A stretch of DNA of 64,000 bases from Bugula neritina (taxonomy: Eukaryota > Animalia > Bryozoa): assembly GCA_964035545.1 (NCBI GenBank), contig OZ037773.1, forward strand, positions 2,199,751-2,263,750, written 5' to 3'. This document shows, one piece after another, positions 1-64,000 of this stretch (its first letter is position 1; the number at the start of each line of letters is the position of its first letter). The position numbers and the translations under genes are program-made. The notes beneath the pieces were generated by a model. The model was not told the DNA's origin. It worked only from the letters and a program-made list of their open reading frames with translations, and ran no database searches.

Positions 1-23
1 AACATTATCGTTAATTGAACAGC

Positions 24-398
24 ATGACTCCTAAAGTTAGCTCTAGAGGTGCCAAGAAAGCAGGAAATGCTAAAGTAGCCCGAACTGCCGGTGATAAGAA
101 AAAGAAGAGGAAAAGAAAAGAAAGCTTTTCGATTATATATATCTATAAAGTACTGAAGCAAGTGCACCCAGACACTGAGTTATCTGGAAAATCCATTACC
201 ATCATGAACAGCTTTGTCAATGATATGTTTGAAAAGATTGCTGGTGAAACGTCACAATTAGCTCACTACAACAAGCGATCCACCATAGCAAGTCGAGAGA
301 TACAAACTGCTGTGAGACTGATTCTGCCAGGAGAGTTGGCTAAGCATGCAGTGTCTGAGGGCACAAAGGCTGTAACTAAATACACCAGCTCCAAGTAA
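24..398 (+). CDS. H2B: Histone H2B, intronless, divergent
   Basis: ATG at 24. Translation contains [63 protein letters not shown] and is followed by a histone stem-loop. Confidence 0.95.
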
Positions 399-427
399 TC
401 TCTCCAAGCTCCGCTACTAACCCCAAC

Positions 428-443
428 GGCCCTTTTCAGGGCC
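428..443 (+). promoter_or_regulatory. Replication-dependent histone mRNA 3' stem-loop
   Basis: GGCCCTTTTCAGGGCC about 30 nt after the H2B stop; matches the SLBP-bound consensus. Confidence 0.95.
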
Positions 444-3102
444 ACTAATGTTAACTTGTAGAGTTGTTCAAACTTATGAATAATAAATTATTGATAAACC
501 TTCTAGATATATATTGGGCTCTATAAAATTTGCAATGCACTCACTTATTAACATGTTCTACTTAAAATCTAAACTATGTAGAGTAGTGAATAAACAACTG
601 AATAAAAAGTATAATCTTCTACCAGGCTTTTAAAACCTGCATTCCAGTAATTGTCAATCCCAAGGCTATAAAAGTCACAGCAAACATTATGAGCAGACTT
701 CACAAATCAAAGTAATTATGTTAAAGCAGACCCATTATGCAACTTGTTCAGGTGCTGTTGTCTATAAACATGCATCAGATAGCACCCTATATAGCTACTG
801 TTCAGATTTTACCTGCAGCCACACTATTACAAAAATAGAGTTATAAGAGCTGTGAGTTGAATAGTAGATATGATAGGATTTATAACTTATATCCCAATAA
901 TCTATAGATAATACTTGTCTAGACTCCAGAAAATTTTACACCAGCAGTGGACCTGGTGGAAACTAGCATCAGCATTTTCCTTACAAAAAGTGTAATATAT
1001 ATTATGTAATTATTCCACACATAATGAGTGCAGGGCTAATAATATATCTACAGCAAGTCATTATCTGCTCAGCTTTAGTTTAACAGGTTAAGCTGATTTA
1101 TTTTACATCAGCTCATCATGCCAGAGCTGTTCTAAATTAACCATAATATGTTTACGGCTTGTCACCTCAAAAAGTTGCACTGGAAAATGTCAAAAGTCTA
1201 TAACACAGATTTGGTGAAAACACTACCACAAATTAATCCTTAGCTACATCTATTCCAATTATCAAGATGTAATAAAATATTGGTGTAAGAGGTTTGTTAC
1301 TCATTGTGAGCATTAAATTACCGTTGCGGCTATGACGAAACAATAAAACCAACGGGCTAGTCTTTTCATTGCATCAGTATAAATTCAAGAGTTGCCCCCT
1401 CATAAGCACAGAACAAAACTAACAGTATGCATACACATATACATAATAATGTATATTAACTAAACTTAAACTAGTCGGAGAAGATGGTTTACTTAAAGTG
1501 AATCAAAACTTCTTCTTGCATCTAAATCTAAACATTTTGGTATTTTATTGATGTTGATTCATTTCAAAATAGTATGATTTTGCTAAATATTTGTAAGGAA
1601 AACAATTTTGTATGTAAAATAGCCAATAGAATATGCAATAATAAGAAATGCAAAGTTATCAGGGGAGATTATTACGAGATAAATTAGATAAAAATATGTT
1701 TAGGTTAATGAAAACAAATATTTGAAAAAACCTAAAACCATGCAAGTGTTTATAGTTATAAAAATATTATAACTTTTAGGCAAGAAAATGAACGTCTGCA
1801 GTGTTTGCAGACAGAGAAGATAATTGCTCAGAAATTGGGCCATGGTCAGATTTACATTTTTAAGCCACCAATCTTTTTCATAACCTTTTTCCTTTGATAA
1901 CTTTGTATAGAGTAGCTGCATAAACATTGAGCATCTTTCCATGCGTCGACTGTTTCTTTCTGGGCTACAAACAAATGACGTTATTTCATTTCATGATACA
2001 GAAATGTTTGATGGGAATATAAATGCTGATGACATTAAAACTAAACTGTAAGAACAATAGATTCAATATCAATACACAACACAATATTTTTAAACCAGAT
2101 CAAAAGTTGTAAATTTTTGCTTTAGAAAATTATGAGCACTAATATGATGTAATATAAGAATTTTGTGTTTGTGGGCTTTGCACCTTTCTGGTATTTGCAA
2201 ATATATATAATTCCATATAATAATTATATATAAGAATTGCTTGATCAAAGTTATCTAAAGACTTCCAATGTTATAATATAGCTGAATTCTTTTTGTGACA
2301 ATTTAAACAGTCAACTGATTTAATTTGTATACTTGTACGAATAGAACACATACAAATGATTTTATTTTGGTATTATTTCAAATTGACAATTCATCCAACA
2401 TGAATAGTATGTTTTTTATATTTACTTTTGAGTTCAAGGCGATTATAATTTTATGAGCCGAAGCCTCAAAAAGTCACTCAAGAAATTTTTAGAATAGAAA
2501 AAATAAATAATTTGTGAAATGTTTGAAACATCCCGAAGTCATCAACTCCTGGTTAAAGTCTAACAGCTCACTGTAAACAAGAATTCCAATCATCAGGAGA
2601 TTATAGTAAAACATTGGTGTAAGACATTTATCACTGATTGCATTTACTGTTGCAGCTCCAAGAAAATACAACAACTGGGCTAGTCTCTTCATTGCATCAA
2701 TATAATTTAAGGAGAGAACAGAGCTCACCATATACATATATATTTACTAAACCTACTCTAGTCAAGAAATAGTAAAAGAACAAACAACAGCTAGCATTAA
2801 AAACAGTTGTTATACTATAGCTTGGTATACCATACTTCACTATAATATACTATTAGTCTTTACCTTTGTATAGGTTGATATTTCATACTTTTACAAACCA
2901 CTTTTGCAGATTTAAATAATGGTAAACTCTCAGAAATGATCTGTGACATAATTATATTTTTATTATCACTATATGAAAATTAAAAGCAAAACACATCTTC
3001 ATGATTGACCAATGGAACTAGTAGAACTATCTAATTTGCATATATAAACACAAGTAACTGTGGGAGCTTGCATTCAGCATAGTTATTTACTAGCACATCA
3101 TC

Positions 3103-3353
3103 ATGCCTCCAAAGGCTACTGTAAAAATATCAAGAAAAAGAGAAAAAAGTGATGGTACCTACATTACACCTATAGGCTAAGGTGTTGAAGCAAGTGCACC
3201 CAGACAAGCAGGTGTGTCCAGCAGACCCATGGCCATCATGCATGGACAGGTTTGTAAATGACTTATTTCAAAGAATAGCTGTAGCCTGGAGATGCCTCCA
3301 GCAGGTTTGCTAGGTACAACAGATTGTCACGGATCACCAGCAGAGATTGCAGA
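3103..3353 (+). pseudogene. Decayed histone H2B pseudogene
   Basis: ATG CCT CCA AAG..., then [19 protein letters not shown] and FVNDLFQRIA pieces in shifting frames. C-terminus and stem-loop are missing. Confidence 0.85.
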
Positions 3354-3750
3354 TTTGAAATAAGCAGGCATAAAACTGGTTCATGCATTGTTATGTTTCA
3401 GCTACTCACTCTGTTTGTCTCATAGTATTGCTCTCTATTATTAAATGGTGCGTCTATATCTAGAAAAGCTAGTGGGCATAAAACTTTTTAATTAGTAAAA
3501 TTAAAAGAATTAAATTAAATTTTTTCTTCAAATTTAATAATTATAATCTTGAAAATTTCTTGTTTTTCTTGTTAAATTATGTAATAATAAAAGATGCAAT
3601 ATTCATTAGGGGAGGTTATTACAAAGTAAATGACAAAAGATGCACACACTAGATATAAATGGACAAAATTCTCACAATTTAAATGCTAGCTGTTGTGAAA
3701 AAATCTTTTTGTAAAATTCTTATACATATTTTATAATAACATGAATATCA

Positions 3751-4311
<561 letters not shown>

Positions 4312-4407
<96 letters not shown>

Positions 4408-4424
4408 ACATATATATATATATA
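4312..4424. repeat. (TA)n microsatellite
   Basis: Near-perfect TA tract. Confidence 0.98.
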
Positions 4425-5979
4425 CAATAACAATATAATAACAATATAGTTCATATCAAATAATGTTATGCAATGGTATTTGATACTGCGACTGCTTTCT
4501 ATAAAACATTTTATAGTTGTACCATTTTTAGGTAATATAAATGAGGATGGAAACTTGTGGTTAATTTTATATTCCTGTTATCATAAAATATGAATATAAA
4601 TTTCACAAAAAGCTTTATACAATATCAAGATATTCATATATTTTAGCTATCATCTACAGACTGTGTGAGGGTCGTACAATTTTGTTTTTTTTTTAATTTG
4701 TGACGACAAATTTTGGAATTTCTGATCACCTGTTTCCAGTCGGCTCTGTAATCCTTGTATTACAAAACTAACAGTATTGCTGACTTTCATTGCATGCTAT
4801 TCTTAGCTACTGCAACACTCATGCTGTGTAATAACTGGGCTAGCTTCATGATGAAAGAGTGTTGCAGCAGCTAAGGATAGCATGTGCCGGGGAATTTTTA
4901 AATTATTTTTCTTGAGTAGAATTTAAAGCTTATTTGACAGTTTATAGAGTACCGAGTAGCTTTCAGTTAAAGTAATATGAGCCTATGCAATCTCTGCCAG
5001 CATTAATCTTGCTCTAACAGATTATATTGATTTCAGTATTGATTAATCAAATTTAGGATGTCAATGTTTTCACAAACTGCTGCTTTTTCAATAAAATGCA
5101 TTTTTCATTTTCAACGAATGAAAATTTATCTAATCATAAATGAAAACAAAGGTCACTGTATTATTGCTGTTTTAGAAAAGATTAAATCGAAAAAGCTGAA
5201 AACGATATTGGAAGTTGAAGATCAAATGAACTCAATACAGAAACAGAGGGCTGTTACTACTCATACGAATAAAAGTATTTACTGGTTATAGCATATGCAT
5301 GGAATTTCTGCTAAAAATAATGATAATAGTATTAGACCATCGGCAATAATAGTTAAAACTTTAACTTATGTCTGCTAAATTGTGAAAATGTGCTATTTTA
5401 ATGTTTTATTTCAAAACCATAATTATTATAATTGATTCATTTTTGTCAAATTTATTTTATTTAGAAACAAAACAGTGTCAAGAAAATATGACATTTAGAA
5501 ATATACGATGCTTGCATGTTATATATTAGGGTGAATAAAATTGCGGACAAAAAATAAGCCATTACAAAAAAGGTGAATTGTCTTTTTGATTATCATACTA
5601 TAAATCATAATACAAAAATAAATATAGAATATGTATAGCAATGCTAAAGTATTGTTTATAAAGCAAAGATTTTATCTCAACCAAAGCGTTCAGTAAACAA
5701 ATAAAATTCCTTGAGAGAAAATTGGAATAGAGTTGTACACAAGGAGTAGAAGGTCTTATCAAGTAATCAATAACGGAAAGTTCAGTTAGAAATGCTTGTC
5801 AACAGCCAATCAAATTTCAGATCTCAACCAGTAGGCATTTGGCTACAGTTAATGTTTTTGTGCCTCAACTTAAATAAGTTTAGTTAAGTAATATAGGCTT
5901 AGAGTTTTATGTTAAGGGAAATAGTTGGTTAAACTCAGCCATCTGGATAGAAAGAGAATATGAAGTGATGGAACTGATT

Positions 5980-8900
5980 CTACCAGCGTTTTCCTTGCCT
6001 GAGGTGGCAGTCATAAGTACCCTTGCCATGCTTATTCTTTATAATCCAGAAAGAATCAGTGATTTTCCCATTCAGTTCATCATCAACCTACACAATATTC
6101 ACACAAATAGAGAACAGGGAATATAAATATGAATGCATAAAAATTGTGTGAATATTTGTTGAATGACTTGGGACCAGAAGGGCAATTATTGATTTTGAAT
6201 GACTGTATTGATAATCATGGCATGCCGACATATTAATGAAAACACACAATAAAACTTTCCCATGTCGTTATTTTAATATTCATCACTTACCCATTCAACA
6301 AATATGTGGGTGGAGTTACTGATATGGAACTTATTGTACCCATAGTTACGGACTCGATATGCACTCCAGAAAGGTTCGTCTTTGGTGAAAGGACTGTGCT
6401 CAGCATACATCCCCTGTAAATAGTAAGTATATACATCCCATGTAAATAGTAAGTATATACATCCCATATAAATAGTAAGTATGTACATCCCATGTAAATA
6501 GTAAGTATGTACATCCCATATAAATATTAAGTATATACATCCCCTGTAAATAGTAAGTATATACATCCCATGTAAATAGTAAGTATATACATCCCCTGTA
6601 AATAGTAAGTATATACATCCCATGTAAATAGTAAGTATATACATCTCCTGTAAATAGTAAGTATATACATCCCATGTAAATAGTAAGTATGTACATCCCC
6701 TGTAAATAGTAAGTATGTACATCCCATGTAAATAGTAAGTATATACATCCCATGTAAATAGTAAGTATATACATCCCATATAAACAGTAAGTATATACAT
6801 CACATGTAAATAGTAAGTATATACATCCCATGTAAATAGTAAGTATATACATCCCATGTAAATAGTAAGTATGTACATCCCATGTAAATAGTAAGTATAT
6901 ACATCCCATGTAAATAGTAAGTATGTACATCCCCTGTAAATAGTAAGTATGTACATCCCATGTAAATAGTAAGTATATACATCCCATGTAAATAGTAAGT
7001 ATATACATCCCATATAAATAGTAAGTATGTACATCCCATGTAAATAGTAAGTATATACATCCCCTGTAAATAGTAAGTATATACATCTCCTGTAAATAGT
7101 AAGTATATGCATCCCCTGTAAATAGTAAGTATATACATCCCATGTTTGTTTGTTTGTTTGTTTGGTTTATTTCATCAAAGGTATTTAATAACACAAGGAC
7201 ATTAGAAAATGCCAAGGAGGCGATGATGAGGCCCATTGCGCTATAGCCTAGCTAGTCATGCGCGGGCCAACACGAGCTGACAGCGACTCTATCCAGAAAA
7301 ATACAAAAAAAATACAACTATTCTAACAGATAAAGCCTCAGCTTCCTCCCAAATTCATTAGGGTTGCTAATTGACCGTAAAGGGATTGGCAGTTCATTCC
7401 ATAGTGCCACCTCCTGATAACAGTTTCTTCTGTGACCTGCTGCTGTTTGAGAGTGAGGAAGGGGGAGATTTATGAATGATTGACGTGTATTGATAGAGTG
7501 AGTGGGAAAAAAATTGTCAGAGTAGAAAAAAGAATGAGCTTTCTTTAACACTTTAAAACGGTAAATCTGGTATATTGAGAGAACTTTATGCTTAGTAAAT
7601 AGAGGCGCTGATGGATGGTCAAACGGTTTTTTGTTCATGATACGCATTACCTTTTTTTGAAAAATAAAAATCTTGTTTAGATGGGTATTAGCTGCATTTC
7701 CCCAGGCCTCTGCACAATAATTTAACTTGGAATTGATGAAAGAATTATATATCAAAAGTAAAATTTTTTGAGGGAGATATTCAGAACATCGGTATATTAA
7801 TCCACTAAGTGGTCGTAATTTTGTAAGTAGGTTTGAGATGTGCAAGCTCCAATTTAAATTTTTATCTATTTGTACACCTAGAAAAGTTATGCTGTTAGAG
7901 TAATTTATAGGTCTTCTATTTAATAATATACAGTTTTCTAGAATTTGAAAAGGATTTTGGTAGTTTTTTAAAACAATATAGTTGCATTTTTCATAGTTTA
8001 TAGTGAGTTTGTTTTTATTGCACCAAATTGACAGAGAGTTTAGATCTTGATTTATAGCTTCCAAATGGGAGTTCAAATCTTTTGATTCAAAAAATAAATT
8101 AGTGTCGTCGGCATAGAAAATGGGATTAAAAAGTTTAAATTGTTGAGCAAGATCGTTTATATATATCAAAAATAAGGTAGGGCCCAAGACAGATCCCTGG
8201 GGAACCCCACAGGTCACTGATCGTGAACTTGATAAGGTTGCATTTACTAGTGTGGAATGACTTCGGTTTGATAGGTAGTTAGCAACCCATGACACTGTGG
8301 ATTCACTAAAACCAAGTTTTCTCATTTTTGCAAGTAAAATATTGTGATTTATGGTGTCAAAAGCCTTACTAAAATCTATAAAAATTCCGAGAACGCAATT
8401 TCCATTGTTAAAAGCTTCGAGCGTATTATTTTTAAATTTAACAACAGCATCTGCAGTACTTAAATTTTTTCGAAAGCCATATTGATTCTTAGAAATCAAA
8501 TTTTTAGATTCTAAAAAGTTTAAAATTTGATTGTTAACAATTTTTTCAAGTATTTTACTAAAAATGGGGAGGATTGAAATAGGGCGGTAGTTTTCACATC
8601 TGTCATGAGAACCTTTTTTGTAGAATGGTAATATTTTAGCAGTTTTAATTTGCGCTGGAACAATTTTTTCTTCTATGCTTTTGTTAAATAAATAGGCAAG
8701 TGGTGTAGATAGTGAAATTTTGCAAAATTTGATAAGTTTAGTCGGGATATTGTCTAAACCTATAGCTTTCTTGGAATCTAGTTTTTCAATGATCTCAATT
8801 ATTTGAGATTCATCAGTTTTTTTTAAATGAAATTCTTCTTTAGTAATATTTGTCAACATTGAGTAGGTATCGGAGTTCGAATTTGTAAAATTTGAAGCTA

Positions 8901-11900
8901 GTTTTTGGGCTATTGTTGAAAAATACAGATTGAAATTGTTAGCTATATCCATATTGCTATCTAGCATGGTCTCAGAGTCCTCAACCGAATACAGTTTTGA
9001 TGAAAAGCATCTTTTGTTTAGTTTGGCTTTCCCTGTTTGTTCATTTATAAGTACCCAAAGCTGCGAACTGTTACAATTGCTAATAAAAGCTTTAAAATAA
9101 TCATATTTAGCGGTTCTCAGATCAGCATTCAAATTATTTCTAAAAGCATTATATCTTTTTAAAATCTTTTTATTCATTTTATGTAAATAGTAAGTATATA
9201 CATCCCATGTAAATAGTAAGTATATACATCCCATGTTAATAGTAAGTATATACATCCCCTGTAAATAGTAAGTATGTACATCCCATATAAATAGTAAGTA
9301 TGTACATCCCCTGTAAATAGTAAGTATGTACATCCCATGTAAATAGTAAGTATATACATCCCATATAAATAGTAAGTATGTACATCCCCTGTAAATAGTA
9401 AGTATATACATCCCATGTAAATAGTAAGTATGTACATCCCATGTTAATAGTAAGTATATACATCCCATGTAAATAGTAAGTATATACATCCCATATAAAT
9501 AGTAAGTATATACATCCCATATAAATAGTAAGTATATACATCCCATGTAAATAGTAAGTATATGCAGTTATTAAACATACAGCTAGCAAACATACATACA
9601 CCCCCCTCCCCCCCCCCCCCCCACAGCTGTTTATCAACTAACAACACCAAACATAATAAGTTTACATTCAGTCCCAATAAAATCATAGTTTTTACCAAAA
9701 ACACTGCATATTCCGTCATACAACTTCTTATTCATTTATCATATATGAACTTTGCAGGTTCAACAAATTAAGAAATAATATTTGAATACTTTTTCAAGGC
9801 CACCCGATGGTCACAGGTTTTGATAATACTCTTGGTCCAAAAAGTTTAATTTCATCTTTCACATTTTTTGTTCACACTTCACATATTGTAGGATATGAGT
9901 ACAGCCAATTAATCTTGCTTATGCTGCCATAGAATATTTCAAAATTCTAAGCAACCAATCAGGTGCTAGCAAGTGATAGACTTACAGCTGATCCAGTTAT
10001 AATATGAATGGGTGCATTTGGTTCAGTGTACGGGTGGTCATAACTTCCATTACATATCTACAAATTTATTAAAAACACACTAACACTAAATTGTTGACTC
10101 CTGTATAACATCATAACCACATAAAACAAAGTAAATAATAAAATTACTGGAAACTAAAAGCAATATAATAAAATACAATGTCTTATCACAACACTTACAT
10201 TAAATGAATATAAGTAGAGTTAGGTGACAATAATAATATACTATCAGATGTAGCCAAATTATACAATCAACCATGGTATTTTCAGCAACACAAAGGATTG
10301 ATATAAGATAGTAAAATACAATGACAATGCATTAACCTATTTATAACTGAAACAGAATTAAATAATTCAGTACAAAATTGAGTTAAAGTTCACAATTAAG
10401 TAGTGAAAGCAATACTATAGTTTCTGGCTTTTAGTCAGTAACAAAGCAGTTACTGGGTTGGGGTATGAAATAGAAGGGTGCCTTCATGAAATCCTGAGAA
10501 CTTATCCTAGCAAGCACAGAATGCTGCAAGTTTTCTATATAACTATATAAGTTGATAGAAAATACAAACCTTTCTATTATAAAGAGGCCAGGACCGTTCG
10601 TAGAAATGTTCGTGTGCTCCGATATAAATATCAACCCCGGAGTCATAGAACAGATCTTCAAACGCATACCTTGTCTATAAACAAATGTTACATAATTGAA
10701 CAGCTAAATTAGTGGAAAGGTATAACAAAAATAACTATACAAAGTAAACAATTATTATAGTAATATTAAATATTATCGTTATATAATACTATTATTTTAT
10801 TATATAGTGTTTTATTTTTACAAGAGGCACAGTATACAAGCTAAATAAAATCATGATATGCGTTTATTTAGTTTTTACAGCCTGAGAAGTCTACTTCAAT
10901 TCTTAAAAACCGAGGCAGTGATATCAGCATGGGCAAAAGAACTCCGCACATCTCATCTATTCACGCAGTTTATGAGAATCACTGTTATGCATACCAGGGT
11001 AGTATAAAGTAAACGCTTTTTGCACCGAGACAAACATAGATTTACATGTCAGTAAAGTACTTACAAAACCTTCATAGTACGTGCAGTCATTAGCATTTGC
11101 ATTTGAGCAGTACATCGGTTTGTGACCTAAGACTATCAACCAAGGTCGTTCTGCTCGATTTTCATTCGCCTTCTATAGACAAAAGAGTGAAAACTTACAC
11201 GATGAATAAATAATTATTAAAAAGTGATTGGACACACAGCATACTAAATTAATTCAATTGTACAATTATCTAACTATTTTTAGAAATGGCCAATTGGATG
11301 ATATTACCTTTAAATCTTCCTTCAGCCATTTTTTCTGTTTACCAATAAGTCCTGGCCCTGTGATATCTTGAAAGAAATAGATTTCAGTGTTGATTGTGAT
11401 GATGTGAGCCGGCCCATAATCAAAGCTACAACACACAGCATTAATATGTTTATTATAGTACCCTAAAAGAGGACACAACTTCAATTTATGCAATAGTTAG
11501 TTGAAATTTTAGAGTATTTATTTACTAGCTTTGATATGATTTCGATAATTTGCTGTTAGAAAGCAATAAGACAAAATGTAATTTGCTCATATGAGAGCTT
11601 GTTACTATTTCGTTAACTTAAGAAAGTATGCAAAACTAAAGCAAAATCACCAGTTACAATAGATATGAAACGAAATAGGTCTGCATACAGTAAAATAGAG
11701 TAATAGTATAATAATGTACTGCCAACAAAGCAGTACATTATGAGGGAACTAAAATAGATATCAAATATCAAATCTTAGACTTTGAAATGAAAACGAGTCC
11801 AATATGCTTTTATTTATTAGTTTGTTATCAGCATTGGCCCAGGTCAATAGTTTACAAATCCATGTCATTACTGACTGCATGGTGCAGTCTCCCAACTCAT

Positions 11901-14900
11901 GGAGAGAAAAACATAACAAATAACAGTAATATAACAGTAGAAAGTAACACAATATTCACGTGATAATGACCTACTTATAATGCTAAAGGCTGTGAATTGT
12001 TCTTTTAGTTATCATCAGCTTTTAATGAATTCAACATTGAGAACAATAATATGCTGAGGTTGAGCCATGGCAACAATTGTTTATCATGGCTTAGCATGAG
12101 ACATTTTCACTACAATGATCATTGAACCCGAGCAGAAAGGTTATTCATGACAAAATTTTCTACAAAAGAACTTAATACCACTGAAAAGTTATCACTGCTG
12201 TATCACTAATAACTAACACTGTATCACTAATAACTAACACTGTATCACTAGTTACTAACACTGTATCACTAATAACTAACACAGTATCACTAGTTACTAA
12301 CACTGTATCACTAATAACTGACACTGTATCACTAGTAACTAACATTGTATCACTAATAAAGTTAACACTGTATAACTAGTAACTAACACTGTATCACTAG
12401 TAACTGACATTATATCACTAGTAACTAACACTGTTTAACTAACACTGTACCACTAATAACCGAGACTGTATAAACCCACCTGTACCACAATCCTTCACCA
12501 TCTCCTCCTTTCTTAGGCATGGAGAACCTGTTTCTATAGTTACTAAAGTTATAGCCTCTCTCATGATTGCCCACTGCTGTCATATACGGCACGTAGGCAG
12601 CAACGCTCTGTATCTGGTCCATAAACATGTCACCTATTCTTGCATTTTGCTACAAATATAGAATTCAGCCACTCAGAGCAGAACTACCAACATTTTACTT
12701 AGAAGCAGTAAGGGAAAAATTGACATAGCCTAAGTTCTTTAATTTTATATTAAATTTTGGTTTGGGGCGCGGGGTTGAAATTCTTGCGAGAACATAACTT
12801 CTTTTGCTACATTTTTAATCTAGAACACAGGCTTTTCTCAATTTCTCCATTCCTGCACCTACCTCCAACATTTTATATCTAAACTTTGCTCATTACTCTG
12901 TTTTATAAGCTATATAATTACATTTAAATATTTTAAATTCATACAGAATGGAACAAATGACATTCTTTTTGTAAATGTATAAATCATTATATTAATATAT
13001 AAATTATAATAAAACTTTAGCACAAAAAACTAAATTGCCAGTGTAAGTGTTTGAACTCCCCAACAGTTTTGTGAAAATACAAGCCTAATTTTGAACTAAA
13101 CAGCTGCTCAAAAACAGGAAGTTCAGTTGAAAGTATTTAGACGGATGACATTGTATTCAGTATACTCACGTCTTCCATATTATATGCAAAGTCACCTAAA
13201 ATATATAATATATTGCTGAATATCATTACTATAATATAAGTTACAGCATATTTACTAAACATAACATACAAAAAACATACATGTATTTTCACCAGTTTGG
13301 GCTACTGTCACATGTTCTTCTACATCATAAAATATTATACATTATACTTTTCTAATATTAACCTGCATATGTATAATAGCATGCAATTTTACTACTTGCT
13401 AGCGTGACATGTACTTTTACTACTTGCTAGCGTAACATGCACTTTTACTACTTGCTAGCGTGACATGTACTTTTACTACTTGCTAGCGTGACATTCACTT
13501 TTACTACTTGCTAGCGTGACATGCAATTTTTGGAAAACATATCATTGTGCAATACTTATCCATATGCTTAGCCACCTTCTACTAACATATATAAACAATA
13601 CCTGTTCCACATGTGGAATGTGGTACAATTTTCTAGACTTTTGTATCAAGTTAGTATAAAAGTAGATATGGTACTTTATTTATACACATTAGTTTACTAC
13701 CATATTATACCACACAGCTCTACAATAAAACACTATTATCTATCACAACAGGACATCCCTTGATTTTAATTCTGATAGAGATATCACGATATTTTCAGAA
13801 CTTTTTGAAAGAACCGACATTATTTTAACTTTGTAACTCGCTAATAGGAAGTGATGTCATTTAATACATTACGCGATCATTTTTCAAACAGTGCCCTACA
13901 CAAATTATTTGTATGAGTAACTTGATTTCAACTGGTACCTAGAAAAATATGTGCTACGAAATTTGAGTTATGTTTTTACAAAAAAAAACTTTACCTCAAC
14001 AAAATACATACCAAAATTTAATTATTATGTAACTGACTTATGAAGCATTACAAAAGATTCAGCTAAAATAGCAAGACCAGTATGAAAATACATTCACTTT
14101 TTAAAAATATACATAAGTTAATTTTAAAACTAGTTAAATTGCAATAAAACACAAGCCCAAGTTAGCTATTTATCTAAATCCATTCCTTTTTATACTTAAA
14201 CCTAAGTCAGAAGACTTGACGACTCAAGATTACTTGAAAACATCCACGGGTTCATAAACCTAGCTATGAAGCCTTTGCAGTAGGCTGAATAGACTTGTAC
14301 TAACATACGTTGCAACATTGTAATAGCACATTATATTATACTGTGACATTTTAATGACATATAATCCTAGACTTAGAACTCAGGAACAGCTGACAACCTA
14401 TTATAGGACTGGTGACTCACCCACATGAAACACGGCATCAATTGATCTCATCTCAGCCTCTGTCTGAAGTCTACCGATAGATCTACCATTTACATTGCCC
14501 AAGTCCCCGTAGATGGCCACAACTGGTGACCAGTCGGGCCCTGTGATAGGGGCCCGGTATGAGAAGATAGCTGACCAACCGGCATCTTCATTCCCAACAC
14601 GATAGTCTGTAACGTACAGGAAAGTTAAATAACTATAACTGTTTTGACTCCAATATCTGACTTATTTTGTAAAATGGACTCAATGTATATTGTCATAATA
14701 GTAAGTGACATAAAAATTACTGTAGAATTTTGCTGGTTTCAAATTGGTCATGGTAGCTCTGTGTATGAATAGCTGACGCTTTTCTGTCCCTCCATCAGTA
14801 AAAAGAGTTACTGTAGCATTTGCCTCTTTCCACAAAGAAGTGCCTTGAAGATTGTATTGTACGACTCCTTTAGTATTTTGAAAAGTTGTCCAGGTTGCAA

Positions 14901-15413
14901 CCATATCGCCATTGTATTCTACAACATACACAGCAGCTAACTCGATAAACAAACTCTGGTATATGTTTATAAAAATTAATAAGGGTAAAAACTGACATTT
15001 TTGAAACAGCCAAAAATATTTTTAAAAAAATTAGTAGCATAGACACTGTGAACTGCTTTGAAATATGTGCATTATAACTATTTTAATCTTTATAAAACTG
15101 AGACATTGTTCACTATCAATACATATTAGCATTATGTAATACGTCACTAAATCTCAAAATGAGAAGCTTAGGATCTGGCTGTTTAAATTATAGAGTGTTA
15201 CTTGCCTCCTATGGATAGATGCACTTGGCGAGGGTATCGAAGGTCTTGTGGGAAAGGAAAATCAGTTGCACCAACAGACAGAATTTTATCAGAGTCAGCA
15301 TTTGATTTTAAACTTGGAATGTAAGTCTTGAATAAACCGCCAACAGCAGACACTGAGATAATTGAGGCACTAAATAACAATAGTGCACAGCAGGAGAAAA
15401 GCTGAACATGCAT
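5980..15413 (-). CDS. ACP7: Purple acid phosphatase (ACP7/PAPL-like), copy A, 473 aa. Exons 15413-15206, 14918-14721, 14606-14421, 13195-13170, 12649-12480, 11425-11308, 11172-11065, 10674-10570, 10057-9986, 6413-6291, 6087-5980
   Basis: Signal peptide, FN3-like N-domain, and metal-ligand motifs GDLG, GDFAY, GNHE, VLGHKPMY, GAHEH. Exon phases are consistent with no stops. Intron 1 is GC-AG. Confidence 0.92.
6408..7143 (-). repeat. 26-bp minisatellite, downstream part (~28 units), made of the ACP7 exon-10 splice acceptor
   Basis: Sense unit ATATACTTACTATTTACA(G/T)GGGATGT; present as a single copy in paralog B at ~22665-22690. Confidence 0.97.
7144..9180 (-). mobile_element. 5'-truncated CR1/L2-group LINE with intact RT frame (stop at 7318), 3' UTR and (CAAA)n tail
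   Basis: Motifs NYRPISILP, QYGFR, DFSKAFD, GVPQGSVLGP, YADDT, FLGV.ID..LNW. No endonuclease domain. AATAAA at 7166-7171 (minus strand) followed by (CAAA)n. Absent from the right arm. Confidence 0.95.
9181..9563 (-). repeat. 26-bp minisatellite, upstream part (~15 units)
   Basis: Same unit as 6408-7143, with repeat phase continuous across the LINE. Confidence 0.97.
12197..12470. repeat. ~21-22-bp intronic minisatellite next to the ACP7-A exon 5 donor
   Basis: (AACACTGTATCACTARTAACT)n, about 12 copies; only about 4 in copy B at ~19838-19925. Confidence 0.9.
13378..13527. repeat. ~30-bp intronic minisatellite (mirror at ~18816-18936)
   Basis: Repeats of CATGYACTTTTACTACTTGCTAGCGTGA. Confidence 0.9.
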
Positions 15414-16611
15414 TCTTGTAGTTGATGTTCACTTCAACTTCTGGACACAGAAATCTAAATTAAAATTAGGTTTATTTAGGTTACAGCACCAAGTGTAGCG
15501 TATAAATTGAAATACACGCGCAGTCACACTGCCCTTGTCACTAGCGGTAACTCTAAGTGACTTTTACTTTCACTCTGTCCGGTGATGTATATCACACTCA
15601 ATGTGCCTCAGTGACCTTTACAGAGAGTCAGAATGACGCTGACAGTGAGTCAACGTCAAACACAATCGAAAATCAGTATCACAATGACAATCACAATGAG
15701 AATAACTGTCAATGAATTATACGATGACAATCACACACACAACGGCTACCGCTATCGGCTATGGCCGATGAGTATGAGTATCAGTATGAGTATGTGAATA
15801 AGAAAATTTTACTTTTTATTCAAATCGAAGTTTATCAAAAATCTTTGCGGCTAGCCTCTGTGCACCACTGTGACTGTATGTTAGTCAAAATACATTAGGT
15901 AATTTAGATAAGTGTTCAAAACTTGTGCCTTTTTGCTTAGTTGCTTGGTGGGTTATTACATCACTAGCGAAGACTTGCTTATAAACAAAAGAAGAAGGTC
16001 AAGGAGAATCACGTGCATGAATGTTTATTTTTATTATTCTTCTAGCCACGCCCCGTGAGTCGAAATGTAGAAAATACCTATCAATGCAAATTATTTATCA
16101 TGAAAACCACTGAAATAAAATATTTATTGCAATTTAATGATAAAAAATGTAAATTGTTTTGACAGTAAATTTGCAACTGTGAAAAAAGTTATTGAGTCAG
16201 AGGCTATACAATTCAGAAAATTGAATATTTCTTTGAAAAGGCTCATTTTGAGCAGATGACTCTAACAACAACAACTAGGATTATACATAAAATAGTCTAT
16301 ATTGCGCAAAATTATTATAAGTTTTATAACTTAGAACATTTGCAACTTCAAGTAAATTGGCTGCATAGCTATCTGCACAACATGCTGTCCTTTAATCGAG
16401 TAGTTTTGTAGGAAACTAATCTTCATATTTTTATGAAACACAGTGACTAATGTACTATATTTTATAAATCATGTTGATCTACTTTTATGATTGATGTGAA
16501 ACTGAAGTTTGCTCTAGCTACTAGGTCTTGCAGTGGTCAATGATGCGGTTGAAAACAACTTCCACCAGTAAGCGTGCAATTAACATCAGGTCTTTGTCGT
16601 TTATACCAACC

Positions 16612-19600
16612 CGCAACATAATAATATTATATTATTTTATAACCCTAGTTGTTATTATTAGAGTCATCTGCTCAAAATGAGCCCTTTCAGAAAAACATTT
16701 AATTGTATGAATTTTATAGCCTCTGATTTAGGAGTTTTTTCACAGTTACAAATTTACTGTAAAAACAATTATCAAATTTTAATACATATTCTATTTTAGT
16801 GGCTTTCATATTAGATAATTTGCATTGATTAGGTATTTTCTATGTTTCAACTCACGGGGCGTGGCTAGAAGGTAAATAAAAATAAACATTCAAGCACGTG
16901 ATTCTCCTTTACCTTCTCCTTTTGTTTATAAGCAATTCTTCGCTAGCGATGTAATAACCCACCGAGTAGTAGTAATAGTAACTAAATCATAAGGCTCAAT
17001 TTCCGCAAACTTAACCCTTGTTTGAACACTTATCTAAATTATCTAATGTATTTTAATTATCGTACAGTCACAGTGGTGCGCAAAGGTTAGCCGCAAAAGT
17101 TTTTGATAGACTTCGATTAGAATAAAAAGTAAAATTTTCCTATTCACTTACTCATAACTCATAAGTCATAGGCCATAGCCGTTGCGACTGTGATTGTCAT
17201 TGTGAGTATCAGTATAATTCATTCATTGTGATAGTTGTTCTTATTGTGATTGTCATTGTGATACTAATTTTCGATTGCGTTTGACTTTGACTCAATGTCG
17301 GCGTCATTCTGACTCTCGATAAAGGTCACTGAGGCACATTCACATTGAATTTGATTCACATCGCCGAGCAGAGTGAAGCTGAAAGTTAAAGTCGTTTAGA
17401 GTTACGGTTACTGACAAAGACAGTATGACTGTGGGTGTATTTGTAAGCTACACTTGGTGCTGTAACTTGAATAAATTTTAGTTTTAGATTTCTGTGTCCA
17501 GAAGTTGAAGTGAACATCAATTCCAAGAATGCATGTTCAGCTTTTCTCCTACTGTGCACTATTGTTATTTAGTGCCTTAATTATCTCAGTGTCTGCTGTT
17601 GGCGGTTTATTCAAGACTTACATTCCAAGTTTAAAATCAAATGCTGACTCTGATATAGTTCTGTCTGTTGGTGCAACGGATTTTCCTTTCCCGCAAGACC
17701 TTCGATACCCTCGCCAAGTGCATCTATCTGTAGGAGGCAAGTAACACTCTATAATTTAAACAGTCGGATCCTAAGCTTCTCATTTTGAGACTCGGCGATT
17801 TATTACCTAATGCTAATATGTATTGAAAGTGAACAATGTCTCAGTTTTATAAAGATTAAAATAGTTATAATGCACATATTTCAAAGCAGTTCACAGTGTC
17901 TATGCTACTAAAATTTTTAAAAATAGTTTTTGCTGTTTCAAAAATGTCAGTTTTTACCCTTATTAATTTTTGTAAACATAATACCAGAGTTTGTTTATCG
18001 AGTTAGCTGCTGTGTATGTTGTAGAATACAATGGCGATATGGTTGCAACCTGGACAACTTTTCAAAATACTAAAGGAGTCATACAATACAATCTTCAAGG
18101 CACTTCTTTGTGGAAAGAGGCAAATGCTACAGTAACTCTTTTTACTGATGGAGGGACAGAAAAGCGCCAGCTATTCATACACAGGGCTACCATGACCAAC
18201 TTGAAGCCAGCAAAATTCTACAGTAATTTTTTTATGTCACTTACTAATATTATGACAATATACATTGAGTCCATTTTACAAAATAATGGTCAGATATCGG
18301 AGTTATTTAACTTTCCTTTACGTTACAGACTATCGTGTTGGGAATGAAGATGCCGGTTGGTCAGCTATCTTCTCATACCGGGCCCCTATCACAGGGCCCG
18401 ACTGGTCACCAGTTGTGGCCATCTACGGGGACTTGGGCAATGTAAATGGTAGATCTATCGGTAGACTTCAAACAGAGGCTGAGATGAGATCAATTGATGC
18501 CGTGTTTCATGTGGGTGAGTCACCAGTCCTATGATGGGTTGTCAGCTGTTCCAGAGTCCTAAGTCTAAGATCTAAGTCTAGGATTATATGTCATTACAAT
18601 GTTACAGTATAGTATAATGTGCTATTACAACGTTACAACATTATATTATAGTATAATATGTTACATTACTATTTTATATTAACTTGATACAAAAATCTAG
18701 AAAATTAGACTACATTCCACATGTGGAACAGGCATTGTTTATATATATTAATAGAAGGTGGTATGGCTAAGCATGTTATAGCCAAGTATTGCACAATGAT
18801 ATGTTTTCCGTAAATTGCATGTCACGCTAGCTAGTAGTAAAAAGTACATGTCACGCTAGCAAGTAGTAAAAGTGCATGTCACGCTAGCAAGTAGTAAAAG
18901 TACATGTCACGCTAGCAAGTAGTAAAAGTACATGCTATTATACATATGCAGGTTATTATTAGAAAAGTAAATGTATAATATTTTATGATGTAGAAGAACA
19001 TGTGACAGTAGCCCAAACTGGTGATAATGCATGTTTTCTGTATGTTATGTTTAGTAAATCTGCTGTAACTTGTATTATAGTAATGATATTCAACAGTATA
19101 TTATATATTTTAGGTGACTTCGCATATAATATGGAAGACGTGAGTATACCGAATACAATGTCATCCATCTAAATACTTTCAACTGAACTTCCTGTTTTTG
19201 AGCAGCTGTTTAGTTCAAAATTAGGCTTGTATTTTCACAAAACTGTTGGGGAGTTCAAACATTTACACTGGCAATTTAGTTTTTTTGTGCTAAAGTTTTA
19301 TTATAATTTATATATTAATATAATGATTTATACATTTACAAAAAGCATGTCATTTGTTCCATTTTGTATGAATTTAAAATATTTAAATATAATTATATAG
19401 CTTATAAAACAGAGTAATGAGCAAAGTTTAGATATAAAATGTTGGAGGTAGGTGCAGGAATGGAGAAATTGAGAAAAGCCTGTGTTCTAGATTAAAAATG
19501 TAGCATAAAAAGTTATGTTCTCACAAGAATTTTAACCCGCGCCCCAAACCAAAATTTAATATAAAATTAAAGAACTTGGGCTATCTCAATTTTTCCCTTT

Positions 19601-22600
19601 CTGCTTCTAAGTAAAATGTTATTAGTTCTGCTCTGAGTGGTTAAATTCTATATTTGTAGCAAAATGCAAGAATAGGTGACATGTTTATGGACCAGATAGA
19701 GAGCGTTGCTGCCTACGTGCCGTATATGACAGCAGTGGGCAATCATGAGAGAGGCTATAACTTTAGTAACTATAGAAACAGGTTCTCCATGCCTAAGAAA
19801 GGAGGAGATGGTGAAGGATTGTGGTACAGGTGGGTCAATACAGTGTCAGTTCCTAGTGATATAATGTCAGTTACTAGTGATACAGTGTTAACTTTAGTGA
19901 TACAGTGTTAGTTATTAGTGATACAGCAGCGATAATCTTTTCAGTGGTATTAAGTTTCTTGGTAGAATATTTTATCATGAATAACTTTCTGCTCGGGTTC
20001 AATGATTATTCTAGTGAGAATGTCTCATGCTAAGCCATGATAAACAATCGTTGTCATGGCTCAACCTCAGCATATTATTGTACTCAATGTTGAATTCACT
20101 AAAAGCTGATGATAATAACTAAAAGAACAATTCACAGCCTATAGCATTATAAGTAGGTCATTATCACTTGAATACTGTGTTACTTTCTACTGTGATATTA
20201 CTGTTATTTGTTATGTTTTTCCCTCCACCAGTTGGGAGACTGCACCATGCAGTCAGTAATGACATGGATTTGTAAACTATTGACCTGGGCCAATGCTGAT
20301 AACAAACTAATAACTAAAAGCATATTGGACTCGTTTTCATTTCAAAGTCTAAGATTTGTTATTTGATATCTATTTTAGTTTCCTCATAATGTACCACTTT
20401 GTTGACAGTACATTATTATACTATTACTCTACTTTATGCAGACCTGTTTTGTTTTATATTTATTGTAACTGGTGATTTTGCTTCGGTTTTGCATACTTCT
20501 CTAAATTAAAGTAAAAACAAGCTCTCATATAGGCAAGTTACATTTCATCTTATTGCTTTTTAACATCAGCAGATTATGTAAATTGTACCAAAGGTAGTAA
20601 ACAGATACTCTAAAACCTCAACTAACTATTGCATAAATTAGAGTTGTGTCCTCTTTTAGGGTATTATAATAAACATATTAAAGTTGTGTGTTGTAGCTTT
20701 GATTATGGGCCGGCTCACATCATCACAATCAACACTGAAATCTATTTCTTTCAAGATATCACAGGGCCAGGACTTATTGGTAAACAGAAAAAGTGGCTGA
20801 AAGAAGATTTAAAAGTAATATTATCCAATTGGCCATCTCTAAAAATAGTTAGATAATTGTACATTTTAAACCAATTTAGTATGCTGTGTGTCTTTCGCAT
20901 ATTTTTATCATTTTTCTCATTTATGCTACTTGATTCTTATCCAGTCACATGTTCCATGCTGATAATTTATTTCAAATGTAAATTTTAATTTTCTCAATTA
21001 TAGAAAGCAAATGAAAATCGAGCGGAACGACCTTGGCTGATAGTCCTAGGTCACAAGCCGATGTACTGCTCAAATGCAGATGCGGATGACTGCACATACT
21101 ACGAAGGTTTTGTAAGTATTTCATTCACATTTAAACTTATATTTCTCTCAGTGCAAAAGAAAGCCACTCTATACCATCCTGATATGTAAAACGGTTATTC
21201 TCATAAACTGCGTGAAAAGATGAGATGTGCCAAGTCAAACATTGTGTTTATTTGTTAGACTGTTCGCTTTTTTGCATTGAAAGTTCTGGGGCCGCTGCCG
21301 ACATCATAGCGTGCTATTTTACAAGTTTAGAGTAAACTTTTTAGGCTGTACACAGGAAATAAACCGAATACTGTGTATCTTGTTGAAATAAAAGGCTATA
21401 TAATGATATTATATAGTAATAATATATATAATATTACTTTGATAATTGTTTACTTTGTATATAGTTATTTTTGTTATACCTTCCCACCAATCTAGCTGTT
21501 CAATTATGTAACATTTATTTATAGATAAGGTATGCGTTTGAAGATCTATTCTATGACTCCGGGGTTGATATTTATATCGGAGCACACGAACATTCCTACG
21601 AGCGGTCCTGGCCTCTTTATAATAGAAAGGTTCGAATTTTCTATGAACTTATAGTTATATAGAAAACTTGCAGCATTCTGGCTTGCTAGGATAAGTTCTC
21701 AAGATTTCATGAAGACACCCGTCTATTTCATACCCCAACCCAGTAACTGCTTTGTTACTGACTAAAAGCTAGAAACTATAGTATTGCTTTCACTACTTAA
21801 TTGTGAACTTTAACTCAATTTTGTACTGAATTATTTAATTCTGTTTCAGTTATAAATAGGTTAACTCATTGTCATTGTATTTTACTATCTTATATCAACC
21901 CCTTTGTGCTGCTGAAAATAGAATGGTTGATTGTATAATTTGGCTACATCTGATAATATATTATTATAATATATTATTATTATCTACTTAATAAACAGTT
22001 GGCTATATTCATTTAATGTAGGTGTTGTGATAAGACATTGTAATTTATTATATTGGTTTTAGTTTCCAGTAATGTTATTATTTACTTTGTTTTGTGTGGT
22101 TATGATGTTCTACAGGAGTCAACAATCTAGTGTTAGTGTGTTTTTAATAACTTTGTAGATATGTAATGGAAGTTATGACCACCCGTACACTGAACCAAAT
22201 GCACCCATTCATATTATAACTGGATCAGCTGTAAGTCAATCACTTGCTAGCACCTGATTGGTTGCTTAAAATTTTGAAATATTCTATGGCAGCATAAGCA
22301 AGATTAATTTGCTGTACTCATATCCTACAATATATGAAGTGTGAACTAAAAATGTGAAATATGAAATTAAACTTTTTGGACCAAGAGTATTATCAAAACC
22401 TGTGACCGTCGGGTGGCCTTGAAAAAGTATTCAAATATTATTTAGTAATTTGTTGAACCTGCAAAGTTCATATATATATGATAAATAAATGAGAAATTGT
22501 ATGACGGAATATGCAGTGTTTTTGGTAAAAACTATGATTTTATTGGGACTGAATGTAAACTTATTATGTTTGGGATTGTTAGTTGATTAACAGCTGTGGG

Positions 22601-24566
22601 GGGGGGAGGGGGGCGTATGTTTGTTTGCTAGCTCTAGGGGGGCGTATGTATGTTTAATAACCGCATATACTTACTATTTACAGGGGATGTATGCCGAACA
22701 CGATGGTTTCACCAAAGACAAACCTTTCTGGAGTGCATATCGAGCTATTAACTATGGATACAATAAGTTTCATATCAGTAACTCCACTCACATATTTGTT
22801 GAATGGGTAAGTGATGCATATTAAAATAAGACATGGGGAAGTTTTATTGTGTGTTTTCATTAACATGTCAGCATGGTATGATTATCAATACTTGGTGAAG
22901 CACACCTGTATTCTGTAATTTACTGGATTAATTGTATAACAGTCATTCAAAATTAATAATTGCCTTTCTGGTCTCAAGTCATTCAACAAATGTTCACACA
23001 ATTTTTGTGCATTCATATTTATGTTCTCTTTTCTCTATTGGTGTAAATATTGTGTAGGTTGACGATGAACTGAATGGGAAAATCACTGATTCTTTCTGGA
23101 TTATAAAGAGTAAGCATGGCAAGGGAACTTATGACTGCCACCTCAGGCAAGGAAAACGCTGGTAGAATCAGTTTCATCACTTCATTTTCTCTTTGTATCC
23201 AGATGGTTGAGTTTAACCAACTATTTCCCTTAACATAAAACTCTAAGCCTATATTACTTAACTAAACTTACTCAAGTTGAGGCACAAAAACATTAACTGT
23301 AGCCACATGCCTACTGGTTGAGATCTGAAATTTGATTGGATGTTGACAAGCATTTCTAACTGAGCTTTCCGTTATTGATTACTTGATAAGACCTTCTACT
23401 CCTTGTGTACAACTCTATTCCAATTTGCTCGCATTGTTTGACAATATATTATACAAGGGATTTTCATTTGTCTACTAAAAGTTTGGGTGGAGATAAAATC
23501 TGTGCTTTATAAACAATACTTTAGCATTGCTATTTATGTTCTATATTTATTTTTGTATTATGATTTATAGTATGATAATCAAAAAGACAATTCACTCTTT
23601 TTAGTTTAATAGCTTATTTTTTGTCCTCAATTTTATTCACTCTAATATATAGTATGCAATCATCGTATATTTCTAAATGTCATATTTTCTTGACACTGTT
23701 TCGTTTCTAAATCAAATAAATTTGACAAAAATAAATTAATTGTAATAATTATGGTTTTGAGATAAAAGATTACTGTAGCACATTTTCACAATTTAGCAGA
23801 CATAAGTTAAAATTTTAACTATTATTGCCAATGGTCTAATACTATCATCATTGTTTTAGCTGAAATTCCATGCACATATGCTATATAGCCATTTAATATC
23901 TTGTTCATACGAAAAGTGGCAGCCCTCTGTTTCTGTGTTGAGTTCATCTAATCTTCAACTTCCAATATGGTTTTCAGCTTTTTCGATTTAATCTTTTCTA
24001 AAACAGCAATGATACAGTGAGTGACCTTTGTTTTCATTTATGATTAAATATATTTTCACTCGTTGAAAATGAACGTTGCATTTTATTGAAACAAAAGCAG
24101 CAGTTTGTGAAAACATTGACATCCTAAATTTGATTAATCAATACTGAAATCAATATAATCTGTTAGAGCAAGATTAATGCTGGCAGAGATTGCATAGGCT
24201 CATATTACTTTAACTGAAGGCTACGTGGTACTCCATAAACTGTCAAATAAGCTTTAAATTCTACTCAAGAAAAATAATTTAAATATCTTTAGCTGCTGCA
24301 ACACTCCTCCATCACGAAGCTAGCCCAGTTATTACACAGCATGAGTGTTGCAGTAGCTAAGAATAGCATGCAATGAAAGTCAGCAATACTATTAGTTTTA
24401 TAATACCAGGATTACAGAGCCGACTAGAAACAGGTGATCAGAAATTCGAAACTAATTCGAGATAATATGTTGTCACAAATTTAAATAAAAAACAAAATTG
24501 TTTGAGCAAACAGCCTGTAGATGATAGCTAATATATATGAATATTTTAATACTGTATGAATAAAGC
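16612..24566. repeat. Right arm of large inverted duplication
   Basis: For example 16660-16680 mirrors 16243-16263 and 24421-24446 mirrors 4717-4742. A spacer of ~300 bp lies at ~16307-16611. Confidence 0.93.
17529..23165 (+). CDS. ACP7: Purple acid phosphatase (ACP7/PAPL-like), copy B, 473 aa. Exons 17529-17736, 18025-18222, 18329-18514, 19114-19139, 19660-19829, 20697-20814, 21004-21111, 21525-21629, 22159-22230, 22684-22806, 23058-23165
   Basis: Same motifs as copy A (GDLG, GDFAY, GNHE, GHKPMY, GAHEHSYER). Exon lengths sum to 1422 nt in frame. Confidence 0.94.
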
Positions 24567-25064
24567 AATGTCAGGGATTCTATGAGTACATAATATTATA
24601 TCATGTCAATGTTTACTATGACTAGAAGAATTTGGCTATTAACATTTCATAGAGCACATGTTTATGTTTGATTCATGTAAGAGGTAAGGAAAAGGGTTCT
24701 GTTATGTTAAGGCAAACCTAAGAATAAGTCAGTATTTTAAAGCATATGTGCTACTGGTTTGTAGGGTTTTCCTTTGACTCACAGCTTGGCAGCCTGCCTT
24801 GCAGCAGATATAAATATTTCGCAGGTTCAAATCTTAAAGATTTTTTGATGCAATGGTGAATAATAACTGTGTGTTCCACACGTACCTGCTACTTATTCCC
24901 TTATACATAACTGACAACAAAATGATTATTTGTAATATCTCATTGAACACTATAGAACTTTGCATAATGTATAATTCAGCTTATAGCTACAAGCATATAT
25001 GTTAAAATAACAAAACTGGTTTTTTTCAGTCTCAACTCTCAATAACCATACATACACAAAAGAT

Positions 25065-25320
25065 GGTGTAGGACAAAAATGGCACAAGTAAAGATGGCAC
25101 AAGTAATAATACGTCCCAAATGGAAAGCTAGATAAAAGTGGCACATTTTCAATATTGGGGTTTGAGTTTTGGTTTGGGGTTTGAGTTTTGAGTGGGGGTT
25201 TGGGTACGAGTTTGAGGTTTGAGCAAATTCAAACTCAGTGTGCCATCTTTACTTACTTTTTCATTTGCGCTATTATTACCTATGCCATTATTACCTGTAG
25301 CTACTATTTTACCTAGAATC
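25065..25320. mobile_element. Non-autonomous foldback/MITE-like element
   Basis: AAAAATGGCACAAGT repeats at the left, TGCCATTATTACCT repeats at the right, and an internal GGTTTGRG/GGTTTGAG low-complexity core. A related terminus occurs at 58843-58926. Confidence 0.7.
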
Positions 25321-25399
25321 ACTGAAAATATCTCCTCAGCTTGCCTAACATCTAATAATAAGACTCTATTACATAAGAAGATTCACAAATGGCCTCATG

Positions 25400-29613
<4,214 letters not shown>

Positions 29614-30591
29614 GGCAGATGCCACAGTGGTGCTACCTGGATGATGCAGTTGCAAGATAAAAAAACAATTGAACTAAAAGCAGAAGCCCCTCATATATAT
29701 GGACTTAATTTAACAATTACAGCTCCATGCTATAGTTGAGCCATCTTCGAAGACTTGAAACTTTTTATAGAAATTAAACATTAGCAAAACAAAACTACAT
29801 CTATCAGCGCTAGTGCTTATAACATATATCTAATAACCACAACATAATTTAGAAAAATAGGAAGTTTTACCTGTTACAGGTGTTTTAGACTCCACCCAAC
29901 AACTGACAGGACTTCTTGCAACAATGTATACAAAGTAGCAACTTCAAGTCCTTCGAGAAATATGATTCCGAAAACGGAGAATGGCTCGAACGATTCAGTA
30001 AATTAAAATTGATTTTTTTTCCAGCTTCATGTTATTAACTTTAGCAGGAAATGATGCATTAATGTAATGTAAATTCAAATAGACTGTGGATAATGGATGA
30101 AAGTAGACCGAAGCTAACTAGAGAAGTTATATTGCACATATCAATGACAAATTCTAAACTTTTAGCTAGGTAATACATTGTCCAGGTTTACCAAGTTTAG
30201 TTTTTTCAAGCAATAAAAGTGTAAATTATTATGTTAACAGTAATGGTACCCAACAAAACGAGGTGAAAATTATTTTTGTAATTGATTTTGTCAGAAATTT
30301 ATGCGTCCAGTTATCAATACTTGTATGACAATACGACTCAATATATCTTCGAACACCCTTCGATTTATTATTTTTTATAAAAACTTAGAGAGATCCAACC
30401 AGGACAAGCTCAGTAAACATGAGAAAACAATTCCCCCTATTGTAGCTCACAAATATGTAGGGAAAATAATATTCATATAAAAAGATAACATAACAGAGTA
30501 CTATATATGCTAATTAGAAAGTAGGCTGTATAATGTGTATATAACTTTGAACTGGTAGAAAATACAGCTGATTTAGTATCAAAACAGTCAA

Positions 30592-33500
30592 CAGTTGATA
30601 GGCTTAGTGGCTCGGCTTGGATTAAATCTTTGGCATATAAGAGTTTTCCAGAAGGAAGGCTCGAACATCGGAGATATAGCCATGTAAAAGAAGGGTACCT
30701 GTAGAAATATATAAACGAGGTGAATACGAACCAACAACATTTATAAAGTTATAAACTACTTCAACGTGTTCAAATGATGACTCAAACACAACAGCCTATC
30801 ACTTATTGAATTATTGTAAAACGATTGAAAATGCTTCTTGAGGAAAAATTTGAAGAGCTGTCAGAATATTTTAAGCCATTAAAGATTCTTGATAATGGCC
30901 ACTTGAATAGTATAGACAAATATTACTTATAAGTAAATAGCCGCAAATGACTGGGTGAACGGCAAAGACCATAGCAGACTAATGGCAAGCAGTAGCAGGT
31001 GTGATGGAATCTCACAAACTTACACAGCAAAATACAACAACAACAACTTCAATTGATGGAAGCAAGGTTAACATCATTAGCTACATTATATAATACAGAT
31101 GCTATACACGCACGAACACACACATACCAACGGGATGGTTCAGCATACAATTTCGGGTTTCACAAATAGCAATCTTATAATTTAGTGATCTACTCATTAA
31201 AAGTTGCAAATGTTACAAATTCAGTCCTATACACAAATTATTTTCAGAGACAGGAGGCCATGACCCTAGAGAAGGCAACTCCAAAGTAGACTCACTAAAT
31301 TTTAAAAGACTGAAGAAGTAGTGGTGTACTCACATAGTGGAAGATCCCCTCTACCACCATCAGAGTCATTATCTCCTCACTCGATAATTTATTGGAAAAC
31401 AGCAACGCCACGAGACACCTGGGAATATTCATAAGAGATAACAGGGCTGATTGGTAAAGTGTAACACATAACTATACATGGAGAAGATGGAAAATATCTG
31501 GTAGATAGAAATATTAATATACTTTTGGCATCAACTGTCGTTCAAAAAGTGAAATAAATACATTATATAAATTAAAAGGTTTATTATTCATTGTGAAATC
31601 ATTTTTTACCTGCAACAGAAATCATTTTATACGGTACCAACAAAAGGCAGCTGTGTTGCTAGTGCTAGTTGCTACTGTGTGTGCTTTAGAAAGATTTTCA
31701 ACTTGCACTCAGCATCAAAGTTGATGGACATAATTGAAAATAAATTACTATTTCTTAATTCCTTCACCCTTAGGTATAATGTAGGAGTGTATCACAGTCA
31801 CTTACATGCACCGCTCCAGGGCTGAGACAATGAAAACTATGGCCATGGAGTTAGCCCATTGGCTCCACGGGAAGCTACGAAGGATACCAACATTTCTACA
31901 ACATAAAATGTTAAGAACTAGTCAGCAGATGACTAAACCCAGCTGGAACAAAGCCCAGCTAAGACAAAGCCTAGCTGAAACAAAGCTCAGCTAAGACAAA
32001 GCCCAGCTGAAACAAAGCGTCCATATTATAAAAAGGAGATGTGAAGAGCACAATATATATCACAGAATATAGGAGGTAAAAATTCTCTATAATGAAGTGA
32101 AACCGTCACTTCAACAAATAAGATCTATTGAAACAGTTGAAACCATCACTTCAACGAATAAGATCAATTGAAACAGTTGAAACCATCACTTCAACAAATA
32201 AGATATATTAAAACAATTGTATTTTCTCAAAACATATTATCCTAACGCACACTGTATGTGGCGTGAAAATGAATCAGGTTTTTCAACAGTAAACTGAGAA
32301 TTCATCAAGTAATAACAAACCCTTTAAATGTTATTTTAAAATTTAAAACTCAGCTGGCATTTCATTAAAATGGCCAACATACTATATAAACTCGATGTTT
32401 ATGTCAAAAATTATTGTAATTTTAAACCTCTACATAGTAACCTGTGAGAGTCACCAATGATACTAATACAAAGTTTCACTTGAATACGAGTAAGACAAGC
32501 GCCCAGTTTTAAACAATGATATAATTTAGTTTAAAATTGTTACACCTCAGAACTTTCAACAGGTTACAATATACAACAGAACAGTACCTGGCAGTAGTTG
32601 TCGGCATCTGATCCTGTTTCTTAGCCTGAGTATCTTCAATCTTAGGTTTGGGGACGTCATCCTCAGTGCCTCCTACAAACAGCATATCTACTCAATGCTG
32701 CAACTTTCTAGGTTTCAAATGAATTTAATTATCAATCAATCTGCAACGGTTAGATTTACAAATGGGCCAATTTCCTGTTTTATCAACATGAAAATAAATT
32801 TTTATTTCAAGTCATACGAAAACCAAATGTGTAATGTTGAGAGAATGTGTAAGGGCATCATGCACACACTCAGTAATCTCAGTTAAGAAGCTAAACTAAT
32901 GCTGAAGCACCAATCAAATAATTCTTACTTGACTTAAAAAAATGTGTTTTCATAAAATTCTCAAGAAAACTGTATTAAGACATATTATAGCTAAAGCAAA
33001 CTGCATCTTTAAAACTGGAACTAGAACTGACCATGCAAACTACAACAAACCAGTAAGTGCAGTAGTCAGGAGGGGGGAGTAGCGAGCAGTGTGCTCTGAG
33101 GAAGGTCCTGTTATGTAATCACTAGTGGATGACACATCAGATACAGCTGACTGAGGTAAGTGATGGGAGGCAGGTAATGGGTTCAATACATTGGTGCCTG
33201 TGAATATACATTTATATATAACGAAGCTTTGTCACTAAGTGTTTTTCAGACAAACTATGTGGTAGTTTCTGCATCAGCCTAGATCTACCTACTAGCTGTT
33301 ACGAGGAAGAACACAGAGAAAATTCTAGCAAAACAGAGAAGTTTTAAATTGTAAACTTTAACTCAGTTAGCTCCTTGAAATCCTGTATCCTGAATTGACT
33401 AAAATTATCTAATGTCTTTTGTAATTAGCTTATCGACATCTTCAATAAACTGACTATAACAGAGCAAATAATAGGGATATGAAAGTACATAATGGAGGTA

Positions 33501-34790
33501 TGGCACTGAATAATGAGAAAATAAGAGGAATAAGAGTGTGGGAATGAATAGTAACAGTACGAGACCAAATAATAGACTTAGGAGTATGAATAATAAGGGT
33601 ATGAGAGCAAATTATAGACATATGAGAGCGTTTTGTGAGCATATGAGAGAAAATAATGGCTAGAGATTTTATTGTAAGCATACGAGATACAATAATAAGA
33701 AATGTTTGACTATTTAGCACTCCATCCTCAGCAATCAACAGTAAACTGGTCCAATCCTCTATTTCTTTTTAAATTTCCACACCAGGAGACAAGATGATTT
33801 AATTCATTAAATGTGGTAACTGAAATGTTAAATCAGATGTTAGCGCTTGAGCCTTGAAACAATGTGCTGTCAATTTTAAAGTGTACAGTGAAAAGTATTA
33901 CAATACTATTAAAATAGCTTTCAAACCAAGTTGTTACCGGCTAAACGAAACTGGGTGATAGAAACATTGGAACATAATTTTTAGGTTGTGGTTACCGATT
34001 GATAGCATGAAGTCATTTGCGTCAAGTTCAGTGATAGGATGATATTCAGACATGGCTTCACCCCCTCCCGCCATTCCCTTACCAAGCATACCTGTGGTAG
34101 GTACAGGAGCATTGAAACAGTAACTAATATATAGGCATACTTATGCTTACATGTAAGATGAAACAACTTTAAAGCTGATACAAAATGCTAAGTATTGGAA
34201 AGATTTCACCAATCAAGAGCGTTTTAGTGTGTAACCTGAGAAATTCCTTCAACAGCAGCCATTGTTATGAAATATACACAAAAACACACATAAATATTTG
34301 TGCTGTGTTTTTTCGTGTATAGATAAATTGGATTAATTTGAATCATTTATATTATATTATATAAAATTAAAGTAGCAAAATCTTCCATTAACATCGAGTC
34401 TGTTAGAATCAACTCACTCTAGATTTAGATGGGCAACCAAATAGCTATAAATAGTACAGATCGCCATTTATAGAATCGGCATGCCTTATTTGCCTTTGAT
34501 CTTCTACACTTTTCGTAGTGTGAGTGTGGTCTGGTGTGAGTGTGGTCTATACATTAAATACAGACTGCAGAGACTTACAGTTAACTAAAATAATGGTTGT
34601 GAGTGGTTACTATACCTTCACTATTTTCATCGTCTATAGAGCAGATAGACTTCAGGCTCTGGAAGTACTGCGCTTGCTTTGAGAATAGAGACACATTCAA
34701 ATATTCATCACATTCGTGCTCTGTTGAAAAGCAATGCAGATTACAACTCATCTCAGAAAGCATCTCACCAAACGAATAACATTTCAAAGT
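30592..34790 (-). CDS. Further putative exons with hydrophobic segments; either the 3' half of the Frizzled-CRD-like gene or a separate gene
   Basis: GT-AG-bounded open segments near 34.62-34.79k, 33.99-34.09k, 33.05-33.20k, 32.59-32.67k, 31.81-31.90k, 31.33-31.42k, 31.02-31.08k and 30.59-30.70k. The link to upstream exons is unresolved. Confidence 0.4.
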
Positions 34791-35169
34791 AGTAAGAACA
34801 TAGAGTTATGTAGACACGCATGGTACAGCAAATGGAGACATATGTTCTGGCAAGAACTTCAACTAGAACTACAATTCTTCAAGAGAATTACATAATTCAG
34901 CTATTAAAATTTCTATTACTGTTCCTAAATGAACTTAAACTGCACGGTATAAAATCATAAACACTGCATATTTTTCAATAAAAAACTATATTAAAATACA
35001 TAAAAATACTGCATTTTCTAAAACATCACTCTTGGGTTGCACCAAATAGGAAAAATACAACATAAAACAAAATGAATTATAACCTGAAATCTCTTCGCTC
35101 ACCAGTGTTGAAGCTATGTATAAACAACCACTAATTCAGTTTCCCAAAGCTACAGCCATGATTACTTAC

Positions 35170-38100
35170 CGTTCGGTTGGTGAGTTTGTTGGTAGTAGGC
35201 ATTGGCATTGCGCTTCGCCATCTCACATTTCATCTTTAAGGACTTCGTCAAACAAGGCAGAGTTAGATCGTCCAGAGGTTTCCTTTGAAACATAAGAAAG
35301 TAATTTTGAAATATAAAGATTTTTGCTTCAATTTGGGGCTGAGCTCAAATGAACATAATCAAAGCACTTAGGTATGGGTTAATGTACAGCATTATCAGTA
35401 ACGGTTAACACAATATTTAACTATAGAATTAAATATCATCTAGGTAAGATAAAAAGTAGGTTTAACAACAAATAAGAAGGGAAAACAAGCTGGCCGAAAA
35501 AATATAATCCTATGAAAAACAAAATAAGTATTTTTCACGGATTTTTATTGGTAATCAGTAATAGTGTCCTCTCGTAATGGTGAAGCAATGGCAACAAGCT
35601 TACTCAAATCCATAGCATTGCTATTGCTATAGGACACGACAAAAACAATTATAGGCTGTAAAATCCAAATATACCTAAAACTACCACAACCTTTTAATAC
35701 AATGCAGATTTGGGCACCAAGTATTCTTAATTTGATTTTGTTACCTATTTTTACACGAGGGTAAACTTACATATCAACGCTTGGCAAGGGCTCTCCCGCT
35801 GCAGGGTTTACACGTTTACCTAGAGGCTGAACTCTTGACTTGGCGAGAACTTGTAAAGTAGATTCAGTATCATCAAATCCTGAATCTTCAAGTATATAAA
35901 GTCAAACAGATCTCAAGAATCAAACAGCCAGTCGAATGTTCATCAGACAATTTAAGTTCATATATATATGCACGCGCACACACATATATACACTGCATAT
36001 TCGTACACAAGCATGCACACATACACACACATAGGTGTATATGCTGTCCCAATTTGTAGCATATACAACTACAACTTTGTAAAGCACAACAATATGGGCA
36101 GTGATTAGCCTCACCTGAACCGGAAAGTTTGAAGTCCTGCGAGCTCAGTTTAGATACGTTTGATTTCATGGCCAGATGGCTGAGTGAGTCACTTAAATCA
36201 GGTTTAGGCAGGTTTTTTACTGTTGCCATCAATAGGCCGGTCAGGATAACCCCTCCCAATAGGCCCTGGCCTTCCACCCATAGTTCCTGAACTATCCAAG
36301 CCATAAGGGAGAGGTTTGAGTTACCAGTCAAAGACTCTAACAAAATATATATATAACATACCAAATTACATTATAGATATAAATTCGTATTCACAATACC
36401 AAAAAATAATATAGTCATTATATAACACATAATATTTAATGTATTTAATATAATATATAATATAAAATATTATATGGTAGTATGAACTCTATAACTCATA
36501 AATTATATATATTTAAAGACTCTTCTAAGATGTTTACTAATACTCACTAAAGACTAGACTTTGAGTTAGCCATAGAGAAGTGTTGTATGCCAACAAAACT
36601 ATGAAGATATTCCAGTTTCTATGAAGTTGTTGAAGTGACATTGCCAAGATCTTGCTGGAGTTCTTCTTGATTAAAAAGGGAGTCATCATGAGCAGAAACT
36701 GGAAACTATGTGACGCAGACATCAGCGACATTTCGACAACATGCAGCAGGTAGAGACAGCCTAAAACATTACCAGGTATGTGACATAATACAGGGAGCAG
36801 CTATGGTCTAGGGGTTAGAGCGTTTGACTTAGTAAACACCAAGTCACGGGTTCAAACCTTAGTGAAGGCCATTGGTGATGTTAGGAAGAGTATCCAGTCA
36901 TAATTGCTCTTGTGCCCCAGGTTTTCTCACAGGGATGGCAACTATAAACTTGCGTGAGTTGTATATGTGACATAATATAATGGATAGTTAGTTAATTACT
37001 GCCCAAATGCTGAGTAGAAGAAGCAAATTTTACAGTCATATTAGATATATAAAATACTCTATACCTACAGTATCGATTTTGGATTAAAATATTATAGATT
37101 GATAAATGGTCTTTATCAGCAAAAATGTTGGTCACCAGTGGGAACTAAAATTCAATCCAATGCACATCTAATTGAGATGATTTCTTGTGTAATGAGACAT
37201 ATATAACATAAATGTTATTTCTTTCAATGCTGCAGTATACTAGCTACTCTATCTCAGCACGGAACTACTCTTACCATCATTGCCAGAAGGACAGTTCGTC
37301 AGTATGAGCAAGGAAAGATAACTCATGCTGCATTTAGCAGCACTTAGAGCCAGAATCTTCTCCATTATGGAGAGGTAGACCTTCTACAATTGATATTGAT
37401 AACTCGATTGAGCCTTCCTTTTTATTAATAATTGTTTTTACATTAACATTACAAATCTACATGGCAGAACCAATTTTTTTTCACCTCAACTTAGAAAAAA
37501 TATTTAATCGCAGTAGTCGATATAAAATGATAGACATTTTACAACTTCTTTATTTACTTATTTACACACTTTGGTGCCAGTTCACATGCACTTTGGTTCA
37601 AGTCATATACAGCTTTTACGTATTTTAATATTTACAGTTACTAAGCAACTGCACGCACCTGACGGCTGCCTATGCTGGTAGATAATGTGAGAGAAACTAT
37701 CAGAGTTCCCAACAGAATCACAACTGAAGACACAACTGGTAATGTGAAGGTTAGGTAAAATGGCATCTTTAGAATCTCTAAAGAAAGTTATAATTCTACA
37801 AGTTATGGTCTATTTATCCAAATTATTAATATCAACTGCCTTAAATACTGAAACCCTAAACCTTTCTCAACTGATACAGAAATGGCACACACCATATCAC
37901 CACAAAGATGTGTTCATGTGTGTGTACATGTGCACACGCATACACATGCACACAATTGCACATATAGATATTTGAGAAATATAAAATATAGTATTATAGT
38001 GCAATTATAAAAGCCAGTATTTTGTAGGTTTTCCCTCCCACAATTACTGGGCTAGTGTGGGTAGACTGTATTTACAACATAGAACTAAATTACAAGATTC

Positions 38101-41100
38101 TATATAATAATTATAACTTTCAATTTTTTGTTGCCATTAAAATAGTTATAACTTTATTATAACAATAGCCAACATATCACACTCTAAGTAGTAATAATGT
38201 AGTTAGAACTTACCAGCTTGTTTGTGAATTACAACTGGTCTTGGCACTTGTGATTCTGTTAAAGACATGCAGTGTAATGATAACCGTGTTACAAAGTGAA
38301 CAGATTTAAATTTTTTCTTCCTTTGCCCCAAAAAACTTGACAATTTGACACATTTGTGTTTTAAATTTTTATAGGTTGCATGTTGTTTTCATTCTTTCAA
38401 TCCTCAAGTACCTGATCCAATCACCAGTTTAGTAAAAGCAGAAGTTAATTGTATAACATACAAGCATATAAATTATAACTAATATCAGTAGCATACCAGT
38501 AATTAAATTACTTTACTCTTTATAATAGTCATAACTTTCAATGTTCTGTTGCCTTTAAAATAACTATCACTTTATTATAATAATAGCTAACATATCACAC
38601 TCTAAGACCTAAGTAGTAATAATGCAGTTAGAACTTACCAGCTTGTTTGTGAATTACAACTGGTCTTGGCATTTGTGATTCTGGTAAAGACATACAGTGT
38701 AATGTTACAGAGTGAACAGATTTAAATTTTTTCTTCATTCGCCACAAAAAACTTGACGATTTCACACATTTGTGTTTTAAATTTTTATAGGTTGCATGTT
38801 GTTCTCATTCTTTCAATCCCCAAGTACCTGATCTAATCACCAGTAGAGTAAAAGCAGAAGTTAATTGTATAATATGCAAGCATATAAATTATACAAACTA
38901 ATATCAGTAGCATACCAGTAATTAAATTACTTTACTCTTTATAATAGTCATAACTTTCAATGTTCTGTTGCCTTTAAAATAACTATCACTTTATTATAAT
39001 AATAGCTAACATATCACACTCTAAGACCTAAGTAGTAATAATGCAGTTAGAACTTACCAGCTTGTTTGTGAATTACAACTGGTCTTGGCATTTGTGATTC
39101 TGGTAAAGACATACAGTGTAATGTTACAGAGTGAACAGATTTAAATTTTTTCTTCATTCGCCACAAAAAACTTGACGATTTCACACATTTGTGTTTTAAA
39201 TTTTTATAGGTTGCATGTTGTTCTCATTCTTTCAATCCCCAAGTACCTGATCTAATCACCAGTAGAGTAAAAGCAGAAGTTAATTGTATAATATGCAAGC
39301 ATATAAATTATACAAACTAATATCAGTAGCATACCAGTAATTAAATTACAATACTCTTTATAATAGTCATAACTTTCAATGTTCTGTTGCCTTTAAAATA
39401 ATTATCACTTTATTATAATAATAGCTAACATACCACACTCTAAGACCTAAGTAGTAATAATGCAGTTAGAACTTACCAGCTTGTTTGTGAATTACAACTG
39501 GTCTTGGCACTTGTGATTCTGGTAAAGACATACAGTGTAATGTTACAGAGTGAACAGTTTTGAAAATTGTCTTCTCTTGCACCAAAAAACTTAATTGAAG
39601 GTAATGTTTTGCTGTAAACTTTTAAAATTACTTTCAAAATTTGACGATTGAACACTTGTGTTTTAAATTAAGCAAGCATAAATCTCTGAATTTTGATTTT
39701 TTTTCATATCAGTATCATACCAGTAACAGCTGGCTCTGGTCGTCGAAAAGTTCGTTCATTGATACAGAATTCATTGGCACTGGTTTTCTCGGCTAGCATA
39801 TCACACACTTCACTAACATTATACTTGAATGAAGATGAAATATTCCTGCAGTAGGACTCGCATGGGAATAATGCATTGCCATCTAAAAGAATAATACAAA
39901 TTTTAGACTTGAAATTTAAAAAAGAATATTCTCCTAAACTCATAAGTAATTGCCTAAGATAATGGATAAATTAGTAAATTATTGACAGATATCAATCATC
40001 ATTGTTTAGGCTTTAGATTATAACGAATTACAATAATAATCATGAATACTACTTTTTATATCATTCCAAGTCTCATAAAATATACATATGAATGACTGAC
40101 AAGAAATTAGACTTTGTCTTTAGGAAAATTTAAAAATAAAATAAAATAGATCATCAACTAGAGCTTTCAACAAAATATTTTTTAGTACAATTAAATAAAA
40201 TAATTGATAGGTCAATTTAAAAAATACATTTTGAAACCGCCTCTATACTATCTTATTCATATTATAGTGTACTGTAAGTAATAATTACAATAGTAATGAA
40301 TAATGTTTATAAACTATTAATATTATATTAATTATTACTTATAGTTATACACTCATATTATATAGTTAATGTTATACTAGTTATACCTAAATTTACAAGC
40401 TGAATATTACTATATTATTCTACAGATTAAGTAGTAAAACTACAAGGACTAGGAGTGCATTTTCAATATAGCTACTGATTTGATTGACTTAACATTAAAC
40501 TATGCTCATACTACAGGTACTGCTCAATTAAAAAGTATGTATAAGTTTTACTAAATAATTGAGTTGTACCACCAGACTAAATTTAGTATATTATTAATAT
40601 AATTATAACAGTAACACTAATAGTATAATACTAATAGTTTAACTTTAGGTTTAAGCAAATCAAATCGTTAGCTACATTAATTTAAAAATGCACTATTAAT
40701 ACTAATAGTTTTACTACTTTGCCATTATTACCTAAACTTGTAAATTTTAATTTTACCTGTTAGCTCACAATCGATAGGGTAGACAAGAAAACATAAGAAG
40801 TGAGTGTCAGAATCATCATAGGTATTAGAAATCGTTTTCAATTTTCTGAAAGCTCTTTTGTGCGACAACCCCATAACACCTGTATTGGTTTTGGAAGTGT
40901 ACTTCAAAAGTGCCATAAGTGGTTTATTTTGCGTAATTGACAGGGTGGTTCTGCTGAAATTGTAAGAGCTTGCCGGTGTCTTGCGTTGTTCCGTCCATTG
41001 GCTTTTGGACTTAGGTTTTTCGGTAAAGATGTCATAACAAGGGTCCTTGGGCCGTAATTTGACTTGATCACAGCTGAAGGTGTCTATGTTAATTTCTTCT

Positions 41101-41186
41101 ACGTGCAATGGTGTTGGAGAACAGGGTGCGTGTTGGAATTGAGCTGCTATTGCAGCTAGCAGATAAAATAGTACTTGCTTACCCAT
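35170..41186 (-). CDS. Orphan membrane protein with signal peptide, Frizzled-like cysteine-rich domain, repeated stalk micro-exons and multiple TM segments; 3' end unresolved. Exons 41186-40757, 39882-39721, 39518-39477, 39099-39058, 38680-38639, 38255-38214, 37777-37659, 37383-37275, 36760-36548, 36336-36115, 35885-35771, 35282-35170
   Basis: Twelve GT-AG exons join in phase with no stop. Key segments: MGKQVLFYLLAAIAA; FLCFLVYPIDC...LFPCESYCRNI...VCDML...EFC; about five hydrophobic helices. Confidence 0.7.
36791..36963 (+). mobile_element. tRNA-derived SINE with 14-bp target-site duplication
   Basis: A box TGGTCTAGGGG, B box GGTTCAAACC, central AGGAAGAGTATCCAGTC segment. TSD TATGTGACATAATA at 36777-36790 and 36964-36977. 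Confidence 0.88.
38075..39600. repeat. ~419-bp tandem repeat (~3.6 units), each carrying a 42-nt exon
   Basis: Exon ends are spaced 425, 419 and 419 bp apart; the middle units are nearly identical. Confidence 0.95.
40429..40719. mobile_element. Degenerate MITE-like inverted repeat
   Basis: Terminal AAGTAGTAAAACTA / TAGTTTTACTACTT plus internal mirrored GTGCATTTT..TAGCTA..GATTTG blocks. Confidence 0.6.
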
Positions 41187-41813
41187 GTCTCTGTCGTGGT
41201 CTGCTATTCGCGGCAACATGCCATTATTGGCTAGCATTGATCACCCGGATGTTGGATCGATGCCAACTTCGGTATCAGAGAGATGATAATCCCTTGAACA
41301 TTGATGCTTTATAAAACGCAATGATTTTAGGTTGTAGTTTATGTACAATTCACGTCAACAACAGTTTTATTTTTTAAGGTTGTCAAGATAAGCTGTGCAA
41401 CACTATATAAAAATATAGATTCATCATGCACATGTATTCTATAATTTATTTTAAAGCTGTAGCAACTTTTAAAAAAATTGAAGCGCTAAATTTTACTAAC
41501 ACATACGAACTAATACTAGTTTTTTAAAATGATTTGTCCGCAAATTAGAGCAAATTATAAATATAGTACAGTTTTATTAGTAAAACAATCATTGAATTAG
41601 GAAAAAACAATTTGTATTGTATATATTATACAGGGCGCAAGCGTATCTAGTAAGTCTTAAATAAATTATAACGTACAGAAATATTTAATTTAAAGTAACA
41701 AATAAGTTTTCTGTATAAAATCGAGAACGAATCTCGTGTTACTCGAGGATATGTCAACAACCATAGTGCTTACCACTAATTAAATTTTACCTTGATGAGT
41801 AATTATGAACCAA

Positions 41814-42017
41814 TAGTACTCAGTACTGATTGAATTAACTACTAGTACAGCTAGGTGTGATTGTAATACCCAGTACTGAATGAGTTTAACTACTGGCAGA
41901 ACTAGGTGCTAGGTGTAACAGTGGTAGTACTGATTGAGTTCAACTACTGGCAGAATTAGGTACTAGGTGTAACAGTGGTAGTACTGATTGAGCGCAACTA
42001 CTAGTAGAACTAGGTGC
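41814..42017. repeat. ~50-bp tandem repeat just 3' of the WDR92 stop
   Basis: Recurring AGTACTGATTGAG..AACTACT.GCAGAACTAGGT. Confidence 0.8.
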
Positions 42018-42035
42018 CAAGGGTGACTGTGGTGC

Positions 42036-45000
42036 TTAGTACTGATTAAGTTTGGTTGTGATAAGTACTCGCAGTGTCTGATCAAAGGCTGTACAGACAC
42101 AGAGTCCTGGCTTGTCAGGCGACCAATCAAAACTGGATATAGGTTGGGTTGAAAGAGCAGTGTTTTGAAGGAGGTCTAATGAGCCAACAACTCCCAATTC
42201 GTTTCCTTCTTCAGTTTTTACTACTCTTTTGGCTGGATAGTTGCTGCAGAAAAATAAGAACTTTGCGTAAAACTCCACTCGAAATCACATAGATAGGTTT
42301 GCAGTATAAAAAATAGGTTGACCTTATAGTAAAAGGTCAAACCTCTGTGTCAGTTTGTTTTATCAACATTAGAAAACATGACGAACATCAGTTTATTTGA
42401 TAAAAACTGTGAATTCAGATACTGTAGTAATACATGAAGTGCAGATCTCTAAATCTGCCCAATCCCAGAGTATTCAGGGCGGGCTGTGACGTGTAGCCTT
42501 CTTGAGGGAGAGATGTGAATCAACTGAATAGCATTGCTATTGTCGAACTAACACACTGCATTTCCATTCCTTCGCCTTATGCAAATGGATGCTCTTACAA
42601 TGAATTTGTGGTTGGCGTTTGCATGAACCTATGGTGGTAGTTTCATTGATGCAACTTTTTTCAAACATCAAATATAAAAAATCCATTCGCATAATGCGAA
42701 GCTTGGAAACATAGTGACAGACCCCATCATTACCTCCTTTTCAATGACACCCCATTATCTGTGTTCTTATTAAACTTATTGATAAAAACAGAACACTGGT
42801 AGGGTTCTGAAGGTCGTAGATATAGAGCAGTGGTAACTTACTACTTCCATAGGTTGAGAGTGCCAGTACCTCCGGTGGTCATGAATATATCTCTGTTCTG
42901 GGGCAGATGCTTGACGCACCAAATGGTGGACTTGTGGGCCTAAATACAGCAGCAAATATAACAGATTCAATCTCACTATCTGCTTAAAGATCAAATCGGC
43001 TACAGGGATATTGTCATTACATGTGTGTAGAAGTTGTTTGCTCTTTTATTTATGAGGAAACAAGTACTTTGTGACAAACCATGAGATGTTGATTAGCAAA
43101 ACTATATATATAAGACCTGTCAGTGTGCGCGCTAGTGTGGGTGTAAACTGTAATCCAAACAGTAATATTCATTTATTGCAAATGGTTAGTTATTCAACAC
43201 TTGGCTACATTTATAAATGGTACGCCAGTCAGATGTTATGCAAGGTAATATAATGTAGCTACTCGCCTTTTCAGATAGACTGGTGAAACCTTTGGTAGGA
43301 TGCTGTGTGCGCATGTCATAGACATAAAACTTAGACTCTAGTGTTGTTGCAACCATTTTATTCATGTCTATGTCCTTTCTGTCAAACTCGATGCCTACAA
43401 CCTGAAAGAGAACACAACTCCATACAAGGATATGGTACTTGAATAGACGAAATCAAAGAAGAAATCTTACATAGAAAAACATAATTAATTCAGAATGCTG
43501 GTTGGGAATTGAGCAAATAATCAACTCAAAATTGAAATGAAACTAAAATAAAACATAAACTATATTTACAAAATTCATTATTTGCCTAAAGCAAGCTGAA
43601 AACAGACTAAACATAGCTATGTCCCCAGCGAAAGTTGTCTGAATTGTTAACTTGTTAACTATGAAAACGACACATGGACAGAAACTAAATATTCAAATAG
43701 CAGTATTTGATGCAGGCATACCCCGTTGTGTAGATTATGCTCCCATCTTAGCGCCATCTTCCGCAAATCAAATAACTTAATATCTCCATTATCGTACCCG
43801 GCAGCTACACACCTGTCATGGACGTTGAATGCGTGACCTAGAAATATTACATTACATAGAAAAAATACTAAATAAAAACAGAAAGAATTCATCATTTTGT
43901 TGACCCCAGCTAGTGAAAGAAATTCAAAAATAGATACATGTACATTTACAGAATGACTTACTCTACCTAATTTAAAAATAATGTTCTCTAAAACTTTTCT
44001 CTCCAACATAAACGATCAGACATCGCTTAATACTTGAGATACATTACTATAACAAATGTTATAGCATCACCTTGGGTGGCCTAAGACACTTACTAACATC
44101 ATACGGTGTGAAAAAAAAACTTGAGCTACTTCAATTTATAAAAACAAGAAAAATGTTGGCAATGCTAAAATGAGTGAATTATAACAGACTGCATATGGAT
44201 CATTTTACTTAATTTAGCACACACTCGAAATTTTCAGTTTTTAGCTACTATTCACAATTTAGCTGCTAATGTGTAAGGGTTTTGCTATGAACTAATAACA
44301 TTTAAAAAATACAACTAAACAATCAAGGCTCCTTTCAATTTTGCTTGACTTATGATTTTTTTAATTAGTTGACTTGGATTTTCGGACTGTCACAAAAACC
44401 CGTGACAGTCCAAAAATTTTAAGTAGCTAAAAGATTAGGAAAAAACATGGTGAATTAAGTAAAATTAACAATAACCTTGATTACTTAGTTGTATTTATTG
44501 ATATTTTATTAGCTTTTGGCAAAAACCCATATACATTAGAAGCTAAATTGTGAAAAATAGCTAAAAGCTAGAGATTACCAGTGCATGTACTAACAGAAGT
44601 AAAGAGGTCCATATACAGATAACTTACCGAATGCCACGGCCCAGCAGTCTCTCTTTGTCTCCCCCTCTCCAGGCTCCATTGTAGCTACAGGATCATTTTT
44701 CTGTCGTGGATCCCATACTTTGACCAGACCATCTCTGCTACCGGTAACCAGTTCTGGTGCACCTAACAAACACATCAATAAGACAATAACATCAATACTT
44801 TTACAGATGGCCTAAAGTAATTCAATATGAAATTGGCCCAACTACAAGCACACTATGAGAGAATTTATAAATCAACAGCAACATGAATAAACTGAAAAAG
44901 CTTTGAATTCTAAAATAAGAAACACAGCTATTGAATGATTTCAATTTATAATACTTTAACCGAAACAAGTAAGAACATTTACATACAAAAGCAGACATCT

Positions 45001-46627
45001 AACAAAGATACAGTAAAAACAAAGTTACCTTCACCAATACCAAGACCGCCAACACCATCTATTGCATTGATTATCTCTTTATGACCTTTTGCAGAGTAGA
45101 CAGGCAGAGCAGGTTCTTCCAGGTTCCTGAAGACACACAAGACACGTGACAACAAACTTATTATGTATACAAGGCCATTGAACAGTTACAATTTAGTAGT
45201 CCCAGTATAGTTTGAACCAATAGCTTATCAAAAGTCTCAGCTTTCTTATCTAAAATACTAATTTGAAGAAATTCTAAAGCAAGTTGAATCCAAAACTATT
45301 AACCAAATAAAAGGTTTAAAACTACAATAACAAATTTTTCAAATAAGTACATTTAATTACTATTGATAAAGCTGTACCATATTGAAACCTTTCCTTCAAA
45401 GTCCCCAGTTGCCAGATATCTTTGCTGAAGACTGGACGCAGCAAATGTACAACACTTTAATGAGACTCCCTTATCTATCTGCAAAATTACATCATCAAAA
45501 ATTATTTCTAATATCATTAAACATATAGAGATATATATGCCATATCTACAGGACTTGACGGGTTGTGGTGGACTTCTGGTGATCTGTAGAGGGAACTCTA
45601 TTTCTAACTTTCATCACATATCAGAACCTCAATAAAAACAGTAATGTATTTTTTCTTCTCTATATATTTTTCAAGACTTTGGAATAAGAGAGAAAAATTA
45701 AATTTCAATTCCGTGTGATGTAATAGTCAAGCATAGAGTCTAACAGGCTAGACAAACCTGAAACTTTAATATTTCAAATCTAATTTAACATGTAAAGCAA
45801 AAAGTATAAACTTATAACTTTGGCAAACAGCTTAGCTCCAAAGAACTAATTTCAATCAGTTATGATAAATTCCAATAGTAAAGAGGTGGCAGAAAATTTC
45901 AACAGCAGTTTGAAAAATTCAATCGAGCTATGCATTGTTTGATATTATAGTATGAGGTAGTATAATTTATTACTCCCTTCAATTTTTACTATAGTTACTA
46001 GAAGACTTTAAAGCATGTCGTTGTTGTCGGACATACAGCCATTATTCAAAATTATCATCAAAGTCAATTTAAAATCTTAAATACAACAATTTGAATTACA
46101 ATATGAATATCAATTAGAAATAAATGATATTATATAATTATAACTTACTACTGCACATTGCCACATTCATTTTGATTCTCATTTTGAATATTAATCTGCC
46201 TCTTTACTTTGTACTCTCTGTATCTTAGTGTTACTTTTAGAGTTACTGTTAGTATTAGTGTTACTCAGACCTTACAGTTGGTCTTGAGTTGCACCCTATA
46301 AAATGTTTCTTGGGAGTGCCTGAAGGAATTTAAATGTAAGTTTCAATATGCCTATGGTTTAAACAGAAAAAAATTCCAGTTTAAGTTTCGTTTTGGCTAT
46401 TGCCTTTGAACATAAGTTTTATATTTTTATTCTAGAATTAGTCTGAATTTCACCTGTTTGACTAGATCAACATCTCCGTGAGAAACTTCATAAATCTGTA
46501 TAGTTCCACTTCCCTTGGGTTGATTTCCTATGACAACAAACTTAGCACTAGTTGGTATCCATTTTGAATCAAATAAAGTAAAATTTAATGATTTGTGGGC
46601 ATGTAAAATTATTTGAGGCTTGTCCAT
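42036..46627 (-). CDS. WDR92: WD repeat protein 92 (Monad/DNAAF10). Exons 46627-46454, 45478-45378, 45126-45029, 44762-44628, 43837-43722, 43401-43267, 42939-42842, 42243-42036
   Basis: [82 protein letters not shown]. Confidence 0.95.
44214..44593. mobile_element. ~380-bp foldback/MITE palindrome in a WDR92 intron
   Basis: Arms are imperfect reverse complements around the central GGACTGTCAC-AAAAACCC-GTGACAGTCC. Confidence 0.8.
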
Positions 46628-49600
46628 TTTACTATTCAATCAGTAAATTACCCAGCAACATGCAAACAAGCAATCAAAAATGGCAGAATTTTTAAGCAAC
46701 TTACGTCCGTATAGCTTGCCAAGAAAAACATGTTTCCTTCGACATGCGGTTTTGCCGACTTAATGCCTCAAAGTTTTAGCCTGTTTTCTATTTATTTAAA
46801 ATATTATGAGTTACTAACTTAGCTATAACGTCGGTCAACCCACACCTCAGCATAGGCTACAGGACAGTTAGTTGATTAGGTAGGGTAACTCTGTAATTAT
46901 ACGCTAGTGTTATAACAAAGTTATATAAAAAGAAAACTTTGTATTTGTTCACATTATTTTTAAAATATTTAAATTAAAATTTTTAAAATAAAATTTTTAA
47001 TAAAATTTAAATAATTATTTTTTGTAACCAAAGTTTATTTGATAAAGTTTTGACTTTTATGTAGTCTTGCTTTCAAAATAAACAAGCAAGTGCCGATTTC
47101 AAGCAGCACTCGCCACTCACAACTGTAGAAACAGTTTGAAAAGGATTAAGCAACTGTACTCTTAAATAACCGCATAATAACAATGTGTTCGTAATTGTAT
47201 TACAAATACTAATACACCAGCATTACTTAACTGGCACTACTATTTTGTTATATACTTCAACTTATAATTAAATTTAATGTTATCGCTATTATTTAGTAAT
47301 TTACTAATTAGTAATTAGTTTTGCCATTGGACTTGGTAATAGTTGATGATATGAGTATGAGTATCAATATGAATATCAATATGTCTAATTTAGTAATTAT
47401 ATTACTATTAGCCATTATGATTATCATTATGATTAATATTGATAATAGTTAATACTACTACTACGTCTACTAGTGTACTACTCTGAGTTCTATTAACTAG
47501 CATTAGTAAGTTAGTAACACTAACAGTAACACTAACAGCAAATCTAAATAAGTAAATTTAATGAGTATACTAATACTTATACTTATAGTGACTTATACTA
47601 ATAGTAATAGTAATAGTAGTAGTATTACTATTAGTAATACTTATACTTATTCGTCTTGGGTTATTGAATTTATTTATTTTCTCCTGTTAATTTAATTTTT
47701 TATTATATTATAAATATAATTATTGCTATTTTGTTATGATTATTAATATTATGTTTATAAGTTAAACTAGTAGTAGTACTTATAGTTACTTGCTTCAAAC
47801 TTAAAGTTAATAATAATCTAATCATAACTTTATTAAATAATTATTAATATTTATATTATTTATTATTATACTTAATTTTATATAGTTATACTTATAGTAA
47901 CTTATAGTCTTGTAATACTAATAGTCATTAGTCATATACAGATACTTGTACTTAAAGCCTATAGGTATTACTTCAACTCATAAGGTATTACATTTTGATT
48001 TATTGCTACTATTAGTAATACTATATCAATATAATATACTGTATATTGATATATAAATATCTATATTAATGGTAGGTTTTCTTTATATTTTAATAAATTA
48101 TTGGATAGATAACTCAAATTGAAGTTTTTCACATTTATGTTGGCTTCATCTGAAGACACAGTTTTGATTAATAGTAAAGTAATACATCTACAATCTTCAT
48201 TAAGATTTGAAATCTTGCATTGAATATTTATATCATTCTGAAATGATGGCTTGTGAAAGTAGTAGTCCCAGTAATAATGAATATAAAATAAAAATGTTCA
48301 TTTTTACTATTTTAAAAGTTTAGATTATTATATAAGTAAATGACTTGTAATTGAAATCTTTATACAGCAGAAAATGGCGTGTGGCTGAAATATGACTAGA
48401 ATATATCTATTGTGACATTAGACTTAGACTAATTAATTGTTAATATAATTTTCATAATGATAATGTTGACTGCAGTGTATGCTATTAACTCACTTTTTTG
48501 GTATTATTATCAGTATTATACTCTAACTATACTATAACTAACTATATTAGGTATACTCTAACTACCAGCTACCATGACTTGAAGATTTAAATTATAATGT
48601 CATTTAGTTGTTAATGCAGAAATATGCCAATGCGTTCTGCAATAGGTTTGCTTTCAAATAAAAATAAGCATATGATTTATAATGGTAAAGAACCGAAATG
48701 ATTTGGATGTGGGAAGGGGCAATAAGCAAAAAAGTAAACACATTTTTGGAATGTTGTACCAAGGTCTAAACTTGCGGCTGTCTAGCAGACAACAGTCATT
48801 TTGTAACATGAAATTGGCTAAATATAATACTCTAAAATCTTTTGTAGAGTTTTTTCAAATTCATTTTATTTTAGTGTTATTAAGAATGATCTTATATTTA
48901 TTTACATTAAAGAGTGTGGTGCCAGTACAAAAGTTTCATTTTTTTAATTTAGTCCGTAAAATTAGATGTTTACTCAGTTAATTAAAATTTTCTGCAATAA
49001 TAAGACGCAATTCCGAAGCTGCAAAAACTCAACTTTTTCTTCCAGGAAATAAAGAATATTTCAAACTCCTATTACAATAAATGCTGGTAGTAATGGTGGT
49101 TAAAACGCAATTTTGGTGGTGGATGTTTATATACTTTACTAGTGATTGTAATAATATATATATTTATAGGATCTATATACTATTCAAGTGTGAAATTTTA
49201 ATAACCAAGTTATATATACTTATTGGGTTGAGTCTGTCAATATAAGGGTTACCTACATTAATATGTGACAGTAGCATTAGTTGTAGTGGTAGTTTAGTGT
49301 GTTTGGTTGTTGCTGTAGCACTAGTAATCATAATGATAGCTGCAGATTTTATTTCCACTGTAAAGCAGCACATATTTGTGACTTCAGTTATTATGTTCTC
49401 AACATTTCAGCTCAGTGAAGGAAATGTCTTGCTGATACAAATGAAGTTGTTGCCAGTTGAAGAACCATACCATTATATTCATCAAGCTAAAAGTACAAGT
49501 GCACTAAATGTGAGCTGATGATACTTGTATATCCTACAGTATACTTTTACTTTTTATATTCGCAATATTTTATATTATTTTTCACCAACTTTGGTAATAA

Positions 49601-49665
49601 AATGCATAACGTATGAATCTTCCCATCTCTCAGGTGTTCATCAGCTTCTCTGGTTGTAGGTCAAC

Positions 49666-52600
49666 ATGAGCGGGTCATGTGACGTGGAAACTCGTGGATT
49701 AGTTCACACGCTGCCACCTCAGGTCACACTGGCCTCTCAGGCTACTCCGTCTTCGGTGGCTGCGAGAAAACGCAAGAGTGCCTCCGAGTTTATCGCATCA
49801 GCCACACCGAAAAACACAAAGTCGAGTCAAAGGCTGTCTGGTGCTGCCGTCACAGCTGACCCCGCAGTGGGTAGCCCGCTGCTGAATAACCTCTCTCTCA
49901 ACACCAGTCTATCACTACCAATCAACTATAACGATCTCAACAACAACAGCAATCGTGACGCTGCCGCTAGCAGCGATGCTGTGGCCGGTGAGTCCGCTCT
50001 TTCTAATAGCAAGCATCTTATCACGGCAATAGCAAACATCTCTCTCGAATTTGCATAAGTAGTTTGTAGTCTTTTCCAGAGTGAAGTACGTCACTGTAGG
50101 CCTGCCTGAGTTGTTGTTTCTATTCTCTCGCCTTGTTTACTAGAGTTGGTTGGGTCTGAGGTTTTGTGGTAAATATGTTATGGTTGTTTACTTGCTTTCC
50201 CTCTGTTGCCAATATTTATACTACTACTATTACTGCTACTACTATTCTACTATTACTACTACTACTACTATTACTCTACTACCACTACTGCTACTACTAC
50301 TATATACTACTACCACTACTGCTGCTGTTACTGCTGCTGCTATTTGTGTCACTGATGTCGCAGGTGTTATTGTGGTCATCATTAAAGTCATAGGTCTATT
50401 CTTGGATTGTTTACCACTCATTACCCAGGGCTGAATGTTTATCTTGATAAGTGTAATAGCACGTGTTTACAGTAGCCGTCCACCATTTGTTAACCAGACT
50501 GTTGGCCTCTGCACCTCTCCGGAATTCACCACTCTAAATAAAGTAACTGAGTGAATTGGGGAGAAGTTAAATTCTCATCAAAGTCTCTTGCGCACCGGCT
50601 ATCGGCTATTATTGTGTTATGTTATCAGTGAGGATGTTTCCCTGCTTCAGTTGACAATATCCTAGGCACCTGTCATAATACTTGGCCAGTGGTGTCTCCC
50701 TCATCCATGTTCTCACTCGGCTAGCCAACAAACAGAGCGTTGTCATGGCGATGCTTCAACATTGGTTTACTGCTATGATTAATGGTGTTATTTTTCTGGT
50801 GAGACGTTTAGTCGTTTACAGTGAAAGGCCTGGCTGCAGTAATTGTCCTTGGTTATTGTTGGCCTGATTATGTAAAGGGCATCCAGTGCTTGTATTCAAG
50901 TGATGGTCTTCCTAATATAGTATTAGCAATGGTAGTAGTAGTAGTACTAGTACTAGTACTAGCAATGGTAGTAGTAGTGGTGGTAGTGCTAGTTTTGAAG
51001 CTGGTGGTAGCATTGAAACTACTGGGATGTCCCAATTGTTTACTTTTTTCACAGAGCAGTAAATACTATGTTTCACGTATTAGTTTAGTGTTGATCACTA
51101 TTTTACACAGTCGTTGGAACAGTTGTTCTATTGAAGGTTGCTCTTCTTTCACATCAGTTTAAAGCATTTGTCACCATTTGATTCTGTTAGTTGTAAAGCT
51201 ACTGTTAGTTGTAAAGCTACTGTTAGTTTAGTGTGAGGTTTATCAGTTAGTGAAGGTAGTTTGTGTTGATCAATCAACTCTCAGCCACTCAATGCTTTAA
51301 GCCGACACAACAGCAGCCGTGCGCTCACCGTGCAACGTAAACCTTCCATCCTACGCAATACATTCGTATATAGTGAAGGTTACGGCTAGTAGTAAACACG
51401 CGCTCTACAGGCTTATCGCTGTGAGTGATGATTATTTGGCCCCGTGCCAATACATTCATTGCCTCTGTTAGGTTACTAGCCTGGATGTATTTTTATTTGG
51501 TGCGGCATGCATATTGTACCCGCACTTGGTGTGTATGTAATATTAAACTTACAACTGTCGTCTGCTCATTTGGTGAGGTCGGCTCGTACTATTCCCAGTT
51601 TAAAAAGGTAACTTCACAGTTCAGCAACATCCCATCATTACATATTTTAGTTTGAACCATTAAAGGTGATGACCCCACTTTTTTACTGATACATTGACAC
51701 TCACTTACAGATCAACACACACTTCAGTAGTACTCTCAGTCCAGTAGTACTCTCAGTCCAGTAGTACACACAGTCCAGTAGTACTCTCAGTCCAGTAGTA
51801 CTCTCAGTCCAGTAGTGCTCTCAGTCCAGTAGTACTCACAGTCCAGTAGTACTCTCAGTCCAGTAGTACTCTCAGTCCAGTAGTCCTCTCAGTACAGTAG
51901 TACTCTCAGTCCAGTAGTGCTCTCAGTCCAGTAGTACTCTCAGTCCAGTAGTACTCTCAGTCCAGTAGTACTCTCAGTCCAGTAGTCCTCTCAGTACAGT
52001 AGTACTCTCAGTCCAGTAGTGGATGTTTGTGTTGAGATTTATTCTTGAAGAGGAAATACACCTATCTAAACCCAATTGCCTAGAAAATAAGTTTTACCCA
52101 TGGATATTTTCAGAGTTTTGTGATGGAGAAATGTCACCAGCCAAAACTGGGTCCTTGTTTTCACCCACATTTCGGTTTCCGGAGAACGGGAGTTCAAATG
52201 GCGGCTCCAGACCCGTGACTCCCAGCCGGTCTCAGAACGGGACGCAGTCAGCGAGTCAGACGCCGGAAGACAGCAACTCTAGGCAACAGCGGCATGGACA
52301 GCAGCAATGCAATCATAGTGATGACGTGTTTATGTCCAGCAGCCACTCTACAGCTGAGGTGAGTTACCAGGTGTCTCTGCTACTCCAGCATCACTTCAGT
52401 ACTGCAGCAGAGTGTTTCAGCTGTAGCTGCCCATTCAATGCGCGCTGACTTTATTTACTACAGGCTGTCTGTCAATGCCATTATTATTGGATAGTCTGGT
52501 GATTGTCAACAGTGATATGCTAACTAAAGGGTAGCCATTGTTTATATTTAGTCATCATTAATTGATGCCTTCAATTGTATACCTTAACACCTACAGTACC

Positions 52601-55600
52601 TTAACATCTACACTACCTTAACACCTACAGTACCTTAACATCTACAGTACCTTAACACCTACAGTACCTTAACATCTACACTACCTTAACACCTACAGTA
52701 CCTTAACATCTACAATACCTTAACACCTACAGTACCTTAACATCTACACTACCTTAACACCTACATTACCTTAACACCTACAGTACCTTAACATCTACAA
52801 TACCTTAACACCTATAGTACCCTAACATCATCCAGGTAGCTATTTTCCTCTAACCTTTCACTTGGTCCTCTGTTTACTCAACACTTCACATTCTGATGGC
52901 AAGCTATAAACTCATTGTTTACATTCTAAATACTCACCAGTTGTTTCAACTGTCAGCATCTAACCTTTTACTTCATGTCAAAATCTGTTAACATGTAATA
53001 TTCCTCCTGCCATCTATCAGAATATTGTCGCCATGTAATATTACTCTTAGCATTTACTCCAAATCAGAGGCTTTTTAAAAAGTGTTGGGCTCAGCAATCA
53101 CTTTCCCACCCTAACAGTAACATAATAATACGTTATATTATAACATACAGAGTGATATTGCTGGTGCAATGCTATAGGCTATATTTCCCCTCTCTTTATC
53201 TCTGTATTTCTTTACAGGTCACATCTCCACAGCTGCTGACATACCCCAAACCTGTCACTGAACGTTGTGCTGCCAACTGTGAGAAAGGTAACTGACTTAC
53301 TAAGTGTTTACTTGAGGGTTTCCTTTACTCTTCTGTCTTTTTACTCCCTTCTTGTGTCACCCTGTCCAATATGTTCTCATCGCCTTGATGATGACTGAGG
53401 CAATATCATTCTGCATAATATATTATGTAATCCAAGTCTCTCACTGGAGCCTGTTTCCTGCCACCAATGCTCTGCTTTTGCTGGTAAAATAGTGGTTTTG
53501 TGTCATTTGAGGTAGAAACAGGTTGGAATGAAGATTTAAATCATTATAGCACCATGAGAAGGGGGTCACACTGTAACACTCTGTGTAACTACTACCTAAC
53601 ACTCTGTGTAACTACTACCTAACACTCTGTGTAACTACTACCTAACACTCTGTGTAACTACTACCTAATACTCTGTGTAACTACTACCTAACACTCTGTG
53701 TAACTACTACCTAACACTCTGTGTAACTACTACCTAACACTCTGTGTAACTACTACCTAACACTCTGTGTAACTACTACCTAACACTCTGTGTAACTACT
53801 ACCTAACGCCTGTGTGTGTTTTTGTCAGGCTATACGGGAGACAACTCCCTGTGTTCGCCGTACATGTATTATGATATGCCCACCTCGGCCTCTGAGCTCT
53901 ACACAGAAGCAGACGATGAGGTGAATATGTCTCAGGATGAGGCTCCCGAAGAGAGCGAGGAATTTGACGAATGGGCAGTTGACCCGTAAGTTATCTCCCC
54001 CGTTCAAATAAGTTTCTGAAACAGTTGCCAGTCCAACTTTTCTTTCAGGTTTTGTTTCTTCAGGGGAGCTAACTCCCAGTTTTCCTCCCGCAGGTTCTAC
54101 TTTATACGCACACTACCGCCGTTGGAGACGGTGCTACGGAGTAAGGTGCCCGCACTGCCATTCAAAACTCGGTCTACTCCTAAGTTCTCCTTAGTCCTTG
54201 ACCTTGACGAGACTCTGGTTCACTGCAGTCTTCAGAAGTTGTCGGGTGCCTCCTTCAGCTTCCCAGTTTTCTTCCAGGGAGAAGATTATGAGGTGAGGTT
54301 ACACTTTGCCCCTTGACTCACAGCTTCATGCTTGTCACACCACAGTACTAGTCACACCACAGTACTAGTCACACTACAGTACTAGTCACACCACAGTACT
54401 AGTCACAGTACACTGCTAGTCACACCACAGTACTAGTCACACTACTGTGCACTATATACTATGTAACTATACTATGCTATTTACTATAAGATATCCTAAA
54501 CTCTACTACACTGCACTACCCAGCTGTGATATGCAGAGCTATACTAATTAAAGATACACATTATAGAGTGCTACAGGCTTTATGCTCTTCTCTATAAATT
54601 ATACTGGTACGTGTTTTGCTGGTGCCTCTCCTTTCTAAAATACATTCTGTCCACATTTACTATGTATCTCATGTATCATTTGCCGTGTAGCAATCAAAAG
54701 TAGATAACTTTAAAGAAAAGTTACCTTTTAAATAGTTTCAACCTTTACGTATTTTAAGCCGATGGCATCTTGTTGGTTGTTGAAGGTGTTTGTGAGGACA
54801 CGCCCATATTACCGTCAATTCCTGGAACACGTGTCGAAGATGTTTGAGGTGATATTGTTCACGGCCAGCAAGAAGGTGTACGCTGATGCCCTAGTGAACC
54901 TGCTGGACCCTCAGAAGAAGTGGATTAAGTGAGATGTTTTACTATGAGAAAACCACAAGAGTGACTTTACATGCTTGTTAGATATAGTTTTACTGTTCTA
55001 TTGTAATATTTTATTATTATTCTAAATTACTATATATTATATTGCATTGTGTGTGACTGTATTATGGTCATCATGTATAGTACACCATGGTGGCACATTT
55101 ACCTATATATAATATATTTCATGTAGCACCTTTACTTATAAACGAAATGTATATCAATTGTGCTGCATATATTTCCGTATAATGGGTAAATTTGGAGTTA
55201 TTTTGTACTCCTATGCTTGGTCAGTGCAGCTTTCATATAATGTAGGTTTAATTAACCCTTCTGGATTTGTTCACTTGATGTTCAGCTGCAGAGTCTAGTT
55301 TGTTTACTACCTGCATTCACACTGCTCTATATTATGTGAATGAGTCACCTACCCTAATGCCAGCATTTCCTCTTTCCATGACCTCTAAATGTACTGTTTC
55401 AGGCACCGTCTATTTAGAGAGCATTGCATCTGTGTAAATAGCAACTATATCAAAGACCTGACCATCCTAGGCCGGGAGCTGAATAAAACCATCATCATTG
55501 ACAACTCGCCCCAAGCCTTTGGCTATCACGTGAGTGTCACAGCTCTGTGTTCCCTGGCTTAGACATATCTGTCCACCAGCAACCTCTGTGTGCACCTGGT

Positions 55601-56365
55601 GATAGGTTTTGGAGCTTTTTATTCTTTTTGGGAATAATCTCCCTTGTTCACAGCCTGTGATTTCTACAGTAAAAACATTCCTGTTTGTTTTCCACCCTTG
55701 TTAGAGTGGGACAACTCCAACATATATAATTGATTTGTAGATAAGCAATGGAATACCCATAGAGAGCTGGTTTGACAACCCGGATGACACGGAGCTGTTG
55801 AAGCTCATCCCGTTTCTGCAGAAGCTGCACGAATACGTAAGTGTATTTCCTGTCAGGACGGGAGTGTTTTAGAATAGCAGTTGGAAATGAATACAGTCAG
55901 TTTTATCTTGTTGGGATTAGATTCTGATTATTGGAAGACGAAATGTGTGATTGACTTTTGTAACTATGCCGTAGCTTCTTGGAAGTGTTTCTGTACCATA
56001 TTTGAAGTATTCCTGTCCACTCAGTCTTTCTATCCTTGACCTATTTAAACTCATCATGTCTGCGAATCTTTAGAGAAAACTTAGTAGCTGTCAGCCAACA
56101 GTAATCTGTTAGTTTATTCTGTTTCCCCTTTGATCCCAAGATTTCTATCCAACAGTAAATCTGGTCTGAAGGATTTTTCACCAAAATATGCTTTTCAAAA
56201 ATAATATATTGAATAGAGTTGCTTGTCGGTGATTTACTGTCGGCCATATTGTTTATTCTCTCGTCTGTGTTGCAGGATGTGGAAGACGTCAGGCCATGGC
56301 TGACTGAAAAGTACAAACTCCACGAGTTGCTGGCCGCAGCTGTGCCGCCCCCATTACTGCACTAA
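49666..56365 (+). CDS. CTDSPL2: CTD small phosphatase-like 2. Exons 49666-49987, 52114-52358, 53218-53287, 53829-53985, 54094-54292, 54786-54928, 55403-55529, 55741-55836, 56276-56365
   Basis: FCP1-like HAD domain [72 protein letters not shown]-terminal exons are less certain. Confidence 0.92.
51725..52020. repeat. 17-bp minisatellite
   Basis: (CAGTAGTACTCTCAGTC)n, about 17 copies. Confidence 0.95.
52580..52829. repeat. 17-bp minisatellite
   Basis: (ACCTTAACAYCTACAGT)n. Confidence 0.95.
53572..53807. repeat. 23-bp minisatellite just upstream of an acceptor
   Basis: (TAACACTCTGTGTAACTACTACC)n, about 10 copies. Confidence 0.95.
54333..54445. repeat. 17-bp minisatellite near a donor
   Basis: (TAGTCACACCACAGTAC)n. 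Confidence 0.9.
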
Positions 56366-58842
56366 TCCGGCGCATTTGACTCTCAGGCTAACCGTTTCAC
56401 TAGTTGGGGACGGTCAAGCTGGCCCCCTTTCTATGTGATTAAAGAATTGAGTACTTTGGACTCTACTTGTCGCGATTCACTCGCACTATCATCCAGTCCC
56501 GGTTTTCTTACTAAAATTGTACAGAGATTGAGTATAGACTGCCCCAAGCATATGTATAGTACGTCATGTGTAGGCAACTTCCAGTCACGTGTGTTAAACT
56601 GCCAGAGTTACATGGTCAGTATAGTGTGTAACAGGCTTGTTCTATACCCCCCCCCCCCCTTCTCTTATATATATATACTAGTTCACTTGTACACCAGCTC
56701 AACTACACAGATCTGGTTGTAGATATACCTAACCTACACCATATCATACTCTGTATTTTTGTATTTCATGTAAATACCACGCTTCATCTTTTGCCCTTGG
56801 CTTTGTTCAGTCCTTGACCCCTCTTCATTCTGAGGCTCAGGCATGCGGCAGCGGTGATGCTGCCGATTGCAGACAATAAGTGGCCTGTTGATCTCGAGCT
56901 TGGTTTCCTCCAGGGCCAGAGTCGTGTTTATTGTCTATGCAAAGGGGTCTATGTATTAGCTCACAGATATCATATATAGTGTCTATGTTTAATTAGTAGT
57001 TTTAGAATTCTCTTACAATGTGTTTTATGATTTTATTGCATTAATCAAAACCTTTTCAATTCTAATTGCATTTACATTCAATTTTCTATACTGTAAAGGT
57101 TGGCTTATTTTTAATAATTTTGACAAAACTTACAATTTTTATGCAAAAAAAATTGTACTCCTTACTCAGACCCAATTTAACTAACTAGTTCGTTCTAATG
57201 TTTTCCAAAAAGAATACTTGTAAATTTCTTACAAAATACTGTTTATAAATTTGTTGGCTGTAATTTTATTAGCTATTACTCATCATATACTGTTGCTTTC
57301 TGGTTAGACTACATGCGTTACTGATGTGCATTTCCACACACACTACCAAAATAATATATTCTGTATATTATCTATCCTTCTATTTTTATATTATATTATC
57401 AAAATTTACTCTACTTAGATAAATAAAGACTTTAATCACAAGACGGTTGTTGTGTCATGTACCAGTTTTATAAGCAACTAGGAAATCTACTGCAATCCCC
57501 TGTCCACAGTTCACAAAAATGTGGTACTCTTCTTGGAGTTATCTGTCCTACAAATCAAAGAGTGATTACTATGAAGATCTATTCTAGGATAAGTGGAGAA
57601 TTTTTATTAAGTTGAACTGCTTGAAAGCACAGGTTCTAATGTTATATACAACTCTGTGATATTTAGGATTTGTCTCCTCATCATACTTGTGTATAATACC
57701 TCAGCAGTAACAAAGATTTCATCAAACTGTAAATTAATGCGATGGTGGCTTAATAAATTCCAGGAGTTTTGTATTATATATATCGCATATATAGTATATG
57801 CTTGGTGGGTTTGTTAGAGAGAATAGTCTCCCTACAACTTGTAGTTTTATTCTACTTGGCATTTGTCGGCACCGATCTTTGAAATCTCTCAATAACCAGA
57901 AGCATGGATTGCTGGACAGTTCTTGCTAACTCACTGAAGTATAAATTCTCCCGTCTCTGTGAGGACCCCTAGTGGTAGGGTTTTTAGGTAGGCTTACCAG
58001 CACAATGCAATTAGGGTCAGGAACCCTTATTGACAACTGCAAAGGTCACTCACTATAATAATAAAATAAAGTTTGAAATTGTATATTCTAATAATATCAT
58101 ATGTACACAGGTCTGAATTACAGTTAAAAAACTTATTTAATCATACTGTTAAATAATAATTAAAAGCTCATAGCATGAAAACTACTTCAAATTAAGATTT
58201 TTCCGAATGAAACAAGTCAATGAAATATTGTAGCATGGGTAAAACTTAAGTTGCATTTATGACGCGTCAATGTAGTAAAAAACAATTGGTTGTCATGAAT
58301 TATTGATCGTAGGCATATACTTGATACTTTATATTGCTAACAGGCAGTCAACGATGTCAAATGAGTCTAAACCACTTTTGTGAAAATTAATTTTGAATTT
58401 TACATGATCATATCATGGAAAGTAAGATGATTATTGGACTATAATATAAGCTATGTAATGTTGTACATGCTCAAATAGATAAATTCTTTTAAAAGTCTTT
58501 TAATCCTCTTTCAAATATTCTTCTCCAAGTACCTGTATAATTATGGTTTGTATGTTAAATTCAACTGGTACCACCAACAACTAAAATAAAGTTTAATAAG
58601 TGACTTCTGTTCTCTATTGAGGACCTAATATTTGCTGAATCAACCTGTAAGCATGATTATGTGGGTACCTGATAACACATTATACATTATATAAAAATGC
58701 AATGACTTTCCATATGAATGTAACTTGACAAGTTATCTGATAATAGATAGCCTATATATAGACATATTTCTGTTTTTCTACAAATATTTTATGCAATGCG
58801 AGACATTATATAATGCTGATTAAAATCAGCGAGACAAATGCT

Positions 58843-58926
58843 TTCCTGTGCCATTTTTACCTGGGCCATTATTACCTGTGCCATTTTTACCTGGGCCATT
58901 ATTACCTGTGCCATTATTACCGGACA
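58843..58926. repeat. Short tandem subterminal repeats of the foldback/MITE family seen at 25065-25320
   Basis: (CCTGKGCCATTWTTA)x5 followed by CCGGACAC. Confidence 0.7.
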
Positions 58927-59684
58927 CTAAAAAGCTCTAATCATGAAAGAAGAGCTTTATAATCATATAATGTGTTCTAAGTTAATAAGAATTTGCTATC
59001 TGACAGGTATCATGGTTGAAGATAAACAGCTAAAACATTTATATATGTAGCAAATGCTTGTTTAGTTTAATTATCTTTTAGGGTGATTCTCATTCACTCC
59101 CACATTGTGCTGGACAAGATATGATGAGAATTTACGTTGAAAGTGTCTTTAAAATAAAATAAAATCAGGTACCTAAGAATTAGAAAGAAATGCCAAAACT
59201 AAGACCGTTTTCGCCTGATCTGTAGAAAGGGCCAGTGTTCTATATTTTCACTAGTGGAAGAAATTAGAACGCTGATGCAATCATATAGCAGCTTTTTCTT
59301 TACATTTTACTTTTGAGTAGCATATCCTATTGTAAAATAAAAAGAGCCTGAATATAGTGGTATACTTTAATAGGTTGATCCGATGATAAAATCAAAGACA
59401 TTGCACATATATAAAAGATATTGTAGTAGGTTTGGTTGCTTCACATGAGTTGTATAGAGCCTACGAGGGCAACCTGGGCACTGGAGCATCTCAAATGAAG
59501 AAGAGTGATTAATCACATGTTTAGTAGCTGAGACTTGAATAGCACAGAGCTTCCACCTAGTCAATACTCATTTCGATTCTCTCAGTCACCCTCACGGTGC
59601 TACTTGTAGCTGACTCAATTATAACTGGTAATGCTGTCGCTGGCTCTTTAGGCAGCCTTTTAAGGCACACACTTGTAATGCATT

Positions 59685-62600
59685 ATGGGGTATATAAAGT
59701 CAGCACGGAACTGGTTAATCAGGACCTGGCCTTACGTTGTGCTGGTGACAGCAATGTTGGCACACTCAATAAGTATAGGTTTTTCTTACGGTATTCTAGG
59801 AAGTTTCACTGTATCTCAGTCAAAATATCTTAACCTATCAATATACGAGAGCAGCTGGACCGGGGCCACCCATCTGTCTACATTCTTTTTAACAAGTAAG
59901 TGCATCTTAGAATTGGGCTGATCAAAGGCTATCTGCATCTTAGAATGTAGGGTAAAGTGTTATCTGCATCTTGGAATGAGAGGTGAGATGTTATCTGCAT
60001 CTTAGAATGAGTTGTGAGATGATTTCTGCATCTTAGAATAAGGAATGAAATGTTATCTGCATCTTAGAATTATAAGTGGTGAAATGCTATCTGCATCTTA
60101 GAATGTAGGGTGAAGTGTTATCTGCATCTTAGAATAAGGAATGAAAAGTTACATGTGTCTGAGAATGAGTGGTGAGGTGCTATCTACATCTTAGAACAAA
60201 TAGTGAAGTTTTACCTGCATCTTAAAATGCAGTGGTAAAGTGGAAGTTACAGTTTATGCTGACCACTTGGGAATGTAAATTTCCAATTTGTCTCAACTAC
60301 AGTTTGATGTATTAAATAATGGTTTTAATTTAAAGTTCAACCTGCAACTGATTATGAATCGTAATCTATATTTTTGCTCATAAATGCTAACAAATATCTT
60401 TTGTACTTTTTTAGTGTCAACTAAACATCCTTAGATAGTGTTTTGGTTTACTGTTTGCATTGTATAACTATGGATGATAGAAGGAAAAGTAACAGCATGA
60501 TACTTTCCTAGCTCTCATGCATGATTGTTTATTTGGGTACAACCTGTTAGCATAATATGGTATTGCATTCTAAGCTATTTAAATGCCGACTTGTGATATA
60601 AAAGTCCTGCTTTGTTAATATTTTATATATTTCTTCCAATACTTGAACTTCATTAGTTACCAAGAAGATACTTAGAAATTATTCATCCTAAATCTGCTTG
60701 CCCAAAACCACTACTTAAATTAAAGCTAAATCTACCACTGACCTAATTCTTAGATCTAACATCCATTCATTTAATATGTTATTTATACTATCCACATCAT
60801 TAAGTGCATGCATAGTCTTTACACATGAATGAATGCACACAACCTCCACTAGATCACCCTGCACCATTTTTTCTCTGCACTGTTTAAAATCCTATTGCAT
60901 GCAGTTTCCTCAATGCTTTTCTTAAATGGTGAAAATACATTATACGGTGTTAAAAAGGTGCACATTCTAAAAAGGCGTTACCTATAAGATGTATTTAGTA
61001 GTACAACAAAAGAATAATTTGGCTTTTTCTTAATTACATGGAATATCTATTTCTGATGCCCATATTATCTTCACTATGAACAGATCCAGTGTGTCTATTG
61101 ATAGTTTGAGAAGTGAAATCTTCCCATCAGAATACATGATATAAAAATATAATATACGTCACACTTGTATTATGTGATGTAACTTGGTGAATGTGCTGTA
61201 TTTTTACTGGAAGGAGACAGACTTCCTAGTAACACTAAACATATTTTAATTTAGGTCATCACTGAAATTATAAGTTGCAATTAGTAAATTCTAGACAACA
61301 GCAATAGGAATTCGCAGCTTTTTGAGATCAAGTTATTTAGAAATACAAGAATAAATTTGAACAAAACATAATATGTGGCATAGGGTAATATAATAATGAA
61401 CATATAAGTCTCACAATATAATTTTATAGCGCCGCTGACAACAGCCTTAGCTAAAAATATATCTCCAAGTTTGCTGCAAATAACGGGTGGCGTGTTGATG
61501 CTGCTCGGAGTTGGAGCTACTGCCTGGGCCAAAGAGCAGTGGCACTCCATCTTATCATTCGGCTTAGTGACAGGTTAGTGTGATTCTTTTTGTGACATGT
61601 CTATATTTCAATTGCATAGTTTGTCTAGACCTTTTATCTAGAAATCTGGGCTATGATTTACACTGTATATATCATATTAATCAATGACCATGGGTCATCG
61701 TATAGAAATGCATCGAGTTTTTCTTAACATTTTAAACAACCTTTGAGGTTCTCAAATCTCTTTCGTCCACTGAGGTGTTAACTTTTCACAAAAGCATTTG
61801 GCTATAAATGTACGTATAAATCAAGACTTTTCGAAAACTGTCAAAAACATCATTAATGAGTTGTCAGAATAAACTTTACAAACATATAAACACTCAGTTG
61901 AGAAATTTAAACTAGAACAATAGCAGAATATGACTTTAAACTAAAATAATTGTGTCTGATCATCTGAACTCTGTATCAGATGACACATGAGGTAATCTGA
62001 GGAGAATACATTATACCCAAATTCTGATTTAATTACAAATTCTTGAAATATTTTGCACTTCTTTTAAATACATAAAAACATGAGCTATAGAAATAGAATC
62101 CAATACCACTGCTTACTGTTGAAGAAAATAGCGTATTATAGCTCTCTGATAGCATGTAGTGTATATAGTGTACAGTATGTAGTTTATAGTATGTAGTGTA
62201 TAGTGATAGTATGTAGTGTATAGTAATAGCATGTAGTGTATAGTGATAGCATGTAGTGTATAGTGATAGCATGTAGTGTGTAGTGATAGTATGTAGTGTA
62301 TAGTGTATAGTATGTAGTGTATAGTGATAGCATGAAGTGCATAGTGTATAGTATGTAATGTATAGTGATAGCATGTAGTATATAGCATGTAGTGTATAGT
62401 GATAGCATGTAGTGTATAGTGATAGCATGCAGTGTATAGCATGTAGTGTATAGTGTATAGCATGTAGTGTATAGTGTGTAGTGTATAGTGGTAGCATGTA
62501 GTGTATAGTGATAGCATGTAGTATATAGCATGTAGTGTATAGTGATAGCATGTAGTGTATAGTGATAGCATGCAGTGTATAGCATGTAGTGTATAGTGAT

Positions 62601-63927
62601 AGCATGTAGTGTATAGTAATAGTATGTAGTGTATAGTAATAGCATGTAGTGTATAGTGTGTAGTGTATAGTGGTAGCATGTAGTGTATAGTGATAGCATG
62701 TAGTATATAGCATGTAGTGTATAGTGATAGCATGTAGTGTATAGTGATAGCATGCAGTGTATAGCATGTAGTGTATAGTGATAGCATGTAGTGTATAGTA
62801 TGTAGTGTATAGTGTATAGCATGTAGTGTATAGTGTATAGCATGTAGTGTATAGTGATAGCATGTAGTGTATAGTGATAGCATGCAGTGTATAGCATGTA
62901 GTGTATAGTGTATAGCATGTAGTGTATAGTGTGTAGTGTATAGTGGTAGCATGTAGTGTATAGTGATAGCATGTAGTATATAGCATGTAGTGTATAGTGA
63001 TAGCATGTAGTGTATAGTGATAGCATGCAGTGTATAGCATGTAGTGTATAGTGATAGCATGTAGTGTATAGTATGTAGTGTATAGTGTATAGCATGTAGT
63101 GTATAGTGTATAGCATGTAGTGTTTAGTGATAGCATGTAGTGTATAGTGATAGCATGTAGTGTATAGTGATAGCATGTAGTGTATAGTGATAGCATGTAG
63201 TATATAGCATGTAGTGTATAGTGATAGCATGTAGTGTATAGTGATAGCATGCAGTGTATAGCATGTAGTGTATAGTGATAGCATGTAGTGTATAGTATGT
63301 AGTGTATAGTGTATAGCATGTAGTGTATAGTGTATAGCATGTAGTGTATAGTGATAGCATGTAGTGTATAGTGATAGCATGTAGTGTATAGTGTATAGCA
63401 TGTAGTGTATAGTGATAGCATGTAGTGTATAGTTTATAGCATGTAGTGTATAGTGATAGCATGTAGTGTATAGTGATAGCATGTAGTGTATAGTAATAGC
63501 ATGTAGTGTATAGTATGTAGTGTATGTTGCAGGTCTGGGCATATCATTAGTCAGATCAGCAAGTGCGGCAGCGCTGCCCTTCTACTTCCAAAATGAGTTT
63601 GTGAAGTTTGCCATGGCGTCTGTGATGATCGGATTCACCATTGGGATGTCAGCTTTACCTCTCGTCTGTAATTATATATTCTCAATGGACGACTTTCCAA
63701 AGACTATGTTGGACGTATCAAAAATCATGTTTCTACATTTACTGTGTGGCCTAATCTTCTTACCAATTTCTATACAAAATCAAGAAGCAAAAGGAATTAA
63801 AATGCAGAATCTGACAAAGTCTGAAGTATATCAAGGAGTTGTTCTTCCATTAGTCAAGATAATCAAAAGTTTCAAGGTATGCATACATTTTATGGGCCTT
63901 TTTACTGGAATGACCAACTATTCACAG
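59685..63927 (+). CDS. MFS transporter, monocarboxylate transporter (SLC16)-like, 5' partial. Exons 59685-59895, 61430-61573, 63533-63927
   Basis: WPYVVLVTAMLAHSISIGFSYGILG..SWTG..; GGVLMLLG..SFGLVTGLGISL..LPFYF..FAMASVMIG.. follows the MCT TM1-TM6 pattern. Phases are consistent; the gene continues beyond the window. Confidence 0.8.
59902..60230. repeat. ~30-bp degenerate minisatellite starting at a donor site
   Basis: Recurring ATCTGCATCTTAGAAT; the first copy directly follows GTAAGT. Confidence 0.9.
62148..63524. repeat. Compound ~20-bp minisatellite (1.4 kb) ending at an acceptor
   Basis: GCATGTAGTGTATAGTGATA variants with higher-order repetition. Confidence 0.97.
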
Positions 63928-64000
63928 GTCAGGTTTCAAGTGTCATACAAGCATTTCTTGGCCATACCCGAGGTCTGCATGGTTTGCAAAAGTTAGCCAG

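Follow-up and report, generated by a model that had tools for sequence, protein, structure and literature searches.

A very recent sense-oriented LINE insertion within amplified splice acceptors in intron 9 of a redundant ACP7-like gene of Bugula neritina

Results

The ACP7-like genes and the contents of intron 9

The window, that is, the whole stretch of 64,000 nucleotides analysed here (Bugula neritina contig OZ037773.1, positions 2,199,751 to 2,263,750), carries two intact copies, A and B, of an ACP7-like purple acid phosphatase (PAP) gene, each encoding 473 amino acids. The features on which the analysis draws are listed below in window coordinates, with a slash marking splice boundaries.

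5980–15413, minus strand: copy A of the ACP7-like PAP gene, intact, with 11 exons that encode 473 aa (gene model and Pfam matches per exon)
9986–10057, minus strand: copy A exon 9, ending in phase 0 as ..ATT ATA ACT GGA TCA GCT/gtaagt (..IITGSA)
9181–9563, minus strand: 26-bp minisatellite, upstream part, 14.7 units (TRF), with three ACAG/G acceptors
7146–9180, minus strand: 5′-truncated LINE copy, comprising AAAA at 9180–9177 and the LINE proper at 9176–7146, which finishes 3′ in a (CAAA)n tail
7318–9258, minus strand: 646-codon open frame following exon 9 if acceptor 9258 is used, stop codon at 7320–7318, within the ORF 7318–9546
7867–8619, minus strand: RVT_1 domain, residues 214–464 of the 646-aa frame (E = 5.4e-41)
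7166–7171, minus strand: AATAAA at the LINE 3′ end, a motif only
6405–7145, minus strand: 26-bp minisatellite, downstream part, 28.5 units (TRF), with eight ACAG/G decoys
6291–6413, minus strand: authentic exon 10 of copy A, encoding Metallophos_C (gene model and Pfam); the repeat unit derives from its acceptor together with its first 9 bases
22159–22806, plus strand: copy B exon 9, intron 9 (453 bp, without minisatellite and without LINE) and exon 10, the form present in the spliced contigs

The architecture of copy A is that of an ACP7-like PAP, with an N-terminal PAP domain, a metallophosphoesterase core and a PAP C-terminal domain. Its exons match Pur_ac_phosph_N (41.9 bits, cut-off 30), Metallophos_C (32.9 bits, cut-off 23) and Metallophos, the last scoring under its cut-off on single exons since each was scanned on its own. 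The N-terminus is signal-peptide-like, and the five PAP metal-ligand blocks (GDLG 169, GDFAY 198, GNHE 233, VLGHKP 316 and AHEH 358) all precede residue 397, the exact end of the product through exon 9 in the 11-exon model. All splice sites are canonical apart from the GC donor of intron 1, which copy B shares. These properties are those of the ACP7 and purple acid phosphatase family; the gene differs in being one of at least nine tandem ACP7-like paralogs on the same contig and in having, in copy A alone, a 43-unit acceptor minisatellite and a LINE in intron 9.

Copies A and B diverge with a dN/dS of 0.16 (dS = 0.11), a value that covers both lineages and reflects purifying selection. Copy A, being also intact, was thus a working gene until recently, and it may still be expressed in unsampled tissues. 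The exons of the two copies differ at 51 positions, for example 10604, 6019 and 6035, and exon 10 at 14 of its 123 nucleotides. Polarisation of the exon-10 differences with paralogs showed that copy A has retained the L015 and L016 state (HSPF) at two sites, the remaining sites being ambiguous, and gave no sign of decay specific to copy A as the cause of the excess.

A minisatellite of amplified acceptors

The minisatellite comprises approximately 43 units, and all 39 pattern matches for the array fall at the copy A locus, copy B containing a single unit at 22665–22692. The AG dinucleotide is kept in 12 units and lost in 31, where it reads ACAT or ATAT, and the twelve ACAG/G sites have a near-identical context from −30 to +6, four of the decoys matching the authentic site exactly. 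The three sites upstream of the LINE read TTTACAG/GGGATG, and the exonic sequence after them begins at 9388, 9310 and 9258. A further nine, counting the authentic 6413, lie 3′ of the LINE; the eight decoys among them (7115, 7089, 7063, 6933, 6699, 6647, 6595 and 6543) all lie within 700 nt on the 5′ side of the authentic site, and use of six of these would change the reading frame. The 26-bp unit is free of stop codons in all three sense frames.

A young copy of a non-LTR element

The LINE is oriented in the sense direction relative to copy A. Genome copies align to it from query base 5, and the AAAA at its beginning is absent from them, which places the start of the LINE proper at 9176. The repeat phase is unbroken across the insert, and a target-site duplication, masked by the tandem array, would be ACAT (4 bp) at most, or 26n+4 bp. 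In addition to the AATAAA at the 3′ end, sense-strand poly(A) hexamers (AATAAA or ATTAAA, as motifs only) are found within or at the edge of the element at 9174, 8649, 8019, 7924 and 7189. Compared with 11 others, the window copy shows 4 differences over approximately 2000 sites, against a dS of 0.11 between phosphatase copies A and B. These differences fall at codon positions 1, 3, 2 and 1, and the variant at site 8856 is common to contigs of the RNA runs; with four differences, a dN/dS comparison of the reverse transcriptase (RT) with its family has no statistical power.

At least 152 candidate members of the family are present in the genome, of which 40 were scored and share 99–100% identity. 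Their staggered 5′ truncation is apparent from the query starts (5, 61, 157, 213 ... 1321), and 34 of the 39 scored copies other than that in the window end at base 2032–2035, two being 3′-truncated (ends 1573 and 1174). The (CAAA)n tail varies in length among the 12 copies whose tails were compared. The longer copies have a common start approximately 1.5 kb further upstream; the full length is about 3.5 kb, with one 956-aa ORF that contains Exo_endo_phos and RVT_1. In copy L002 the endonuclease domain occupies residues 28–228, N-terminal to the RT, and P0001 is the same ORF at 99% identity. The closest solved relatives of the RT are the L1 ORF2p (9k6g, 8uw3; E about 2e-16) and R2. An RT domain, an N-terminal AP-endonuclease, a common 3′ end with a tail and dispersed copies identify the family as an APE-type non-LTR element, and in its single ORF, length, tail, staggered 5′ ends and many near-identical copies it resembles elements that are RTE- or CR1-like by architecture. 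The window copy departs from these in lacking the endonuclease and approximately 337 N-terminal residues, and the original prediction of an RT without endonuclease is thereby explained by the 5′ truncation at 9176. The family is clearly active, or was very recently active, in the B. neritina genome.

The PAP-RT reading frame

The locus had been proposed to encode a fusion of the PAP with the RT, formed by splicing from the end of exon 9 at 9986 into the array upstream of the LINE. The underlying coordinates (phase-0 end at 9986, acceptors at 9388, 9310 and 9258, ORF end at 7318 and AATAAA at 7171–7166) all check, and the 11-exon model reproduces a conceptual product of 397 + 646 = 1043 aa. The acceptor at 9258 is the only one of the three in frame with the RT ORF and reads GSA/GMYILTINMG.. 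to a terminal LLE, whereas those at 9388 and 9310 both belong to a second frame that, as predicted, runs into a stop, at 9238–9236. The fusion would keep the signal peptide and, again as proposed, all five metal-ligand blocks ahead of the RT, but would exchange exons 10–11, and hence Metallophos_C, for the RT; an AATAAA lies 84 nt 3′ of the 9258 acceptor.

Between them, the three acceptors cover two frames out of three, which gives a chance of about 2/3 for an in-frame site and, multiplied by 1/2 for the sense orientation, approximately 1 in 3. As the repeat unit is stop-free, an acceptor in frame is to be expected about one time in three, and the RT frame is open because the LINE copy is young. 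On these sequence grounds, the PAP-RT frame is an unremarkable coincidence of frames, not beyond chance. Among the best 120 RT relatives, no protein combines Metallophos with RVT_1; the length filter of this search, 340–1083 aa, would let a 1043-aa fusion pass.

Spliced RNA contigs

The RNA evidence consists of assembled contigs from three spliced, RNA-containing public runs of three studies (X2, X3 and X4). Such contigs lose rare variants and are silent on absence, strand and RNA ends, so that chimeric RNA at a low level may have escaped. Their depth was not taken as an expression level because the k-mers of the array and the LINE are multiplied by copy number, and the occurrence of these k-mers in the spliced runs may equally reflect carried-over DNA or pre-mRNA.

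Joints from 9986 to 9258, 9310 or 9388 were found in none of the contigs of the three runs, and the locus-specific segment 9177–9301, which is obligatory in any PAP-RT mRNA, is covered by no contig in X2, X3 or X4. The depth in the bin 9140–9301 is wholly due to LINE contigs whose match ends at 9176; these continue beyond this point into upstream LINE sequence outside the array, and therefore derive from other LINE copies. Judged by the refuting conditions set out with the original proposal (copy A silent, no reads entering the LINE), the contigs, within the limits of such data, speak against a nascent chimeric gene.

The exon 8–9 joint occurs in X3, X2 and X4 with the letters of copy B in exon 8, and the canonical 9–10 and 10–11 joints occur in X3. 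The only exit joint of exon 9 is the normal one and is of copy B type: at the X3 joint 6390/9985, the 22 letters between the two sides match exon 10 of copy B at 21 positions. The contig letters at the diagnostic positions 10604, 6019 and 6035 are likewise those of copy B, and no contig of A-type exon 8, 10 or 11 was seen in the three runs while copy B is well covered. One X2 contig (9963–10008) with a divergent end was considered as an alternative form of copy A and rejected, since its loose end maps to the paralog at G000:C9:2465550 (2 mismatches). Short array contigs are nevertheless present in the spliced runs (6408–6462, 6538–6618 and 7032–7111). Since the array is unique to the copy A locus, these come from copy A and could represent pre-mRNA, DNA carry-over or exonised repeats.

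Discussion

The locus is probably best explained as an incidental and very recent intronic LINE insertion in a redundant gene, which possibly cripples copy A, and not as a nascent gene. On this account, a 5′-truncated copy of a LINE family that is still active, or was so until recently, inserted in the sense orientation into the minisatellite, which arose in copy A through tandem amplification of the exon-10 acceptor. The open PAP-RT frame follows from a stop-free repeat unit, an RT frame kept intact by youth and a 1-in-3 match of frames. The pre-mRNA of copy A would face eleven near-identical decoy acceptors, the first two leading to the stop at 9238, as well as several sense-strand poly(A) hexamers, and given these copy A most likely yields aberrant RNAs, mostly nonsense-containing or prematurely ended, that are degraded. 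Within its redundant tandem family, copy A would thereby be hypomorphic or silent, and the argument that damage to it could be tolerated holds, with copy B intact and at least nine ACP7-like copies on the contig.

A related account, that of a gene trap, supposes that copy A is transcribed and that in some of its transcripts splicing joins 9986 to 9388, 9310 or 9258 and the 3′ end lies at a poly(A) site of the LINE, producing truncated or chimeric mRNAs and a minor in-frame PAP-RT without selected function. The decoys, near-identical to the authentic acceptor and encountered first, the hexamers on the sense strand, and the array-derived contigs among spliced runs all favour such splicing, for which there is also precedent in the exonisation, intron retention and cryptic polyadenylation that sense intronic LINEs are known to bring about (PMC3192792; PMC4859970). 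The presence of B-type and lack of A-type exon contigs likewise fits a loss of the A message at the contig level, yet the same lack also counts against transcription of copy A, and with the joint to a decoy missing, the segment 9177–9301 uncovered in X2, X3 and X4, and the LINE poly(A) sites being motifs only, the full account appears unlikely, even if the gene-trap half of the original interpretation is plausible.

Less probable still is that the LINE simply lengthens a harmless intron, with the authentic acceptor at 6413 still used because exon definition pairs it with the donor at 6290, and with copy A normal but unexpressed in the samples. The intact copy A, its canonical splice sites other than the GC donor common to both copies, the dN/dS of 0.16, the loss of AG in 31 of the approximately 43 units, and exon-10 differences that retain the HSPF state of L015 and L016 are consistent with this. 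However, contigs of A-type exons 8, 10 and 11 are absent from three runs where copy B is well covered, and the eight near-identical decoys closely precede the true acceptor, most of them frame-shifting.

It is very improbable that transcription of copy A in some tissue leads, where part of the pre-mRNA uses 9258 and the LINE poly(A) signal, to a secreted, C-terminally truncated PAP fused to an endonuclease-less RT. A nascent functional gene, in which the 1043-aa secreted protein is made and selection is beginning, is the least credible reading, its sole support being the open frame with the retained signal peptide and five metal-ligand blocks, against which stand the replacement of exons 10–11 and Metallophos_C, the position of 9258 as the third of three near-identical acceptors with an AATAAA shortly beyond, a divergence of four differences from the sister copies that leaves neither time nor signal for selection, the want of transcript support in the X2, X3 and X4 contigs (no 9986 joint, 9177–9301 uncovered, exon contigs all of copy B type), the absence of the architecture among the best 120 RT relatives, and the secretory pathway, where an endonuclease-less RT would have no obvious substrate.

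The incidental insertion favoured here can be compared with known systems. Intronic sense LINEs are associated with exonisation, intron retention, cryptic or premature polyadenylation and "gene-breaking" (PMC3192792; review PMC4859970, with Wheelan et al. 2005 as cited therein). The present locus is similar in its sense LINE, sense poly(A) hexamers and acceptor-like sites ahead, from which truncated or aberrant host transcripts would be expected. It differs in that the acceptors are tandem copies of the host exon-10 acceptor and are not supplied by the LINE, and in that no aberrant transcript was seen in the X2, X3 and X4 contigs. The element itself, unlike mammalian L1, is short, has a single ORF and belongs to an invertebrate-type genome. 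On paper, the arrangement of a host exon, an acceptor before an open transposable-element ORF and a resulting protein with host and element domains also recalls the SETMAR-type host-transposase fusions ("transposase capture"). Those, however, carry DNA-binding domains of DNA transposases and are transcribed, conserved across species and under purifying selection (bioRxiv 10.1101/2020.05.07.082677), whereas here the element part is an RT, the insertion is extremely recent and the chimeric RNA was not found in the contigs.

As it stands, a young LINE copy in an intron of a redundant gene is an ordinary event. Its cautionary value is that an open host-element frame, running across a stop-free repeat and a very young element copy, can be explained without selection. 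Were the 9986/9258 junction real in raw reads, the locus would offer a rare view of the capture of an RT by a host exon as it begins, and the fusion protein, if made, would be a newborn host-RT fusion that owes its existence to a minisatellite built from a splice acceptor of the host. The LINE family could be used as an insertion-polymorphism marker in B. neritina, and the minisatellite, which multiplies a real 3′ splice site approximately 43-fold with AG kept in 12 units, represents a natural experiment in acceptor choice.

Gene model of copy A and its paralogs

An ACP7-like model of 11 exons was built for copy A on the minus strand, and it translates without interruption into a 473-aa protein with the five purple acid phosphatase (PAP) ligand blocks at residues 169, 198, 233, 316 and 358. 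The introns are GT-AG throughout, except for the GC donor of intron 1 that is common to copy B (AG/GCAAGT, 15205-15204 in A and 17737-17738 in B).

Exons of copy A (gene model, minus strand; domains by Pfam)
15413-15206, exon 1
14918-14721, exon 2, Pur_ac_phosph_N
14606-14421, exon 3
13195-13170, exon 4
12649-12480, exon 5, Metallophos
11425-11308, exon 6
11172-11065, exon 7, Metallophos
10674-10570, exon 8
10057-9986, exon 9, ending in phase 0 after residue 397
6413-6291, exon 10, Metallophos_C
6087-5980, exon 11

Both copies are intact (dS = 0.11, dN/dS = 0.16) and about 90% identical over introns and exons, and the exon-10 differences between them give no indication of decay in copy A. Searches with exons 5 and 10 found at least nine ACP7-like copies on the same contig, a high redundancy that would make damage to copy A tolerable; the intact copy B and these further copies thus back the original prediction on this point. 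The paralogs lie at approximately 2.20-2.47 Mb of the contig, in the window and downstream (loci L015-L020 on G000:C9), and identical exon-10 peptides in the pairs L015/L016 and L018/L019 suggest recent segmental duplications. Similar TA/TATA-type microsatellites are found just beyond the A/B homology, bordering the A arm at 4300-4450 and the B arm at 28650-28765.

An amplified splice acceptor in intron 9

Tandem Repeats Finder detected two arrays of a single 26-bp unit, both 93% matching, on either side of the LINE.

Arrays of the 26-bp unit
6405-7145, part 1, 28.5 copies
9181-9563, part 2, 14.7 copies

The unit joins the terminal 17 bases of the intron to the initial 9 bases of exon 10. Intron 9 of copy B spans 453 bp and holds a single unit and no LINE, and all 39 genome-wide matches to a two-unit pattern fall inside the copy A locus; the array is a copy-A-specific amplification of the gene's own 3′ splice site. 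Its repeat phase is unbroken across the LINE, therefore the array is older than the insertion, for which the target duplication is ACAT at most or is masked by the repeat.

The AG of the acceptor is kept in only 12 of about 43 units, the remainder reading ACAT or ATAT; decoy acceptors may have been selected against, or a mutated unit may have been amplified. The twelve ACAG/G sites are near-identical in context from -30 to +6, and those at 9388, 7115, 6595 and 6543 show no difference from the authentic site at 6413 over this span. Of the eight decoys 3′ of the LINE, all no more than 700 nt from the genuine acceptor, six cause a frameshift.

A G-rich tract adjoins the first intron-9 unit upstream (9590-9625 in A, G13AG6; 22597-22645 in B, two shorter G runs), and contigs of the sequencing run X16 break at the intron-9 tract. 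Intron 5 contains another minisatellite, of 21-bp units, that starts about 40 bp past the exon-5 donor (12198-12442 in copy A, 11.6 copies; 19838-19926 in copy B, 4.3 copies). In copy A, expanded repeats adjoin two different splice sites.

The PAP-RT reading frame

Reading of the minus strand over 6300-10300 and the ORF list confirmed the predicted coordinates of exon 9, the acceptors and the reverse transcriptase (RT) frame. The first exonic base of the three TTTACAG/GGGATG sites is 9388, 9310 and 9258, respectively. Splicing of exon 9 to the last of these would add 646 codons up to the stop at 7320-7318, giving 1043 aa in total with RVT_1 in the added frame (E = 5.4e-41); exons 10-11 would be swapped out, and the Metallophos_C domain thereby lost. 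The transcription and splicing machinery reaches 9258 as the third acceptor, and the first two, 9388 and 9310, lead to a premature stop at 9238-9236 that arises solely from a variant unit (ATTAAC), the 26-bp unit itself being stop-free in all three sense frames. As the three acceptors are spaced by 78 and 52 bp, two of the three frames are sampled, which sets the prior for a match to the RT frame at about 2/3, with a further factor of 1/2 for sense orientation. The in-frame fusion is an unsurprising coincidence.

A young, 5′-truncated LINE

A DNA search of the 216-Mb genome with 9180-7146 as the query gave at least 152 candidates, and the 40 scored copies show 99-100% identity, staggered 5′ ends and a 3′ end common to nearly all; the (CAAA)n tails vary in length and give way to unrelated flanks. 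The other copies all match from query base 5, which places the LINE start at 9176 and makes the AAAA at 9180-9177 junction filler. Several copies continue in the 5′ direction for about another 1.5 kb, to a common start, and encode a single 956-aa ORF with Exo_endo_phos (28-228) and RVT_1 (524-774) domains; the window copy is 5′-truncated, starting near residue 338. The 956-aa protein is present in the public protein collection (P0001, 99% identity), where its relatives are APE+RT proteins of about 960 aa on contigs of about 3-4 kb, and the closest solved relatives are the L1 ORF2p and R2 proteins. No protein combining Metallophos and RVT was found among the best 120 RT relatives.

The window copy differs from 11 sister copies at four sites in about 2000 (8856, 8353, 7916, 7341), too few to give a dN/dS test any power, and the variant at 8856 is also found in contigs of the RNA runs. 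With at most 0.2% private change in the RT frame, the open frame is owed to youth and selection need not be invoked.

Transcript evidence

Eighteen runs from six studies were listed, all as contigs, and four of them (X2, X3, X4 and X16) were mapped to 5900-10750. X2, X3 and X4 carry spliced contigs and hence contain RNA, and the exon 8-9 joint is seen in all three. The sole joint out of exon 9 runs from 9985 to 6390 in X3, and the 22 letters between its two sides match exon 10 of copy B, not copy A, at 21 positions. The diagnostic sites 10604, 6019 and 6035 read as copy B in every contig, and the depth over A-type exon 10 is zero in both X2 and X4. An X2 contig diverging at 9963 was assigned to another paralog.

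The locus-specific interval 9177-9301, obligatory in any mRNA joining exon 9, array and RT, is covered by no contig in the four runs, and the depth of the bin 9140-9301 equals exactly the contribution of LINE contigs ending at 9176. Beyond 9176 these contigs pass into other sequence, with an identical loose end in each of the four runs, and they show 11 differences from the window copy; their source is longer copies elsewhere. As the array is unique to the locus, the short contigs of array sequence at 6408-6462, 6538-6618 and 7032-7111 derive from copy A; the repeat number multiplies their k-mers, and these contigs are indistinguishable from pre-mRNA or DNA carry-over. At the level of contigs, which cannot prove the absence of a transcript, copy A is silent and the LINE is not entered from this locus, the outcome that the original prediction named as refuting it.

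Possible consequences for copy A

The proposal of a nascent chimeric gene is therefore unsupported, the open PAP-RT frame being explained by youth and chance. An AATAAA lies only 84 nt past 9258 (9174-9169), and four more sense-strand poly(A) hexamers separate it from the predicted one at 7171-7166. Intronic sense LINEs are expected to yield aberrant or prematurely ended RNA (PMC3192792; PMC4859970), and the same would be expected of RNA from copy A, for which a non-functional gene-trap effect is plausible. The locus is thus a new instance of a well-known type of event, the intronic insertion of a LINE, and its one unusual feature is the splice-acceptor minisatellite.
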